Positions 1 to 50,990 of a stretch of DNA of 50,990 nucleotides are shown in pieces. The notes below the pieces were generated by a model. It worked only from the letters and a program-made list of their open reading frames with translations. It was not told where the DNA came from and searched no databases. How positions within the stretch are numbered: the first letter of the stretch is position 1; each line of letters begins with the position of its first letter. The translations under genes were made by a program, and so were the position numbers. Origin of the DNA: a virus (lineage: Duplodnaviria > Caudoviricetes). The stretch covers positions 1-50,990 of the IMG/VR virus record IMGVR_UViG_3300017700_000695; one strand, given 5' to 3'.

Positions 1-2
1 CT

Positions 3-392
3 GCTCCCCCGGAATATACTACGCCCGCGAAGGGCCTCGGCTGCGCCAAGCCGAGCGGGTTTGCCCGGTTCTGGGAGGCCTACCCGAACAAGGTCGGCAA
101 GCAGGCCGCAGAGCGAGCCTGGCTGGCAGCCTGCCGGAAGATCGGCGGCCCCGACCCACCCGCTGTGCTGCTGGAGGGCCTGGAGCGAGCGAAGACCTCG
201 CAATCCTGGCTCGACGGCTACATCCCGCACCCCACGACCTGGCTGAACCAGGGCCGATGGGAAGACGAACCCTCCGCAAAGCCCAACCAACGGCAACCCC
301 ATGACCGCCCTGACCGAAACGACCAACCGACCCCTCGCCAAGACCGCCTCGGACGAATGCTCGCCGGAGCTGTGGCGGCAGTTGACGAATAG
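3..392 (+). CDS. C-terminal part of phage replication initiator (lambda O/DnaD-like); 5' part is at the window end
   Basis: Frame 3 is open from base 3 and reads FARFWEAYPNKVGKQAA...YIPHPTTWLNQGRWEDE, typical C-terminal motifs of phage replication proteins. Confidence 0.8.
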   Translation, partial: APPEYTTPAKGLGCAKPSGFARFWEAYPNKVGKQAAERAWLAACRKIGGPDPPAVLLEGLERAKTSQSWLDGYIPHPTTWLNQGRWEDEPSAKPNQRQPHDRPDRNDQPTPRQDRLGRMLAGAVAAVDE

Positions 393-780
393 CGCGCTGT
401 CCTGGGGTGACGCCTGCGCGGCGCTTGCCGCTGACCCCAAGGCGCTGGCCGAACTGCGGACGCGGGGAGGGGCGTTGATCCGCCACGCCGAGCCCTGTGG
501 CTCCAAGGCTGTCGTCTCCGCGTTGGCGCCGCTGGTGACGCTCTACGGCGTTCAAGATCGCTCGGAGGCCGAGTGGACGGCCTTCTGGCGGTTCTACCTC
601 GACGCGCTGGGCGACCTGCCTGCCGCAGCCCTTACCGCCGGCATCGCGGAATACGTGGGCAACGCCAAGAGCGAGTTCTTCCCCAAGCCGGGCCCCCTCA
701 AGGCCATCTGTGACCGCCACGCGATCTCGCTGCGCATGGCGGCCTCTCGCGCTCGAAAAGCCTTGGAGATTGCATCGTGA
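301..780 (+). CDS. Replication accessory protein (putative helicase loader or loader-inhibitor type)
   Basis: Overlaps the initiator's 3' end; motifs FYLDALGDLP and EFFPKPGPLK. Confidence 0.55.
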   Translation: MTALTETTNRPLAKTASDECSPELWRQLTNSALSWGDACAALAADPKALAELRTRGGALIRHAEPCGSKAVVSALAPLVTLYGVQDRSEAEWTAFWRFYLDALGDLPAAALTAGIAEYVGNAKSEFFPKPGPLKAICDRHAISLRMAASRARKALEIAS

Positions 781-1355
781 CCATCGCCCCCAAGTGGTTC
801 GTCTGCCGCGTCATGACTCGCCAAGAGAAGCGGATCCTGGCCGCTTTCGAAGAGAAGGGCATCACCGCCTACTGCCCGATGGAGCGGAAATGGTCCCTCC
901 ACGCCAAGCCCAAGGTGGCGATCAGCCGGGCGCTGTTCCCGGGCTACGTGTTCGCGGTCCTGCCCGATGACGAAGCGCTCGACGCCGCCCGAGCGGATCG
1001 GCGGGTGCGCGAGATCATGTGCGACAAGTTCGGCGAGCCGATCGCGGCGAACACCCGCTCGTTACGTGGCCTTTTCATCGCCGACATGTTCCACGAGTTC
1101 GATGAGACGTGGGTGGCTCCCAAGCGCAAGCGGCCGAAGGGGAAGAAGTACTCCCATAAATGGGCGGCCGGACAACAGGCCAAGATCACCCGCGGCCCCT
1201 ACGAGGGCTTCATCGCCAGGGTGATCAAATCCAAAGGCAAGGAGCGCGTCGAGATCATGCTCACGCTCTTCGGGCGCGAGTGGGAGTGGAATGTGTCGCA
1301 GGCCGACCTCGAAGAACTGCCAGCACAAGATATTGCGCGCGATCTGGCCGCGTGA
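777..1355 (+). CDS. NusG/RfaH-like antitermination protein (late-gene activator position)
   Basis: NGN motifs (WFVCRV, AYCP, LFPGYVF) and a C-terminal KOW motif (GQQAKITRGPYEGF...LFGRE). Confidence 0.85.
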   Translation: MTIAPKWFVCRVMTRQEKRILAAFEEKGITAYCPMERKWSLHAKPKVAISRALFPGYVFAVLPDDEALDAARADRRVREIMCDKFGEPIAANTRSLRGLFIADMFHEFDETWVAPKRKRPKGKKYSHKWAAGQQAKITRGPYEGFIARVIKSKGKERVEIMLTLFGREWEWNVSQADLEELPAQDIARDLAA

Positions 1356-1605
1356 CATACATGCGGTAGTGCTTCGCTTCGCGAGGCCTAAGGCTCTCGG
1401 CTGTGCAAGAAGCGGTTTGAAATCCGCCAGTACGGAGTAGCCGGTCTTCGGTCTGAGGGCGCAGGACGCCGAGGCCGAATGACCTTGTTAAAGTCATGCC
1501 ATCAGCCCGCTGCCATGGGCTAGAGCGCGAACAACGGGCTTTCACGGCGCCCGGCGTTCGCATTGCGAACCCTGGACGCGCTCCCTGCTTGGCAGGCCGG
1601 GCGCC

Positions 1606-2151
1606 GTGGAGACTTCTCACATGGACAAGATCAACCAGCTCACAGCTGGATTGCGCCCCGATGCTCGTCGGAGCCTGCTGAAGGATCTCGCTACCGAGAT
1701 CGTATTGGCCCAGACACATGCGCGCCGGCCGCCACCAACCCGCAAAGAACGCAAGCTCGGTGCGGCTAAGGCGATGGGGCTACGCCATGTCTACGTCATT
1801 GGAGCGCCTGGTTATCCCCTGAAGATCGGCATCGCGGCCGATCCAGTGCGGCGACTAGGGGGCATTCAAACCGGCTGCGCTTATCCGCTCTCCATCCTGT
1901 TCACGATGCTCTGCCAGCATGGGCTTGAACGGAAAGTGGAAGCGCACTGCCACGCAGCGCTCCACCGGCATCGTTTGTCTGGTGAGTGGTTTGACGCCGA
2001 ACTCTCGGACGCCATCTCCACCGTCGAGGCGGCCGTCGCGATGTTCGGTGGCGAGCCGACGGTCCACGACCCCCGAAAAGGGCGTCGCTACAGCCATCGC
2101 TACGAGCAGAAGTGCCGCGAGACTGGGATCATCACCCCTCGCACGTCCTGA
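1606..2151 (+). CDS. GIY-YIG (T5orf172-like) nuclease domain protein
   Basis: HVYVIG, LKIGIA.DP.RRL..IQTG, E..CH..L...RLSGEWF. The start may be the ATG at 1621. Confidence 0.8.
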   Translation: METSHMDKINQLTAGLRPDARRSLLKDLATEIVLAQTHARRPPPTRKERKLGAAKAMGLRHVYVIGAPGYPLKIGIAADPVRRLGGIQTGCAYPLSILFTMLCQHGLERKVEAHCHAALHRHRLSGEWFDAELSDAISTVEAAVAMFGGEPTVHDPRKGRRYSHRYEQKCRETGIITPRTS

Positions 2152-2379
2152 CAGGGCCGGTCTGAAGCTGCGGCGCGATCCACTATCCGGCCCGGTATTC
2201 CCGCTCAGACCCATCCCTGACAGGTGAGCGCCTAAACGGCGGGGCTGCGAAAGTCACAACCGGTCGGGCCACAGCATCGGCGCCGGTAAGCCCCGCACCC
2301 CAGGCAAGGCCAGCGCCCAGGCAGCCGCCATGAAGCCGCTGAGCCCCCATCCCCGAGGCCGACCGCTTCGGCGCGATAC

Positions 2380-2619
2380 CTACTTCGGTTGCCTGGCTCG
2401 ATAGCCGCGCATGTACGTCGCAGCCTTCGCCTTCCGCTCCGCGACCTTGGCCGCCAGTGCGCGAAGCTGGGTCAGCTCGTCAGGCTCAACGGCCGGCACC
2501 ACGACAGGCGCGGCCTTCGCGGGCGCAGCCCTCGGCTCAGGTTCAACCGCCAGACCCTTGCAGGGCTGAGCGCTCCAATGAGCCGTTCCGCATCGCTTGC
2601 ACTTCGGGGCTGTGACCAT
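2380..2619 (-). CDS. Small CxxC-HW-C zinc-knuckle protein with a basic C-terminal helix
   Basis: PKCKRCGTAHWSAQPC and ATYMRGYRARQ; palindromic repeats directly upstream. Confidence 0.6.
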   Translation of the reverse strand: MVTAPKCKRCGTAHWSAQPCKGLAVEPEPRAAPAKAAPVVVPAVEPDELTQLRALAAKVAERKAKAATYMRGYRARQPK

Positions 2620-2620
2620 G

Positions 2621-2646
2621 CGTAAGACTTACGCGTAATACTTACG
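2621..2646. promoter_or_regulatory. Tandem 13-bp palindromic operator
   Basis: CGTAAGACTTACG followed by CGTAATACTTACG, adjacent to the start codon of 2380..2619. Confidence 0.6.
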
Positions 2647-2709
2647 GCGATCAACTCGCCAAGCGACGATCAGCAGCCAGGAAGCCCTCGGGTCTGGCGG
2701 GAGTGAACC

Positions 2710-3195
2710 ATGAGCGAGGCCGAGCAGACGACCGCCGAGAAGCACGCCGGCGGGCGACCCTCAAAGTTCAGGCCGGAGTTCGTCGATCAAGCCCGCAAGC
2801 TCGCCAAGCTCGGCGCCACGGACAGCGAGGCGGCTGATTTCTTCGACGTCGCCATCTCGACCATCTACCTCTGGAAGCACGAACGCCCCGAGTTTTCGGA
2901 GGCCCTAAAGGTCGGCAAGGACGAAGCGGACGATCGCGTCGCCCAATCGCTCTACCGCCGGGCCCTCGGCTACAGCCACGACGCGGTAAAGATCGCGATC
3001 AACGCCGACGGCAAAGTTACTGAAGCCCCGTTCACCGAGCACTATCCGCCCGACACGACCGCGGCGATCTTCTGGCTCAAGAACCGCCGGCCTGAGGAAT
3101 GGCGCGACGTGAAAGCCCAGGAGATTAGCGGGCCTGGCGGGTCTGCGCTCACCGTGAACATCAAGCGCTTCACCCCTGAGCCCAGTGGAGATTGA
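2710..3195 (+). CDS. terS: Terminase small subunit
   Basis: GRPSKFRPE, HTH (ADFFDVAISTIYLWK), SLYRRALGY, PPDTTAAIFWLKNR; precedes TerL. Confidence 0.9.
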   Translation: MSEAEQTTAEKHAGGRPSKFRPEFVDQARKLAKLGATDSEAADFFDVAISTIYLWKHERPEFSEALKVGKDEADDRVAQSLYRRALGYSHDAVKIAINADGKVTEAPFTEHYPPDTTAAIFWLKNRRPEEWRDVKAQEISGPGGSALTVNIKRFTPEPSGD

Positions 3196-4507
3196 TCTTC
3201 CGGCCAATTGGTCGCCGCGGTCCTATCAGCTACCGCTCTGGGGCTACCTCGAAAACGGCGGCAAGCGGGCTGATGTCGCGGCGCACCGGCGCTGGGGCAA
3301 GGACGACGTCGCGCTGAACTGGACGGCCTGCGCTGCGATGCGCCGGGTTGGGACCTACTGGCACATGCTGCCCGAGGCCGCCCAGGCCCGGAAGGCGATC
3401 TGGGACGCGATCAATCCCCACACCGGAAAGCGCCGGATCGACGAGGCCTTCCCGGTCGCGATGCGGGAGACGACCAAGGACCAGGAGATGTTCATCCGTT
3501 TCAAAAACGGGTCGACATGGCAGGTCGTCGGGTCGGACAACTTCAACAGCCTGGTCGGCGCCCCGCCGGTCGGGATCGTGTTCTCCGAATGGTCGCTGGC
3601 CAAGCCTGATAGCTGGACCTACCTGCGCCCGATCCTCGCCGAAAACGGCGGTTGGGCCGTCTTCATCTGGACTCCACGGGGTCGGAACCATGCGACCCGC
3701 GCCTTCGAGGCCCGGGAGCAGGACCGCGGCAACTGGTTCACGCTCAAGTCTCCGGCGACTGACACCGGAGCATTCACCGCCGAACAGCTCGCCAAGGAAA
3801 AGGCGGAGCTGATCGCGGAGTCTGGGTCGGAAGACGAGGGCGCCGCGAAGTTCGCGCAGGAATATCTCGTCGACTTCGACGCCGCGACGCCGGGTTCCTA
3901 CTACGGCCCGCTGATGCGGGCCGCCCAGGCCGAGGGGCGGATCACGCGGGTTCCATACGACCCAAGTCTCAAGGTGGACACCGCCTGGGACCTGGGGATC
4001 GACGACTATACGGCCATCTGGTTCTTTCAGCGCGTCGGCCGGGAATGCCGGGCGATCGACTATTACGAGACGAGCGGCGAGGGGCTGCAGTCCATCGTTC
4101 GCGAAGCCATCGCCTCCAAGCCCTACGTCTACGGAACTCATCACCTGCCTCACGACGTCATGGTGAGGGAGCTAGGCGCCGGTGGCCGGTCTCGGATGGA
4201 GACCTTGGGCGGCCTGGGTGTCCATCCGATCAGCGTGGGCGTGGCGATGGATCCTGAGGACCGGGTCAACGCCGGCCGCGGTCTGATCCCGCTGACCTGG
4301 TTCGACGCTGAGAAGTGCGCCACCGGCCTCGACCGGCTGCGCCAGTACCGCAAACGCTGGAACCGCTCACTGTCGAGCTACACTGGACCGCTTCACGACG
4401 AGAACAGCCACGGCGCCGACGCCTGGGGCGAGTACGCGGCCAACGGCGAAGGGCCCCGGACGCCTCGCAAGGCGGCGCAGGGCCAATCCCTGAACTGGAT
4501 GGGCTGA
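3185..4507 (+). CDS. terL: Terminase large subunit
   Basis: Walker A-like HRRWGKD, Walker B-like VFSE, TPRGRN, nuclease motifs WDLG.DD and SHGADAW. Confidence 0.93.
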   Translation: MEIDLPANWSPRSYQLPLWGYLENGGKRADVAAHRRWGKDDVALNWTACAAMRRVGTYWHMLPEAAQARKAIWDAINPHTGKRRIDEAFPVAMRETTKDQEMFIRFKNGSTWQVVGSDNFNSLVGAPPVGIVFSEWSLAKPDSWTYLRPILAENGGWAVFIWTPRGRNHATRAFEAREQDRGNWFTLKSPATDTGAFTAEQLAKEKAELIAESGSEDEGAAKFAQEYLVDFDAATPGSYYGPLMRAAQAEGRITRVPYDPSLKVDTAWDLGIDDYTAIWFFQRVGRECRAIDYYETSGEGLQSIVREAIASKPYVYGTHHLPHDVMVRELGAGGRSRMETLGGLGVHPISVGVAMDPEDRVNAGRGLIPLTWFDAEKCATGLDRLRQYRKRWNRSLSSYTGPLHDENSHGADAWGEYAANGEGPRTPRKAAQGQSLNWMG

Positions 4508-4782
4508 TGAGCGAGGGCAACGTCGTCAGCCTAAAGGGCGCGGAGATCGCCAACCCCCGCCGTGACGAGTTCGTGTCGCGCATGGCGGTCGCCTTCGACG
4601 CCTACGTGAAGGCGGAGGGCTACGAGCCAGACGCGGCGGTGATGATCCTTTGCGGTGTCCGTCAGACCGCCCGCACCGCCTATCTGATCCAGGGTGAGAG
4701 CCAAGGGTGCGGCGCCACCATCCTCGCCTTCGCCCACGCCTCACTGCTGAACGAGTTCCTGAACCCGGAAGAGGAAGTTTGA
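4507..4782 (+). CDS. Hypothetical protein
   Basis: ATG overlaps the terL stop (TGATG). Confidence 0.6.
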   Translation: MSEGNVVSLKGAEIANPRRDEFVSRMAVAFDAYVKAEGYEPDAAVMILCGVRQTARTAYLIQGESQGCGATILAFAHASLLNEFLNPEEEV

Positions 4783-5132
4783 TGCCGCCCGTCCTCGACC
4801 GCTTCATCTCCCCGACCGAGCTGGAAGACCACGGAATGGTGGTTGGCCTGATCAACGTCCCCGGCGCCGGCCGGCGCGTCGCGACCTGGGATGGGTTGGA
4901 GGGCCGCCACATGTCCGCGGCTGCGGCTCGCCGCCTGGCCGAGAGCCTGATGGAGGGCGAGGTCGCCGGGGCGCTGCGTCCTGTCGCCGAGGCGCTGCTG
5001 GATAAGGCCGACATGGTCGATGTCGATACGATCGTCCGCGCACCCATCAGGGACATCCTCGAGCCGAAGGCCTTGGGTGACGCCCGCGCCGGCTTCACCG
5101 GCAACCTGCCTGACCTGAGCGCGCGCACCTGA
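4782..5132 (+). CDS. Hypothetical protein
   Basis: Translationally coupled on both sides (TGATG). Confidence 0.6.
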   Translation: MPPVLDRFISPTELEDHGMVVGLINVPGAGRRVATWDGLEGRHMSAAAARRLAESLMEGEVAGALRPVAEALLDKADMVDVDTIVRAPIRDILEPKALGDARAGFTGNLPDLSART

Positions 5133-7396
5133 TGCCCCGCAGTGACCGCGAGAAGGTGGAACTGACCGGCGACGAGGCGATCCTTGAGGAGGCGCGCGAA
5201 GCCTACGAGCTCGCGGTTGAAGTCGAGAACGAGAACCGTCTTGAGGCGATGGATGACATCAAGTTCGCCCGCCTGGGTGAGCAGTGGCCGGAGAAGGTCA
5301 AGCGCGACCGCGAACTCGACGGCCGCCCCTGCCTGACGATCAACCGCCTCCCGGCCTTCATCCGCCAGGTCGTCAACGATGCGCGGCAGAACAAGCCGGC
5401 CATCGCCGTCCACCCCGTGGACTCCGGGTCTGACCCCGAGACCGCGGAGATCTTCTCCGGTCTGATCCGCAACATCGAGCAGTCCAGCGACGCGGAAGTC
5501 GCCTATGACACCGCCCTCGACTTCGCGGTGACCGGCGGCTTCGGGTATTTCCGGATCAACACCCGCTACACCTCCGACGACAGCTTCGAGCAGGACCTGG
5601 TCATCGAGCGGGTGAGCAACCCGTTCAGCGTCTATGGCGACCCCAACAGCATGTCGGCCGACAGCGCCGATTGGAATGTGGCGTTCGTCGTCGAGAGCAT
5701 GCCCAAGGCGCAGTTCGAGAAGCGCTGGAAGGGCGCCGAGGCGGTTGACTGGGAGGTCAGCGGCTACGCCAGCCTTGAGGGCCCCTGGATGGACGGCGAC
5801 CGCGTCCTCGTGGCCGAATACTGGAAGCGCGAGGAGGTCCCCCGCAAGATCGTCGCCCTGTCCGACGGCCAGGTTGTTGGCCTCGACGTCTACACCGCGC
5901 AGAAGGCCAACTTCGACGCGCTCGGCGTCACCATCGTTGGCCGGCCCCGCGAGATCACCTCCAAGAAGGTCACCCAGTACATCATGACCGGCGCTGAGGT
6001 GCTGGAAACGGTGGAGTGGGCGGGCAAGTACATCCCGATCATCCCGGTCTATGGCGAAGAGCTCGTCGTCGACGGCAAGCGCCACCTCCGCTCCCTGGTC
6101 CGCGATGCGAAAGACCCGCAGCGGATGTTCAACTACTGGCGCACGACCTCGACCGAACTGGTGGCGCTGGCGCCCAAAGCGCCTTTCATCGGCCGCAAGG
6201 GCGCCTTCGAGACCGATGCGAGCAAGTGGGCGACGGCGAACGTCCAGACCCATGCCTATATCGAGTATGACGGGCCTGAGGCGCCGCAGCGCCAGCCCTT
6301 CTCCGGGGTCCCCGCCGGCGCGATCCAAGAGAGCCTGAACGCCGCCGACGACATGAAGTCCATCATGGGGCTCCACGACGCCAGCCTGGGCGCCAGGAGC
6401 AACGAGACCTCGGGCAAGGCCATCATGGCCCGCCAGCGCGAGGGCGACGTCTCGAACTTCCACTACATCGACAACCTGTCGCGGGCCATTCGCCATGCCG
6501 GCCGGATCCTGATCGACCTGATCCCGAAGGTCTACTCGACGGCCCGCATGGTCCGCGTCCTGGGGCCCGACGGAAAGCCGCATCAGGTCCCGCTCAAGGA
6601 GCCGGTGACGATCGACAAGAGGGACGAGAACGGCCAGATCGAGAAGATCACCCGGACCTTCGATCTCGCCGCGGGGAAATACGACGTCACGGTCTCGGCT
6701 GGGCCTTCGTTCACCTCGCGCCGCGAAGAAGCGGCGACGCAGATGATCGAGCTGATCCGGGCCTATCCGCCGGCGGCCCCCGTCATCGGCGACCTGCTGG
6801 CCCGCAATCTCGACTGGCCGGGCGCTGATGAAGTCGCCACCCGCCTGCGCGCCCTGGTTCCGCCGGAAGCGCGCGGGGAGGGCGACGCGCCCAACCCTGA
6901 GGTCGAGCAGGCCAAGGTCGTCGTCGCCCAGTTGCAAGAGCAGGGCGCGAAGCTCGGCGAGGAACTGAAGGCGGCCCAAGCCAAGCTCGAAGGCCAGGCC
7001 GCCGACCACGCCCTGGCGATGCGTAAGCTGGAGATCGATGGCGCGGACAAGGCCGCCAAGGCCGCCAACGACGCGGCGAAGCTCGAAATCGACCGCTTCA
7101 ACGCTGAGACCGCCCGCCTCAAGGCCATCGCGCCCCGCGGCGTCGCCACCGACCCGAACGCCCCGCCGCCGACGGTTCCGACCCCGGCGCAAGCCGAGGC
7201 CCAGGCTGACGAGATCGTCGCCGACGACCTGCCGCCCTCTGCTGCCGACCTCGCTGACGCCTCGGAAGACGTCGCTGAGCCGGTGATAGCCACCGAGCCC
7301 CCAATCGCCGCCCAGCCCGCCCTCGAGGCGGTCGCCGAGCCCGATCCTGACGCGCTGCCCCCCACGGCTGCCGATCTGGAACTGGAAGAAGCCTAG
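5132..7396 (+). CDS. P22-like portal protein with an acidic Pro/Ala-rich C-terminal tail
   Basis: 754 aa; GEQW, RPCLTIN, YIPIIPVYG, DAKDPQRMFNYW, SNETSGKAI, GKYDV.V..GPSF.SRR. Confidence 0.92.
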   Translation: MPRSDREKVELTGDEAILEEAREAYELAVEVENENRLEAMDDIKFARLGEQWPEKVKRDRELDGRPCLTINRLPAFIRQVVNDARQNKPAIAVHPVDSGSDPETAEIFSGLIRNIEQSSDAEVAYDTALDFAVTGGFGYFRINTRYTSDDSFEQDLVIERVSNPFSVYGDPNSMSADSADWNVAFVVESMPKAQFEKRWKGAEAVDWEVSGYASLEGPWMDGDRVLVAEYWKREEVPRKIVALSDGQVVGLDVYTAQKANFDALGVTIVGRPREITSKKVTQYIMTGAEVLETVEWAGKYIPIIPVYGEELVVDGKRHLRSLVRDAKDPQRMFNYWRTTSTELVALAPKAPFIGRKGAFETDASKWATANVQTHAYIEYDGPEAPQRQPFSGVPAGAIQESLNAADDMKSIMGLHDASLGARSNETSGKAIMARQREGDVSNFHYIDNLSRAIRHAGRILIDLIPKVYSTARMVRVLGPDGKPHQVPLKEPVTIDKRDENGQIEKITRTFDLAAGKYDVTVSAGPSFTSRREEAATQMIELIRAYPPAAPVIGDLLARNLDWPGADEVATRLRALVPPEARGEGDAPNPEVEQAKVVVAQLQEQGAKLGEELKAAQAKLEGQAADHALAMRKLEIDGADKAAKAANDAAKLEIDRFNAETARLKAIAPRGVATDPNAPPPTVPTPAQAEAQADEIVADDLPPSAADLADASEDVAEPVIATEPPIAAQPALEAVAEPDPDALPPTAADLELEEA

Positions 7397-7440
7397 CCGC
7401 CAAGCCATCCCGGCAGCGGCACCACACCCCTGAGGACCTG

Positions 7441-8538
7441 ATGACCGACAAAGCCAGCGACCAAGCGGTTGCGGCCGAGGCTTCGCGCCTGGACCGTTCC
7501 GCAGTCGCCCCCCGCGCCATGCTCTCCGCCTCCACCGCCTTCAACCCGATGCTCCGCGGCCCTCAGGTCGCCTATGCGCCGGAAGATGACGGCGGACAGG
7601 CTGGAGAAGTCGCGGCGGAGCCTGCCGAGGCGGTCGCCGAGACCCAGGAGATCGACCCGGACCGCATGCCGGCGCCGGATGAGCCCGAGATCGACCCGGA
7701 GACTGGCGAACCCAGGACCCCCGAGGCCGCTCCGGCTGACGACGACCACGAGGAAGTCGAGCACGACGGGCAGAAGTACAAGCTGCCCAAGGCGCTCAAG
7801 CCCCTGCTGCTGATGCAGGCCGACTATACCCAGAAGACCCAGGCCCTGGCCGAAGCCCGACGGACCGCAGACGCTGAGATCGCGTCCAAGCGTGAAGCCG
7901 CCGCCACCGAGGCTCAGACCCTGCTCTCCGAGGTCCAGGCCGAAGTCGGCAAGGTCCACGTCCTGAAGACCAACATCGACGCGTTCGAGAAGGTCGACTG
8001 GGACGCAGCTTGGGCGGAAGCCGAAGCGGCCGAAAACCCCGCCAGGGCCAGCGCCGAGGTCTCCAAGGCCTGGAACCAGTACCAGCGGCTGCAAGGCGAC
8101 CTGAAAGCCGCCGAGTCCGCCCTGGAGACCAAGAAAACCGACCTCCAGAAGTCCGCCGAGCAAGGCCTCGCCACTCGGATGCAGGAAGTCGGAGAAACTC
8201 TGGCCCGAGACATTCCCGGCTTTAATCGGGAGGTCGCCGCCAAGATCATGGAGACCGGCCAGGAAATCGGTCTCGAACCCGCCGACTTCAACCAGATGGA
8301 CGATCCCCGCGCCTGGAAAGGGCTCCATGCCCTCTACACCGCGCGACAAGAGATCGCCGATCTGAAGCTGAAGCTGGGTCAGAAATCCAAGGCCGACGAC
8401 CACGTCGCAGCTCAGACCACGACGCCGGCCAAGGCCGTGGGTGGCAAGTCCACCCCGCCAGCCGGCGTGCATGACAAGCTTTCGACGGAGGAGTGGATGC
8501 GCCGTGAGCGCGCCCGAGTGGCCGCAAAGCGGGGCTAG
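7441..8538 (+). CDS. Scaffolding protein
   Basis: Between portal and coat; acidic N-terminus, QADYTQKTQ, helical body, basic C-terminal EEWMRRER. Confidence 0.85.
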   Translation: MTDKASDQAVAAEASRLDRSAVAPRAMLSASTAFNPMLRGPQVAYAPEDDGGQAGEVAAEPAEAVAETQEIDPDRMPAPDEPEIDPETGEPRTPEAAPADDDHEEVEHDGQKYKLPKALKPLLLMQADYTQKTQALAEARRTADAEIASKREAAATEAQTLLSEVQAEVGKVHVLKTNIDAFEKVDWDAAWAEAEAAENPARASAEVSKAWNQYQRLQGDLKAAESALETKKTDLQKSAEQGLATRMQEVGETLARDIPGFNREVAAKIMETGQEIGLEPADFNQMDDPRAWKGLHALYTARQEIADLKLKLGQKSKADDHVAAQTTTPAKAVGGKSTPPAGVHDKLSTEEWMRRERARVAAKRG

Positions 8539-8638
8539 CCCCCAACCCCATCGCGGTTCGCCGCACACCCTCAACGCCCGTCGAGAGACGCGCCATTCCC
8601 AGCGCCCGGCCTAGGCCCGGCCCGAAGGACCCTTACCC

Positions 8639-9847
8639 ATGTCCAACACCATCCTGACCCCCACCGCGGTGACGCGGAAGGCCCTCATGGTCCTGCACCA
8701 AAAGCTGAACTTCGTCGGCTCGATCGTGCGCGACTACGACGACAGCTTCGCCAAGCAGGGCGCCAAGATCGGCGACACCCTGAAGGTTCGGCTGCCCAAC
8801 CAGTACGCGGTCCGCACCGGCTCGGTGATGTCGGTCAACGACACCGTCGAATCCAGCGTCGAGCTGAAGGTCCAGACCGAGAAGGGCGTCGATCTCAACT
8901 TCACCGACGCCGACCTCACCCTGTCCCTGGACGACTTCTCGGAGCGGATCCTGGAGCCGGCGATGTCGGTTCTGGCGGCCAATATCGAGGCCGACGCGAT
9001 GTCCATGTACAAGGACGTCTACAACCAGGTGAACAACCAAGGCTCGGCCACGACCTTCGCCAAGGTGCTGCAGGGCCGCAAGCAGTTGGTCGACAACCTC
9101 GCCCCGCTCGCTGACCGGACCTGCAACCTGAACACCCAGGACAACGTCGATCTCGTCGACGCCCTGAAGGGCCTGTTCAACGACAAGGTGGCCCTCGATA
9201 AGCAGTACCGCGAGGGCTACATGGGCCGGACCGCTGGGTTCGACTTCATGGAAAACACCCTGTGGCCCGCCCACACCCGCGGCGCCGGCGACACCGCCTA
9301 CACGGTGGACACCCGCACCTCGGCGATGCCGACCACCACCCCGAACACGCCGATCTCCTCGTTCACCGTCGCTTCGGGCGCCGGCATTCCGAAGCAGGGC
9401 GACGTCTTCACCATCGGCAACGTGTTCCGGGTCCACCCCGAAACCAAGGCCTCGACCGGCATCCTGCAACAGTTCGTTCTGACCGCCGACGCCGCCTCGG
9501 GCGCCGGTGTCTGGACGATCTCGCCGTCGATCATCCTGGCTGGCCCGAAGCAGAACGTGGTCATCCCGACCACCTCGGCGACGGCCGCGATCAGCTTCGC
9601 CGGCACCGCCTCCACGGCGCATGGCATTTCGATGGCCTACCACAAGACGGCCTTCGCCTTCGCCACCGCCGACCTGGTCATGCCCCGCGGGGTGGACTTC
9701 GCGGCTCGCGAGAACTTCGACGGCCTGTCGATGCGGATCGTGCGCCAGTTCGACATCAACAACGGCAAGTTCCCCTGCCGCCTCGATGTCCTCTACGGCT
9801 ACAAGGCCCTGCGCCCGCAGCTGGCCACCCGCCTGGCCAACAACTAG
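8639..9847 (+). CDS. Major capsid protein (P22 coat family)
   Basis: NTILTP, KIGDTLKVRLP, LSLDDFSERI, RLDVLYG. Confidence 0.93.
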   Translation: MSNTILTPTAVTRKALMVLHQKLNFVGSIVRDYDDSFAKQGAKIGDTLKVRLPNQYAVRTGSVMSVNDTVESSVELKVQTEKGVDLNFTDADLTLSLDDFSERILEPAMSVLAANIEADAMSMYKDVYNQVNNQGSATTFAKVLQGRKQLVDNLAPLADRTCNLNTQDNVDLVDALKGLFNDKVALDKQYREGYMGRTAGFDFMENTLWPAHTRGAGDTAYTVDTRTSAMPTTTPNTPISSFTVASGAGIPKQGDVFTIGNVFRVHPETKASTGILQQFVLTADAASGAGVWTISPSIILAGPKQNVVIPTTSATAAISFAGTASTAHGISMAYHKTAFAFATADLVMPRGVDFAARENFDGLSMRIVRQFDINNGKFPCRLDVLYGYKALRPQLATRLANN

Positions 9848-9872
9848 GCCGGCCCCGACCCCCTGAACCTCT

Positions 9873-9904
9873 GGGCCGCCCTGATGCGGCGGCCCGCTTT
9901 TCTT
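9873..9904 (+). terminator. Intrinsic terminator-like hairpin after the capsid gene
   Basis: GGGCCGCC-N7-GGCGGCCC followed by GCTTTTCTT. Confidence 0.6.
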
Positions 9905-9920
9905 GAAAGGAACCGAGGCA

Positions 9921-10211
9921 ATGGCCATCGGCAATCAACTCTCTGACGGCAATCCGGACGGCACCTCGCTCGGCCAGTCCGTCACCGACCTCGTCAGCCT
10001 GTACGGCAAGACCCCCGTCGTCCAGCCGGCCGCCACCGCCCAGTCGGCGGTCGCCACCACGGCGATTACCACCCTGGCGACCACCCCCACCGCGACCGAC
10101 ATCGCTGTGGCGGTCAACTCCCTGATCAGCCGCGTCTCCGCCCTCGTGACCCTCGGCAATCAGGTGCGTTCCGACCTGGTGACCTTCGGGGCCATCAAGG
10201 GCTCCGCCTAG
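9921..10211 (+). CDS. Small virion protein (possible decoration/cement protein)
   Basis: GAAAGGA RBS; Thr/Ala-rich; follows the coat gene. Confidence 0.55.
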   Translation: MAIGNQLSDGNPDGTSLGQSVTDLVSLYGKTPVVQPAATAQSAVATTAITTLATTPTATDIAVAVNSLISRVSALVTLGNQVRSDLVTFGAIKGSA

Positions 10212-10738
10212 TGCCTGAACTGCTGATTGGCTGCGGGTCGAGCCGCGTCAAGAAGCTGGTGTACGGAGGCCGCTCCGAGTGGGGCGGCCTCACGACCCTG
10301 GACCACAACGCCGACCACGCGCCCGACATCGTGCACGACCTCGAAACCCTGCCTCTTCCGCTCGCCGACGACAGCTTCGACGAAATCCACGCCTACGACG
10401 TGCTCGAACACCAGGGCCGACAAGGCGACTGGCGGTTCTTCTTCGCTCAGTGGAGCGACTTCTGGCGTCTGCTGAAGCCCGATGGCCTGTTCTTCGGCAT
10501 CTGCCCCGCCGCGGCGTCACCGTGGGCCTGGGGCGATCCCTCCCACACCCGCATCATCGGGCCTGAGTGCCTGATCTTCCTGTCCCAGCCGGCCTATGCC
10601 CAGGTCGGGATCACGCCGATGTCGGATTTCCGGTTCGTCTACCGCGCCGACTTCGACCTCATCCACTCCAACACCAGCGGCGACCAGTTCGAGTTCGTGC
10701 TGCGCGCCGTGAAGCCCTCAAGGGTGACCCTTGGCTGA
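10211..10738 (+). CDS. SAM-dependent methyltransferase-like protein
   Basis: LLIGCG motif I, DIVHDL, DDSFDEIHAYDVLEH, RLLKPDG, DPSH. Confidence 0.8.
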   Translation: MPELLIGCGSSRVKKLVYGGRSEWGGLTTLDHNADHAPDIVHDLETLPLPLADDSFDEIHAYDVLEHQGRQGDWRFFFAQWSDFWRLLKPDGLFFGICPAAASPWAWGDPSHTRIIGPECLIFLSQPAYAQVGITPMSDFRFVYRADFDLIHSNTSGDQFEFVLRAVKPSRVTLG

Positions 10739-11447
10739 CGCCGAACAACGCCACGTCTGGTTCGCGATCCCCGCCTATACTGGACAAGTCCACCTCGCGA
10801 CCATGCGGTGCATCATCACCGACATGCTGGCGCTGGCCCAGCGCGGCGACCGGGTGACGATCTTCGATGAGAGCGGAAACGCCATGATCGGCGACTGCCG
10901 AGCCCTCATCGTCGAGCAGTTCCTCGCCAGCGACGCGACCGACCTGGTGTTCATCGACAGCGATGTCAGCTGGGAAGCCGGGGCTCTGGTTCGCCTGGTC
11001 GATCACCCGGTGGACTTCGTGGCCGGCATCTATCCGCAGCGACGCGACCCGATCGCCTACTGTGTCCAGTGGCTGCAGGAACACGCGGAGCTTCCCTTCA
11101 ACCCAGAGACCGGCCTGATCGAGGTCATGGGCGTGCCGGCGGGCTTCATGCGGATGCGCCGTGCCATGCTGGAGCGGATGGTGGAGCAGTACACCGACAC
11201 CGCATTCTTCTGCGAGGTCGCGCCGAACCAGACTGCGCACGCCCTCTTCGACCCGTTCCGCATCGGAAAGCTGAAGTTCGGCGAGGACTATTCGTTCTGC
11301 AAGCGCTGGCGAGACATCGGCGGCCAGGTCTGGATCGATCCTGAGATCCAGATGGGCCACACTGGATACAAGACCTTCGTCGGCTCAATCGGCCAATGGC
11401 TGAAAGATCGCCCCGCCGAAACCCCGGCGTTTGACGCCGAAACCTGA
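10731..11447 (+). CDS. Glycosyltransferase (GT-A-like) protein
   Basis: AIPAY, LVFIDSDV (DxD), AGFMRM, GEDYSFCKRW, GHTG. Confidence 0.8.
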   Translation: MADAEQRHVWFAIPAYTGQVHLATMRCIITDMLALAQRGDRVTIFDESGNAMIGDCRALIVEQFLASDATDLVFIDSDVSWEAGALVRLVDHPVDFVAGIYPQRRDPIAYCVQWLQEHAELPFNPETGLIEVMGVPAGFMRMRRAMLERMVEQYTDTAFFCEVAPNQTAHALFDPFRIGKLKFGEDYSFCKRWRDIGGQVWIDPEIQMGHTGYKTFVGSIGQWLKDRPAETPAFDAET

Positions 11448-11480
11448 CCCTCACTCAACCCGAAAAGAAGGAGCCACACC

Positions 11481-11789
11481 ATGGGCGCCACCATGCATGA
11501 AGACCGCTACGGCGTGGTCTCGCAATCCCTCGATGTCCTGTCCGTCGACGCCAACCTCACGGCTGAGCGCGACTTCACCGTCATTGGCCTGAAGCCGGGC
11601 GACTTCGTGTCGGTCTGCAAGCCGACCCTCAGCGCCGGCCTCGGCGTGGTCAATGCCAGGGTGAAGGCCGCCGACACCCTCTCCATCACCTATGTCAACG
11701 CCACCGCGTTGGCCATCGACCCGGGCGCTGAAACCTATCTGATCTTCTGGTTCCGCCCCGAGGCCGCCACTTCCCGCGTCAACGTCTAA
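11481..11789 (+). CDS. Small beta-rich virion protein (possible capsid decoration)
   Basis: AGGAG RBS; FTVIGLKPGDFV and ARVKAADTL.I...N pattern. Confidence 0.6.
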   Translation: MGATMHEDRYGVVSQSLDVLSVDANLTAERDFTVIGLKPGDFVSVCKPTLSAGLGVVNARVKAADTLSITYVNATALAIDPGAETYLIFWFRPEAATSRVNV

Positions 11790-11800
11790 GGAGAGCCGGA

Positions 11801-12382
11801 ATGGCCCGCTCGTACGTCTTCTCCACTGATCTGAAGCTCTACCACCCCGCCGAGCCGGAGGGCCGCGTCTTCCCGGCCGGGTCGACCGACCCGGGCGCGG
11901 CCTGGTCCGACACCCCCGGCGGCGACCGCTCCGAAAGCAAGAGCGTCGCCGGCATGGCCAAGGACCTCATCGAGGCCAGCGACCGGGCCGACGCGCTCGC
12001 CGCTACCGTCTCCCGCAACGCCTCTGACCTGGCCGAGATGGGCAAGGTCAGGGATGACGCTGTCGCCAAGGCCGGCGCCCTGGAGCAACGCGTCGTCGAT
12101 GCCGAACGGCTGCGCGACCAAGCCCAGGCCCTGGCGGAATCGGCCACCAAGGAGCGGGACACCGCGCGCGCTGAAGTCGAGCGCCGCGGCGGGCTGCTGA
12201 CCAAGGTGGAGAAGGAGCGCGACGACGCTATCGCCGCCGCCGAACTCTACGCCGAGGAGGTCCAGAAGCTCGGCGAGGCCAACGCGGCGCTCACCGCCCA
12301 GGTCGCCAAGTTCGACGGGGACGGAGACGGCAAGGTTGGTGGCAAAGCCAGGGCGACCAAGCTCGAAGCCGAACCGGCCTGA
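11801..12382 (+). CDS. Coiled-coil hypothetical protein
   Basis: AAGGAG RBS; heptad-rich; DGDGDGK near the C-terminus. Confidence 0.6.
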   Translation: MARSYVFSTDLKLYHPAEPEGRVFPAGSTDPGAAWSDTPGGDRSESKSVAGMAKDLIEASDRADALAATVSRNASDLAEMGKVRDDAVAKAGALEQRVVDAERLRDQAQALAESATKERDTARAEVERRGGLLTKVEKERDDAIAAAELYAEEVQKLGEANAALTAQVAKFDGDGDGKVGGKARATKLEAEPA

Positions 12383-12411
12383 CCCCAACCACGGCGCGCG
12401 GAGGCTCCTAG

Positions 12412-13065
12412 ATGGCCCTGACCACCTATGCCGAGCTCTCCGCCGCCGTGGCCGACTGGCTTGAGCGTGGCGACCTGGCCACGCGCATCCCCGACTTCAT
12501 CGCGCTCACCGAGAGCCGCCTGAACCGGGAACTGAAGATCCGGACCATCGAGACCACGGCGGCGCTCACCGGCGTCGTCGGGTCGCGGTTCATCGCCTTG
12601 CCCGCCAGCTTCCGGGAGCCGCAGAACCTCTGGCGTGCCCCGGCCGATGGCCGCCGGGAGCCGCTGCGCTTCATCACGCCGGAACTGATGCAGGCCGAGA
12701 CGGTCCAGGGCGAGCCCCAGCAATGGGGCATCGACGGCAGCAACATCGCCTTCGAGCGGCCCTGCGACCAAGCCTACACCTTCGCGCTGCGTTATCTCGG
12801 CGTGCTGGACCTGGCGACGACCCTGACGAACCTGGTCCTGACCGAATACCCCGACCTCTACCTGTTCGGCGCCTGCTGCGAGGCCGGCCCGTTCCTGCGG
12901 GATAACGATCTGCTGACCATCTTCGACACCCGGTTCAAGGAGGCGCTCGCCCAGGCCAAGGCCAAGGAGTCGAGCAACAAAGCGGCGGTCACGCTCTCGA
13001 CCGAGCCCGCTATGCTGATCGGCCGCCGAAACCGCGGCGCCTTCGACATCGAGTCCGGAACGTGA
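12412..13065 (+). CDS. Head-tail adaptor protein
   Basis: TYAEL..AVADWL.R.DL...IPDFI..E.RLNR.L and YPDLYLFG motifs. Confidence 0.8.
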   Translation: MALTTYAELSAAVADWLERGDLATRIPDFIALTESRLNRELKIRTIETTAALTGVVGSRFIALPASFREPQNLWRAPADGRREPLRFITPELMQAETVQGEPQQWGIDGSNIAFERPCDQAYTFALRYLGVLDLATTLTNLVLTEYPDLYLFGACCEAGPFLRDNDLLTIFDTRFKEALAQAKAKESSNKAAVTLSTEPAMLIGRRNRGAFDIESGT

Positions 13066-13310
13066 TCGTCGATCCGGTCGGCCCCGATGTTCCGCCCGGC
13101 CTGGCGCCGCTGCTGACCTCCATGCGCGAGGCCATCATGGAACTGCTGGCGCCAACCCAGCCGCGCTTGGCCTATCGCTGCGCCTCGACCGACCTTCCCC
13201 GCCCAGCGTCCGATTGGACCGGGACCATCGTCGATCTCGACGACATCGCCACCCTGGCGAAATCCGATGGGGCCAACTGGCTCAGGGTCGACACCGGAGG
13301 AACGCTCTAG
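13062..13310 (+). CDS. Small tail-associated protein
   Basis: Coupled ORF with SDGANWLRV motif. Confidence 0.55.
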   Translation: MIVDPVGPDVPPGLAPLLTSMREAIMELLAPTQPRLAYRCASTDLPRPASDWTGTIVDLDDIATLAKSDGANWLRVDTGGTL

Positions 13311-13916
13311 ATGCCGTCATCTGCAACATCGTCTCTCCGCATCCAGAAGATCGGGATCGGCGAGCAACTCAACTTGTGGGGCGAGAGCCTCAACACCGAC
13401 TTCGACCTGATCGACAAGGCCATCGCTGGCCTCTCGACCATCGCCTTGACCGGCAACTACACCCTGACCTCGACCAACTACGCCGCCGACGAAGCCCGCT
13501 CGGCAATGTTGAAGTTCACCGGGACCGGCCCCTACACCGTCACCATCCCCTCGGTGAGCAAGACCTACCTGATCTGGAACGCCTGCTCTGCCGCGGTGAC
13601 GATCACCACGGGCGCGGGCTCGACAGTCTCCATCGACGCCGGCGCCAAGGTGGTGGTGTTCTGTGACGGCTCCGGGGTCGGGACCCTCGGCTACGGCGGC
13701 TACGACCTCAAGACCTACATCGACAGCGCCGTGCTGGCCGCGACGGGGAGTCTTCCGGCGGTGACGGGGAACGCCGGGAAGTACCTGTTCTGCGATGGGG
13801 TGGTCTGGGCGCCGCGCACGCCCGTTGTCGCCGACATCTCCGACTACGCCTCCGATCAGGCGGCCAAGCTCGCCACCGCGACCGGCCTGGCCGTCGCTCT
13901 CGCCATCGTACTCTAA
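13311..13916 (+). CDS. Tail fibre/needle-related structural protein
   Basis: GEQLNLWG..LN..FDLIDKAIAG and VFCDGS motifs; position in the tail cluster. Confidence 0.65.
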   Translation: MPSSATSSLRIQKIGIGEQLNLWGESLNTDFDLIDKAIAGLSTIALTGNYTLTSTNYAADEARSAMLKFTGTGPYTVTIPSVSKTYLIWNACSAAVTITTGAGSTVSIDAGAKVVVFCDGSGVGTLGYGGYDLKTYIDSAVLAATGSLPAVTGNAGKYLFCDGVVWAPRTPVVADISDYASDQAAKLATATGLAVALAIVL

Positions 13917-13927
13917 GGATCAGCGCA

Positions 13928-14338
13928 ATGGCCGTCACCGGCAACAACGTCATCACGCCCCAGACGCCGAAGTCCGGTGTCACCGTTTGCACCACGGCGA
14001 ACACGACCTATTCCGACACCCCGACCAACACGCAAAAGCTGATCACGGCTGGCGCCAACGGTGCGCGGGTGACGAAGATTACGGCTATGGCGCGCGCGAC
14101 CGTGACGGCGACGGAGCTTCAGCTTTATGTCTCCTACGACGCAGGGACGACCAAGAAGCTGATGAACTCCAAGCTCATGGCCGCCTATACCGTGGCCCAG
14201 ACGACCGCCAACGTCCCGACCGATTTCGGCTACACCGAAGACCTGCCGCTTCAACTGCTGGCCGGCGCCGAGATCTACGCTGCCATCGGGGTCACGAACA
14301 CCGGGATCGTCTTCCACGCTGAGTGGGGCGACTACTGA
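13928..14338 (+). CDS. Structural beta-sandwich protein
   Basis: Thr-rich ORF in the tail cluster with an RBS. Confidence 0.55.
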   Translation: MAVTGNNVITPQTPKSGVTVCTTANTTYSDTPTNTQKLITAGANGARVTKITAMARATVTATELQLYVSYDAGTTKKLMNSKLMAAYTVAQTTANVPTDFGYTEDLPLQLLAGAEIYAAIGVTNTGIVFHAEWGDY

Positions 14339-14889
14339 TGCGTCCCGGCCTGAAGGGGATTCCCCCAATCAGCCAAAGCATGAACCCGCCGCTGAAGACG
14401 ACGCCGCGCGTTTTCAGCCAAGGCTATGCCCGCACCTATGGGCCAGGGTCCGCGACTTGGGTCTGCCCGGCGTCCGGGACCTATCGCTTCGTGGCTGGCG
14501 GCGGTGGCGGTGGCGGTAGCGGCTCGGATGGCGGCGGCGGCGGAAGCCAGGCGCAAAAAGTTCGTCGGGTGAGTGCTGGCGAGAGCGTCGCCCTGGTCGT
14601 CGCATCGACAGCCAGCGTCGGCAGCAATGGCGACGACACAACGGCGACATTCGCAGACGGCGCGGTTGTGACTGCTGGGGGTGGAGATGGTGGCGGCGCC
14701 GGCGGCGCGGCTGGCGTAGCGACCGGGGGGGACGTCAACACCAACGGCACGGCGGGTTCTGGCGCGACGCCTGGCAACGGCGGCTCCAGCGGTTTGTTTG
14801 GTCTGCCGGGCGGAAAGGGTGGCCCAGGCGAAGGGCTTGGCACGTCTTCCTCAATCGGAAGCCTGGTCATTGTGCGCGAGGGCGCATGA
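14338..14889 (+). CDS. Glycine-rich tail fibre-like protein
   Basis: TWVCPASG, GGGGGG, TAGGG.GG repeats. Confidence 0.65.
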   Translation: MRPGLKGIPPISQSMNPPLKTTPRVFSQGYARTYGPGSATWVCPASGTYRFVAGGGGGGGSGSDGGGGGSQAQKVRRVSAGESVALVVASTASVGSNGDDTTATFADGAVVTAGGGDGGGAGGAAGVATGGDVNTNGTAGSGATPGNGGSSGLFGLPGGKGGPGEGLGTSSSIGSLVIVREGA

Positions 14890-16682
14890 CCCGCGTCCCC
14901 CTCGACATCCCGCCCGGCCTCAACGGCGACGACACCGCCTACGCCGCCGCCGGCCGATGGGCCGATGCGTCGAATGTCCGCTTCTACCGCGGACGGCCCC
15001 AGGTGATCGGCGGGTGGGAGAGCCTGACTTCCGAACTGCTGACCGGCGTCTGCCGCAGCGTGTTCAACTGGACGAACCTGCAGACCAGCCTCAACGTCGG
15101 CTTCGGAACCCACTCCAACCTTGAGGTCTGGATCGGCGGCGGGCTCTACGACATCACGCCGGCGCTGGCGATGCCGTCGGTCGCCTTGGGGGCCGACCCG
15201 CTAGGCGTCGTCAACCTGTCCGCCGTCGTCACCGTTCAACATCCCGGCCACGGCCTCTCCACCGCAGACACGATCATCGTCTCCGGGGCGGCTGCAATCG
15301 GCGGAATCACGCCCAACGGCGGTCCCTTCGCGATCACGCGGCTGAGCGCCGACGCCTACAGCTTCGTTTTCACGTCGCCAGCCACCTCGACGGTCTCCGC
15401 TGGCGGCGGGTCGGCTGTCGTCATCGCGCCCCAGGTCGCCTTCGCAGCCGGCGCGATCAACGGCACCGGCGGGGCTGGCTACGGGACCGGCGCCTATTCC
15501 ACCGGGGCGTATAGCGAGCCGTCAACGTCCGACTATTTCCCCCGGACCTGGGCGCAGGGCGCCTGGGGCGAGAACCTGATCGCCAACCCCCGCGGCGGTG
15601 CGATCTATCAGTGGCAGAACAACACCGGGACCGACGCCGCGCCGGTCGCCAACTCGCCCGCCAACGTCACCCACATGGTGATCGCCCCGCAGGACCAAGT
15701 CTTCGCGCTGGGGTGCAATCAGGAGGTCAGCGGCGCCTTCAATCCGCTCTGCATCCGGCACAGCGGCATCCGACAGATCACGGTCTGGAACACGGCGGCC
15801 GACACCACGGCCCGGGAATACATCCTGCCAGGCGGCGGCCGCATCGTCGCCGGCCGGGTGATTGGGCGCTATCTGCTGGTCTGGACCAGCCACAGCCTGT
15901 TCCTGGGGACCTATGTCGGCTCTCCCGGCCAGGTCTGGCGCTTCGACCGGGTCGGTGAAAAGTGCGGTCTCATCGGGCCCAACGCCGCCGTTGTTGTCGG
16001 TCAGACCGCATTCTGGCTTGGCCCCGATCTGCAGTTCTACGCCTACAGCCTCGGCGGCGCCGTCCGCCCGGTGGAGTGCCCGATCCGCGAGGACATGGCC
16101 GACAACCTGACACCGTCGCAAGGCGACAAGGTCACGGCGTCCTCGACCTCGACCTTCAACGAAATCCGCTTCGACTATCCCGACGCCAGGGACGGCACGG
16201 AAAACAGCCGCTACCTCACCCTCGTCGTTGACGGCAAGGATGCGGGCGCCTGGAGCCGGGGCGAGATGGCTCGGACGGCCTATGTCGATGCGGGCCCCTC
16301 GGCGTTCCCTATCGGGGTTACACCTGAGGGTGCGGTCTACTACCACGAGCGCGGCAAGAGCGCCGATGGCGGCGCCTTCGCCTGGCATCTCGAAACCGCC
16401 GACACCTACATCGACGACAGCCGCACCGCCCTGGTGAAGGGCCTCTGGCCGGATTTCGCCGATCAGGTCGGCCCGATAATGATCAAGATCACCTCGCTAC
16501 TGAAACCCCAGGACCCCAACCCGCGCGACAAGGGTGAGGTCGCCATGGCGGTCGGCGACTCCAAGGCCGATTACCGGATCAGCGGTCGGCTCTTCCGGGC
16601 CAGGTTCAGCGGCAACAGCGCCCCGACGTCGGCCAGGTTCGGGCGACTCAACTTCGACATCGAGCGGACCGGCGCCCGGTGA
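14886..16682 (+). CDS. Tail tubular/nozzle protein (P22 gp10-like position)
   Basis: 598 aa; RW.DASNVRF..G.PQ.IGGW, CGLIGPNA; beta-propeller-like composition. Confidence 0.75.
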   Translation: MTRVPLDIPPGLNGDDTAYAAAGRWADASNVRFYRGRPQVIGGWESLTSELLTGVCRSVFNWTNLQTSLNVGFGTHSNLEVWIGGGLYDITPALAMPSVALGADPLGVVNLSAVVTVQHPGHGLSTADTIIVSGAAAIGGITPNGGPFAITRLSADAYSFVFTSPATSTVSAGGGSAVVIAPQVAFAAGAINGTGGAGYGTGAYSTGAYSEPSTSDYFPRTWAQGAWGENLIANPRGGAIYQWQNNTGTDAAPVANSPANVTHMVIAPQDQVFALGCNQEVSGAFNPLCIRHSGIRQITVWNTAADTTAREYILPGGGRIVAGRVIGRYLLVWTSHSLFLGTYVGSPGQVWRFDRVGEKCGLIGPNAAVVVGQTAFWLGPDLQFYAYSLGGAVRPVECPIREDMADNLTPSQGDKVTASSTSTFNEIRFDYPDARDGTENSRYLTLVVDGKDAGAWSRGEMARTAYVDAGPSAFPIGVTPEGAVYYHERGKSADGGAFAWHLETADTYIDDSRTALVKGLWPDFADQVGPIMIKITSLLKPQDPNPRDKGEVAMAVGDSKADYRISGRLFRARFSGNSAPTSARFGRLNFDIERTGAR

Positions 16683-17056
16683 TCCCCGCCTGCGAATGGG
16701 ACCGCTGCGCGCACTGGATTGAAGCCGCGCTCGAACATAGCGGCGGGTCGCACCTCATAGAGGATGTCCGCTACCTCTGCGAGACCGACCCGGACTACCG
16801 GTTCCTGCCCGGCGAGCGGGCCGCGGCCGTCGTCCAGGTCATCGAATACCCCCGCCTGAAGCGGCTCCACCTCTGGCTCAACGGCGGCGACATGGCCGAA
16901 TTGGTCGAGGTTCTCCTGCCTATCGCCGAAACCTGGGGAAAAGCCCAGGGCTGCACCCAAGTCACGACCGCCGGTCGCCCAGGTTGGGACCGCGTCATGG
17001 CGCGCTATGGCTTCGAGCCCGCCGCCCGCATCTGCATGAAGGAATTGACGTCATGA
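16679..17056 (+). CDS. GNAT-like phage assembly protein
   Basis: LHLWLNGG, W.KAQGC....GRPGW.R motifs; precedes the ejection genes. Confidence 0.7.
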   Translation: MIPACEWDRCAHWIEAALEHSGGSHLIEDVRYLCETDPDYRFLPGERAAAVVQVIEYPRLKRLHLWLNGGDMAELVEVLLPIAETWGKAQGCTQVTTAGRPGWDRVMARYGFEPAARICMKELTS

Positions 17057-17964
17057 GTTTCGGCATCAGCGGCAGCAAGTCGAAGCAGAAAAGCTCGACG
17101 GACTCCAACCTCACCTCGACCACGACCCCCAACGTTCCCGACTGGCTGCTGGACCCGGCCAAGGCGTCGGCGGCCAACATCACCAAGCTTGGCGCGACCG
17201 ACCCGTCCACTTTGGTCCTTGGCGAGGATCCGCTGCAGGCCCAGGCCCGCGTCCGCGCCGGCGGCCTGACCGGCTCGCCTTGGAACTTCGACGCCGCCGC
17301 CGATCTCACCCGAGGCATCGCGGGCCAGAGCGCGAAGAAAGTCGAGGCCGCCAGCCTGCTGGACAACCTCGACAGCTACACGTCGCCCTACCGCAAGGAC
17401 GTGGTCGACGCCACGGCGGCGGACTTCGACGCCAACGCCGGAAGGACCCGCGCTCAACAAGACCTAGCGATCGCCGGAGAGGGCGCTTTCGGGGGCTCTG
17501 GCGCGGCTCTGACCAAGTCGGCCACTGAGGGCGAGTTGGCGCGCGGCCGGGCGACGACCATGGCGACGCTGCTGGACCAGATGTTCAACACCGGCGCCGG
17601 GCTCTCCAACATGGACGCCGGCCGCCGTCAGGCCGCCAGTTCCGAGAACGCGTCGCTCGCCATGCAGCAGCGGGCGCAGACCCTGGACGCGGCCCGCCAA
17701 CTCGCCGACCTGTCCGCAGGCTTCGACGCCACCCAGCGGGCCAACATCGCCACCCAGGCCGCGGCCGGCGCGACCGCGCGGGATATCGCCACCGAGCAGG
17801 TCCAGGCTCCGTTCAACCTGCAGGACTGGATCAACCAAGCCCTGGCGGGCCTCAACGGCGAAATGTTCACCGGGAAGACCACAAACGAAGTCGGATCGTC
17901 GAAGTCGACGGGCTCTGGCAGCACGATTGGGGCGTCGGCGTCGGCATCCTACGGGGGCAAATAG
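17053..17964 (+). CDS. DNA ejection (pilot) protein, gp7-like
   Basis: GSKSKQ/TTTP..P.W N-terminus, YTSPY, GAFGGS; Ala/Gln-rich. Confidence 0.7.
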   Translation: MSFGISGSKSKQKSSTDSNLTSTTTPNVPDWLLDPAKASAANITKLGATDPSTLVLGEDPLQAQARVRAGGLTGSPWNFDAAADLTRGIAGQSAKKVEAASLLDNLDSYTSPYRKDVVDATAADFDANAGRTRAQQDLAIAGEGAFGGSGAALTKSATEGELARGRATTMATLLDQMFNTGAGLSNMDAGRRQAASSENASLAMQQRAQTLDAARQLADLSAGFDATQRANIATQAAAGATARDIATEQVQAPFNLQDWINQALAGLNGEMFTGKTTNEVGSSKSTGSGSTIGASASASYGGK

Positions 17965-17967
17965 ACC

Positions 17968-19968
17968 ATGGCTAAGGCGAGCCTCGGCAAACTCGACACC
18001 CGCCAGCCGGTGGCTGTGGACCTCGCGAAGGTTCACGACATCACTGCGCGCATGAACACGCCGGCGGCTCCGCCGCAGATGTCGGCCGACTTCATCGCGC
18101 CTATCAACGTCCCCCAGCCCAAGGCCTGGCGCCCGAACGCGCTGGCGGTGCTGGATGGGGTTCTCGGCGGCATGACCTTCACCGAGAGCCGTCGCGCCGA
18201 GGAAGATCGCCACCGCGCCGAACTGGCCATGCCGCAGATGGAGGCCCTGAAGACCCGCCTCCTGACCGAACTCGGCAAGGCCGGGCCTGATGAACTGAAG
18301 GCCTATCTGACCAACCCCGGCGAGTTCGGGAAGAACATCGCCACGCGCTTGGCGGCCTCCGACCTCGCCGCCGGCTCGTCGCGCGTCTACGGAAACCCCG
18401 ACCAGGGCGGCAGCGTCTACACGGCGCCCAAGACCGACACCGCTGCCGGCCAGGCCTTCTCCTATGGCCCGGATGGGGTGAAGGCGCTCGGCGCCGTTCC
18501 GTTCGTGCCTGACTACGTGAACGTGAGCGAGGGCGGGAAGGCGGTTCCGAAGATGCCGATCCTGCCGCCTGGGTTTGGCGGCCCCGCGGCGATGGCCGCC
18601 AGCCTACCGCAGGTTGGCGAGGTGCGGCGCGTGGCGTCCGCCCCCCTTCCGGCGGCTGTGGCGCAGCGGATCCGCTCGACCGCAACCGCGCTCGGCGCTC
18701 CGCCTGAGGCGCTGTCCTATCTGGAGCGCCTGGCGCAGATCGAGAGCGCCGGAGACCCTGCGGCTCGCAACGGCTCCTCGACGGGCGTGTTCCAGTTCCA
18801 ACCGGCCACCTTCGCGACCGTCGGCGGCGGCGACATCAACTCTGTCGAGGATCAGACCAAGGCCGCGCTGCGGCTCGCCGCCCAGGACCGCAAGAAGCTC
18901 GTCGAGCTCGGGATCGAGCCGACCGACGCCAACCTCTACATCATGCACCAGCAAGGCGCTGGCGGCGGCCCTGCGCTGCTGACGGCCCCGCCTGAGGTCA
19001 ACGCCGTCGCGGCCCTGGCTCCGGCCTATGGCGGCGACGCGAACAAGGCCCGCCGCGCCATCGTCGGCAATGGCGGAACCGCCGACATGACGGCCGGCGA
19101 GTTCACCGACATGTGGCGCCGGAAGTGGGGCGGCTCCGCGGCCCCAGCTCCACGCGTCAGCCCGACGGGCGGCGACCCCGCCGGCACGGTCTACGGCAAA
19201 GAGAAGGCCCAGCCCCGCCCGATGACGTCTGAAGAGCGCGTCGCCTGGAAAATCCCCGAGGGCGTCCCCGCGCTCATGAAGGCGGATGGCACGCCCGACG
19301 TCATCTCGTTGCCGGGCGGCAACTCCAGCCCTCGGAAGACCGAGGCGGACTTCCGAAAGTCGTTCGACGCCCTCGGTGAGGTCAAAGAATATCGTGCGAT
19401 CAGCAACGCCTACCGCACGATCCAGCGCCTCTCAAACGAGGACACCCCGGCCGGCGACATCTCCATGCTGTTCTCGTACATGAAGATGTTGGACCCCACG
19501 AGCGTCGTTCGAGAGGGAGAGTTTGCGACCGCCCAAAACGCCACGGGCATTCCTGGCCAGGTCCAAAACGCCTACAACCGCGCCATCAACGGCACTCGTC
19601 TTGCGCCGAAGCAGCGGGAGGATTTCCGCAACCAGGCCCGGAACATCTACCTGACCCGGGCCGACCGTTTCGACGAGATCGCGAACGAATATCGAGGGTA
19701 CGCGACGGCCTATGACGTCGATCCGGACAACGTCGTGAAGTTGCGCGACGACGCCGAGGCCCAAGCGCCAGGCCCATCGCGTCCGGCGGGCTGGAGCAAG
19801 GCCCTTCCGGCGCCGATGCTTGAGACCGCGAAGCAATTCAAGGGGGCCAAATCGGCGGGCGGCTCTCTCGACAATCCCTTCCTTCCGACCACGGAGGCGC
19901 AGTATGCAAAGCTTCCGCCTGGTGCTCACTACGTCTTCACCGACGGCTCGATCCGGGTGAAACGCTGA
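17968..19968 (+). CDS. Ejection protein with a lytic transglycosylase-like domain
   Basis: LAQIESAGDP..RN.SSTGVFQF, LYIMHQQGAGG; C-terminal KMLDP.SVVREGEF domain. Confidence 0.75.
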   Translation: MAKASLGKLDTRQPVAVDLAKVHDITARMNTPAAPPQMSADFIAPINVPQPKAWRPNALAVLDGVLGGMTFTESRRAEEDRHRAELAMPQMEALKTRLLTELGKAGPDELKAYLTNPGEFGKNIATRLAASDLAAGSSRVYGNPDQGGSVYTAPKTDTAAGQAFSYGPDGVKALGAVPFVPDYVNVSEGGKAVPKMPILPPGFGGPAAMAASLPQVGEVRRVASAPLPAAVAQRIRSTATALGAPPEALSYLERLAQIESAGDPAARNGSSTGVFQFQPATFATVGGGDINSVEDQTKAALRLAAQDRKKLVELGIEPTDANLYIMHQQGAGGGPALLTAPPEVNAVAALAPAYGGDANKARRAIVGNGGTADMTAGEFTDMWRRKWGGSAAPAPRVSPTGGDPAGTVYGKEKAQPRPMTSEERVAWKIPEGVPALMKADGTPDVISLPGGNSSPRKTEADFRKSFDALGEVKEYRAISNAYRTIQRLSNEDTPAGDISMLFSYMKMLDPTSVVREGEFATAQNATGIPGQVQNAYNRAINGTRLAPKQREDFRNQARNIYLTRADRFDEIANEYRGYATAYDVDPDNVVKLRDDAEAQAPGPSRPAGWSKALPAPMLETAKQFKGAKSAGGSLDNPFLPTTEAQYAKLPPGAHYVFTDGSIRVKR

Positions 19969-21677
19969 TGGGCTGGGGCACGGATCCCGTCGCGAAAGGC
20001 GGCGGCTGGGGCAAGGACCAGGTTGTCGCACCGAAGGCTGTGAAGGTGTTTCAGCCGGTCACCGACTATATGGATGGCGCGAAGGGCGCATGGAACGGGA
20101 TCCTTGATGCCGTAAAGGATAACTACCGCGACGTCACATCAAGAGCCTCCCAGCCTCTGCCGAGTTTGGCAGAGGCTGTCGGACGTGAGGTGAATGACAT
20201 TTCGTTCTTGCCGAAGCTGGCGGGTCAGATCGTCGATCTCGGTTCTAAGATCACTGTCGGCGGCGCCCTCGACGCGCTCGTCGCCGCGCCGACCGGCCGC
20301 GCGCTGTCTAAGCTGCCGGTGAAACCGGGCGTCGCGCCGCAACTGCAGTTCGACGGCATGAGGCCCAGCCTCAGTCCCGCCCGGGCGATGACCGAAGCCG
20401 AGTCCGCCGAGGCGATCCGCGGCGCCATCAACACTTCGGTCCAGGCGGCCAAGCCCTCCGGCGGCCTCGCCCTTGAGGCCCGCGTGATGGGCCCGCAACT
20501 CCCCAACGTCCCCGTCCTCAAGCCCAAACCCGACCTCGCGACCCTCTCTCCGGCCAAGCGGAACGTCCGTATTCTGGATGAGGCCGGGGTCTTCATGACG
20601 CCGGGCCAGAAGGCGGGCGGCCAACTGAAGAACCTTGAGGACATCGCCCGCCGGGCGCCGATCACTGGCGTGGCGATCAAGGGCGCGGCTGACCGCAGTG
20701 TCGAGAGCCTGAACCGGGCCGTCGCCAACCAGGCCTTGGGCCCCATCGGCGAAGCCTTGCCGAAGACCATCCCGACCGGCCATGACTCCGTTCGCCACGT
20801 CGCCAAGACGCTCGGCAAGGCCTATGACGACGCCGCGGCGATGGTGCCTGAAGCGGCGATCGATGCGCCATTCGACGAGGCTGTCGCGGCGATCGGGACC
20901 CGGCTGGCCGAGCAGCCGTCCGGCGTGCGGACGCAGTTCGACACCATCATCGACAACCGCCTCGCCAACCTGCGCGGAAAGACCGTGACCGGGGCGCAGA
21001 TCCGCGACGCCCAGTCGCAGATCGGCAAGCTGGCGGCCGACTTCAGCGCCAGCGACGACGGCGCCCAGCGCGCCCTCGGCGGGGCCCTGGACGATCTCTC
21101 CGACGAGCTCGCCAACATCATCGGCCGACGCAGCCCTGAAGCCTCGGCGCTGATCGACAAGGCGAACACCGGGTGGTCGATCTATACCCGCCTCCGAAAC
21201 GCCGCCTCCAAGGCGAAGGGCGGCATCGCGACGCCGGGTCAGTTTTCAACCGCCGTCCGGACCCTTGATCGTTCGGTTGGGAAGGGCAATGTCGCGAGGG
21301 GCCAGGCTGTTCTGCAGGACCTCTCGAACGCCGCCTGGGAGGTGCTGCCCGACTCCTACGGTAACCCCGGCACGGCCGACGCCCTGAGCGCCATGGGCCT
21401 AGCCGCTGCGGCGATGAACCCGACGACGGCCGGCGCGGCGGTCCCAGCTGCGGTCGGTCTCACCGGCGCCGCTGTTCCCTACGCGATGATGGGGCGCAAG
21501 ATCGCGGAGCGTCTGCCGCAGAAGGCCGCTCCGACGCCCGAGCAACTGGTGGAGGCTATTTCGGCTTGGAAGGGCCCCGGCGGCCGGATAGCTGGGCCTT
21601 CAGGATCGCAGCTTCCTCAGAAGACCGCAGGGGCCCTGCCAAAGCTTTCGCGAAGGCAGCCACGGGCCAAGCCATAG
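19968..21677 (+). CDS. Large ejection/internal virion protein
   Basis: Coupled to the previous gene; TPGQ..G motif; Ala-rich and helical. Confidence 0.7.
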   Translation: MGWGTDPVAKGGGWGKDQVVAPKAVKVFQPVTDYMDGAKGAWNGILDAVKDNYRDVTSRASQPLPSLAEAVGREVNDISFLPKLAGQIVDLGSKITVGGALDALVAAPTGRALSKLPVKPGVAPQLQFDGMRPSLSPARAMTEAESAEAIRGAINTSVQAAKPSGGLALEARVMGPQLPNVPVLKPKPDLATLSPAKRNVRILDEAGVFMTPGQKAGGQLKNLEDIARRAPITGVAIKGAADRSVESLNRAVANQALGPIGEALPKTIPTGHDSVRHVAKTLGKAYDDAAAMVPEAAIDAPFDEAVAAIGTRLAEQPSGVRTQFDTIIDNRLANLRGKTVTGAQIRDAQSQIGKLAADFSASDDGAQRALGGALDDLSDELANIIGRRSPEASALIDKANTGWSIYTRLRNAASKAKGGIATPGQFSTAVRTLDRSVGKGNVARGQAVLQDLSNAAWEVLPDSYGNPGTADALSAMGLAAAAMNPTTAGAAVPAAVGLTGAAVPYAMMGRKIAERLPQKAAPTPEQLVEAISAWKGPGGRIAGPSGSQLPQKTAGALPKLSRRQPRAKP

Positions 21678-21837
21678 CGGCGGCGAAGACCGCCAAGCCG
21701 GGCTCATCCGGCAACTTGATATCAAGTAAGACCGCAGTTCCGGTGCAGTACAGCCACCACAGGGCCGTCTTCCACGGGAATCGCCAGCCGCGTGCGACCA
21801 CTCGGAACTCAGCGTCAATGATTTCGCGGTCGGCCAT
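21556..21837 (-). CDS. Small two-TM membrane protein (candidate superinfection exclusion)
   Basis: IIDAEFRVV followed by two hydrophobic segments; antisense to the ejection operon. Confidence 0.55.
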   Translation of the reverse strand: MADREIIDAEFRVVARGWRFPWKTALWWLYCTGTAVLLDIKLPDEPGLAVFAAAMAWPVAAFAKALAGPLRSSEEAAILKAQLSGRRGPSKPK

Positions 21838-21879
21838 CGGCGGCGACTATGCCACCAATCGGCGAAACTACAATTCCGG

Positions 21880-22092
21880 TCACGCCTGAGGAGAGCGGAG
21901 GCCCATCGTTACCAAGTAGTCCGCCACCAGTCGGCGCAGGGCCTCAGGGCGCGAAGGGCGTGGATCGGGCTGCTCTGCGATCCAGCGGTCTAGGTCAGCC
22001 AGGAGATCTGGCGGAACACGCACGTTTACGGGCACCGCCTCGACCTTCGGGCGGCCTCTGGTTTTTCTGGCGCTAGGTATTGCGTTTGTCAT
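21880..22092 (-). CDS. Ribbon-helix-helix (Arc/Mnt/CopG-like) regulator
   Basis: RGRP, PVNVRVPPDLLADLDRWI, SRPEALRRLV. Confidence 0.85.
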   Translation of the reverse strand: MTNAIPSARKTRGRPKVEAVPVNVRVPPDLLADLDRWIAEQPDPRPSRPEALRRLVADYLVTMGLRSPQA

Positions 22093-22108
22093 TTTCTGGC
22101 GCTAACAA
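22063..22108 (+). promoter_or_regulatory. Putative promoter with a duplicated operator
   Basis: TTTTCTGGCGCTA at 22063-22075 and 22092-22104, overlapping TTGCGT-N17-TAACAA. Confidence 0.6.
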
Positions 22109-22177
22109 TATCGGACCGGCGGAGAGGGTGCAACCTCTCAACCGGCCCTAACCAGAACCCGACGAGGAGTATTCGTC

Positions 22178-22525
22178 ATGGCCCAGGCTGCCCCAGCCTC
22201 TACCACCCGTCGCGCGCTACTGTCAGTAGGCGCCGCGCTCCCCGCCATCATCGCGACCCCTGTCATCGCCAAGGAGATCGGAAAAGGAGAGGCGTGGCGC
22301 TTGAGAAAGCGCGCATTCATCGAGCAGGTCGCAGGCTTCTCGCCGAATGGCCGGTTCGTCGCGACCCGCGCGATGGCGATGGACCTTGATCCGGACGACT
22401 GCATCATGATCGAGCTGGCCGGGCCGCGTCACCTTCGGCCGCAACTGCACTTCCAGCGCGACGGGGACACGTCCGTAACTGTTGTCGGGCCGCGAATGGC
22501 GATCCTTCATGGGCCGGTGCTCTGA
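22178..22525 (+). CDS. Hypothetical protein, first gene of the RAMP cassette
   Basis: GAGGAG RBS; TRRALL plus hydrophobic N-terminus; stop overlaps the next ATG. Confidence 0.6.
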   Translation: MAQAAPASTTRRALLSVGAALPAIIATPVIAKEIGKGEAWRLRKRAFIEQVAGFSPNGRFVATRAMAMDLDPDDCIMIELAGPRHLRPQLHFQRDGDTSVTVVGPRMAILHGPVL

Positions 22526-23160
22526 TGGCCGCCTCCACCAGCATCGAACTGCCGCCGCTGAATATCCAAACCATCGACATTCCGGTGATTGGAGACAGCC
22601 CGCTCATCTCTCACGCTTGGTCCGCCAAGGCGAAGAAGATGATGCTGGACAAGCACATGAAGAAGGCAGGCGCCGGACGGGTGGCAAAGGACCCGTTCCA
22701 AGACTTTGCGGAGACGTTGTACTGGCTCGATGGGGTGCCCGAGAAGCCCACGGAAGAGGACATCGAGGGCGGTCGTTTCGGCTTCCCAGCTATCGCCTTC
22801 AAAGCCGCTGCTGTCACGGCGGTCACCAGCATGGGCGGCATGACGAAGGTCATGGCTCGGCAGTGTTTCCACATCGTTGGCGAGTTCGTGGAGCTTCAAG
22901 GGCCTCCGCCCTCGATGCGCTTCGACATCACCAAGGTCGGCATGACGACCGACACGAGATTCCGCGCGGAGTTCGAAACCTGGGGAGCCATCCTCCGCGT
23001 CCAGCACAACGCCAACGTCCTCTCGGCAGAACAGGTCATCAGCCTGTTCGAGGCAGGCGGGTTCGGCGTCGGCATCGGTGACTGGAGGCCCGAACGCGAT
23101 GGCGTTCACGGTCGCTTCCACGTGGCTAAAACCGGGGAGACTATCCCGTGCCGGGCGTGA
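22525..23160 (+). CDS. Small RAMP/Cas7-like protein (Vipr-like effector candidate)
   Basis: First strand IDIPVIGDSPLISH; FGFPAIAFKAA resembles the RAMP IPGSSxKG motif; C-terminal Gly-rich loop GFGVGIGDWRP..DG.HGRF.V; lies near a GGY-NN array. Confidence 0.75.
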   Translation: MAASTSIELPPLNIQTIDIPVIGDSPLISHAWSAKAKKMMLDKHMKKAGAGRVAKDPFQDFAETLYWLDGVPEKPTEEDIEGGRFGFPAIAFKAAAVTAVTSMGGMTKVMARQCFHIVGEFVELQGPPPSMRFDITKVGMTTDTRFRAEFETWGAILRVQHNANVLSAEQVISLFEAGGFGVGIGDWRPERDGVHGRFHVAKTGETIPCRA

Positions 23161-23624
23161 ACTACGCATGGCGGCCCGGCTCACGCATCAGCATCGACGC
23201 CGGCAAGGCGGGGAGGGAGTTGGAGCGCATCCGGCTCGGCAACAGCGGCGCCCTAACTCAGGAGGCGGTCCTAGCGCAGGCAAGGTCCGCCAACTCCGCC
23301 CTGCACCCGCACTTTGAGTGGGATGATACTGTCGCGGCGGAGAAACATCGCCTCGGACAAGCCGGTGAGTTGATACGCTCGATCACTATAGACGTGTCTC
23401 GGTCAAATCTAGAAACCAAGCCCATCCGGGCGTTCGTCAACGTCCATGTCGGCGAAAGGCAGCACTACACTTCAACGCTGCATGCTATGTCGGACAGGGA
23501 ACTTCGCGCACAGGTGCTCGCCAAAGCCTGGGCCGATTTGGAGGCGTGGCGGGATCGTCACGCAGAGCTCACCGAGTTTGCGAAGATCTTCTCCGCGATC
23601 GATGAGGCTCGGAGCGCCAAATAG
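23148..23624 (+). CDS. Accessory protein between the RAMP gene and the array
   Basis: Overlapping start; ELERI, G.LT..AVL..AR...S.LHPHFEWDD..AAE..RL.QA..LIRSI. Confidence 0.7.
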   Translation: MPGVNYAWRPGSRISIDAGKAGRELERIRLGNSGALTQEAVLAQARSANSALHPHFEWDDTVAAEKHRLGQAGELIRSITIDVSRSNLETKPIRAFVNVHVGERQHYTSTLHAMSDRELRAQVLAKAWADLEAWRDRHAELTEFAKIFSAIDEARSAK

Positions 23625-23636
23625 GCTCCAAAACAG

Positions 23637-23808
23637 GGCAGGCGTGGCTGCGCAAGGCAGGGCTTGGCACGGTACGGCTGGGCGCGGCAGGCGTGGTAAG
23701 GCGAGGTTTGGTCGGGCGAGGTATGGCTCGGCAAGGCTCGGCTAGGCAGGCAAGGCGAGGCTTGTCGACGCTAGGCGGGGCGAGCCAAGGCTAGTCACCG
23801 CAAGGCCA
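23637..23808 (+). repeat. GGY-NN pentamer array in three GGCA-delimited units (putative guide RNA array)
   Basis: 32 pentamers parsed by hand, 26 starting GGC/GGT; 4-nt GGCA register shifts at 23637, 23686 and 23745. Confidence 0.9.
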
Positions 23809-23814
23809 ATATCG

Positions 23815-23844
23815 GGGCGGTTGGAGCGATCCAGCCGCCCTTCT
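23815..23844 (+). terminator. Hairpin closing the array
   Basis: GGGCGGTTGGA-GCGA-TCCAGCCGCCC (11-bp stem with one G-U, GNRA loop), then TTCT. Confidence 0.7.
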
Positions 23845-23974
23845 GATGCCCACTCCAAGGTCGATGACCTCTCGGCTCTCCATGCCGCCCAACATGCCAC
23901 GGCGCGGCCCTGGCGTGAACCCCGACCATCCGCGCCGTCGAGAAGACGCCGCATTCCCTCGAAGGACCCGCCTC

Positions 23975-24202
23975 ATGGACGCCAGCCAGATCCCGACGAA
24001 CGCCACCATCGTCACACCGCACGACACCAACCCGGCCAACGGCTGCGCGGTGCTCTACGCCGGCGGCGCCTGCACCGTGATCACGGCGACGGGCGCGAGC
24101 GTCACGCTCCCGACCGACTTCGCTGGGGTCGTGATCCCGGTGCAAATTCAGAAGGTCATGGATACGGGAACCGACGCCACGTCCGTGCTGGTGTTCCGTT
24201 AA
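23975..24202 (+). CDS. Head spike base-like protein (resembles the RcGTA Rcc01079 family)
   Basis: VTPHD..., VLYAGG, G..VTL, G.VIPVQIQKVM.TGTDAT pattern; GAAGGA RBS. Confidence 0.65.
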   Translation: MDASQIPTNATIVTPHDTNPANGCAVLYAGGACTVITATGASVTLPTDFAGVVIPVQIQKVMDTGTDATSVLVFR

Positions 24203-25326
24203 TGCTGGCGCTCCGCCTCGGCATCCCCAGTGTCACCTCCCTCAAGGGTGTGGGGTATCCAGGCGCCTACAACGTCACGCCCGCCTGGCGCGCGTCGGTC
24301 AAGACCAACTGGGCCACGCGCGACCTGTTTTTGCTTGGCGACAGTACGTCGCGAGGGTTTGGGGCCGGCGAAGATGTGACCGGTTGGCCGAACTCCGCGC
24401 GCCACTCGCTATCGGCAGTCCTCGCGGACCTGATCGCGGCGCGCAGCTACAACGTGGCGGATGACAGCTTCTTTGGCGGCGGCTCTGCGGCCCCGGCATC
24501 GAACTACCCGGTAACGGATGATCGCTTCGTCTTCGGCTCAGGCTGGGAGGCGTCGGCCTCCCCGGCAGAGACCGTTGGCGGCCCATGGATCATCAACACG
24601 ACCACAACCGATCCCATCGTGGTCACGCCCGAATTGTCCTGGGATCGCGCCTACGTCTACTACCGCCGCACGACAGGGGAAATGACCCTGCAAGTGGACG
24701 CAGGCGGGCTGACGACAGTTGACACGGCGCCCGGCTCGAATGGGCTTGTGCAGATCGCCGGCATGACCCCAACCCTTGGGAGCCATACCCTGACGCTCGC
24801 CCGCACGAGCGGAACGGTCCAGTTGGCCGGGATCGAGTTTTTCGACACGAGCACCGACCGCAAGCAGGTTCTCAACCTTTCGCGGTCGGGCTGGACGGCC
24901 AGCAACGCCACGACTTCGGCGACGCAAGCTGCGGCCCTGCCGACGTTGGGGAAGCTGTTCGACCAGAGAAGTTCGTCGCTGCTAATGCTCAACTTCGGCA
25001 TCAACGACGAAAACGGCGGGATAACGACGGCGTCCTTCAAGACCTCGATGCAGATCCTTATCGACGCTGCGGTGGCAAAGAGCGCCCCGGTCCTGCTGGT
25101 CGGCCACAACGCCACTTCCGCGACGCCGGGGGCGGGCTATATCCAGGCGCATCGGGAGTTGGCTGACACGAACGGCATCCCCTACTTCAACCTCGCCGCG
25201 CTCTACTCGTGGGCGCAGATTGTGGCGAACGGCTGGAATTTCGACGGCTCCTCGCATCTGAACGCCGATGGCTATGCTGCGATGGCTGCGAAGCTCGATG
25301 GCTTCCTGGCCTGGGCGGTCCTCTAG
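24202..25326 (+). CDS. SGNH/GDSL esterase-containing spike/fibre protein
   Basis: LLGDS, SGWT, FGIND and DGSSH blocks; short N-terminal LALRLGI anchor; coupled to the spike base gene. Confidence 0.8.
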   Translation: MLALRLGIPSVTSLKGVGYPGAYNVTPAWRASVKTNWATRDLFLLGDSTSRGFGAGEDVTGWPNSARHSLSAVLADLIAARSYNVADDSFFGGGSAAPASNYPVTDDRFVFGSGWEASASPAETVGGPWIINTTTTDPIVVTPELSWDRAYVYYRRTTGEMTLQVDAGGLTTVDTAPGSNGLVQIAGMTPTLGSHTLTLARTSGTVQLAGIEFFDTSTDRKQVLNLSRSGWTASNATTSATQAAALPTLGKLFDQRSSSLLMLNFGINDENGGITTASFKTSMQILIDAAVAKSAPVLLVGHNATSATPGAGYIQAHRELADTNGIPYFNLAALYSWAQIVANGWNFDGSSHLNADGYAAMAAKLDGFLAWAVL

Positions 25327-25355
25327 ACCCCCACCCTCCAAAGTGAGTCTGACTT

Positions 25356-25565
25356 ATGCGAGCAAAGTTCCTGCCAGAAGAGCTGAAAACCTTGAAGCCT
25401 CACATGGCCCCCTTGGTCGGATATGAGGCCGATTGGGAATGGGCTGGCGAGATGGAGGAGGGCCCTTATACGGGCCAGGCTATCTATTACCTGAGCCGCA
25501 GTGACGCGCGCTATCGGGAGACCAGGGCGTGCTGGGTTCCTGCGGAAGATTTGGTCGCCGGCTAG
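25356..25565 (+). CDS. Hypothetical protein
   Basis: 69-aa ORF; G.Y.GQ and WVPAEDL motifs. Confidence 0.5.
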   Translation: MRAKFLPEELKTLKPHMAPLVGYEADWEWAGEMEEGPYTGQAIYYLSRSDARYRETRACWVPAEDLVAG

Positions 25566-26227
25566 GTCGGTTGGCCGGTGATGGCGGCCTCAATTGAAGC
25601 CTCCACCTCCCAAGCAATTTGCCGAACGGTGGCATAGTGAGCGTCCGTCATGGCCTTTCCGCTTATCCGGACTTGAGGGGCGGCGTCCGACCTCATCTGA
25701 ATGTATGCTGCGTCGGTGAGAACTGGGTTCAAGTGGGCGCCGCCATCCTTGTTCCTGAGGTTGAACACCAGGCTTTTCCTGCTGAGCGTCGGCCCGGCGC
25801 TGGAGGCATAGATTTTCTCGTCCCACCATTTGGAGAAAGCCAGGCTCCGTTTCCAAGCGGCTCCTGCGGGAACGGGCCCCGCCGGGACGTATGTGGTTCC
25901 GTTATCGTCCATTCGCACCAGCAACAGGGGCAGGGGCGGCTGCATCATTTGTTGGCCTGGGCGGCGGACCCGGTTTCCCAGGTGTTCTCCATAAAGTCCG
26001 CGCGACGAGCTGATGAAACGCATGGAAGGCTTTAGTCCCGCCTGGCCCAACAGCGATGATGTTGGTGACCGGCCGCTCTGGTCGTGAACCAAAATGTGAA
26101 TCGCCGTTGCCATGCGCTCTGCTTCCCAAAGCTCGCCTCGATCGAAGGCAGCGCATGAGGACCGGAGGCCGCGGCGCTGGATGGCCAGCTTTTCGGCAAT
26201 GTCATCTCGCGGACTCGGATGGGTCAA
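25562..26227 (-). CDS. Hypothetical accessory (moron) protein
   Basis: Lower GC, antisense; FDRG, WW.E.I, RNKDGGAH, VRQIAWE. Confidence 0.65.
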   Translation of the reverse strand: MTHPSPRDDIAEKLAIQRRGLRSSCAAFDRGELWEAERMATAIHILVHDQSGRSPTSSLLGQAGLKPSMRFISSSRGLYGEHLGNRVRRPGQQMMQPPLPLLLVRMDDNGTTYVPAGPVPAGAAWKRSLAFSKWWDEKIYASSAGPTLSRKSLVFNLRNKDGGAHLNPVLTDAAYIQMRSDAAPQVRISGKAMTDAHYATVRQIAWEVEASIEAAITGQPT

Positions 26228-26327
26228 GGTCGCGACTCCGGTTGCTGCGCTCTAGCTTCGCACAGGGGAAAGTCTTGTCCCACAGCTGTTCCCGAAGTCG
26301 TCTGACCCCCACGACCCTACTTCCGCT

Positions 26328-26942
26328 GTGCTCTATCACGCCCACGAACTGGGCTGGCGAATGCCGGCGCGGATCAGGTTGTTTCACGCCCCCAAGACGC
26401 GGGTGACGGTCCCGGCCAGCCGTCGCTGGCTGGAGACCTTCATAGATCGCTGCGACGTCGACCGGCTGCCCCACCTGGCGGCCTGCGTGCTGACGATGAA
26501 CCTCTGCGGCGCGCGGGTCTCCGAGGCTATCAACCTGCTGGGCGAGCATGTGGATCTCCGCGAGAGGACCGCGCTGCTGGTGAAGACCAAGACCGGACTG
26601 AACAGCCTGCGCTACCTGCCCGACCACCTGGTCGAGCGCATCCGCGAGCTGGGCCTGACGCCCGGCGAGCGGGTGTTCCGCTACACCTCGCGGTTCTCGG
26701 TCAATGAGCGGATCTTCGCGGTCTGCGAGCGGGCGGGCCTGCCCTACAAGTCCAGCCACACGGTTGGCCGCCACGCCTTCGCGACCAACGCGCTCAACGC
26801 CGGCGTCGGGGTGCGGATCGCCATGGACGCCGGGGGTTGGAAGTCCTCGACGATCTTCCTTGAGACCTATGCACACACGCTCGAAGCCGGGCGCGTGGTG
26901 CGGGACCGCTTCAACGCCATCCACCACAGCGACCAGTTCTAG
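26328..26942 (+). pseudogene. N-terminally truncated tyrosine recombinase (catalytic domain only)
   Basis: GARVSEA, KTKTG, HTVGRH.FAT, GGWKS, TYAH; in-frame stop at 26253-26255, no start or RBS upstream, no core-binding domain. Confidence 0.7.
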
Positions 26943-27003
26943 GCGGCCCGCAGGTCGCCCCCGCACCTTCTCCACATCACCGACGGACGGAGTATCGCCC
27001 GCC

Positions 27004-27426
27004 ATGAATCCCCAATGGATCGGCATCGCCGTGTCCGTGGCCGTCGTCTTGGGCGGGACCGCGGTCAACCTGTTCATCATCGGCCGGTTCGTCGGTCAGT
27101 GGAGCGAGGCCATGAAGAACATCGTCGCAACGCTGTCGAAGGTAGAAACGCGGCTGGAGGAGGTCGACGACCGCGCCGAGGCTACCGAGAGCAAGCGGAC
27201 CCTGATGGAGGCGAGGTTGGGCCACGTCGAGGGCGGCGTCGATCGCTTCTGGGAGATGCGCGACGAGTTCGTGACCATGCGGGTGACGGTCGAGCAGCAG
27301 GGCAAGCACAGCAGCGAGAAGTTGGACAGCCTGGCGCGATCCTACGGCGTCATCGAGCGCCAGCTGGCGAACCTTGTCTCCACCCGATCAGGGTTCACGA
27401 CCCTCAACAGCGAAAACAAGAACTGA
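27004..27426 (+). CDS. Membrane-anchored coiled-coil lysis-region protein
   Basis: N-terminal TM then coiled coil; GGAG RBS. Confidence 0.65.
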   Translation: MNPQWIGIAVSVAVVLGGTAVNLFIIGRFVGQWSEAMKNIVATLSKVETRLEEVDDRAEATESKRTLMEARLGHVEGGVDRFWEMRDEFVTMRVTVEQQGKHSSEKLDSLARSYGVIERQLANLVSTRSGFTTLNSENKN

Positions 27427-27433
27427 GGCAGCC

Positions 27434-27739
27434 ATGACCGATACCCCCATTGCGGCCCCGTCGTGGCCGCCGCCTTCGGGTCTGGACCAGGCCAAGGCCT
27501 TCATCGGCGACCTCGCCCGCCCGTTCGCCATCATCGTCACCTCCGGCTCAGCGGCCGTCTCTGGCGTCGTTATCGCCACCAAAGTCGAGAGCTTTGAGGG
27601 CGCGGCCATATTCATCGGCGCCATCTACGCAGGCGTTGGTGCGCTCTTCGGCGCCAAGGCCTGGGAGAACGCCAAGACGGGCCGGCAGGCGGCGGACGTC
27701 GAGATCGCCAAGGCGACGACCCCAGGAGCAACCCAATGA
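27434..27739 (+). CDS. Holin candidate
   Basis: Two TM segments; directly before the endolysin. Confidence 0.65.
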   Translation: MTDTPIAAPSWPPPSGLDQAKAFIGDLARPFAIIVTSGSAAVSGVVIATKVESFEGAAIFIGAIYAGVGALFGAKAWENAKTGRQAADVEIAKATTPGATQ

Positions 27740-28350
27740 GCCTGAGCAATCCCGCGGCGTTCTTCGCTAAGGTCCGCGCCGGGCTCCTAGGCCCCACCCT
27801 TTCGACGGATGAGGTTTCCGGCTGCGAAGCCATCCTCAAGGCCATGGAAGGCGCGCCGCTATCCTGGGCGGCCTACGCGCTCGCCACGGCCTACCTCGAG
27901 ACGGCCCACACCATGCAGCCGATCAAGGAGATGGGCGGCCCGGCCTATCTCACCAGGATGTACGACATCCAGGGCCACCGGCCAGCGAAGGCGCGCGAGC
28001 TCGGCAACCTGCAGCCGGGCGACGGCGCCCGCTATGCGGGCCGGGGCTATGTTCAGCTGACGGGGCGCAACAACTACCTGCGCGCCGAGAAGAAGCTGGG
28101 ACTGCCCCTCGTCGCCGAGCCGGACATCGCCATGGATGCCGGTCCGGCCGCCTCGATCATGCGCCGCGGAATGGAGGAGGGGTGGTTCACCGGCCGCCGC
28201 TTGCCGTCGTACCTCGCGAAAGAGGGCGCGGCCGCCCACGTCGCCTTCAAGGAAGCCCGCCGGATCATCAACGGCCAGGATCGCGCAGCGGACGTGGCGG
28301 ACTATGCCGTGGAGTTTCAGGACGCGCTGCTCTTGGGGGGCTGGTCATGA
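27736..28350 (+). CDS. Endolysin, GH19-like
   Basis: AYALATAYLET, P.KE.G, GRGYVQLTGR.NY, ARRIING.D. Confidence 0.9.
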   Translation: MSLSNPAAFFAKVRAGLLGPTLSTDEVSGCEAILKAMEGAPLSWAAYALATAYLETAHTMQPIKEMGGPAYLTRMYDIQGHRPAKARELGNLQPGDGARYAGRGYVQLTGRNNYLRAEKKLGLPLVAEPDIAMDAGPAASIMRRGMEEGWFTGRRLPSYLAKEGAAAHVAFKEARRIINGQDRAADVADYAVEFQDALLLGGWS

Positions 28351-28778
28351 TCGCCGCCATCCTCGCCTTCATGGGCACGCGGCTCGGCGGAGGGATCGCT
28401 GCGGCGATCGCGGCCGTCTTGGTCCTCGGCCTGGGCGTCCAAACCGCCCGCTTGGCCGGCGCTCACGGCGACGTCGCCAAGCTCACGGACCGGATCGAGA
28501 ACCCGCGCACGGGCTACATCGCCAAGCTTTCCACCTGCCAAGGCAACGTCGCTGGCCTGGAGAGCGCGGTGAAGGCCCAGAACAACGCCGTGGCGGCCAT
28601 GGGGGCCGAGAGCGCCCGGAAGATGGACGCTGCTTCCATCGCGGTTACAGCGGCCATCCAGGGCCGCGCCAGCGCCGAGGGAAGGGCGGCCAAGCTCCTG
28701 CGCGCGCCTCCCGCCGGCATCGACGCCTGCGCTCGCATGCAGGCCGCGGACAGCGCCGTCTTGGAGACCCTGCAATGA
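28347..28778 (+). CDS. Inner-membrane spanin (Rz-like)
   Basis: N-terminal TM and helical periplasmic domain with Cys; follows the endolysin. Confidence 0.75.
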   Translation: MIAAILAFMGTRLGGGIAAAIAAVLVLGLGVQTARLAGAHGDVAKLTDRIENPRTGYIAKLSTCQGNVAGLESAVKAQNNAVAAMGAESARKMDAASIAVTAAIQGRASAEGRAAKLLRAPPAGIDACARMQAADSAVLETLQ

Positions 28779-29050
28779 AGACCCTCGCCATCCTGCCGCT
28801 GCTGCTGGTCCTGGGCGCCTGCGCGCACGCCGCGCCGGAGCCCGTCATCCATACCGTCGAGGTGAAGGTCCCCGTGGCTGTCGCCTGCGTGCCGAGCTCG
28901 ATCAGGCCGAGCCCGACCTATCCGGACACCAAGGAAGCGCTGAAGAAGTCGGCCGGGCCGGCCGAGCGGTATCAACTGCTCGCCGCCGGCCGCCTTCTCC
29001 GAGATCAGCGCCTCGCTGAGATCGAGCCGGTGATCGACGCCTGCCGATAA
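28775..29050 (+). CDS. Outer-membrane lipoprotein spanin (Rz1-like)
   Basis: Lipobox LGAC; VEVKVPV.V.C; Pro-rich. Confidence 0.8.
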   Translation: MKTLAILPLLLVLGACAHAAPEPVIHTVEVKVPVAVACVPSSIRPSPTYPDTKEALKKSAGPAERYQLLAAGRLLRDQRLAEIEPVIDACR

Positions 29051-29088
29051 CTGGACTTGCGCTTTTCACAGGTCCAGCCACCGCCCTC

Positions 29089-29124
29089 AGGCCCGCCGTC
29101 CCTAACCGGGGCGGCGGGCCTTCT
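29089..29124. terminator. Hairpin between convergent lysis and BRO genes
   Basis: AGGCCCGCCG...CGGCGGGCCT inverted repeat followed by TCT. Confidence 0.7.
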
Positions 29125-29136
29125 GCGTTCTGGGCC

Positions 29137-29955
29137 CTACTTCCGGCGGGCCAGCTTCCGCAGGGTCGGCGAGGTCATCATACCGGGCTTGGGCTTGTTC
29201 GGCGCCGGGAGGAGCTGGGGCAGGTAGACCAGGGCCCGGGGATCGCGCGTCCGGAAGTAGTCCTCGGCGCACTCGGGGATCCACACCTGATCGATGAAGT
29301 CGAGGTAGAGGTGGAGAAGCCGCCGCGGGTATTGGCGGGCCAGGACGTCGATCTGCGGCGTGGTGTGGACGTAGTGGGAGTGATCGTTGGCCGCTTCGGG
29401 GTGGAGCTCGTTCAGCCAGGCGGCGAACCGCTTACCCACGCTGATGTCCGGCCGCAGTTCTTTCCCGTCCAGAGCGCGGTCGGGCATCACATAGCCTGCC
29501 ATCTCCAGTCGGCCCCAGAGGCGCACGACCAGCTCGTTGATAACTGAGAAGTGGCCTTCCTCGACGCGGTCCCAATTGGCCTGGAAGCGCTTGATGAAGG
29601 CAGGCACGGCGCCGCCATATCCGCCTGTCTTGCGGATGGAGGGCAACACCTCCGAGGTGACCCACTTCTTGAAGCGTTTCGCGCCCGGCTTGTCGGAGCG
29701 AAGGATCACTGAGTAGAGGCCGGACTCGCTGATAATCGTCATCGAGCGCGCCCCGCCGCGGACGCCGGTTTGACCCTCGGTCAGACCGAGGGTCATTTTC
29801 TCGTCGTCATCTAGCCGCGCCGCGGCGTCGGAAGGATTCTTGATATCGAGAGCCCGACACACGTCCACGAGGACGAACCAGGGTTCGCCATCTCGGTTGA
29901 TGGTGCGGAATTGAGAGTGGTCTTCGGTCTCGAAAACCTGAAGGGCCTGCTGCAT
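29137..29955 (-). CDS. BRO-N domain antirepressor-like protein
   Basis: GEPWFVLVDVCRAL, ISESGLYSVILRS.KP.AKRFKKWVTSEVLPSIRKTG. Confidence 0.9.
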   Translation of the reverse strand: MQQALQVFETEDHSQFRTINRDGEPWFVLVDVCRALDIKNPSDAAARLDDDEKMTLGLTEGQTGVRGGARSMTIISESGLYSVILRSDKPGAKRFKKWVTSEVLPSIRKTGGYGGAVPAFIKRFQANWDRVEEGHFSVINELVVRLWGRLEMAGYVMPDRALDGKELRPDISVGKRFAAWLNELHPEAANDHSHYVHTTPQIDVLARQYPRRLLHLYLDFIDQVWIPECAEDYFRTRDPRALVYLPQLLPAPNKPKPGMMTSPTLRKLARRK

Positions 29956-30131
29956 TGGTGGACATCCTTGTATGGATGCCGGGAAGGGGTTGACCTCACG
30001 CCCGAGGGTGTTGATATCGGGCTTCTGTTGCTTGGCCTCGCCCTTCCGCGGCGGGTTAAGTTAGGGTCCGGCCACCTCCACAGTGGCCGGACCCCATACA
30101 TCCGCCGCTTCGACGCGCGGTTCAAGCCAAC

Positions 30132-30146
30132 GTTCGCTTTCCGTTC
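30132..30146. promoter_or_regulatory. Alphaproteobacterial LexA (SOS) box
   Basis: GTTC-GCTTTCC-GTTC (GTTC-N7-GTTC), upstream of the BRO gene. Confidence 0.7.
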
Positions 30147-30255
30147 TCGTTAAACTGCCTGCCGTCCACAGAACATCGGTGTGGCGGTCAGCCGCATATG
30201 CCCAGTTTGAGTTGGATTTGCGGGTTTTGCGCTGCGCCGGCGCGGGATAGCTTTC

Positions 30256-30489
30256 GTGATGGACGAAAACGAACTTCGCATCGCTGGCGCCGAGCGAGCC
30301 CTGCTTGCCCTGGCCGCCCACCTCCAGCCCCGCGACGTCCAAGCGTCGATCCATGCCCTGACCCAAGACCTCGCCAAGGCGACAGACGAAGACGAGCGCA
30401 CGTCCATCCTGCACGCCATTCAGCTACTCGAGGACGGCCTAGCGCGCTGGGACGAGTTCAGCGCGGGCCGAGTGCTCTGGTCTCGCTAG
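30256..30489 (+). CDS. Hypothetical protein
   Basis: 77-aa helical ORF. Confidence 0.5.
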   Translation: MMDENELRIAGAERALLALAAHLQPRDVQASIHALTQDLAKATDEDERTSILHAIQLLEDGLARWDEFSAGRVLWSR

Positions 30490-30668
30490 GTGCGCGCCTT
30501 GACGATCTTCGTCAGCAGCTTCGCGGCGGTCGCCTTGGGGTCGTTCTTTGCCTTGGCTCGCTCAGACCCATAGGCCGACGAGACCACGACCTCTCCGTCC
30601 ACGACGTGCCAGCTCGCGTTCCAGCGGCGGCCGGCGTGGGTGATCTCGACGTTCCTGATCTGCAGCAT
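30486..30668 (-). CDS. Hypothetical protein
   Basis: 60-aa ORF with V.SAYGS motif. Confidence 0.55.
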   Translation of the reverse strand: MLQIRNVEITHAGRRWNASWHVVDGEVVVSSAYGSERAKAKNDPKATAAKLLTKIVKART

Positions 30669-30701
30669 GGCGACTCAGTGCGTTCGCCTGGCCCGGGTTC
30701 C

Positions 30702-31058
30702 CTACCGACCTGGCCGACGCCGCGGGCGCTTTCCAACCCAGCCGTCCATCGTCGACTCAATCGGCAGCGGCGCGTCGGACGGAAGCTCCGGGCTCAGCAG
30801 CGGCCGGAACGGCGTCCCCAGGCCGGGCGACGCCATGAACATTAGCAGCCCATCGCAGGCCGGATCGAGGCATGGCGGATGACGGTCCCACAGCGTCGCC
30901 TCGGGGCTCCCGAGCTCGCGGATCATCTCGTCGAGGTCGACATCATGCCACTTGCCGCAGGCCTGGCAGCTGGCCCGAACGACCGTCCCCTCCGCCTTCA
31001 TGGCGCCGAGGGTGGACATCCAGCGCATCGGGACTGGGTAGGCGTCGCGAAGGCCCAT
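30702..31058 (-). CDS. Zn-ribbon-like hypothetical protein
   Basis: CQACG and C...C motifs; GTPFRPL. Confidence 0.6.
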   Translation of the reverse strand: MGLRDAYPVPMRWMSTLGAMKAEGTVVRASCQACGKWHDVDLDEMIRELGSPEATLWDRHPPCLDPACDGLLMFMASPGLGTPFRPLLSPELPSDAPLPIESTMDGWVGKRPRRRPGR

Positions 31059-31525
31059 CAGACCGGCGCCTTGGTGCGCTTGGTGACAGCAGCAGCGCCA
31101 GCGGGCGAGAGGGGGTAGACGTCCGTCGCGGGCGCGCGCGGCGCCCAGCTGTGGTGCGCGGCCTCCTTCCGCTCGACTTCCCTCCACCGCTCGTCGGCAA
31201 TCTCCAAGGGCATCTCATGCTCGCGGAGCAGCCGCCGCAGTCTGAGATCACGCTGCTGCCAGAGAGTGAAGCCTTCGTCTCGATCAAACCCGCTTGAGAT
31301 GTTGTCCCCGGCATGGTCGCTGGTCCAAGCGCCGCGCCAGCCGCAGGCCTCGCAGCGGATCCGCGCGCAGACCTCGGCCTCGGTAGCCAGCAGGGCGGCC
31401 CCGAACCGGCACAGCAGGCCCACGCTGTCGTAAGTCGCGAGGGCTTTTCGGCAGCCGCCGCAGTGGAAGGTCAGCCGCCAGCCGCCCTCGACAACGGCCG
31501 CCAGAGTTCGATCGGGGCAACCCAT
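31058..31525 (-). CDS. Zn-ribbon-like hypothetical protein whose start abuts the IS end
   Basis: CGGCR and RCEACG; ATG directly adjacent to the IS left repeat. Confidence 0.55.
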   Translation of the reverse strand: MGCPDRTLAAVVEGGWRLTFHCGGCRKALATYDSVGLLCRFGAALLATEAEVCARIRCEACGWRGAWTSDHAGDNISSGFDRDEGFTLWQQRDLRLRRLLREHEMPLEIADERWREVERKEAAHHSWAPRAPATDVYPLSPAGAAAVTKRTKAPV

Positions 31526-31591
31526 CGGCAATTATGCACTTGAGATACCACGGTTGATTTGATAGGGTTTTCTCAACAAGCGAGAAACCCG

Positions 31592-32545
31592 ATGTCTACC
31601 GACCTGACCGCCCCGATTTTCCACGATGAAGACGCCGCCCGCGCTCACTTCCAAGCGCTGCGCTGGCCGCATGGTCCGGTCTGCCCGCATTGCGGCGTGG
31701 TCGATAACGCCACGGAGATGAAGGGCCGCACGACCCGTCCGGGCCTGTTCAAGTGCAAGGAAAAGGAATGCCGCAAGCCGTTCACCGCCACGATGGGCAC
31801 GGTTTACGAGCGCTCGCATATCCCGCTGCATAAATGGCTGCTGGCGACCCACCTGATGTGCTCGTCAAAGAAGGGGATCAGCGCCCACCAGCTGTTCCGG
31901 ATGCTCGGTTTCGGCTCCTACAAGACCGCTTGGTTCATGGCCCATCGCATCCGCGAGGCGATGAACCTGCCCGCCGAGCCGTCCCCGCTGGGCGGTGAAG
32001 GCAAGTTCGTTGAGGTCGATGAAACCTACGTGGGCGGCAAGGAAGCCAACAAGCACAAGTCCAAGCGGGCCGCGAAGGGCGACGCCTTCGGCGCTAAGCA
32101 AGCTGTCGTCACCCTCGTTGAGCGTGGCGGTCGCGCCCGTTCGTTCCACGTCGCCAGCGTCACCGCGAAGACCCTGCGCCCGATCATCGTGAAGACCGCC
32201 AACCGCGCCTCTCACCTGATGACGGACGGCGCTCGCATGTACCCGGCGGTCGGCAAGGAGTTCGCCGCTCATAGCGCCGTCGATCACGCCGCTGGCGAGT
32301 ACGTCCGCCACGGCCTGCATCACTCCAACACGGTCGAGAACTACTTCTCGATCCTGAAGCGCGGGATCACCGGCACGTTCCACCACGTCTCGGAAGCGCA
32401 CCTCTCGCGCTATCTGGTGGAGTTCGATTTCCGCTACTCGAACCGCTCTGGCCTCGGGGTCACCGACGCCATGCGGGCCGATGAGGCCGTGCGCGGCGTG
32501 GTCGGCAAGCGCCTGACCTATCGACAGCCTCGTCAAGCCGCGTAG
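31592..32545 (+). CDS. IS1595-family DDE transposase
   Basis: RWP.GPVCPHCG Zn finger, VEVDETYVGG, LMTDG, NTVENYFS.LKRG..G..HH.S..HL.RYL.EFDFRY. Confidence 0.95.
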   Translation: MSTDLTAPIFHDEDAARAHFQALRWPHGPVCPHCGVVDNATEMKGRTTRPGLFKCKEKECRKPFTATMGTVYERSHIPLHKWLLATHLMCSSKKGISAHQLFRMLGFGSYKTAWFMAHRIREAMNLPAEPSPLGGEGKFVEVDETYVGGKEANKHKSKRAAKGDAFGAKQAVVTLVERGGRARSFHVASVTAKTLRPIIVKTANRASHLMTDGARMYPAVGKEFAAHSAVDHAAGEYVRHGLHHSNTVENYFSILKRGITGTFHHVSEAHLSRYLVEFDFRYSNRSGLGVTDAMRADEAVRGVVGKRLTYRQPRQAA

Positions 32546-32589
32546 CCGCAAGCAGAAGGTTCGGAAGATCCGATCTCTGCGGCGGAAGG

Positions 32590-32724
32590 CTAAGCTTTCT
32601 TCGGACTCTTAGGTTTTGGCGCCCTAGGCTGCGGCGGGGTGGCAAGCATACGCTTGATCACCTCGTCACGGCGGCGGGCCGTCTCTTCGTCGCTGAGCGG
32701 GGCGTCGGGGGGCTGTTCTGTCAT
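32590..32724 (-). CDS. Small IS-associated protein
   Basis: ETARRRDEVIKRMLATPPQP. Confidence 0.55.
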   Translation of the reverse strand: MTEQPPDAPLSDEETARRRDEVIKRMLATPPQPRAPKPKSPKKA

Positions 32725-32736
32725 GGCGCGGATTCT

Positions 32737-33543
32737 ATGACGAATGTTTCTCAGAAACGATGCCCCTTCTGCGAGAAGCAGGGGAGGCTTTCTAAAGAGC
32801 ACCCGTTTGGCAAATGGGCGCGGCCATACCTACGGATGCCCAGCGCCCAGACGGTACACTCCGTATCCCGACCAACAGGTGATCTTACTACCGGCATGGA
32901 CTGGTCCGTAACTCGGGTACGAAACGGCGACCCCGCACGGCAGCAAATCCAGTCGGCGTGCATAGACTGCAACACGCTCTGGATGTCCGGCATACAGGGT
33001 CGAACATCGAGCATTGCGCTGCCCTTCGTCCGCGGCGAGTTTCCTTACCTGAGGGAGGCGCGGCGCACACAACTCGCGACTTGGGCGACCATGGTCACCA
33101 TGAACCTGGAGTATTGGGACCGAGAGACCGTCCAAGTCCCACAGGTGCAGCGCACAGCCTTGATGCGGGACCTTGCACCGCCACCAAACTGGTATGTCGG
33201 GATCACGCGCTACGCCGGAACACGCCTCGACGGCGCATTCTACCATCGAGCGATGAGAGTTATCCTCGACGAGCTAGACGGGCCCGAAGCTATCTCCGAC
33301 GCACACGATGCGCAGGCGACGGTTTTTGCTTTGGGCAAGACGTTGTTTCACACCTTCAGCGTAAGCAGCGCGGAGGGCTTTTCGGCCGCCATCGAAGACC
33401 CGCTCACGTACGGCAGCGCCTTCGGTCTCCGCACAATCTGGCCCATTGATGGCGGCAACATCCAAGCCGCCCTCCACCCCTACACCGACCCCGATGTCGC
33501 CAATCTTCTCCAGGGCTTCGGGGGCGATCCCGTTAGTATCTAG
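32737..33543 (+). CDS. IS passenger, HNH-like (CxxC-EH-CxxCN) protein
   Basis: CPFC....LSKEHPF..W and ACIDCNTLWMS; lower GC. Confidence 0.65.
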   Translation: MTNVSQKRCPFCEKQGRLSKEHPFGKWARPYLRMPSAQTVHSVSRPTGDLTTGMDWSVTRVRNGDPARQQIQSACIDCNTLWMSGIQGRTSSIALPFVRGEFPYLREARRTQLATWATMVTMNLEYWDRETVQVPQVQRTALMRDLAPPPNWYVGITRYAGTRLDGAFYHRAMRVILDELDGPEAISDAHDAQATVFALGKTLFHTFSVSSAEGFSAAIEDPLTYGSAFGLRTIWPIDGGNIQAALHPYTDPDVANLLQGFGGDPVSI

Positions 33544-33624
33544 CGCCGGCCTGTCAGTTGACACCTGTAATTCCGTTCTCGGTTGGGCGCCAGCACTTTT
33601 GGTATCTCAAGTGCATAAGTGCCG

Positions 33625-33856
33625 TGTTGACGGTGAGCGAGCCGCCCTCGAACACGAAGGCCTCGGAATACTTCAAGCTGGGGCTCGCGAATGGATAGGG
33701 CCTTGGCTCCGTTCTAGACGGGTGGCCTTCGGAGCGGGCGGCGAGGATCGCGCGGGCCACGCGCTGGTGCAGATGGTTCCGCCCGGCCCCGATCATGCCC
33801 CGACCGCCGTCGTGGATCGCTTTCAGCGCGAGTGTTTCAGCTTCCTCATACGTCAT
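33625..33856 (-). pseudogene. Early-arm gene running into the IS right end
   Basis: ORF 33856->33554 crosses the inverted repeat at 33624, so its native 3' end is lost. Confidence 0.5.
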
Positions 33857-34211
33857 GGTCAGCGCCCTTGTTCTGGGAGGCGGTCTCGATCATCGCGTGC
33901 CAGCGATCCAGCCGGCCCTCTTTCATCAGGGCGCGGGCGAAGATGTCGGTTTCGGACAGTCCGAAGTGAGCTGCCGCCTTCTTGAGGTTGGCGATCACGT
34001 CCGCGATCTCGTCGGCCAACCATTCGCGGTTGGGCTTGCCGGTGATCGGTTCGATCTCACCGACGCCCTGGATCAGGCAGCGGGCGGCGGCTGAGACCAA
34101 TTCGCTGGCCTCCTCCATCAGCTTGCCAAGCACGGCCACGTCCAGCGGGTCAGACATCGGAACCCACGGGTTCAGCGGTTTGTCGTCGGTCACTTTCGCT
34201 GCTCCGCTCAT
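33846..34211 (-). CDS. MazG-like NTP pyrophosphohydrolase
   Basis: KLMEEASELV and LADEIADV acidic helices. Confidence 0.65.
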   Translation of the reverse strand: MSGAAKVTDDKPLNPWVPMSDPLDVAVLGKLMEEASELVSAAARCLIQGVGEIEPITGKPNREWLADEIADVIANLKKAAAHFGLSETDIFARALMKEGRLDRWHAMIETASQNKGADHDV

Positions 34212-34711
34212 TGGTCGGATCCTGTGGTGGCTCCGGAGGCGGTTTCGGTGAGCCGGTAGACGATGCTGTGATCGGCCGGCAGATAGGCGCGGAAGGCCGC
34301 CACCGCTTCGTCCAGATTGGGGTGGCGCTGGCCCATGCCGCCCTCGTGGCCGCGCTGCCAGAATCCCAGTTCGAGATAGCCGCGGGCCTTGGCGGAGATC
34401 TCGCACCGGATGCGGGCTTCGTGGCAAAGGAACACCAGCGCGGTCAGCTTGTAGAAGTCGAAGGTTGAGAAGCCGTCGTCGCGCAGGGTGACGAACATCC
34501 CACCGCCGACGTTCCAGTCGGTCTTGTCCCAGGAGATCGGGGCGTTATAGATCCCGCCGCAGACCATCCCGAGGATGTCCATCACGCGGCCCTGGAAGGG
34601 CGTCAGGGTCTCGGGCTTGGTCCTGTAGCCCTTGCGGTGGCTCCGCATCTTGTTGTCCGCGGCGTTGCTGTTCTCGACCCAGCCCGCGTGGTCCATGCTC
34701 TGGTAGCTCAT
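34208..34711 (-). CDS. Hypothetical protein
   Basis: STFDF..LT.LV.LCH...IR.EI and RHP.L; coupled to its neighbour. Confidence 0.65.
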   Translation of the reverse strand: MSYQSMDHAGWVENSNAADNKMRSHRKGYRTKPETLTPFQGRVMDILGMVCGGIYNAPISWDKTDWNVGGGMFVTLRDDGFSTFDFYKLTALVFLCHEARIRCEISAKARGYLELGFWQRGHEGGMGQRHPNLDEAVAAFRAYLPADHSIVYRLTETASGATTGSDQ

Positions 34712-34716
34712 CAGTC

Positions 34717-34836
34717 TTAATCCTGAAGGTGAGGGCTTCGCTCTTCCGCCAGGCGGCCAGCGATGAAGGCGGCGACGATCGACAGGCCGAAGACGCCCAC
34801 GACAACGCCATCCAAGAAGATGCCGAGGGCCGTCAC
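34717..34836 (-). CDS. Small single-TM protein
   Basis: GTG overlaps the upstream stop; hydrophobic 39 aa. Confidence 0.4.
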   Translation of the reverse strand: MTALGIFLDGVVVGVFGLSIVAAFIAGRLAEERSPHLQD

Positions 34837-35138
34837 TGGCCCGGCTCCTGAACGCGAAGATCGATGTCGCAGCCGATGACCTGACGCAGCGCCGCGCCGG
34901 CCGCCTCGACGTCGATGGTGAAGGAGCCGGGCGCTGCGTCGGACACGCCGATGCGGGCCTTCAGCTCTGGGGTCTTGAACAGGGTCAGCGGCAGGACGGC
35001 CTGACATGACATGCTGCGTTCGCCGCGGCGGAGAGTGGGCTCGCCGCGTGAGAAGCTGACGCCGCCGTTGGCGTCGAAGGTCAGCCAGAAGCCGTACTCG
35101 ATATGGTCGCTGCGGATGATGCTGTGGCGGGGGCTCAT
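34833..35138 (-). CDS. Hypothetical protein
   Basis: ATGA overlap with the upstream gene. Confidence 0.55.
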   Translation of the reverse strand: MSPRHSIIRSDHIEYGFWLTFDANGGVSFSRGEPTLRRGERSMSCQAVLPLTLFKTPELKARIGVSDAAPGSFTIDVEAAGAALRQVIGCDIDLRVQEPGQ

Positions 35139-35317
35139 TCGGCTTCCTGACATTCACGGGCGAAGTCGAGCGCGGCCTGGTGGGTCAACAGCAGGACCGG
35201 ACGGCCTTGCTGGTGGATCTCCACACCCTCTCGGGTGCTGATCAGGTGGTGGCGCTTCAGCTTGAGGGCTCCGATGGCCGAGGCCACGGCGGTGATGGTT
35301 TCGATATGGTCGCTCAT
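35135..35317 (-). CDS. Hypothetical protein
   Basis: ATGA-coupled 60-aa ORF. Confidence 0.5.
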   Translation of the reverse strand: MSDHIETITAVASAIGALKLKRHHLISTREGVEIHQQGRPVLLLTHQAALDFARECQEAE

Positions 35318-35799
35318 GTCTGCCTCGAGGGGATGAAGCGGCGCTGCACCCGGAGCCCGTCAGAGCCGCCCCGGAAGGCCTCGTAGAGCGCTGCGCAGTA
35401 GTCGGCGGCGTCTATGCCCAGGCGGGCCCAGAAGCTCTTCTGGCCTTTGTCGCAGGCGTTGGGGGCCAACTGGTGATGCCACCTGCAGAGGGGGCAGGAG
35501 TGCCGGTCATGGTCGCGCACGCCGAGCTTGGAGCCGTCGATGTGCTGGTGGGCGACTTCGATGGGGTTGGGCTCGCCCATCAGCTGGCGCGGTGTCGGTT
35601 CGCCCAGCATCTCGCAGGCGATGCAGACCAGCCCGCTCTCGTGCTGCCAGGACATGTAGTCGCCGTCACGGTCCCGGCCGCCCTTGGGCTTGATCCTGGC
35701 CTGGATGGTGCGCGCCGGCCGCTCGGCCTTTCGGGCGCGCTTGTCCTGGCGGATGATCTCGCGGGCGTCGGCCAAGGCCTTGGGGGAGGGGCGGATCAT
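35314..35799 (-). CDS. Ref/DUF968-like HNH nuclease
   Basis: CIAC, EVAH, D..SCPLCRWHH. Confidence 0.7.
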   Translation of the reverse strand: MIRPSPKALADAREIIRQDKRARKAERPARTIQARIKPKGGRDRDGDYMSWQHESGLVCIACEMLGEPTPRQLMGEPNPIEVAHQHIDGSKLGVRDHDRHSCPLCRWHHQLAPNACDKGQKSFWARLGIDAADYCAALYEAFRGGSDGLRVQRRFIPSRQT

Positions 35800-36299
35800 G
35801 CCCAACCCCCGTCATCTTGCGGAGTAACTCGGCAACACCACTCGTCTCGACGGTCGCAAGCGCCATCGCGGAGCACGTTCCCGCCCTCGCAGACCTTCAG
35901 CGGCGGCTCGTCACGGAAAGCCTTGATCCGGGTGTGCGGGCGCATCTTGCGGAACCGCAGGCGGTTGACGTCCTTATCTTCCGCCACGCACTCCGCATCC
36001 AGTTCGCCGGGGTCCACGACGCAGGAGAACTTGTGATCAGGGCGCGTCGCCAGAATGGTCGCGGCGACGTCCTTCACGCCCCATCGCTCGATGGGCTCGT
36101 CGGTGTAGTGGCGGTATCCGCCAAACGTCACCGTGGGGGTTGAGATGGTGATGCGCGTCCCAGGCTTCATGCGCGCGGCGAGAACGGCGCATGTGAAGGA
36201 GACGTTGCGAGCGCCGATTCCGGCGACTGCGGCGCGATAGACCTCCCGCTGTTCGCAGCCGTCGCGCGCGGGGCAACCGTGGCATGGGTTAAGTCTCAT
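35796..36299 (-). CDS. Cys-rich hypothetical protein
   Basis: Coupled ORF with multiple Cys clusters. Confidence 0.55.
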   Translation of the reverse strand: MRLNPCHGCPARDGCEQREVYRAAVAGIGARNVSFTCAVLAARMKPGTRITISTPTVTFGGYRHYTDEPIERWGVKDVAATILATRPDHKFSCVVDPGELDAECVAEDKDVNRLRFRKMRPHTRIKAFRDEPPLKVCEGGNVLRDGACDRRDEWCCRVTPQDDGGWA

Positions 36300-36805
36300 G
36301 CCGCCCGAGCCTGCTGCAGCTGGCCGACCTCAACGCCGAGAAGCGTCGACAGGTAGGACAGCACGTCGGACTTTGAACGCGCGAAGGTCTCGCGATCCAT
36401 GGACCGCATGTCCTGGCTCTTGGCCGTGAAGCGCGTCACGACCTTCCCGTCGACCGACACGACCGCGAAGTCGTCGCGGCCTTGGAGGGCTGCGGCGAGG
36501 CGCCGGGCCTCAGTCTTGAACTTGCAGACGTAGACCTCGGCGTCACAGTGGCCGGTGGCGATCAATGCGTTCTTCCGGAGCGCGTCGGCCGACCGGAACC
36601 GCTCCGCCAGGTGCTCGGGAAGGTTCTGCCAAGCCTCGTTGACGGCAGCGAAAAAATGCCTGTGGGTGACACTGGACCGCTCTTCATGACGGATCAGCGA
36701 GGCGATCTCACCGGCGCCGTAGTGGTCACGCGCCACCTTCAGGAAGTTCGGCAGCGGCCGGAACACTTCCCCGTCGAACATCGTCGGGATGGGAGGCGCG
36801 CTCAT
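36296..36805 (-). CDS. NinB-like recombination accessory protein
   Basis: ERS...HRHFFA....AWQNLPE and AKSQ....M....F..SK.DVL. Confidence 0.6.
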   Translation of the reverse strand: MSAPPIPTMFDGEVFRPLPNFLKVARDHYGAGEIASLIRHEERSSVTHRHFFAAVNEAWQNLPEHLAERFRSADALRKNALIATGHCDAEVYVCKFKTEARRLAAALQGRDDFAVVSVDGKVVTRFTAKSQDMRSMDRETFARSKSDVLSYLSTLLGVEVGQLQQARAA

Positions 36806-36908
36806 CGGCGGCCACCCATCGGGCCGTTGCGCCCGGGAAAGGCAGCCTTCACCTGCGCGAAGAAGGCGCGGGCCTCGGCTGTAGTGATTTCTTCGACGGC
36901 CGGACGCG

Positions 36909-37616
36909 TCATTTCGCCCTCCGCCGTTCAAGTTCACGCTGGGCGTTCCACTTGAGGTCCGACTCCATCGTGGGCTGGTTGAGCATCCACGACAGGAAGC
37001 CAGCCTCGACGTCGGACCACTTGTGCCCGCGGAACTTGCCGATCGGGCAGGTTGGGAGGAGTCGCGGCTCCTGGGTCCAGGCGACCATCTCGCGGCCGGT
37101 CGCGGCGGCGGCGAAGAGTGCTTTCAGGATGTGCGCGGTGACATAGGCGTCAGGCCCCGCTCGGTGCGGCGGCATGGCCGTCTCGTGGTCGAGTGAGAGG
37201 AGGCCTTGATCCTCTAGCCAGTAGCGCAGGACGCCATTCGAATGGCTCGGCGCCTCAGGCCAGACCCGCAACGCCGCCTTCAGCGTGCAGATCGTGTTGA
37301 GGATCGGGTCGCCGAGGAACTTCAATTCGAAATCCAGATTGTGGGCGACCAGAGCGGCGCACTCGCTGGCGTCTTCGATCAGGCGGGTAGCGTCGAAGGG
37401 CGCGAGCCCGGCAACCTCCGCCGCGGTGATGTGGTGGACGGCGCGGACCTCGGGCGGAATGGATGCGACGCCGCAGAGCCAGGAGACCGGCTTGCCGACC
37501 TCCCAGGCTGCGCCGGGGGCTTCCTGCACCAGATCGCAGTAGCCGACCTCCACCACCTCGGCGGGGGGCTCCATGCCAGTCGTTTCGAAGTCGATGACGC
37601 GAAGGATATGGCGCAT
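36909..37616 (-). CDS. DEDDh 3'-5' exonuclease (ExoX-like)
   Basis: VIDFETTG, VAHNLDFE, HRAGPDAYVT, C-terminal PIGKFRG..W. Confidence 0.88.
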   Translation of the reverse strand: MRHILRVIDFETTGMEPPAEVVEVGYCDLVQEAPGAAWEVGKPVSWLCGVASIPPEVRAVHHITAAEVAGLAPFDATRLIEDASECAALVAHNLDFELKFLGDPILNTICTLKAALRVWPEAPSHSNGVLRYWLEDQGLLSLDHETAMPPHRAGPDAYVTAHILKALFAAAATGREMVAWTQEPRLLPTCPIGKFRGHKWSDVEAGFLSWMLNQPTMESDLKWNAQRELERRRAK

Positions 37617-38242
37617 CAGGCGGCCACCTTCTCGGGCTGGCCATAGCGCCGGACCTTCTCCACGGTCTCGTGGAGCTCGACGTTGAACACGTCGACGGCG
37701 TGCGCCAGGTCGCGGATGAAATTCTCATCCCGATAGGCGCGCTTCACGAAGAGCGGCAGGCCGGGCCAGTAGACGCCGAGGTCGATCCATTCCCGCTCGG
37801 CCACCCAGAGAGCGCCCTGGCACTGCGCCCGGTGCTCGCTGGGGAACTCGTCCTTCAACAGGCAGGCGATGTGCAGCTCAGGCTTCTTGGTCTTGAACTC
37901 GACCATGCCGTTGGCGTCGATCAGGCCGTCGGGGCTGCATCCCTTGGGGCCGTTGACGATGAAGCCGACTTGGCGGACATCCTGGCCCTGAGTGAAGGCG
38001 TAGGCCTCGCGGGCGTCGTCCTCCATCGCGTTGCCGCGCTCCATCTCGGCGCTCTTGAAGGTCTCCGCCGGTTGGCCGGTGATGATCTCGCCGGCCAGGC
38101 GCAGCATGTAGGTTCGGCGGGTCTTGCCCTCGCCCTTCGCCATGATGTCGGAGAACTTCGACGACGTCGGCAGGCCGCAGCGCAGTTGGTGCCAAGCCTC
38201 GGTGCCTTGCTCGACGGCGTCGTGGATGATGGGTCCGCTCAT
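37616..38242 (-). CDS. YqaJ/lambda-exonuclease family 5'-3' exonuclease
   Basis: QGTEAW..LR.G..TSS, RG...E, GCSPDGL, EFK, QCQ..LWV. Confidence 0.9.
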   Translation of the reverse strand: MSGPIIHDAVEQGTEAWHQLRCGLPTSSKFSDIMAKGEGKTRRTYMLRLAGEIITGQPAETFKSAEMERGNAMEDDAREAYAFTQGQDVRQVGFIVNGPKGCSPDGLIDANGMVEFKTKKPELHIACLLKDEFPSEHRAQCQGALWVAEREWIDLGVYWPGLPLFVKRAYRDENFIRDLAHAVDVFNVELHETVEKVRRYGQPEKVAA

Positions 38243-39054
38243 TGGCCGGCTCCCTGCTGGGTCTTGGCGTTGGCGGCCTTCTTCTGCGCAAGCAGGCGGC
38301 ATGCGTGCTGGAAGTCCCGCTTGGGCAGATGGGCGAGGGTGTCGACCTTCAGGACGTTCAGGAAGCGATCCCGGTCAGCACCGCTCTCGTCGATGAGCCT
38401 CGCCAGGTCGGCGACCTGTTGCTCGCTGATCCAGTCGTTCGGGTCCTGCTGGCGGCCGGCGCGGTTGCCGTCGTCATCGTCACCCACGGCGATGTTAAAG
38501 ATCAGCTTCAGGAGGTAGCGCTGGCCATAGGACATGGCCGACCCCGTGGCGTGGGTCTTGGTCATGACGTCGCCGCCCTTGGCGCCCTTGCCGTCGGCGG
38601 GCATGTCGATGTGATAGGTGCGGCTGAACCCAGCCTCGTGGGAGACGTAGCACTCGACCCGAACGTGGTCGGCGGGGGCGTTGTCGCCCTGGTTGAAGCT
38701 CAGGCCGAAGCCATGCGTCGTGTAGATCGGCCGGGCCATCGCATCGAGCGCCTGGTAGTCCGCATAGCGGCTGCTGGTCTGCTTGTTGGCCTTGTTCGTC
38801 CGGACGGCGCCCATTTCACCCTGGGCGGCCTTCATGGCGGCATTGAACGCGGCCTCGGCGTCCTGGGCCTTCAGGCGCTCATAGAACGTCTGCATGCGTT
38901 CGAGCTTGTCGAAGTCCAGGTCCTTCCCGGCCCGGATCATCAGATCCATGACCTTGGAGGCGTCGGTCTTGATGACCTGGGCGCCGCGCGGCTTTGGCGT
39001 GACGTCGAGGGCTTGGGTTTCGTGGTCGATGACCATGGGGGCGGCTGCGCTCAT
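38239..39054 (-). CDS. erf: ERF-family single-strand annealing protein
   Basis: YADY, HGF.LSF, H..G.S, GSAMSYGQRY.L..IFNI...DDDDG. Confidence 0.88.
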   Translation of the reverse strand: MSAAAPMVIDHETQALDVTPKPRGAQVIKTDASKVMDLMIRAGKDLDFDKLERMQTFYERLKAQDAEAAFNAAMKAAQGEMGAVRTNKANKQTSSRYADYQALDAMARPIYTTHGFGLSFNQGDNAPADHVRVECYVSHEAGFSRTYHIDMPADGKGAKGGDVMTKTHATGSAMSYGQRYLLKLIFNIAVGDDDDGNRAGRQQDPNDWISEQQVADLARLIDESGADRDRFLNVLKVDTLAHLPKRDFQHACRLLAQKKAANAKTQQGAGQ

Positions 39055-39062
39055 GTCGAACC

Positions 39063-40151
39063 TCAGAACTGAATGGAAATGTTGGGGACGGAGCCGGCGC
39101 GGATGGCCTTCACGACGGCCTGGGCCTGCTCTTCGGTGACGCCGAGACCCATGATCGCCAGCTTGGCGGCGCCCATGATCTTGGCGGCGTGGGTGCGGTT
39201 CTTCTCGCGAAGGGCGGTTTCGTCGGCGATCCGCTTGGCCTCTGCCGCTTCGGCGTCCTTCTGCCGCTGGATGCGGTCGAGTTCGGCCTGGTGGGCGCGG
39301 GCTTGCTCGGCGAGGGCGGCTTGGGCGTTGCGCTCGGCTTCGGCTTGGGCGGCAGCAGCGGCCTCGGTGGCGGCGCGTTCCCGGGCCTCCTGCTCACGCT
39401 GAGCGCGCGCGGCTTCGTCGGCGGCGCGGCGTTCTTCGGCCTCGGCGGCGATGCGTGCGGCGTTGGCCGCGGCTTCGGCGCGTTGACGCTCTTCCTCCGC
39501 CAGGCGGTCCCGCGCGGCGCGCGCTTCGTTCTCGGCGCGCAGACGGGCCAGTTCGGCGCGGTCGGCTTCCTCCTGGGTCAGCCGGGCGTGAAGGGCGTTC
39601 AGCGCCTCGATGGCGGACCCGCGCGCGGCTTCGGCGCGGTCCAGGCTGTCGCCGAACACTTTCGGATCGAAGGTCATCTCCTGCAGCTTGGCGGCGCGGC
39701 CGGCGACGGCGGAGGCGGTGTCATCCACCAGCTGGCGTGAGAGGTCTTCGATGGCGGCGAAGCAGTTCGCGACGGTCTCGACGCGGGCCTTCTCCGCCTC
39801 TTCCCATTCGGTCAGGGGGCGCCGGGCCTCGGCGGCGAGCGCTTCCAGACGATCCCAGATCACACGGCCCGCTGCGTTGGCGGCGTCCACCTGCTTGCGG
39901 GCGTCCTCCGTCAGCTTCTTGCGGGCGGCATCGACGGCGGTCTTGGTCTTGGTGACCTTGAAGGCCAGGGACTTGATGGCCTCCCGGCCCTTGGCCGTGG
40001 TGAGGTCGGGAACATGGGCCTCGACCTCCGCCTTCACTCGGACGAAGAACGCCTCGGCCTTCTCCTTGTCAGTCAGGACGGCGAGGGCGGTTTCAGGCTC
40101 GGCGACGAACGAGACGGCGCCTTCCTCGGTGATGTTGACGGGCGCGTTCAT
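39063..40151 (-). CDS. Coiled-coil phage protein (TolA-like composition)
   Basis: PDL.TAKGR.AI.SLA.KV.K.K and RRPLTEWE motifs. Confidence 0.75.
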   Translation of the reverse strand: MNAPVNITEEGAVSFVAEPETALAVLTDKEKAEAFFVRVKAEVEAHVPDLTTAKGREAIKSLAFKVTKTKTAVDAARKKLTEDARKQVDAANAAGRVIWDRLEALAAEARRPLTEWEEAEKARVETVANCFAAIEDLSRQLVDDTASAVAGRAAKLQEMTFDPKVFGDSLDRAEAARGSAIEALNALHARLTQEEADRAELARLRAENEARAARDRLAEEERQRAEAAANAARIAAEAEERRAADEAARAQREQEARERAATEAAAAAQAEAERNAQAALAEQARAHQAELDRIQRQKDAEAAEAKRIADETALREKNRTHAAKIMGAAKLAIMGLGVTEEQAQAVVKAIRAGSVPNISIQF

Positions 40152-40240
40152 CTAGAGGCTCGCTTCAATGATGCGGATGAGGGTCGCCAGCAGACCGCCG
40201 GCGGCGAAGGCTGCGATGCAGCCGGTGAGGGCGTCAGACG

Positions 40241-40471
40241 TCATGCCGACACCAGCTTGAGGTGTTCACGCCCTTGGGTGTGGACGCGCGGGGCGGGGCG
40301 GTAGACGCGGCGGCGGGTCGTGGTGACCGTGACCTCGTCAATCTGGACGCCGGGGTAGGTGAGGGCGTTGGCCGCCGCCCACTTCCGGGCAGCTCCGGCA
40401 TCCCCGAAGGTCCGAAGCACGGTCCCCACGGTGTTGACGGCCTGATAGTCGGTGCGATGGGTCTGGGTCAT
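40241..40471 (-). CDS. Hypothetical protein
   Basis: ATGA-coupled. Confidence 0.55.
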   Translation of the reverse strand: MTQTHRTDYQAVNTVGTVLRTFGDAGAARKWAAANALTYPGVQIDEVTVTTTRRRVYRPAPRVHTQGREHLKLVSA

Positions 40472-41034
40472 GCTGCGACCTCGCGCTGTGCGCGGGCCTC
40501 TGCATTGTGGCCCTCCATCGCCAGCATGAAGGTCGACGCCGGAACTTCGATCAGGTGAGCGGGAGGCTCCCAGCCGTCGTCGGCCTGGCGCGGTATGTCG
40601 AGGAAGTGGCGCTCGACCGGGAACAGGAACCGATAGGCAGTCGGCCAGTAGATTTTGAAGCCGTCCATGGGCGCTGAGGCGACCCGATAGCCAAGCTCAC
40701 TGGCGAGATCCTCGGCTGTCGGCGCGTTCTCGAAGGCCGCTAAAGCAGTGACGGCAAGCTTCCCGGTCGCGGTACGCTTGTCGGGAACACACGCCACCAG
40801 ACCGCCCACCTCACGCTGGCTATACTTCCAGCCCGCAGGTGCATCGCCACTGCGGAAGATCAGGTGCCGGATGCCGGTTTTGCCGTTGTTGCGGCGGAAC
40901 CCCATGGCGCCGAACGCCTCAGCGAGCTTCATCCCGGCGTCGTTGCGTTCTAGCTCGGCGGCGTAGTGCGCTGCGCAGATCGGCAGAGCCTCGGCAGCGA
41001 CCTCGTAGTAGGTTCGGAAGACGGGACCGGACAT
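40468..41034 (-). CDS. Hypothetical protein
   Basis: 188 aa in the leftward operon. Confidence 0.6.
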   Translation of the reverse strand: MSGPVFRTYYEVAAEALPICAAHYAAELERNDAGMKLAEAFGAMGFRRNNGKTGIRHLIFRSGDAPAGWKYSQREVGGLVACVPDKRTATGKLAVTALAAFENAPTAEDLASELGYRVASAPMDGFKIYWPTAYRFLFPVERHFLDIPRQADDGWEPPAHLIEVPASTFMLAMEGHNAEARAQREVAA

Positions 41035-41397
41035 CTACGCGGCTCCTTGGGTATTCGGTTCGGCCAGCATGTCGGCCAGGGCCCGGCAGCCGTCAGCGAC
41101 CGCAAGGCGGGGCATGGCGTCTTCCGTGGGGATGGAGAGGAGTTCGGTCAGGGCCTCGCCAACCGCGGCGGGATTGACCTGAGACGGCTGACATAGGGAC
41201 TGCCGGTAGACCGCATAGCAGCGATCAGCGGTGTGCTCGTAGCCGACGGCCTTGAGGGTGTTCAGGGCGCCGACGAGCCGGCCGCCGGGGGTGCGCTGCC
41301 AGGCCGCGAGGTCGGCGGCGTTCGTGGCGACCCGGGCGGCCATGTCGATAGGCATGGCGCGGGCGGGGCGAGGGGGGAACTGAAGGACCTGGGCCAT
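41035..41397 (-). CDS. Hypothetical protein
   Basis: MAQVLQFP start; adjacent to neighbouring genes. Confidence 0.55.
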   Translation of the reverse strand: MAQVLQFPPRPARAMPIDMAARVATNAADLAAWQRTPGGRLVGALNTLKAVGYEHTADRCYAVYRQSLCQPSQVNPAAVGEALTELLSIPTEDAMPRLAVADGCRALADMLAEPNTQGAA

Positions 41398-41399
41398 GG

Positions 41400-41696
41400 C
41401 TATTCGGCCGCCAGGAGCATGGGGGCCGCCGCAGGGGTGACCGGGATGAAGTGGCCGTACTTAAGTTCGACCTCGCCCTCGATCAGGCGGACCATGGCGA
41501 CGGCTTCACGAACGCGCTGGCGGGTGAAGGCGGGGTGAGAGGCCAGGGCGAACCGCGAGCGCTGAGCCTTGCGGTGGCGCTGGATGCTCTCCGTCAGGCG
41601 GATGCGGGCATGGCCCATCTCGACGGCGAGGGGCGTGCAGCCGGCGAGCTTGTCGACGCGGCGGGTGTCTCGGGTCTGGGTGGTTGCGAGGTGCAT
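41400..41696 (-). CDS. First gene of the leftward early operon
   Basis: GGAG RBS downstream of the operator cluster. Confidence 0.55.
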   Translation of the reverse strand: MHLATTQTRDTRRVDKLAGCTPLAVEMGHARIRLTESIQRHRKAQRSRFALASHPAFTRQRVREAVAMVRLIEGEVELKYGHFIPVTPAAAPMLLAAE

Positions 41697-41724
41697 GTCT
41701 GCGCTCCGTTGAGGAGTGCAGAAT

Positions 41725-41800
41725 GTGCGACTATCGCACCGACGTCAAATGAAAATCGCACGTATTAGGCAGAAAAGTGCGATCGTGTGCGATCTATTGC
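41725..41800. promoter_or_regulatory. Leftward operator cluster (OL-like)
   Basis: Perfect GTGCGA-CTA-TCGCAC at 41725-41739 plus half sites (ATCGCAC, GTGCGAT x2). Confidence 0.75.
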
Positions 41801-42336
41801 GTGACGATGATTTCCTGTTCGACGCCGCCGGCCAGATCAACCCGTCGAAGGATTTCCCCACCCTGCGCGATGGGGCCGTACTGAGAGGGGGCTGACCATG
41901 TGACCGTCGGGACAACGTAGAAGGCGCCATCCGGCAGAGCGCGGAAGTTGAAGCGGCCCATCGAGTTGCAAGTGGTGGTTCGAATGTACGGCGCCACCTC
42001 GGGCCGCAGGGGCGGAGGGCCTCGCAACAGCAGCGGGACCGGAAGGCGCAATCCACCCGACGTAGAGCCGAAGGTCCTGATGGCGTAGGCGTCTGTGTAT
42101 GGAGTGACCGGGATCAATTGAACCGGCAAGCCAGCGCATGTCTTTACATCGCCGCCCTGCGTTCGTAGCAGCGCTTCCCCGGAAATGGAGTTTGAGCCCG
42201 TCGCGCGGGACCACTCAAAGGCGGCCAAGTCGAGTGGTGGCTCAGGCGGCTTTGGGGCGCGCTTGGCGTTGACCGGCCCCGCCGCAGCGATGGAGATCGC
42301 CGCAATTGAGATGCCTATAAGCGTCGAGCGAACCAT
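41794..42336 (-). CDS. Exported protein downstream of cI
   Basis: Signal peptide; G..SISG.A.L.T.GG.VKTCAG..V.L.P and G.F.F..LP.G.FY motifs. Confidence 0.7.
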   Translation of the reverse strand: MVRSTLIGISIAAISIAAAGPVNAKRAPKPPEPPLDLAAFEWSRATGSNSISGEALLRTQGGDVKTCAGLPVQLIPVTPYTDAYAIRTFGSTSGGLRLPVPLLLRGPPPLRPEVAPYIRTTTCNSMGRFNFRALPDGAFYVVPTVTWSAPSQYGPIAQGGEILRRVDLAGGVEQEIIVTQ

Positions 42337-42947
42337 ACCGGTCTCCCCATGATCGTCACTTCGTCTGGATCAAAGTCTTCGGGCCCAAACTCGGCATTCG
42401 ATGACGAGATCCTGAGCTTTGTCCGCTTCTCGACCCAAGCCACGTTCTTCACAACGTAGCCGTCATCATAGAGCAAGGCGAACGGGCCAGGCTGCGTCGG
42501 ACTTCGGTCGCGCCGGTCGATGATCAGCTGGTCTCCATGGAAGAACAGCGGCTCCATGCTGTTGCCGCGGACGTTGATCACTAGCAGGTCGGTGGACCTC
42601 GCCCGCAGCTCATCCTCCACCAGGCGGCGCGAGATAAGCGCGCTCTCTCGGTCGGCGTCGCCGGTCCCGCCACCGCCCATGCCGGCGAAGGTCGGCAGCA
42701 CCTCGACCTCAACATACTCGCGGTGTCCGTCGACCTCGGGAAGGTCGGGTGTGTTCCCTATGTGCTGATCGGGATGACCGTACTCGGCCAGGAGGTCCAG
42801 CAGGGGTTGGACCTCGGCCGCCTTCATGCTGCGGATGCCCGCGAGCATCTTCGTGGCCGCCGTGCGGTCGCGGCCGATTGCCTCCGCGATGCGGTTTTGG
42901 GGCACCTGGTGGCGCTTCAGGGCTTCGATGATTCCGGCAGCGTCCAT
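42315..42947 (-). CDS. cI: CI-like repressor (HTH plus S24 peptidase)
   Basis: QNRIAEAIGRDRTAATKML HTH; AGMGGG; VRGNSMEP; VVK. Confidence 0.9.
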   Translation of the reverse strand: MDAAGIIEALKRHQVPQNRIAEAIGRDRTAATKMLAGIRSMKAAEVQPLLDLLAEYGHPDQHIGNTPDLPEVDGHREYVEVEVLPTFAGMGGGGTGDADRESALISRRLVEDELRARSTDLLVINVRGNSMEPLFFHGDQLIIDRRDRSPTQPGPFALLYDDGYVVKNVAWVEKRTKLRISSSNAEFGPEDFDPDEVTIMGRPVWFARRL

Positions 42948-42957
42948 GGTTGGGACC

Positions 42958-43031
42958 CTGCGGAAATCGCACAGCACATGCGAGTGCGATTGACGCACGT
43001 TGAATGTGCGATTATGGTCCTCAAATCGCAC
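42958..43031. promoter_or_regulatory. Rightward operator cluster (OR-like)
   Basis: CTGCGGAAATCGCAC, GTGCGATTGACGCAC and half sites, same consensus as OL. Confidence 0.75.
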
Positions 43032-43049
43032 ATCGCATGAGGGCTCGAC

Positions 43050-43295
43050 TTGGCCAGCGTCTTTCAGAAGTTCGGGGGTATCCGGCCGATGGCCGCCAAA
43101 CTTGGCGACGTCCCGCCCTCGACCATCATGAGCTGGCACGCCAAGCGGAAAATTCCGTCCTGGCGTCATGACTCGATCCTGGCCTCGGCGAAGCGCCTCG
43201 GCATCGCGCTCGAAGTGTCCGAGCTTCTGAACATTCCGGAAGACGAGCCCGCGAATCGCACCTTCACCCCCATCGAAGCCGGGAGGGCGGCATGA
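43050..43295 (+). CDS. cro: Cro-like HTH regulator
   Basis: FGGIRPMAAKLG..PPSTI.SW....IP; divergent from cI. Confidence 0.8.
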   Translation: MASVFQKFGGIRPMAAKLGDVPPSTIMSWHAKRKIPSWRHDSILASAKRLGIALEVSELLNIPEDEPANRTFTPIEAGRAA

Positions 43296-43606
43296 CTCTG
43301 CCGATCCCCCCGAGCTTGGACGGAGCGCGCTGGCGGGCCGCTGAGCGTCCCCAAACCGCAGAATGTGTGCTGAGCGGCTTCTATGCCGTCGGCCCAGCTG
43401 ATGCCCCCTCTGTGGCCTACGTGTTTGGGCGTGAGGAGGCGCTGTTGATCGCGGCCGGGCCGAGGCTGTTGGCGGCCCTGGCGGCGCTTGAGCCCTACCT
43501 CGACGCCATCGTCTGTTACGCGTCGACCATGGACGAGCACGAGCCAAACCGGCTGGCCGTCGATGCCCGCGAAGCCGTCGGCGCAGCCCTCGGAAAGCCC
43601 GTCTGA
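43292..43606 (+). CDS. Hypothetical protein
   Basis: A.LIAA.P.LL.AL motif; ATGA-coupled. Confidence 0.6.
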   Translation: MTLPIPPSLDGARWRAAERPQTAECVLSGFYAVGPADAPSVAYVFGREEALLIAAGPRLLAALAALEPYLDAIVCYASTMDEHEPNRLAVDAREAVGAALGKPV

Positions 43607-43979
43607 TGCGCGGCTCCCAACCACAGAACACGTCGCGCCGCGCCTCCCCATGCGGTCGCACGCGTCAAGCCCCCGGCGCCTTCGTGGCTGCCGGGGGTCA
43701 TGACTTCCAATCACGCGCGCAAACGAGCCCATCGCCAGTGCGCCTGAGGGCAGGGGGCGACCTCTCACGTCTCCTGCCCAATTCATCGCAGGAAGGGGCC
43801 ATCAATCCCCTTCGCCCGCATGATGTATCGACGCGCTGCCCGTGCAAGGGCTCTGCGCGTCCGTTCATCCGTCTCGGCCGCGCAAGCCTCCAAGCTCCTA
43901 AGCGCGGCCCTGTAAGCATCCCTGTCTCGCCGTCCCTGCCGTCCTCCCACTTCGTGAACTCCCGTCTAGGTCTCCATCA

Positions 43980-44369
43980 ATGACCTACTCAGGGGTGCAA
44001 AGCATGCGGGATGATCCGCAACTTTTGTCGAAGCGTCTGGCGACCTACGTCCTGCACTGGCCGGCGAAGGATCTGGCCGATGCGGTGGGATGCGACGTGC
44101 GCACCGCCGAGAATATCAAGCGCGGCCATTGGCCCGTCGCCCGCCATTGGATTGGCCTGCTCCACACCTTCGGCCGCGACATCACCGACGCCGTTTTTCA
44201 CCCCGACGAAGCCACAGTTCGGCTCGAAAGAGAAATCCGTGACCTCCAACGCCAACTTGCCGCGACGCGGAGGGCTGCGGATGCGGCTTCGCGCACTGCG
44301 GCTCGCCTGGGTGCGGCTCGTAACCGCCCTCAAGACCGGACCTCCGCCGACCTGACGCCTGAGCCCTAG
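43980..44369 (+). CDS. CII-like HTH regulator
   Basis: AKDLADAVGCDVRTAENI..G..P followed by a coiled coil. Confidence 0.65.
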   Translation: MTYSGVQSMRDDPQLLSKRLATYVLHWPAKDLADAVGCDVRTAENIKRGHWPVARHWIGLLHTFGRDITDAVFHPDEATVRLEREIRDLQRQLAATRRAADAASRTAARLGAARNRPQDRTSADLTPEP

Positions 44370-44468
44370 GCCCACGCCAGAACAAAACCCGACCGCTGAT
44401 CGCCCTCTGAGCGACCGGCACACACCGAAAACCACCAGCAGCCCGAGGGCTGATTAGGGAGCGAAATC

Positions 44469-44942
44469 GTGCCTGCCCACCGCGTTCCGTTGCCCGAGCG
44501 CTTGCGCCGCCACTACCGGGTCGATCCGTCGACCGGGTGCTGGGTTTGGACCGGACGCGTCAGGACTCTTGGCTACGGGGTCATGCGCATCGAAGGCCGC
44601 GACACGGCCGCGCACCGCGTCTCTTACGAGATCCATGTGGGCCCGATCCCTGCGGGATTGTTCATCTGTCATCGTTGCGACAGGCCGCCGTGTGTGAACC
44701 CGGCTCACTTGTTCGCGGGGACCCCGAAGGACAATCACCACGACATGATGACGAAGGGCCGCTGGCGCAACAGCAGCGATCCTGACCGCGCGGGCGGCGT
44801 CAGCCACACCCTTCTCACCCAGACCGCCGCGATTGCTGGGGAGCGCCCTGGCGTCTCATCCGCCGAGGTCGCGCGCATTCTCAACATCAACCCGAGGACC
44901 GCCCATCGGTACCTCTACAAATACTTGGGAGCTTCCAAATGA
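44469..44942 (+). CDS. HNH endonuclease with C-terminal HTH
   Basis: CWVWTG, GYG, AHRVSY, CHRCD.P.CVNP.HL..GT..DN. Confidence 0.88.
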   Translation: MPAHRVPLPERLRRHYRVDPSTGCWVWTGRVRTLGYGVMRIEGRDTAAHRVSYEIHVGPIPAGLFICHRCDRPPCVNPAHLFAGTPKDNHHDMMTKGRWRNSSDPDRAGGVSHTLLTQTAAIAGERPGVSSAEVARILNINPRTAHRYLYKYLGASK

Positions 44943-45196
44943 CCGATAGCACCGACGTCCTGAACCAGACCGCCCAAGGGCAACTCAAGTCGATCATCGA
45001 GCGGGCCGAGAGGCTCATCGCTGAGAAAGACGAGATCGCCGAGCATCTGAAGGAAGTTTTCTCGGAGGCCAAGGGATCCGGCTTCGACGTCCCCACCCTG
45101 AAGAAGGTCATCGCCCGCCGGAAGAAGGACCGCGCCAAGGTCGAAGAAGAAGACGCGATCCTCGACACCTACCTCGTCGCGCTCGGGGAGGTCTGA
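44939..45196 (+). CDS. gapR: GapR/DUF2312 nucleoid-associated protein homolog
   Basis: QLKSIIER.ERL..EK.EI....KEVF.EAKG.GFD...L..VI..RK and LDTY..ALG. Confidence 0.85.
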   Translation: MTDSTDVLNQTAQGQLKSIIERAERLIAEKDEIAEHLKEVFSEAKGSGFDVPTLKKVIARRKKDRAKVEEEDAILDTYLVALGEV

Positions 45197-45198
45197 TC

Positions 45199-45540
45199 AT
45201 GGCCGCTTCCTACCCCCACGCGCCGGGCTTCAAGGCCCGCTCCACCGCCAAGGCCGCTGCCGAGGCCATGGCGCCCAAGGCTCAATCCCTTCGCGCTCGA
45301 GTCTTTGATGCGCTCAAAGAGAAGGCCGACACGCCCGAAGGCGTCGCGGCCCGCATCGGTGAGCCGGTCATGAACGTCCGGCCGCGCTGCAGTGAGCTTG
45401 CGGCCCGCAACATGATCGCTGACACCGGCCAACGCCGCGAGGCCATGGGCGGTCGCCAGGCCATCGTCTGGGCCGTGACCGGCGAGGCCAACGAGGCCGA
45501 TCCTCAATCCGTGGGAGGCCAACTTGCCCACGCTGCTTGA
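45199..45540 (+). CDS. Winged-helix protein
   Basis: TPE.VA, VRPR.SEL, I.DTG.RR, GR.AIVW. Confidence 0.7.
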   Translation: MAASYPHAPGFKARSTAKAAAEAMAPKAQSLRARVFDALKEKADTPEGVAARIGEPVMNVRPRCSELAARNMIADTGQRREAMGGRQAIVWAVTGEANEADPQSVGGQLAHAA

Positions 45541-45898
45541 GCGCCCGTCGGTCCTGCTGACCCGCATGGACATGTCCGACGAAGAAAACATCAAAGACGC
45601 CGAGCGCGAGCTTCAACGCGCCGGCGACGATGCCGCCAAGCTGTCCGTCTGGGCGGCGAAGTGGGGCGGTGTGCTGACCCTGCGCTGCGCCGAGACTGAG
45701 GGCTGGAAGCATGCGCCCGACGAAGTCGAGACGCTGACCGGAGAGCTCAACAGTTCCGAGAAGGCCCTTGAAGCCATTCAGGAAGCCGCTCGCGTCGCGA
45801 TCGACGGCATCGACAAGGCTCTTTCGGACAAAGGCATCGCCGATGCGGTGATCAACGCCGTCAACGAGGCCGTCGGCAAGCTGGAGAACGCGCTGTGA
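45524..45898 (+). CDS. Hypothetical protein
   Basis: Helical ORF overlapping both neighbours. Confidence 0.55.
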   Translation: MPTLLERPSVLLTRMDMSDEENIKDAERELQRAGDDAAKLSVWAAKWGGVLTLRCAETEGWKHAPDEVETLTGELNSSEKALEAIQEAARVAIDGIDKALSDKGIADAVINAVNEAVGKLENAL

Positions 45899-47016
45899 GG
45901 GCCGTCATCGAACGCGCCCCGCTCCTGGCCGCCCTCTCGCGCCTAATGGGCGTGGTGGAGCGCAAGCACAGCATCGCCGTCCTCTCCAACGTCTTGCTTT
46001 CGGTCTCGGCGGGCACGGTGCGCCTGCGGGGCACTGACTTGGAAATGGAGGCGATCGAGGTTGTCGCCGCCTCCGTTGACGAACCTGGCGACGTGCTGGT
46101 CTCGGCCGACAAGCTGCATGACATCGTGAGGAACGCCGACGCCGGCGCCCAGATCACCGTGTCGACCAAGCGGGATGATCCTCGCCTCCGGGTTCAATCG
46201 GGCCGCTCTAACTTCAACGTTCCCACGTCCGACCCGGCCGACTTCCCGGAGTTTAAGGCCGACGGGCTGTCGCCCGCGTGGTCGTTCCCGGCCAAGACGC
46301 TTGCGAACATGATTGCCCGGGTCGGCTTCGCTCGCGGCGAGCCGAACCCGCCCACGGCATTCGGCGGCATCTATCTCACCGTCGATGAGGGGGAGTTCCA
46401 CGCCGTCGCCTGCCACAAGGCCGGCATGGCGTTGCGCCGTGAGCCCGCGCCAGCAGGTGCGGCCATCGCCGCGATCGTGCTCCCCAAGTTCACCAACCAG
46501 CTCACCCGCTGGCTTGCCGACGCGGAGGGCGATGTCTGGATTTCATCGTCGGAAAGCCTGGTGCGCCTGGTCTGCGATGGCGCGACCCTGACGTCTAAGG
46601 TCTTCGGCGGCCAGTACTTCGACTATCGCCGCATCATGATCGAAAGCCACGAGGCGAGCGCCACGACGGATCAAGACGCCCTCGCGGCTGCGGCTCGCCG
46701 GGTGATGATCATGGGCGACATGTCCACCGGCTCGATCAGGATGAAGTTCGAAGATGGGGCCATCGCGCTTGCGTCTCGAAACGACCAATCGGGGGAGGGC
46801 GCCGACGAGATCGCTTGCGACTACGAGGGACCGCCCACCGACTTCCTGATGAATGCCGAGAAGGTGCAAGCGGCCCTAGCTTCCCTTTCCGGCGATCGAG
46901 TGGAGCTCAGCTTCGCGCCTGTGAAGGACGCCAAGGTCAACACGACTACTCAGGTGATCATCCGGGCGCCGTCCGATCCGGCCATGGTGATCAACCTCAT
47001 GCAGCCGCGTGCCTGA
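45895..47016 (+). CDS. dnaN: DNA polymerase III beta clamp homolog
   Basis: 373 aa; VLSNVLL, GTDLEME, GRSNF, DFP, YFDYRRI, C-terminal LMQPR. Confidence 0.85.
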   Translation: MRAVIERAPLLAALSRLMGVVERKHSIAVLSNVLLSVSAGTVRLRGTDLEMEAIEVVAASVDEPGDVLVSADKLHDIVRNADAGAQITVSTKRDDPRLRVQSGRSNFNVPTSDPADFPEFKADGLSPAWSFPAKTLANMIARVGFARGEPNPPTAFGGIYLTVDEGEFHAVACHKAGMALRREPAPAGAAIAAIVLPKFTNQLTRWLADAEGDVWISSSESLVRLVCDGATLTSKVFGGQYFDYRRIMIESHEASATTDQDALAAAARRVMIMGDMSTGSIRMKFEDGAIALASRNDQSGEGADEIACDYEGPPTDFLMNAEKVQAALASLSGDRVELSFAPVKDAKVNTTTQVIIRAPSDPAMVINLMQPRA

Positions 47017-48401
47017 TGGACGCCTACGCGGAGTTTCTCGCCCGTAAGGCCATGCTTGACCCGGCAACGGGCTTGCAGACCATTCCGGCGCTGCCTGAGG
47101 CCATGTTCCCGTTCCAGGCCGACATTACCGCCTGGGCGCTTCGCCGCGGTCGCGCGGCGCTATTCGCCGGCACAGGCCTGGGGAAGAGCCTGATGGAGCT
47201 CGCCTGGGCCGATGCGGTTCACCGAGAGACCGGAAAGGACATCCTCCACCTGGCCCCGCTCAGCGTGTCGGCCCAGATGGTGCGCGAGGCCGACAAGTTC
47301 GGTCTCGTGGCCCGCCAGGTGCGCGCCCAGGCCGATTGCCTGTCTGGAAACAACGTCACCAACTACCAGAAGCTCGACCACTTCGACCTGTCCAAGTTCG
47401 GCGGGGTGATCCTGGATGAGAGCTCCATCCTCAAGTCGACGGCCGGCCACTATCGGAACCACCTGATCGAGGCTTGCGCCCAGATACCGTTCCGCCTGGC
47501 GGCAACCGCCACCCCGGCGCCGAACGACTTCATGGAGCTTGGCAATCACGCCGAGTTTCTGGGGGTCATGTCCTACACCGACATGCTCGCCACGTTCTTC
47601 GTTCACGACGGCGGCGACACCCGCTCCTGGCGCCTGAAGGGCCACGCCGAGAACGACTTCTGGCGCTGGATGGCGTCGTGGGCGGTCATGCTCCGCAAGC
47701 CGTCCGACCTCGGATATGACGACGCGGGCTATGACCTTCCGCCCCTGAACCAGTTTCAGCACGTCGTCCGGCTGGCCATCCAGCCGCCCGAAGGTGACAT
47801 GTTCCACACCCCCGCTGGCAGCTTGGCTGAGCGCATCTCGGCCCGGCGCGAGAGCGTGGCTGAGCGGGTGCGGGAGGCCGTTTCCCTGACGCCAGGCGAC
47901 CGGCCATTCGTGTGGTGGTGCAACCTTAACGCCGAGAGCGAGGCTCTCACCTCCGCCATCACCGGCGCCGTGGAAATTCGCGGCTCGGACAGCGAGGACG
48001 CCAAGGAGCGGAAGCTGGCCGATTTCGCCGAGGGCCGCATCCTGACGCTGGTGACGAAGCCTTCGATCTGTTCGTGGGGCTTGAACTGGCAACATTGCCG
48101 CGACACGGGCTTCGTCGGTCTCAACGATAGCTTCGAGCAAATCTACCAGGCCATCCGCCGCTTCTGGCGCTTCGGCCAAACCCAGCCCGTGAACGCCCAC
48201 TTCATCGCCTCTGAGCGTGAGGGCGCCGTGCTGGCGAACTACCGCCGCAAGGAAGCCGACGCCGACCGCATGGCCGCCGCCATGGTCCGCCACACCGCCG
48301 AGATTTCGAGCCTGGCGATCCGTGGGCAGCTTCGCGACCGCCCCGACTACGCGCCCACCGAACCCCTCATCATCCCCTCCTGGCTCAAGGCCGCCGCATG
48401 A
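47016..48401 (+). CDS. SF2 (SNF2-like) helicase
   Basis: GTGLGKS, ILDESS, TATPAPND, QAIRRFWRFGQ. Confidence 0.88.
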   Translation: MDAYAEFLARKAMLDPATGLQTIPALPEAMFPFQADITAWALRRGRAALFAGTGLGKSLMELAWADAVHRETGKDILHLAPLSVSAQMVREADKFGLVARQVRAQADCLSGNNVTNYQKLDHFDLSKFGGVILDESSILKSTAGHYRNHLIEACAQIPFRLAATATPAPNDFMELGNHAEFLGVMSYTDMLATFFVHDGGDTRSWRLKGHAENDFWRWMASWAVMLRKPSDLGYDDAGYDLPPLNQFQHVVRLAIQPPEGDMFHTPAGSLAERISARRESVAERVREAVSLTPGDRPFVWWCNLNAESEALTSAITGAVEIRGSDSEDAKERKLADFAEGRILTLVTKPSICSWGLNWQHCRDTGFVGLNDSFEQIYQAIRRFWRFGQTQPVNAHFIASEREGAVLANYRRKEADADRMAAAMVRHTAEISSLAIRGQLRDRPDYAPTEPLIIPSWLKAAA

Positions 48402-49393
48402 ACATGCCCGACATCAAGGCCTGTGATCAGGTCATCACCGACCAATACGCCATCTACCAGGGCGACTCCTGCGAGCTGATCCGCGCCATCCCCGGCGACA
48501 CGGTTCACTTCGGTATCCACTCTCCGCCGTTCGAGGGGCTCTACAAGTTCAGCAACTTCGACCGCGACCTATCGAACAGCGAGGGCGCCGACTTCTGGGA
48601 TCACTATGCCTTCCTGATCCAAGAGCTTCTGCGGGTGACGATGCCCGGTCGCCTGCATTCCGTTCACGTCATGCAGTTGCCCATGAGCAAAATCCGCCAT
48701 GGCAATATCGGGATGCGCGACTTCCGCGGCGAGGTCATCCGGTCCTACGAGAACGCCGGCTGGATTTTCCATAGCGAGGTCTGCATCTGGAAAGACCCCG
48801 TCGTCGCCCAGCAGCGCACGAAATCCATTCGCCTGCTGCACAAGCAGATCACCAAGGACAGCACGATCAGCGGCCAGGGCATGGCCGACTACATCGTCAC
48901 TTTCCGCAAGCCGGGGGAGAACCCTGAGCCGGTCGACGGCATGTTTGACCTGTTCGTCGGGACCGATCTCGACATCAGCCGCGAGGCCTACGACCGTGAC
49001 AAGTCGCGCCTGGCCGCCGAGGGAAAGACGCCCTGGCCTTTTGAGATGTGGGTCTCGGTTCGGGTGTGGCAGCGCTACGCCTCGCCGGTCTGGATGGACA
49101 TCGACCAGGGCCGGACGCTGCAGTACCGCGGCGGTCGAGACCACGCTGACGAGCAGCACATCTCGCCCCTGCAGCTCGACGTCATCGAGCGGTGCATTGA
49201 GCTCTGGTCAAACCCCGGCGACGTGGTCCTGACGCCGTTCCTGGGCATCGGCTCCGAAGTGTTCTCCGCCGTCGAAATGGGTCGCCGGGGTGTCGGGTTC
49301 GAGCTGAAGCCGTCCTACTTCACCCAGGCCGTTCGCAACTTGTCGCGCGCTGGCCTACCGGAGGCCGCCTCCATCTTGGAGAGCGCGGCGTGA
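48398..49393 (+). CDS. Beta-class amino DNA methyltransferase (N4-C/N6-A)
   Basis: SPPF motif IV precedes TPFLGIGS motif I; GRRGVGFELK. Confidence 0.88.
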   Translation: MNMPDIKACDQVITDQYAIYQGDSCELIRAIPGDTVHFGIHSPPFEGLYKFSNFDRDLSNSEGADFWDHYAFLIQELLRVTMPGRLHSVHVMQLPMSKIRHGNIGMRDFRGEVIRSYENAGWIFHSEVCIWKDPVVAQQRTKSIRLLHKQITKDSTISGQGMADYIVTFRKPGENPEPVDGMFDLFVGTDLDISREAYDRDKSRLAAEGKTPWPFEMWVSVRVWQRYASPVWMDIDQGRTLQYRGGRDHADEQHISPLQLDVIERCIELWSNPGDVVLTPFLGIGSEVFSAVEMGRRGVGFELKPSYFTQAVRNLSRAGLPEAASILESAA

Positions 49394-49635
49394 CCCGGGC
49401 GCGCGGAAAGCGGGGTGACGCTGGCGTCTCCTTCGAGGACGCCGCCGTCAACCTGGATGATCTTGAGGCCGCAGGCTTTTTCGCCGACGTCACTGACGAG
49501 ATGCGGCGCGCGGCCCACACGGAGTTCGCGAGGATCTTCGCGAGCCGCAACCCGCCCGAGGTTTGGCCTGGCGTCGCGCCGGCTCTGACTCCGGGCGACC
49601 CAGCCCCCGGCGACATGTTCGGGCTGGCTGCATGA
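49390..49635 (+). CDS. Hypothetical protein
   Basis: GTGA-coupled. Confidence 0.45.
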   Translation: MTRARGKRGDAGVSFEDAAVNLDDLEAAGFFADVTDEMRRAAHTEFARIFASRNPPEVWPGVAPALTPGDPAPGDMFGLAA

Positions 49636-49853
49636 TCCCTCCCACACCCCTCATGGCCGAGACCGATCCGATCCTGATCGCGATCTCGCTTTTCATCGAG
49701 CGCCGCGGCCGGGCGCCGGATGCTGATGAGGTCTATGACCTGCTGAACTTCCGCCAGCCAGGCGGGATTGGTCGGGCTTGCGCTGCCCTGTCCAAGGTCG
49801 CTGAGAACCGCGTCGCCCAGATGCGTCGCCAGCAGGCGAGGGCATCAGCATGA
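49632..49853 (+). CDS. Hypothetical protein
   Basis: ATGA-coupled. Confidence 0.45.
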   Translation: MIPPTPLMAETDPILIAISLFIERRGRAPDADEVYDLLNFRQPGGIGRACAALSKVAENRVAQMRRQQARASA

Positions 49854-50317
49854 ACCCTCGCGACTACATCGCCATCGTCACCGCCAAACGGGCCTTGGGC
49901 GCGTCCTGGGGCGCGATCTCAGGCATGACAGGGGTGTCTGTCCCCGACCTCCGCAAGGCGTTTGATCCGACCTGGCCGAAGGAGTTCGAGGCGGCCCGCC
50001 AACCCTTGCCGCAAGTCCCCCAGGTTAAGGCGGCGAAGGAGAAGCCGTCGTCGGGTCGGAAACAGGTAACCCGCGCCAAGCCCGGCACGCTCACGAGCCG
50101 CATCCTATTGGCGATCAACGCCGGCGCGGCAACCACGCAGGACATCATCACCGCGACGGGGGCCGACCATGGCTCTGTGGCGGTCATGTTGTCACGCATG
50201 AAGCACGGCGGTCTCGTCTCCGGGTCGGGCGACTACCGCTTCGTCTGGAGCCTGACTGAGGTCTCCGACGCGCTGCTGAGCGGGCTTGAGGCGACTGACC
50301 GGGAGATTGCAGCATGA
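49850..50317 (+). CDS. Putative DNA-binding protein (two HTH-like segments)
   Basis: GASWGAISGMTG and TTQDII...G....SV...LSRM...GLV. Confidence 0.55.
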   Translation: MNPRDYIAIVTAKRALGASWGAISGMTGVSVPDLRKAFDPTWPKEFEAARQPLPQVPQVKAAKEKPSSGRKQVTRAKPGTLTSRILLAINAGAATTQDIITATGADHGSVAVMLSRMKHGGLVSGSGDYRFVWSLTEVSDALLSGLEATDREIAA

Positions 50318-50637
50318 CGGACACCCTGCTTTCGCTGTGGAAGGGCGACGTTCAACCGCCACATCAGCCAGAGCCGCCGCTTGGCGAAAAGGTGCGCGCC
50401 ATCCTTCGCCAAGCCGCTGCCTTCCACGGCGTGACGGTTGACGACATCAAGGGCTCGCGCCGGTTCCTGCCCCACTGCATGGCCCGCCAAGAGGCCATGT
50501 GGCGACTCCGCGAGCTCAAGGCGCCTGACGGCAGCCCCCGCCTCAGCCTCCCCCGCATTGGTCAGATCGTCGGCGGGGTCGATCACACGACGGTGCTGCA
50601 CGGTGTGCGGGCGCACGAGCGGCGGAGGTGCCTGTGA
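50314..50637 (+). CDS. DnaA C-terminal (domain IV)-like HTH protein
   Basis: ARQEAMW, SLPRIGQ..GG.DHTTVLHG. Confidence 0.85.
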   Translation: MTDTLLSLWKGDVQPPHQPEPPLGEKVRAILRQAAAFHGVTVDDIKGSRRFLPHCMARQEAMWRLRELKAPDGSPRLSLPRIGQIVGGVDHTTVLHGVRAHERRRCL

Positions 50638-50758
50638 CCGCCCGACATATCATCGATAAGCCTATGAATAGGCCATCTCGCCGCACTAGCCCGCTGGCGA
50701 CGTTAAGCTATCCCTTGGGTATGGCCCTCGTTCCCACGCTCGACTTTTGGACGCTTCG

Positions 50759-50990
50759 GTGAGCGTCGCTCAGCTCATCAGAGACATGGCGGCGGCTGGG
50801 GCGCCGGCCGAGGCTATCGCCTTGGCGGTCGACGCTATTGAGGCCGCCGAGGCGAAGCTTGGCGCCCAGCGCGAGGCTGCCCGAGACCGGAAACGGCGGC
50901 AACGGGCGGGACAGTCGCGTGACGGTCACGGGACAGTCACGGGACATTCCCACGACAGTCACGCCCAACCCCCCCCCCCCCCCCCCCCTC
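50759..50990 (+). CDS. N-terminal part of the replication initiator (runs off the window end)
   Basis: GTG start; SVAQLIRDMAAAGAPAEAIALAV...AARDRKRRQR; contains iterons; no stop before the end. Confidence 0.7.
   Translation, partial: MSVAQLIRDMAAAGAPAEAIALAVDAIEAAEAKLGAQREAARDRKRRQRAGQSRDGHGTVTGHSHDSHAQPPPPPPP
50908..50962 (+). repeat. Five tandem 11-bp iteron-like repeats (putative origin)
   Basis: GGGACAGTCGC, GTGACGGTCAC, GGGACAGTCAC, GGGACATTCCC, ACGACAGTCAC. Confidence 0.75.

Follow-up and report, generated by a model that had tools for sequence, protein, structure and literature searches.

A VIPR guide in an uncultured GC-rich phage is probably aimed at the ejection gene allele of sibling phages

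The window, the whole stretch of 50,990 nucleotides that was analysed, is the complete 51-kb genome of an uncultured GC-rich phage with a temperate look. It carries a complete VIPR (Viral Interference Programmable Repeat) locus that consists of vipr, a vap candidate, a staggered array of three guides, and a hairpin. VIPR is an RNA-guided silencing system described in preprints of 2026 (bioRxiv 10.64898/2026.04.26.720920 and two more). The carrier's cassette quite probably aims the second guide of the array, U2, at the allele of an ejection protein gene that is found in sibling phages, and its own allele is probably spared by mismatches. With this phage, which is rich in GC, uncultured, and temperate in appearance, the VIPR rule extends to a carrier far removed from the Escherichia and Pseudomonas systems that have been studied, and a candidate class of natural target is added, the internal-virion or ejection gene allele of sibling phages.

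The vipr gene lies at 22525-23160 on the plus strand and encodes a 211-aa Cas7-like RAMP protein, by family the guide-binding subunit, which was assigned from profile, fold, and neighbourhood. Its profile matches the PDB entry 36pp_D, 'SUSP1 Vipr protein', with E=1.9e-24, and the single sequence finds the same protein (36pp) weakly, with E=0.0044. The AF2 model has a pLDDT of 91, and in Foldseek its top matches are Csm3, type VII Cas7, Cmr6, and Cas7-11, among 36 matches at E≤0.001. By profile, single sequence, and Cas7-type fold, the 211-aa ORF is a member of the Vipr family of small (~20 kDa) stand-alone RAMP homologues. A C-terminal G-x-G-[DE]-x-R-P motif is conserved in the Vipr homologues, with G179, G183, and R188 invariant, and by its sequence may correspond to the RAMP glycine-rich loop, with which it is compatible. 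The vap candidate (23148-23624, plus strand), which encodes a 158-aa accessory protein, shares its first 13 bases with the end of vipr. The protein belongs to phrog_15946, for which no function is annotated, and H53, F56, and W58 are invariant among its homologues. Its model has a pLDDT of 90.6, and a fold comparison with the PDB gave nothing significant (best E=0.75, with winged-helix repressors among the weak names).

The array begins 17 bases past the vap stop and holds vrRNA units of 10, 12, and 12 pentamers on the plus strand (23641-23808). U1 (23641-23690) reads NN = GT TG AA AG TT AC AC TG GC AG; it contains one degenerate pentamer (CGCAA) and possibly starts one pentamer earlier, at 23636. 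U2 (23690-23749) reads NN = GT AA GA TT CG GA AT TC AA TC TA AG, has all 12 GGY triplets intact, and shares one G with each neighbouring unit, as expected of a staggered array. In U3 (23749-23808), five of the 12 pentamers are degenerate in the GGY part. The only tail is a 12-bp hairpin directly 3' of the array, after U3 (23814-23841, plus strand), and U1 and U2 have none of their own. The hairpin folds with -27.9 kcal/mol (z = -2.87), a stability that none of 200 shuffles equals; the mechanical start of the next ORF, a TTG at 23821, falls inside it, and it may serve the vrRNA transcript as its 3' tail or terminator. A scan of 21600-24000 for promoter-like sites found none, and Rfam gave no credible family in 23400-24000 (the best, Acido-1, scored 20 bits where the gathering score is 50). 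The window contains no CRISPR-type repeat family, and the three cassette ORFs match nothing in PADLOC or NCBIfam. Readings of the array as a TRAP-like protein platform, G-quadruplex runs, an antisense rut site, or a decayed microsatellite were dropped after the preprint and the Vipr match.

Similar arrays are found elsewhere among viruses. A scan for (GGYNN)x8+GGY returned at least 120 viral stretches, and among the 120 listed loci fetched by this pattern, a homologue of the 211-aa ORF is encoded in 51 and a homologue of the 158-aa ORF stands beside the array or vipr in 21. The six nearest loci have the same architecture and the same 'GGCAGGC' staggered junctions; the relative L001 lacks the whole cassette.

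The 22 guide letters first compared with the phage's own genes are the last two bases of 11 consecutive GGY-NN pentamers at 23690-23744, which read ggcGT ggtAA ggcGA ggtTT ggtCG ggcGA ggtAT ggcTC ggcAA ggcTC ggcTA; the twelfth pentamer of U2 is GGCAG, and its final G is the one shared with the next unit. Since the letters sit in GGY-NN pentamers, each unit of the guide omits three bases, against one skipped base in the target. The earlier note had decoded U2 as NN-x; its string is exact, but its wording, 'every third base skipped', is loose. Within the window, the 22 letters have no match with up to three mismatches as a 33-mer with a free third base or as a contiguous 22-mer, and 'Unit 2' under other spacings, reversed, or complemented was discarded as absent. 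The one-base-skip decoding turns out to be the published vrRNA rule, which in bioRxiv 10.64898/2026.04.26.720920 is a 1-nt skip at the wobble position on either strand with no PAM; a reading of raw sequence had reached a decoding rule published in 2026. According to the same preprint, most natural VIPR targets are in frame with a wobble skip, VIPR represses and does not cleave, and disturbed NN pairing abolished silencing in SUSP1. Two of the preprints use an identity cut-off of 80%, and report no self matches at or above it; self scores lower than non-self scores are presented there as a way to avoid autoimmunity.

The site that resembles U2 in the window, a near-target or protospacer-like site, covers codons 472-483 (VKEYRAISNAYR) at 19381-19416 on the plus strand and matches 17 of 22 NN letters, or 18 of 24 with the twelfth unit. 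Re-reading 19381-19413 gave GTC AAA GAA TAT CGT GCG ATC AGC AAC GCC TAC, residues 472-482 (VKEYRAISNAY), and reproduced the reported 17/22 letters and 7/11 dinucleotides; the site is in frame with the ORF at 17968-19968, and the skipped bases fall at codon position 3. This is the best match of U2 on both strands of the window, the next best being 15. A window maximum of at least 17/22 was reached by 19 of 3000 dinucleotide-order shuffles (P ~0.006) and 13 of 3000 letter shuffles, and one of at least 18/24 by 22 of 4000 shuffled guides (P = 0.0055). The window maxima of U1 (14/20, P=0.85) and U3 (16/24, P=0.29) are unremarkable, which brings the family-wise P to ~0.02, so that the self match taken alone is suggestive, the word that had already been used for it. 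With 77% (75% with 12 units), the self match stays below the cut-off of the preprints, as do those of the other two guides, in agreement with the earlier proposal that self is protected by mismatches.

The gene at 17968-19968 (plus strand) encodes a 666-aa internal virion or ejection-type protein, as judged from PHROGs and homologues. It has a transglycosylase-like segment at ~250-380 and a conserved C-terminal domain at ~452-597 that holds the U2 site. Its PHROGs are phrog_13634, phrog_4067 (transglycosylase), and phrog_917 ('released from the phage upon host infection'); a match to Pfam PF06737 is below the cut-off, and relatives in GenBank phages are annotated as 'virion structural', 'internal virion', or 'DNA transfer' protein.

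The residues at the mismatched codons point to a different allele of this gene. With residues 440-610 as query, 1926 of 2239 candidate proteins reached E≤1e-5, and the three closest homologues in the C-domain (P0002, P0003, and P0005) read VKEFRDVSNSYR at the U2 site. Four codons of the carrier mismatch the guide, which specifies TT (F), GA (D/E), TC (S), and TC (S) there, and at all four the guide residue is that of these three homologues. At 479 guide and carrier differ only in the serine codon box (TC against AGC), so that the residue there is also that of self. The homologues fit 11 of the 12 decoded residues and self fits nine; in an alignment of 119 homologues, 79 have F at 475, 71 have D/E at 477, and 55 have S at 481. 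With the 17 matched letters fixed, by our own count only one of the 243 fillings of the five mismatched letters gives the residues of the closest homologues.

The three homologues are known here as proteins, and their scores are the maxima that a protein sequence permits and not DNA reads: they allow 16-21 of the 22 letters, and P0002 up to 23/24, against a maximum of 18/24 over 300 shuffled guides. P0002 and P0003 are 82% and 85% identical overall to the window protein. Because the homologues share ancestry with self, part of their match to U2 is inherited, and only the mismatch-codon argument is independent of that ancestry. Real DNA was read in 77 IMG/VR loci of more distant homologues with a gapless site, placed by tblastn mapping; they match 7-18 of the 22 letters, with L131 at the top (18/22, 82%).

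A DNA contig of 23,002 nt from run X3, one of four runs aligned among the 12 listed, gives a direct view of a sibling. Over 17968-19359 its identity to the window is 93% (97 of 1392 letters differ), and from 19360 on the resemblance ends, which places a mosaic boundary at 19359/19360, 21 bases upstream of the U2 site. The contig has GTC AAG GAG at codons 472-474, and all six guide letters that fall there match. The sibling allele is known as DNA at nine of the 36 target bases (three of 12 codons), since the contig alignment ends at 19359 with 30 loose letters beyond. Given the codon usage of the window (Ser TCN 0.69, Arg CGN 0.95), the sibling allele is likely to match at 19/22 or better; it falls to 17/22 if both serines are AGY and to 16/22 if the arginine is also AGR. 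Assemblies of wastewater runs from 2021 and 2024 contain phages with a fitting allele. As a side observation, runs X2 and X3 have a depth of 0 in the bin 19375-19441, which is no finding in itself. The earlier suggestion that U2 is really directed at the homologue of this gene in a related phage gains support from the residues at the mismatched codons, the maxima of 21/22 (23/24), and the 6/6 letters of the sibling contig, and a sibling-phage allele of the ejection gene is, from these sequence comparisons, a well-supported candidate for the natural target of U2.

Direct searches for target DNA gave little. The exact regular-expression search for the U2 pattern that had been proposed returned 0 matches in viral contigs, and with one base relaxed there were 0 in metagenome contigs; no DNA with at least 80% NN identity was seen in a close relative among viral and metagenome contigs and GenBank phages. 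JGI metagenome contigs and GenBank phages held no close relatives. Megablast of 17000-26000 against GenBank phages gave no match, and the ejection protein has at most 44% identity there, with no close relative. IMG/VR, searched with the single ejection protein, held only L002 and L001, the latter with an unrelated C-terminal half; genome contigs held one distant MAG locus with a relative of the gene; and 22 loci found with P0003 in JGI metagenome contigs included none close in the C-domain. U1 and U3 are without a convincing target, and against the proteins of the closest homologues neither gave anything above shuffles. The exact U3 pattern had 0 matches in viral contigs. That of U1 had four loci, all with the same 149-base context from a phage of 43-46% GC, where the skip falls at codon position 1 of an opposite-strand frame, the only open one of six across the 149 bases; these four matches are probably chance.

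That the 17/22 self match of U2 is a coincidence in a VIPR locus that is itself real, with the true target elsewhere, is in our view unlikely. Such a reading would suit the search that found no exact target in viral or metagenome contigs, a self match below the published cut-off, and the fact that the author of the earlier note picked among three units. It would also suit a scan of both strands of other phage loci (1.094 Mb), where U2 has one match of at least 17/22 (~0.05 per 51 kb) and six of at least 16/22; the single one, on the minus strand of L004, lies outside the homologous gene. Against coincidence stand the window-wide P of ~0.006 per guide and, independent of this P, the five mismatched letters, all of which turn self into the allele of the closest homologues (1/243). 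The match possible on P0002 exceeds the null maximum by five letters, and the self match is in frame with a wobble skip, as the preprint has it for most natural targets.

Regulation of the carrier's own ejection gene by imperfect pairing, for example to damp late genes in a lysogen, we regard as very unlikely. In its favour, the phage's own site is the only one known in full as DNA, this Vipr may tolerate mismatches, and VIPR represses rather than cleaves; on the other side, the preprints report no self matches of 80% or more and place self scores below non-self scores, and NN pairing was needed for SUSP1 silencing. The guide suits the sibling allele over self at every differing codon, which is unexpected for a self-regulator. 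Least credible to us is a fossil guide, one that matched an ancestral self or rival allele and now drifts as a remnant with no living target. The degenerate pentamers of U1 and U3 would fit such decay, as would the lack of a perfect target in viral and metagenome contigs, but every GGY triplet of U2 is intact, vipr is full length with a fold predicted at high confidence, and the phages with the fitting allele were assembled from the wastewater runs of 2021 and 2024.

For the preferred reading, silencing of a sibling's ejection gene, we infer guide expression and processing, binding, the mismatch threshold, and the biological outcome. By analogy with the published SUSP1 system, Vipr protomers would polymerise on the transcript, one per pentamer, each hiding the GGY triplet and presenting the NN pair. 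The filament would then pair through its NN letters with double-stranded DNA, with every third base flipped out, and would stay on the DNA as a transcriptional roadblock. U2 would be written against codons 472-483 of the sibling allele of the VKEFRDVSNSYR type, and as the guide passes over the wobble positions, the rival does not escape by synonymous changes. The diverged C-terminal module of the carrier leaves self at only 17/22 (77%), presumably too poor a match for silencing, and the likely outcome would be repression of an essential virion gene in a co-infecting or resident sibling phage. More tentatively, VIPR pressure may shape the mosaicism of virion genes: the carrier might have escaped a guide against the common allele of the family, its own guide or one of its siblings', by swapping in the diverged C-terminal module with its boundary 21 bases upstream of the site, and the cassette might now exclude siblings with the ancestral allele. 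If this held generally, recombination hot spots in the structural genes of phages would be expected where vrRNA targets lie, and a near-self match (70-79%) would lead to the real prey of its guide. Sub-threshold self matches may in any case reveal a guide's real target when the rival genome is unsequenced, and a self and non-self pair that differs at five guide-read letters suits measurement of the NN mismatch tolerance of Vipr.

The cassette resembles the staggered VIPR arrays of bioRxiv 10.64898/2026.04.26.720920, which are likewise phage-borne and combine a Vipr RAMP gene with one accessory gene, a place taken here by the vap candidate. Their GGY-NN guides have 9-16 pentamers, a range that includes the 10-12 found here; neighbouring guides overlap by one nucleotide and lack individual tails (fig. 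S18 legend); and the near-target lies in coding sequence with a wobble skip and a self match below 80%. The targets published there are satellites, prophage lysis-lysogeny regulators, and other VIPR loci, whereas the candidate target here is a virion ejection gene of a sibling. The type II VIPR of Escherichia phage SUSP1 (PDB 36pp; bioRxiv 10.64898/2026.04.26.720927) has the homologous Vipr noted above, which shares the C-terminal GxGDWRP...GRF motif with the window Vipr, although the latter has a short insertion before the final GRF. In SUSP1, 12 protomers sit on 12 repeats, and U2 likewise has 12 units; each SUSP1 guide ends in a pseudoknot tail, while the three guides of the window abut and a hairpin follows only the last.

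The solo and rival-directed vrRNAs of SUSP1-family phages and F5 satellites (bioRxiv 10.64898/2026.10.15.759431) are also aimed at close relatives. As proposed for U2, self scores below non-self scores avoid autoimmunity there, at an identity cut-off of 0.8, and because the target follows the codon period, escape is blocked. Their targets are vipr, other vrRNAs, or a satellite recombinase, whereas here vipr is present and the putative target is a structural gene allele. The Class 1 CRISPR-Cas backbone, in which Cas7/Csm3 filaments form on crRNA, has the same fold in its guide-binding subunit, and in published VIPR, as in Class 1 CRISPR-Cas, a thumb periodically interrupts the guide-target duplex. 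Unlike Class 1 CRISPR-Cas, the window cassette has no CRISPR repeats, cas1/cas2, or other cas genes, and the VIPR guide is a 5-nt repeat with two informative bases per unit whose target skips every third, not every sixth, base.

The window contains a whole VIPR (Viral Interference Programmable Repeat) system, comprising a vipr gene, a candidate for the accessory gene vap, staggered guide units and a candidate tail hairpin. As described in a preprint (bioRxiv 10.64898/2026.04.26.720920), VIPR combines Vipr, a RAMP protein of ~20 kDa, with an accessory protein, Vap, and with guide RNAs (vrRNAs) of 9–16 YNNGG repeats that end in a 3′ tail. The NN pairs of the vrRNA read double-stranded DNA and pass over one base per unit, in most cases the wobble base; either strand can be targeted without a PAM. 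That preprint accepts a natural target when NN identity is at least 80%, places such targets in satellites, prophages, and other VIPR loci, and has all self matches below 80%. It also describes "staggered" arrays, in which adjacent vrRNAs have one nucleotide in common (fig. S18 legend). Cryo-EM structures in a second preprint (bioRxiv 10.64898/2026.04.26.720927) have one protomer per repeat, and the thumb pushes aside the guide's GGY together with a single target base. A third preprint (bioRxiv 10.64898/2026.10.15.759431) sets its identity threshold at 0.8, takes shuffled guides as the null, and describes guides that match self less well than rivals. Loci of this kind are already known from these 2026 preprints.

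The vipr gene (22525-23160, 211 aa) is assigned by profile, single-sequence, and fold matches to Vipr/Cas7-type RAMPs. A 38-sequence alignment of its family matches PDB entry 36pp, "SUSP1 Vipr protein", over nearly its full length (E=1.9e-24), and the window protein as a single sequence matches the same entry at E=0.0044 with a GxGDWRP...GRF motif in common. Its AlphaFold model (pLDDT 91.1) gave 36 Foldseek matches at E≤0.001 (TM-scores between 0.4 and 0.5), the best being Csm3, type VII Cas7, Cmr6, and Cas7-11. The adjoining 158-aa ORF (23148-23624) is a vap candidate, so named only from its position and co-occurrence with vipr; its model (pLDDT 90.6) has no significant match among PDB folds (best E=0.75, with a few winged-helix repressors among the weak names). 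Three small ORFs that precede the array were compared by tblastn with 124 loci, 120 of which had been found by DNA pattern alone; among the matches listed, homologues of the 211-aa ORF occur in 51 of these 120 loci and homologues of the 158-aa ORF in 21, adjoining the arrays. A 115-aa ORF (22178-22525, plus strand), directly 5′ of vipr, has an RR-containing hydrophobic, twin-arginine-like N-terminal leader and no family match.

On the plus strand, 23636-23808 is made up of about 35 successive five-base units of the form GGY-NN, within which three guide units are predicted: U1 (23641-23690, 10 pentamers), U2 (23690-23749, 12 pentamers), and U3 (23749-23808, 12 pentamers), each adjacent pair having one G in common. 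A 12-bp hairpin (23814-23841; -27.9 kcal/mol, z=-2.87) follows directly, and a scan of 21600-24000 revealed no sigma-70-like promoter. The mechanical TTG start of the 501-aa ORF 3′ of the array (23821-25326, plus strand), whose C-terminal domain is a GDSL/SGNH hydrolase (PF13472, E=3e-13), falls inside this hairpin, so its true start is probably further downstream. L001, a relative whose structural genes are 79-85% identical to those of the window, lacks both the cassette and the small ORF 22178-22525.

GGY-NN arrays are very common in IMG/VR, where a scan for eight GGYNN units plus GGY gave at least 120 stretches in several layouts: some are staggered, some have conserved hairpin-bearing spacers (L006) or short AGGACTTTA linkers (L007) between them, and some lie on both sides of vipr (L101, L039). 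The first 46 array loci among the matches listed span 39-70% GC, and most have the window-like conserved GG(Y) and free NN, often with a four-base "GGCA" slip between units. A few (L038, L043, L049) are instead simple repeats.

The 22-letter string that the earlier note called "Unit 2" does not occur in the window as written, either as an N-spaced 33-mer or as a contiguous 22-mer with up to three mismatches allowed, nor in other spacings or in reversed or complemented form. It is present exactly as the final two letters of 11 successive GGY-NN units from 23690 (GT AA GA TT CG GA AT TC AA TC TA); three of the five letters in each guide unit therefore go unread, against one base in three of the target. 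This gapped, codon-phased decoding, which the earlier note had read from the sequence, coincides with the one-base skip, usually at the wobble position, published in 2026. The near-match reported in the phage's own ejection gene is confirmed: 19381-19413 reads GTC AAA GAA TAT CGT GCG ATC AGC AAC GCC TAC, in frame with the 666-codon ORF 17968-19968 (residues 472-482), and agrees with U2 at 17/22 letters and 7/11 dinucleotides, the skipped base being codon position 3. With the twelfth unit the agreement is 18/24. It is the top match on both strands of the window, the runner-up scoring 15.

ORF 17968-19968 codes for a protein of the internal-virion or ejection type. It has a transglycosylase-like segment at residues 250-380, and its C-terminal domain (452-597) has matches in phrog_13634 and in phrog_917, the latter described as "released from the phage upon host infection". 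Annotations of its relatives in GenBank are virion structural, internal virion, or DNA transfer protein. With residues 440-610 as query, 1926 of 2239 candidate proteins matched at E≤1e-5, and many of the 120 matches listed are fused to other cell-wall hydrolase domains. In the closest IMG/VR relative (L001, 10001-11863) this gene is 85% identical over the N-terminal 600 bases; its C-terminal half is unrelated and the target domain is absent, which marks the gene as a mosaic hot spot in this phage group.

When the window was fully rescanned with shuffled guides, a maximum of at least 17 was reached in 19/3000 shuffles of the order of U2's 11 dinucleotides and in 13/3000 single-letter shuffles, and shuffled 12-unit guides reached 18/24 or more in 22/4000 trials. 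As an empirical control, 1.094 Mb of other phage loci gave six matches of at least 16/22 and one of at least 17/22; this last is in L004, on its minus strand and away from the homologous gene. U1 (14/20, P=0.85) and U3 (16/24, P=0.29) do not stand out against self. Allowing for three guides, P is roughly 0.02 for U2, and the self match alone is suggestive.

The residues at which U2 departs from self support the proposal that this predicted guide is directed against the homologue of this gene in a related phage, self being spared by mismatches. U2 decodes to V-[KN]-[DE]-[FL]-R-[DE]-[IM]-S-[NK]-S-Y-[SR], which fits 9/12 residues of self (VKEYRAISNAYR) and 11/12 of VKEFRDVSNSYR, found in P0002, P0003, and P0005, the three homologues closest in this domain among the matches listed (68%, 67%, and 63% domain identity; 82% and 85% over the full protein for P0002 and P0003). 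All self mismatches point toward the residues of these homologues. At codon 475 the guide has TT (F/L), self TAT (Y), and the closest homologues F, which is present in 79 of 119 aligned homologues drawn from the matches listed; at codon 477 the guide has GA (D/E), self GCG (A), and the homologues D (D or E in 71/119); and at codon 481 the guide has TC (S), self GCC (A), and the homologues S (55/119). At codon 479 (guide TC, self AGC, homologues S, S in 22/119) the guide specifies serine through the alternative codon box, which leaves the amino acid unchanged from self. With the 17 matched letters fixed, by our own count one of the 243 fillings of the five mismatched letters gives a homologue-like result, a figure independent of the window-wide P. 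Scored by the best NN match that each protein's codons could give, U2 reaches 21/22, or 23/24, on P0002, P0003, and P0005, against a maximum of 18/24 (mean 15.2) for 300 shuffled guides on the same seven proteins. The match to these alleles would fall to its lower bound of 16/22 with AGY at both serines and AGR at the arginine; given the window's codon usage (0.69 TCN for Ser, 0.95 CGN for Arg), a score of at least 19/22 is likely.

The DNA of such an allele was sought in relatives. The regular-expression search proposed in the earlier note gave no perfect U2 target in viral contigs (exact pattern) or in metagenome contigs (first base of codon 478 freed), and close siblings were absent from IMG/VR, JGI metagenome contigs, and GenBank phages. 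Among 82 distant loci (80 from IMG/VR plus L002 and L004), 77 have a gapless homologous site scoring 7-18/22, the best being L131 (VKEFREVDNSFR, 18/22) and L196/L199 (17/22). Wastewater public runs contain 12-17% of the gene's sampled words, and four public runs were compared with the window at 80% likeness. A 23,002-nt sibling contig from one of them (X3), equal in length to the contig recorded for P0003, has 97 differences in 1392 bases over 17968-19359 and is unlike the window beyond; its 30 readable letters past 19359 translate as E F N L R P E V K E, the last three codons being GTC AAG GAG, so the three readable target codons (472-474) match U2 at 6/6 letters. The 93% identity gives way to the diverged C-terminal module 21 bases upstream of the target. 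What distinguishes the locus is its inferred target class, a sibling allele of a virion ejection protein, and this adjacent mosaic boundary; the preprint supplements may hold similar cases.

The exact pattern of U3 has no match in viral contigs. That of U1 (20 NN letters) has four, the only exact ones among the three guides, all in one identical 149-base context of a 43-46%-GC phage (L227-L230), and they count as one independent match. The base skipped there is codon position 1 in a frame on the opposite strand, the sole open frame of six across the context, and the match is probably due to chance. Together with the missing perfect target for U2 and the negative promoter scan, these results count against the proposed reading.

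The genome is a complete virus record of 50,990 bases that encodes terminase, portal, scaffold, major head protein, a CI-like repressor, and an Ant/BstA-like protein. The last (29137-29955, minus strand, 272 aa) combines an anti-repressor Ant N-terminal domain with a BstA-like abortive-infection domain (phrog_6287, E=1e-16); its gene may be another one in this genome that serves conflict between phages. At the record's end (50907-50990), an 11-base repeat (consensus CGGGACAGTCA) occurs five times and is followed by 20 C, which may reflect either a genome terminus or an artefact of assembly or sequencing. The intergenic region upstream of the packaging genes contains a tandem 13-base repeat (GCGTAAGACTTAC / GCGTAATACTTAC) at 2620-2646.

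Follow-up and report, generated by a model that had tools for sequence, protein, structure and literature searches.

The closest described systems to the locus reported here are the VIPR systems, in which each guide is a tract of 9-16 YNNGG repeats and the target skips one base per NN dinucleotide (10.64898/2026.04.26.720920). The block of transcription by the protein filament is established for the VIPR systems of SUSP1 and P. fulva (10.64898/2026.04.26.720927; 10.64898/2026.10.15.759431). In staggered VIPR arrays the neighbouring vrRNAs overlap by 1 nt (Fig. S18 legend; 10.64898/2026.04.26.720920), and such arrays, wobble-aligned skips and vipr-targeting guides are all in print (10.64898/2026.04.26.720920; 10.64898/2026.04.26.720927; 10.64898/2026.10.15.759431; 10.64898/2026.10.21.760802). 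After these 2026 papers a locus of this kind is not surprising. The published text and legends are silent on the boundary sequence, the targets, the leader and the processing of staggered arrays, and in the accessible text of the VIPR literature GGCA boundaries, staggered-array targets, a covarying leader hairpin and thumb aspartates were not found; figures or supplements may show them. We consider it highly probable that the locus is a VIPR system whose staggered array holds three guides, and that it most likely acts to silence rival phages. New here may be the decoded targets of such an array, a covarying 5' leader hairpin and thumb aspartates that possibly cut the array.

The window, by which we mean the whole stretch of 50,990 bases that was analysed, is a virus record, and it is probably a temperate P22-like podophage, because it encodes a P22-like portal and coat, a terminase, a CI-like repressor, Erf and YqaJ recombination genes and a tyrosine-integrase catalytic domain (Pfam, PHROGs). 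The nearest vipr relatives in named genomes (Brevundimonas, an uncultured Caulobacteraceae, Peiella and Hyphobacterium) suggest that its host is probably a member of Caulobacterales. The VIPR module is flanked by the DNA-ejection genes (16984-21677) on one side and by a GDSL-domain gene on the other. Elsewhere in the window, an ORF of 204 aa (26328-26942) with the tyrosine-integrase catalytic domain only adjoins the lysis genes, an IS1595-family transposase lies within the phage at 31559-32545, and genes for a helicase and a DNA methylase come after that of a phage DNA polymerase III beta clamp (45895-47016). On the minus strand, 25562-26227 holds a 221-aa moron-like gene (phrog_7805, function unassigned, no PADLOC match). 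An HNH gene lies ~21 kb from the vipr locus.

The genes of the module and its divergent neighbour are as follows.
21880..22092, minus strand: ribbon-helix-helix repressor gene (Pfam RHH_1 E 5e-4, just under the cut-off; PHROG transcriptional repressor E 7e-7).
22178..22525, plus strand: 115-aa ORF with no assigned function, coupled to vipr, its stop overlapping the vipr ATG.
22525..23160, plus strand: vipr, the RAMP protomer, with RRM, thumb (residues 130-150) and G-loop (178-198).
23148..23624, plus strand: vap, the accessory gene, 158 aa, with a 13-nt overlap with vipr.

The ribbon-helix-helix gene is divergent from the VIPR operon, has a homologue in 24 of 31 close loci and probably regulates the operon; the position of the module behind it presumably resembles the immI slot of P22. 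The 115-aa ORF, probably the first gene of the operon, had no match in Pfam, PHROGs or PADLOC and no tblastn match in the homologue loci. It begins with a twin-arginine-like segment (RRALL), and the same slot in several close loci is occupied by an unrelated-looking ORF of the RRALF type.

The 211-aa Vipr carries the SPL, FPAIAFK and GVGIGDWRP...GRF motifs from which a sequence-only reading had proposed a RAMP fold; the second ORF, the 12-nt gap and the GNRA (GCGA) hairpin that it had noted are likewise all present. Pfam and PADLOC gave no match to the protein, and PHROGs gave function-unknown families only. Its AlphaFold2 model (pLDDT 95.3) matched Csm, Cmr and Cas7-type RAMPs (Foldseek E 5e-5, TM about 0.4-0.5). 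The top fold match had a VIA Z of 10.6 and an rmsd of 3.7 over 149 residues, and the top matches were type III and type VII RNA-targeting RAMPs (Csm3/Cmr/Cas7). As modelled, Vipr is a Csm3/Cas7-like single-RRM RAMP with thumb and G-loop. The name VIPR, which had been offered tentatively, was also borne out: the 2026 descriptions fit, and the sole entry returned by a PDB sequence search (E up to 10) was SUSP1 Vipr (36pp_D), at E 0.0044 with the single sequence and at E 9e-6 with a 93-sequence profile. An hhalign comparison of a 141-sequence alignment with SUSP1 Vipr reached 98%, over the C-terminal 66 columns only.

In SUSP1 Vipr the residues that bind GGY are H17, R138, D177, W178 and R179 and those that clamp DNA are K33 and R39 (10.64898/2026.04.26.720927). 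All five GGY-binding residues are kept here as H30, R147, D186, W187 and R188, and the clamp residues as K46 and R52. The likeness to type II VIPR (SUSP1 and P. fulva) extends to the RAMP fold, the 1-nt skip with wobble alignment and the choice of targets, which lie in competing mobile elements and include vipr genes. Vap is not detectably homologous to SUSP1 Vap1, and Vipr is very distant from its SUSP1 counterpart, standing on a long branch in a quick tree. Its thumb bears D134 and D143, a pair that 135 of 140 aligned Vipr proteins have in full, where SUSP1 Vipr has E (or K) and V instead.

With the class 1 CRISPR RAMPs (Csm3, Cmr, Cas7) Vipr shares the RRM, thumb and G-loop fold, with Z up to the value given above, whereas the locus has a 5-nt period and a gapped guide, and no CRISPR repeats or multi-gene cas operon were found. 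There were no cas genes among the ORFs scanned with Pfam (12 and 52 ORFs) or PHROGs (30 ORFs); cas1, cas2, cas6 and cas10 were specifically not found in the scanned ORFs of the window, and none of the 20 largest of its 50 direct-repeat families was of the CRISPR type, in agreement with the earlier claim that cas1, cas2 and conventional CRISPR repeats are missing. The locus is the minimal vipr and vap pair, lacking a CRISPR array and cas genes, that characterises VIPR. VIPR systems are mostly viral or proviral, and this one is carried by a virus record with head, portal and repressor genes.

The elements that follow, the first of them overlapping the end of vap, are given below.
23605..23636, plus strand: 5' leader, with AGGCY, a 5-bp stem, a loop holding the vap stop codon, and RAAAC-NN.
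23637..23640, plus strand: GGCA boundary unit 1, a 1-nt register slip.
23641..23685, plus strand: guide 1, 9 pentamers, antisense to the vipr codons AQVVNLFQT of the sister clade, wobble base skipped.
23686..23689, plus strand: GGCA boundary unit 2, a register slip.
23690..23744, plus strand: guide 2, 11 pentamers, probably for the DNA-ejection gene of close relatives (VKEFRDVSNSY), sense.
23745..23748, plus strand: GGCA boundary unit 3, a register slip.
23749..23793, plus strand: guide 3, 9 pentamers, for the K[ED]FDYGDKY motif of N4-gp56-type major capsid genes, sense, wobble base skipped.
23794..23813, plus strand: 3' tail of three degenerate pentamers and a linker, not guide, giving no extension of the guide 3 match.
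23814..23841, plus strand: GC-rich GNRA hairpin of 12 bp with a GCGA tetraloop (z -3.1 for a 61-nt stretch).

The array begins at 23637, 12 nt past the vap stop, and is the only one that the detector found in the window when both strands were scanned. Its in-phase GGY run is 12 of 12, whereas 100 copies of the window simulated with a second-order Markov model reached 8 at most. The array first read as constant GGY triplets is in this respect not a chance pattern, but only 26 of its 32 pentamers start with GGY (the rest with CGC, GTC or GCC) and they do not share one register. It splits into three registers at the 4-nt GGCA units (23637, 23686 and 23745), each of which shifts the register by 1 nt, leaving guides of 9, 11 and 9 pentamers, within the published range of repeats. 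The array is three separate guides, not one, and this is the published 'staggered' architecture, with which the locus shares a phage vipr, vap and GGY/NN array, abutting guides and the 1-nt shift (10.64898/2026.04.26.720920). The GGY/NN code proposed at the outset stood; the three staggered guides, the one-base skip and the targets had been missed.

We compared these features across 161 vipr loci, comprising the best 80 of 117 genome matches, the best 80 of at least 592 viral matches and the first 11 loci, with some near-duplicates. An array on the same strand was present in 142 of the 161 (on the opposite strand in one) and its NN differ between loci, in keeping with the check proposed for homologues, and 148 have a vap homologue. 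GGCA accounts for 630 of the 942 register-slip junctions in homologue arrays, and the units it bounds are mostly 8-12 pentamers long; the guide boundaries can be placed at GGCA. At L150:3589-4315 the slips are mostly TCNN 4-mers rather than GGCA and are preceded by GGCCG or similar, a boundary variant. Equivalent 3' hairpins occur in homologues, often followed by T runs. The GNRA hairpin of the window is probably a terminator or a 3' protector; its weak U tract kept it from being called in the terminator scan.

Decoded with a one-base skip, guide 1 matches 18 of 18 bases in the vipr genes of three loci (L094, L095 and L097) and 17 of 18 in three more, while the phage's own vipr reads EQVISLFEA and scores 13/18. 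Skips of 0, 2 and 3 were rejected with scores of 13, 13 and 14, and 1000 shuffles gave at most 16. In a quick tree the targeted vipr genes lie within the group that is sister to the clade of the window (28 rows, SH-aLRT 98). Exact matches in IMG/VR numbered seven, of which three were those vipr genes and four were copies of one unrelated site, so the 18-nt pattern has a chance background.

The probable target of guide 2 is the gene for the DNA-ejection protein in close relatives. The guide matches 21 of 22 bases in the three closest relatives of the phage's own ejection protein (P0392-P0394), at the protein level only, where the choice of Ser and Arg codons is unseen; the best of 1000 shuffles over 120 listed proteins was 18. 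Within the window the best match is the own ejection gene at 19381, with 17/22 in DNA, a score reached by 9 of 1000 shuffles. One member of the ejection-protein cluster comes from Phenylobacterium, and two distant prophage ejection homologues score 12-13/22. A DNA target was found neither in IMG/VR by exact or relaxed search, nor in metagenomes by exact search, nor in 4 + 401 genomes at up to 3 mismatches or in the related-locus search; the relaxed metagenome search gave 13 matches, every one of low GC and without homology to the ejection gene. Avoidance of self at the site of guide 2 was rejected as not above background: relatives with 69% identity across this region have 7 of the 11 residues in common with the phage.

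The first nine NN of guide 3 gave 43 exact 18/18 matches in IMG/VR. In 40 of them the site encodes K[ED]FDYGDKY within a single protein family, and these 40 comprise 14 distinct sequences differing at the skipped bases only. Three of the target proteins were checked and are PF13252 / phrog_334 major capsids, one of them named N4-gp56 family. A skip of two bases was rejected, as this control gave only 5 matches in IMG/VR; the skip 0 control was run on local loci. Reading the guide as 12 NN was likewise rejected: the last three pentamers fail to extend the match, and at none of the 43 sites do the NN of these tail pentamers agree with more than 2 of 6 bases. The best self match of the 12-NN reading was 16/24. 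Similar endings are seen in homologue arrays. The sampled genomes gave no support for a host in common with the capsid-bearing phages: no guide 3 site at up to 1 mismatch was present in the 401 genomes of the family of G001, a distant capsid of the targeted family occurs in 18 of 301 sampled genomes, and 15 of these capsid homologues score at most 13/18.

In silico, each block of the array decodes to a different gene, with 1-nt-skip, wobble-aligned and non-self targets at the DNA level for guides 1 and 3 and at the protein level for guide 2. The earlier proposal of one protomer per GGY-NN and a non-contiguous guide code was upheld. We propose that one transcript would carry vipr, vap and the three-guide array, probably under the divergent ribbon-helix-helix repressor, and that Vipr would polymerise on the guide RNA with one protomer per pentamer, burying GGY and displaying NN. 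GGCA would break the 5-nt register and so delimit three independent guides, each of which would pair with double-stranded DNA, two bases on and one skipped, and the conserved residues suggest that the resulting filament may block transcription. The guides would silence competing phages through a vipr gene, a DNA-ejection gene and a capsid gene, and the system is most likely a phage-versus-phage transcriptional silencer. Because the skips fall on wobble positions, synonymous changes would give no escape, and the phage would spare itself because its own copies either differ from the guides (13/18 and 17/22) or, as with the P22 coat, come from a different family. The strategy appears layered: to disarm a rival VIPR, to block the ejection gene of a relative and to hit a capsid motif common to many phages. 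The 1-nt-skip code, bench-tested only for type II VIPR, is hereby extended in silico to a distant staggered-array clade, and the compact locus with three named natural targets makes expression, processing and specificity of staggered arrays directly testable.

A possible, if rather unlikely, alternative to three separate RNAs is that the array is never cut, one long RNA serving as a multiplexed guide on which three stretches of filament form, each GGCA setting the register anew. There is no tail, ribozyme or hairpin between the internal guides and no Cas6-like gene was found. Each SUSP1 vrRNA ends in a structured tail of ~40 nt and is set apart, whereas here guides 1 and 2 lack such a tail and are directly followed by GGCA and the next guide. 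No hammerhead was found between the guides (no Rfam match, no CUGANGA core), and the array is not of the ribozyme-interspersed kind because there is no room between guides. Staggered arrays also stand outside the architectures confirmed by sRNA-seq (10.64898/2026.04.26.720920). An uncut array is nevertheless at odds with the Fig. S18 legend, which speaks of individual processed vrRNAs, though for a drawing (10.64898/2026.04.26.720920), and it would require a single uninterrupted filament to engage three targets that lie far apart.

If the array is cut into separate guides, the agent could be Vipr itself, an idea that we regard as doubtful: the leader hairpin with RAAAC would load the first protomers, and the thumb residues D134 and D143 would cut the array at the GGCA slips, making Vipr its own maturase. 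The leader, made of AGGCY, the stem-loop and RAAAC-NN ahead of the first GGCA, is present in 23 loci including the window, and four of its five stem pairs show compensatory changes among 21 aligned sequences. A model built from these 21 sequences and run on 60 sources found four more leaders at array starts (two clear, two weak) and three weak ones elsewhere. The leader has no Rfam family; a hammerhead was rejected for it (no CUGANGA core, no Rfam match), the weak Acido-1 hit at E 0.12 being far below the cut-off. Conservation of D134 and D143 fails to separate a catalytic from a structural role, because nearly all of those loci are staggered. If true, one 211-aa RAMP would do the jobs of both Cas6 and Cas7 as a self-processing multiplex guide system, would be a living model of the RAMP ancestor, and could furnish a very small multiplex gene-silencing tool.

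It is improbable that the complex goes beyond blocking transcription and destroys or otherwise acts on its target via Vap, as nuclease or recruiter. Vap, which has 287 close relatives, is tightly linked to vipr across the homologue loci and has invariant residues that include H, R, W and acidic ones, and VIPR types III-V carry enzyme Vaps (10.64898/2026.04.26.720920). Against the single SUSP1 Vap1 sequence no similarity was detected (hhalign probability 0.1%). However, it had no nuclease family match in Pfam, PHROGs or PADLOC; Pfam and PADLOC were silent altogether, PHROGs gave only function-unknown families, and the ESM Atlas gave only unnamed viral clusters. Its AlphaFold2 model (pLDDT 89) has a weakly winged-helix-like N-terminal domain and a long C-terminal helix, and fold searches ranked winged-helix DNA binders and coiled coils first, all of them weak matches, with MecI the best (Z 6.1, rmsd 2.8, 69 residues).

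An RNA target, as for the Csm3/Cmr RAMPs of similar fold, is very improbable. It would suit the RNA-targeting RAMPs at the top of the Vipr fold matches and the antisense orientation of guide 1, and SUSP1 Vipr can bind ssRNA in vitro (10.64898/2026.04.26.720927), but guides 2 and 3 are sense-strand and the DNA-clamp residues are kept. Since these two guides would be unable to pair with mRNA, DNA is the likely target of the silencer proposed here. The idea that the pentamers have nothing to do with vipr and are just low-complexity repeat or a piece of coding sequence deserves virtually no weight, for although some frames are open across the array and the window is GC-rich, the GGY run is above chance, the array accompanies vipr in the large majority of loci (142/161) and its targets are decodable.

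The decoding is shown for the window locus only, since 283 guides of homologue arrays showed no enrichment over controls against the vipr, vap, window or capsid loci in small local databases. A general anti-vipr network among the homologue guides was not seen, with one perfect 8-NN case in 273 internal units. In this case a guide of 8 pentamers from locus L048 matches 16/16 in the thumb-coding part of an other-clade vipr (L013:4391), near chance level. Locus L009 has an additional, solitary guide at 477-573, 2.4 kb upstream of vipr, which is equipped with a leader and a terminator-like hairpin of its own.

The family of Vipr is large, with 892 close proteins and 4,309 representatives (50% identity, E up to 0.001). 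It is found as a hypothetical protein in 34 cultured-phage records, mostly of mycobacteriophages and Gordonia phages, and cultured phages such as Pipp and the mycobacteriophages offer a ready bench system for this Vipr clade. In Gordonia phage Pipp (L250:1998-2900) the Vipr clade is present and the GGY array has been annotated as hypothetical gene 43.

What the first reader, a model, noticed from the sequence alone, without database searches (positions are those of the whole stretch)
23637..23808. Array is split into three guide-sized units by GGCA register shifts
Hand parse. Unit 1 (23637-23685): GGCA plus 9 pentamers, NN = GT TG AA AG TT AC AC TG GC. Unit 2 (23686-23744): GGCA plus 11 perfect GGY pentamers, NN = GT AA GA TT CG GA AT TC AA TC TA. 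Unit 3 (23745-23808): GGCA plus 12 pentamers, NN = AA GA TT GA TA GG GA AA TA AC AA CA, with five degenerate triplets. The NN positions are AT-rich and non-repetitive in a GC-rich genome, which is unlike slippage microsatellites. Distal decay resembles the trailer end of a CRISPR array. GGCAGGC may be a processing or filament-start signal (inference).
Basis: partly seen in the sequence, partly recalled or inferred. Interest (0 to 1): 0.85.

Follow-up and report, generated by a model that had tools for sequence, protein, structure and literature searches.

The report
Phage VIPR guide-RNA array, staggered type
The pentamer array is the guide-RNA array of a phage VIPR system, a recently described CRISPR-like RNA-guided gene-silencing weapon, and its first guide is aimed at the same weapon gene in rival phages.

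Summary
Window 23637-23808 holds about 35 GGYNN pentamers, cut by 4-nt GGCA steps into units of 9, 11 and 12 repeats.

It is the vrRNA array of a VIPR system (Viral Interference Programmable Repeat; bioRxiv 10.64898/2026.04.26.720920). Directly upstream lie a Vipr RAMP protein (22525-23160; hhalign to SUSP1 Vipr 97.8 %, E 7e-13) and a conserved accessory gene (23148-23624). This trio recurs in 99 and 93 of 121 loci. It also occurs in cluster F mycobacteriophages.

The GGCA step is a family-wide punctuation: 943 of 1200 4-nt steps, with units peaking at 9-10 repeats. It fits the "staggered arrays" that the preprint shows but did not confirm by RNA-seq.

Under the published 1-nt-skip code:
- Unit 1 matches 18/18 positions in the vipr genes of three other phage contigs. 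The match is antisense, with every skip on a wobble base, and it ends at the unit borders. The phage's own vipr scores 13/18.
- Unit 2 fits 10 of 11 codon classes in the closest homologues of the phage's own tail-lysin gene. The own gene scores 17/22.
- Unit 3 has no target found.

Expression and processing were not tested. This is a new member of a known kind.

The parts
22525..23160 (+). vipr gene: 211-aa Vipr protein, a minimal Cas7-like RAMP that would bind one GGYNN repeat per protomer
   Evidence: phmmer hit to PDB 36pp_D 'SUSP1 Vipr protein', E 0.0044. hhalign of the family alignment A1 against SUSP1 Vipr gives 97.8 %, E 7e-13, over 169 columns. AF2 model pLDDT is 92.3. The top Foldseek PDB hits are all Cas7-family RAMPs (type VII Cas7, Csm3, Cmr6), E about 1e-4. 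H30, R147 and D186-W187-R188 align with SUSP1 H17, R138 and D177-W178-R179. The family is found next to arrays in 99 of 121 loci.
23148..23624 (+). vap-like accessory gene (158 aa, conserved LHxxFEWDDxxAA motif); family phrog_15946, function unknown
   Evidence: The family lies next to arrays on the same strand in 93 of 121 loci. PHROG hit E 1.7e-21. AF2 pLDDT is 95.0. There is no significant PDB fold match; the best is E 0.47, and the weak hits are mostly winged-helix DNA binders. No similarity to SUSP1 vap1 (hhalign probability 0.2 %).
23637..23685 (+). vrRNA unit 1: GGCA plus 9 pentamers, NN = GT TG AA AG TT AC AC TG GC. An anti-vipr guide.
   Evidence: Its 1-nt-skip pattern has 7 exact hits in IMG/VR. 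Three of them lie antisense and in frame in vipr genes of L135, L136 and L139. The reversed control pattern gives 0 hits. The match does not continue into unit 2.
23686..23744 (+). vrRNA unit 2: GGCA plus 11 perfect GGY pentamers, NN = GT AA GA TT CG GA AT TC AA TC TA. Probable guide against the tail-lysin gene of related phages.
   Evidence: The best match in the phage's own genome is 17/22, in frame in gene 17968-19968. The three closest homologues of that protein carry VKEFRDVSNSY, which fits 10 of 11 codon classes of the guide, against 8 of 11 for the own protein. Only protein sequences were seen. No exact DNA hit in the collections searched.
23745..23808 (+). vrRNA unit 3: GGCA plus 12 pentamers, five with degenerate triplets; target unknown
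   Evidence: Parse. No exact hit for the full pattern or a 10-NN sub-pattern in IMG/VR. The best own-genome match is 16/24, at chance level. A contig in run X3 carries 23741-23842 with 2 differences, behind different upstream pentamers.
23815..23841 (+). Terminal 12-bp hairpin with a GCGA loop; probable 3' end or terminator of the vipr-vap-array transcript (inferred)
   Evidence: It is the only element kept in the centroid RNA fold of 23625-23860. Similar GC-rich hairpins follow the arrays of the closest relatives L037 and L001. It is not general in the family: mean MFE of 3' flanks is -18.6 against -20.2 for controls, n = 71, p = 0.12. The simple terminator scan did not call it.
23029..23054 (-). 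Own vipr site homologous to the unit 1 target; it matches the guide at only 13 of 18 positions (self-avoidance)
19381..19412 (+). Own tail-lysin gene site homologous to the presumed unit 2 target; 17 of 22, below the 80 % threshold used in the preprint
   Evidence: The gene 17968-19968 carries a transglycosylase-like region and matches phrog_13634.
21880..22092 (-). Divergent ribbon-helix-helix repressor gene; a possible local regulator, and its membership in the system is uncertain
   Evidence: Pfam RHH_1 E 5e-4, just under the cut-off, and PHROG 'transcriptional repressor' E 6.7e-7. Homologues lie upstream of vipr, also divergent, in L037 and L139 only.

Best explanation
Window 22525-23841 is a complete VIPR locus: vipr, a vap-like accessory gene and a 'staggered' vrRNA array.

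Inferred steps. The three parts are probably transcribed together on the + strand, ending at the 23815-23841 hairpin. Vipr protomers bind the RNA one per GGYNN repeat, hiding each GGY and presenting each NN. At a GGCA step only one base separates two GGY triplets, so the 5-nt protein register cannot run on. The array therefore yields three separate ribonucleoproteins of 9, 11 and 12 protomers, either as separate filaments on one RNA or after trimming by host RNases.

Established for the SUSP1 and P. fulva systems, assumed here. Each RNP reads double-stranded DNA with the pattern NNxNNx and silences transcription.

Shown here. Unit 1 matches exactly the vipr genes of related but distinct VIPR systems, near the 3' end of the gene, with every skipped base on a codon wobble position. 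The phage's own vipr has 5 mismatches.

Shown only at the protein level. Unit 2 fits the tail-lysin gene of the phage's closest relatives better than the phage's own copy.

The locus thus looks like a weapon against closely related competing phages. It would disarm their VIPR and block a virion gene while sparing itself.
For: Array parse and chance control.

Vipr identity:
- PDB 36pp_D, E 0.0044.
- hhalign to SUSP1 Vipr 97.8 %, E 7e-13.
- AF2 pLDDT 92.3, with Cas7/Csm3 as the top folds.
- GGY-binding residues conserved.

Linkage:
- The Vipr family is present in 99 of 121 loci and the accessory family in 93 of 121, on the array strand.
- The same trio occurs in 27 Mycobacterium and 5 Gordonia phage records.

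Junction:
- 943 of 1200 4-nt steps are GGCA.
- 1033 internal units have a mode of 9-10 pentamers.

Targets:
- Unit 1 is 18/18 in the vipr of L135, L136 and L139, and the L135 and L139 sites differ only at 4 skip bases.
- The reversed control gives 0 hits.
- Own site 13/18.
- Unit 2 fits 10/11 codon classes in P0002-P0004, against 8/11 in the own protein.
- No own-genome match reaches 80 %.

Composition: N5 resembles codon position 2 and N4 is 70 % purine like codon position 1, in 634 guides.

Mechanism: taken from the Results sections of 10.64898/2026.04.26.720920 and 10.64898/2026.04.26.720927, which I read.
Against: - No RNA data: no RNA run holds the locus. Transcription, unit ends and processing are therefore untested.
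- The preprint states that staggered arrays, unlike the ribozyme and single-vrRNA types, were not confirmed by sRNA-seq.
- Unit 3 has no target. Unit 2 has no DNA-level target: 0 exact hits in IMG/VR and in metagenome contigs, and 2 hits at 3 mismatches in 401 genomes against 2 control hits.
- Four of the 7 IMG/VR hits of unit 1 and all 8 metagenome hits lie outside any vipr or vap homologue, so the bare 18-base pattern does hit by chance.
- Pooled tests of 634 guides against 1.08 Mb of loci showed no clear preference for the 1-nt skip (guides with at least 85 % match: 53, 62, 50, 46 for skips 0-3). They showed no excess over shuffled guides in vipr or vap genes.
- In the frame test the excess is carried by a few guides: 16 distinct guides against a null mean of 10.6 and a null maximum of 16.
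- The accessory protein is unrelated to vap1 and has no significant fold match.
- 242 of 1033 internal units have only 0-4 pentamers, too short to be guides by the published range.
Confidence: 0.9

Rival explanations
1. The array is one long vrRNA or one continuous Vipr filament. The GGCA steps would be tolerated single-base deletions without a boundary function, and guides would be read in windows that ignore them.
For: Unit lengths vary from 0 to 43 pentamers, and 242 of 1033 internal units have only 0-4 pentamers. No RNA ends are known.
Against: 79 % of 4-nt steps are the same word, GGCA, while GGCT, GGCG and GGCC each reach at most 40 of 1200. Note that the search pattern enforced at least one GGCA per locus. 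Unit length peaks sharply at 9-10. The unit 1 target match covers exactly its nine NN and does not continue into unit 2 at any spacing (3-10 of 22). The unit 2 peptide match also spans exactly its eleven codons. Arrays start and often end with GGCAGGC.
Confidence: 0.06
2. It is a CRISPR-like adaptive array: units are acquired in a polarised way at the gene-proximal end and decay at the distal end.
For: Unit 3 is the most degenerate. One X3 contig shares unit 3 and the hairpin (2 differences in 102 nt) but has different pentamers upstream. Close relatives L037 and L001 have different numbers of units and different NN.
Against: No Cas1- or Cas2-like gene is among the ten neighbouring ORFs scanned. 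GGY conformity falls only from about 0.90 to 0.864 in the last fifth of 89 arrays. The architecture is 5-nt scaffolds, not repeat-spacer. The preprint describes no acquisition mechanism for VIPR (sections read).
Confidence: 0.1
3. It is a DNA-level element: a G-rich R-loop or G-quadruplex replication origin, or an array of 5-bp protein-binding sites, with no RNA guide function.
For: The G-rich strand is the sense strand, and GGNNN repeats could form two-tetrad quadruplexes. This was my reading before the Vipr match.
Against: There is tight linkage to a RAMP protein homologous to a solved RNA-binding Vipr. The NN of unit 1 encode an exact gapped match to another gene, which a structural DNA element would not need.
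Confidence: 0.02
4. It is a slippage microsatellite or a translated repeat (ORF 23446-23745), with no function of its own.
For: An ORF of 99 aa runs into the array. Some mycobacteriophage records annotate a hypothetical protein over their arrays.
Against: A 5-nt period is not a codon period. TAA and TAG stops occur in the array. The NN are non-repetitive. The architecture is conserved across phyla together with two linked genes.
Confidence: 0.01

Closest known systems
Type II VIPR of Escherichia phage SUSP1 and the Pseudomonas fulva prophage (bioRxiv 10.64898/2026.04.26.720920 and 10.64898/2026.04.26.720927; PDB 36pp)
   Same: A homologous Vipr protein with conserved GGY-binding residues. A two-gene operon plus GGY/NN repeats. 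9-12 repeats per unit. A gapped NNx match to targets with the skip on the wobble base. No own-genome match of 80 % or more.
   Different: The accessory gene is unrelated to vap1. In SUSP1 (L134) each vrRNA is a separate GGT-rich block with its own 3' tail. Here the units abut through 4-nt GGCA steps, share one terminal hairpin and are GGC-rich. Vipr identity is low (21 % over the hhalign alignment).
[quoted passage not shown]
   Same: The legend says that individual vrRNAs derive from positions overlapping by 1 nt, and that the end of one marks the start of the next. This is what a 4-nt step in a 5-nt array looks like.
   Different: I could read only the legend. The figure and the supplementary tables were not available, so I cannot say whether the GGCA word, this Vipr clade or this accessory family is the one shown, nor which of types I-VII it is. 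The paper says only the ribozyme and single-vrRNA architectures were confirmed by sRNA-seq.
vipr-targeting solo vrRNAs of SUSP1-family phages (bioRxiv 10.64898/2026.10.15.759431, section 8 passages)
   Same: [quoted passage not shown]
   Different: Here the anti-vipr guide sits in a phage that keeps its own vipr and vap, in an alphaproteobacterial-type GC-rich phage of a different VIPR clade.
Class 1 CRISPR Cas7 backbone on crRNA (Csm3, Cmr4/6, type VII Cas7)
   Same: RAMP fold, G-loop and thumb. One protomer per fixed RNA step. Periodic interruption of guide-target pairing (preprint text).
   Different: A 5-nt step with only 2 pairing bases, against a 6-nt step with 5 pairing bases. No repeat-spacer array, no Cas6 handle and no cas1/cas2 seen among the ten neighbouring ORFs.

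Membership tests
VIPR system | A Vipr protein (minimal RAMP: RRM core, G-loop, thumb) encoded next to the repeats | tested here: met
   Searches show sequence and profile homology to SUSP1 Vipr. Searches give a confident model whose best PDB folds are Cas7-family RAMPs. The fold library predates the Vipr entries.
VIPR system | Residues that hold GGY in SUSP1 Vipr (H17, R138, D177, W178, R179) | tested here: met
   They align with H30, R147, D186, W187 and R188. R147 and R188 are invariant in 51 family members. W187 is G and D186 is E in one large subfamily.
VIPR system | vrRNA made of tandem GGY/NN pentamers, 9-16 per guide, with a conserved scaffold and hypervariable NN | tested here: met
   Units have 9, 11 and 12 repeats. 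Relatives L037 and L001 keep GGY and GGCA but have different NN.
VIPR system | A vipr-accessory (vap) gene in the operon | tested here: inconclusive
   A second conserved gene is present in 93 of 121 loci. It is unrelated to vap1 and has no significant fold match. Whether it is one of vap2-6 cannot be told without the supplements.
VIPR system | Natural targets in competing mobile elements under the 1-nt-skip rule; no self-target of 80 % or more | tested here: met
   Unit 1 is 18/18 in three rival vipr genes, and the reversed control gives 0 hits. Unit 2 is supported at the protein level only. Unit 3 has none. The best own-genome matches are 13/18, 17/22 and 16/24.
VIPR system | vrRNAs are expressed and co-purify with Vipr | not testable with these tools
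   No RNA run holds the locus.
Type II VIPR (SUSP1-like) | vap1 accessory gene; each vrRNA capped by its own conserved 3' tail or pseudoknot | tested here: not met
   No similarity to vap1. The units abut at GGCA, with one hairpin after the whole array. The SUSP1 arrays were read for comparison.
CRISPR-Cas | Array of 24-48-nt direct repeats alternating with spacers | tested here: not met
   Only 5-nt scaffolds are present; Tandem Repeats Finder and the parse find no longer repeat unit.
CRISPR-Cas | cas1/cas2 adaptation genes | not tested
   Only ten ORFs around the array were scanned against Pfam and PHROGs, with no Cas family among the hits. The rest of the record was not scanned.

The most novel reading that the evidence does not exclude
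The 4-nt GGCA step is a protein-register punctuation mark. By shortening one spacer from NN to N, it ends one Vipr filament and starts the next, so a single transcript is measured out into many guides without a ribozyme, a repeat handle or a dedicated nuclease. On this reading the arrays of up to about 240 repeats are arsenals of 20 or more guides. Such arsenals would be aimed largely at close relatives, including their vipr genes, and each phage would protect itself by a few non-synonymous differences at the targeted sites.
Probability: 0.35. Interest if true: 0.6.

Novelty: new member of a known kind. Interest (0 to 1): 0.45.

Why it matters
VIPR was described only in 2026 and was characterised in two gammaproteobacterial systems. 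This locus, and the more than 120 relatives found with its junction motif, belong to a clade with a different accessory gene and the 'staggered' array form. The preprint shows that form but did not verify it by RNA-seq.

Two points here give that form a testable logic:
- The GGCA word is the specific junction.
- Two of the three units have target matches that stop at the junctions.

The same system sits in cultured cluster F mycobacteriophages and in Gordonia phages that grow on laboratory strains, so RNA ends and silencing can be tested directly.

The unit 1 result adds a natural case of VIPR-against-VIPR targeting with self-avoidance, outside the SUSP1 family.

Tried and rejected
- Rfam scan of 22000-26000 at E up to 10: only four sub-threshold chance hits.
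- Pfam, NCBIfam and PADLOC gave no family for the two genes.
- Before the Vipr hit I considered a TRAP-like ring binder, an R-loop or G4 origin, a centromere-like site array and a Rho or CsrA sponge. I dropped these.
- Literature search for 'pentanucleotide repeat' plus 'mycobacteriophage': one irrelevant SSR survey, seen in the listing only.
- Exact target scans: unit 2 full and two 10-NN sub-patterns, unit 3 full and one 10-NN sub-pattern. All gave 0 hits in IMG/VR. Unit 2 gave 0 in metagenome contigs.
- Unit 2 with up to 3 mismatches in 401 genomes of the order of G001: 2 hits against 2 for the backwards control, which is chance level.
- Unit 1 in metagenome contigs: 8 hits, none near a vipr or vap homologue.
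- The 4 low-GC IMG/VR hits of unit 1 lie out of frame in an unrelated 235-aa ORF. I take them as one chance hit.
- Pooled skip-rule and shuffled-guide tests on the fetched loci: no clear signal. The frame test was suggestive only.
- No guide of L135, L136 or L139 matches the window above the shuffled null.
- The 3' hairpin is not a family-wide feature. No sigma-70-like promoter was found in 21800-24300.
- No RNA holder is listed for the locus. The joints that skip 81 and 154 nt in X3 contigs were laid at 85 % likeness in a metagenome, so I did not use them.
- The type (I-VII) could not be assigned. The supplementary tables and figures were not readable, and the main text does not name vap2-6 or say which type has staggered arrays.

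Full report
OBSERVATION

The hand parse is exact. Window 23637-23808 reads as follows:
- Unit 1 (23637-23685): GGCA plus 9 pentamers.
- Unit 2 (23686-23744): GGCA plus 11 perfect GGY pentamers.
- Unit 3 (23745-23808): GGCA plus 12 pentamers, five of them with degenerate triplets.

The first GGCA opens the array, so there are two internal -1 shifts. An 8-pentamer GGYNN pattern with up to 2 mismatches occurs 12 times on the + strand of the record, all inside the array. It never occurs on the - strand, and never when the pattern is read backwards.

The NN are 66 % A+T in a 66 % G+C record. The array is intergenic and starts 12 nt after the stop of ORF 23148-23624. A 12-bp hairpin with a GCGA loop follows at 23815-23841. 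It is the only structure that survives in the centroid fold. The record is a 50,990-base IMG/VR virus, rated complete by CheckV.

THE ARRAY TYPE IS WIDESPREAD AND LINKED TO TWO GENES

A blastn of 22100-25400 against cultured phages matched only through the array. It hit 27 Mycobacterium phage records (Cheoctovirus, cluster F) at 69-74 % identity. Saal and Brocalys carry GGCNN arrays with the same GGCAGGC steps, in the intergenic region upstream of gp51-gp52.

The arrays there hold from about 20 to about 240 pentamers.

I clustered all ORFs within 3 kb of the arrays in 121 loci, the window included. Two families lie on the array strand:
- One of about 220 aa, in 99 of 121 loci. It contains window 22525-23160 and Saal gp51.
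- One of about 160 aa, in 93 of 121 loci. It contains window 23148-23624 and Saal gp52.

The usual order is gene A, gene B, array. In cluster F the array comes first.

IDENTIFICATION AS A VIPR SYSTEM

Gene A hits PDB 36pp_D, 'SUSP1 Vipr protein' (E 0.0044). That led to three 2026 preprints on VIPR, Viral Interference Programmable Repeat. I read the following:
- The Results, Discussion and several Methods sections of 10.64898/2026.04.26.720920.
- The first part of the Results of 10.64898/2026.04.26.720927.
- One Methods section and passages of 10.64898/2026.10.15.759431.
- Passages of 10.64898/2026.10.21.760802.

According to these papers, VIPR consists of a minimal RAMP protein (Vipr), an accessory gene (vap) and vrRNAs of 9-16 GGY/NN repeats. 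One Vipr protomer binds each repeat. The GGY bases are held by the protein and the NN pair with DNA, skipping every third target base. Binding silences transcription, and natural targets are competing phages, satellites and other VIPR systems.

The evidence that gene A is a Vipr:
- The family alignment A1 (51 sequences) aligns with the SUSP1 vipr product (L134 28474-29061, minus strand) at 97.8 % probability, E 7e-13, over 169 columns.
- The AF2 model has pLDDT 92.3. Its best PDB folds are all Cas7-family RAMPs: type VII Cas7, Csm3 and Cmr6, E about 1e-4, TM 0.4-0.5. The fold library ends before the Vipr entries were released.
- Window H30, R147 and D186-W187-R188 align with the SUSP1 residues reported to hold G1, G2 and Y3: H17, R138, D177, W178 and R179.

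WHAT DIFFERS FROM THE CHARACTERISED SYSTEMS

The accessory protein has a conserved LHxxFEWDDxxAA motif and folds confidently (pLDDT 95.0). It shows no similarity to SUSP1 vap1. It has no significant PDB match; the best is E 0.47, and the weak hits are mostly winged-helix DNA binders.

In SUSP1 each vrRNA is a separate GGT-rich block with its own tail. Here the units abut through a 4-nt step and share one terminal hairpin. The preprint mentions 'staggered arrays with overlapping vrRNAs'. The Fig. S18 legend says that vrRNAs derive from positions overlapping by 1 nt and that the end of one marks the start of the next. The preprint also says that only the ribozyme and single-vrRNA architectures were confirmed by sRNA-seq.

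I could not see the figure or the supplements, so I cannot assign the type (I-VII) or the vap number.

THE GGCA STEP

I parsed all arrays of the 121 loci. The steps were:
- 9185 steps of 5 nt.
- 1200 steps of 4 nt.
- 172 steps of 6 nt.

Of the 4-nt units, 943 are GGCA; GGCT (40), GGCG (29) and GGCC (29) are rare. The search pattern enforced at least one GGCA per locus, which inflates the figure somewhat. It cannot explain the other boundaries within the same arrays.

The 1033 units bounded by two steps have a main peak at 7-13 pentamers (mode 9-10). A second class of 242 units has only 0-4 pentamers. Arrays begin, and often end, with GGCAGGC.

GGY conformity by fifths of 89 arrays is 0.886, 0.899, 0.901, 0.886, 0.864. 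The terminal hairpin is shared with the closest relatives L037 and L001 but is not general across the family (p = 0.12).

TARGETS

I applied the published rule: NN joined by one wildcard, both strands.

Own genome. No own-genome match reaches 80 %. The best are 13/18, 17/22 and 16/24.

Unit 1. The pattern gives 7 exact hits in IMG/VR, and the same pattern read backwards gives 0.
- Three hits (L135, L136, L139; G+C 0.61-0.65) lie inside vipr genes whose products are 64-66 % identical to the window's Vipr.
- These hits are antisense. They cover the codons A-Q-V-V-N-L-F-Q-T just before the G-loop, with every skipped base on the wobble position.
- The L135 and L139 sites differ at 4 of the 8 skip bases and at none of the 18 NN positions.
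- The match does not continue into unit 2 at any spacing (3-10 of 22).
- The homologous site of the window's own vipr (23029-23054) matches only 13/18.
- The other 4 hits are one identical site in low-GC contigs, out of frame in an unrelated ORF.
- The same pattern gives 8 hits in the much larger metagenome collection, none near a vipr or vap homologue.

So the bare pattern does hit by chance about once per collection of this size. That leaves the placement of three hits in vipr, in frame, as the signal.

Unit 2. It has no exact DNA hit. Its best own-genome match (19381-19412, 17/22) lies in frame in the phage's own 666-aa tail-lysin gene, where the peptide is VKEYRAISNAY.

I searched 120 homologues of that region. 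The three closest (P0002-P0004, 65-74 % identical) read VKEFRDVSNSY. That fits 10 of the 11 codon classes of the guide, against 8 of 11 for the own protein. This is protein-level evidence only. I picked this gene because of the own-genome match.

Unit 3. No hit.

Family-wide tests were weak:
- No clear preference for the 1-nt skip against 1.08 Mb of loci.
- No excess over shuffled guides in vipr or vap genes.
- An excess of antisense in-frame hits to other loci's vipr: 36 against a null of 15.8 +/- 5.6 (maximum 30). It is carried by a few guides: 16 distinct guides against a null mean of 10.6 (maximum 16).

The composition of 634 guides fits targets at codon positions 1 and 2. N5 resembles codon position 2, N4 is 70 % purine, and both are unlike position 3.

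VARIATION AMONG RELATIVES

L037 (Vipr 70 % identical) has two units of 10 and 12 repeats. L001 (accessory protein 63 % identical) has about three units. In both, GGY and GGCA are kept and the NN are different.

No RNA run holds the locus. In one groundwater metagenome run, a 242-nt contig carries 23741-23842 with 2 differences behind different pentamers. This is a weak hint of unit turnover upstream of a retained distal unit.

MECHANISM

Shown here:
- The architecture.
- The homology of Vipr and its key residues.
- The family-wide GGCA junction.
- The exact gapped match of unit 1 to rival vipr genes, with self-avoidance.

Taken from the literature on SUSP1 and P. fulva:
- One protomer per repeat.
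- NNx reading of double-stranded DNA.
- Transcriptional silencing.

Inferred:
- Co-transcription of vipr, vap and the array up to the hairpin.
- The one-base spacer at GGCA breaking the protomer register, so that each unit forms its own RNP.
- The accessory protein acting on DNA.
- Unit 2 acting on relatives' tail-lysin gene.

VERDICT

The kind is already described (VIPR, 2026). This locus is a new member of a clade with a different accessory gene and the unverified staggered array form.

Noticed in passing
L002 2941-3207 (Saal), L003 2925-3177 (Brocalys), L082 (Donkeykong); records listed: 27 cluster F (Cheoctovirus) Mycobacterium phage records and 5 Gordonia phage records carry this VIPR clade. 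In cluster F the array lies upstream of the two genes, between the antirepressor side and the excisionase. Several records annotate a 'hypothetical protein' over the array. Pseudomonas phage LESphi2 shows a partial Vipr hit. Cyanophage Cy-LDV1 shows a hit to the accessory protein only.
   Followed up: partly
L095 12350-13581 (-), L117 6719-8007 (-), L079 7155-8230 (-): Very long arrays of about 190-240 pentamers (up to 1.2 kb), with internal higher-order duplications of whole units.
   Followed up: partly
window 21880-22092 (-); L037 7155-7322 (-); L139 3458-3649 (-): A ribbon-helix-helix repressor gene lies divergently upstream of vipr in the window and in two related loci (50-56 % identity). 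It may regulate the VIPR operon.
   Followed up: partly
L119 guide at oriented position 5878 -> L122 10710-10741 (+): An 11-repeat guide of L119 matches 20/22 NN in frame in the thumb region (EDMVRVGMGTS) of the vipr gene of L122. On its own this is near the chance level for the pool searched.
   Followed up: partly
L117 and L019 guides: Two guides match conserved vipr motifs (V-x-[FYW]-D-x-D-Q-F and EARDFDADF) at 15-16 of 18, antisense and in frame, in many other loci. They may be broad anti-vipr guides.
   Followed up: no
L137, L138, L140, L141; ORF L140 6730-7437: Four low-GC IMG/VR contigs share one identical exact match to the unit 1 pattern, inside an unrelated 235-aa ORF and out of the wobble frame. 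I take it as a chance hit, but this is not proven.
   Followed up: partly
window 22178-22525 (+): A 115-aa ORF directly upstream of vipr begins with a twin-arginine-like signal (TRRALL...). It has no homologue in the other loci, and a contig of run X2 covers it.
   Followed up: partly
window 23975-24202 and 24202-25326: Downstream of the array lie a spike-base protein of the RCAP_rcc01079 family (NCBIfam E 5e-8) and a GDSL-type lipase or acylhydrolase. These are tail genes of the kind known from Rhodobacter gene transfer agents.
   Followed up: no
window 50907-50988: The record ends with 5.2 copies of an 11-nt tandem repeat followed by a run of 20 C. This may be an assembly-end artefact.
   Followed up: no
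window 23648-23813 in run X3: Contigs of a groundwater metagenome lay on the array with joints that skip 81 and 154 nt, and one carries a 31-nt insert of other pentamers. They may be array variants of related strains, or they may be mis-lays at 85 % likeness.
   Followed up: no
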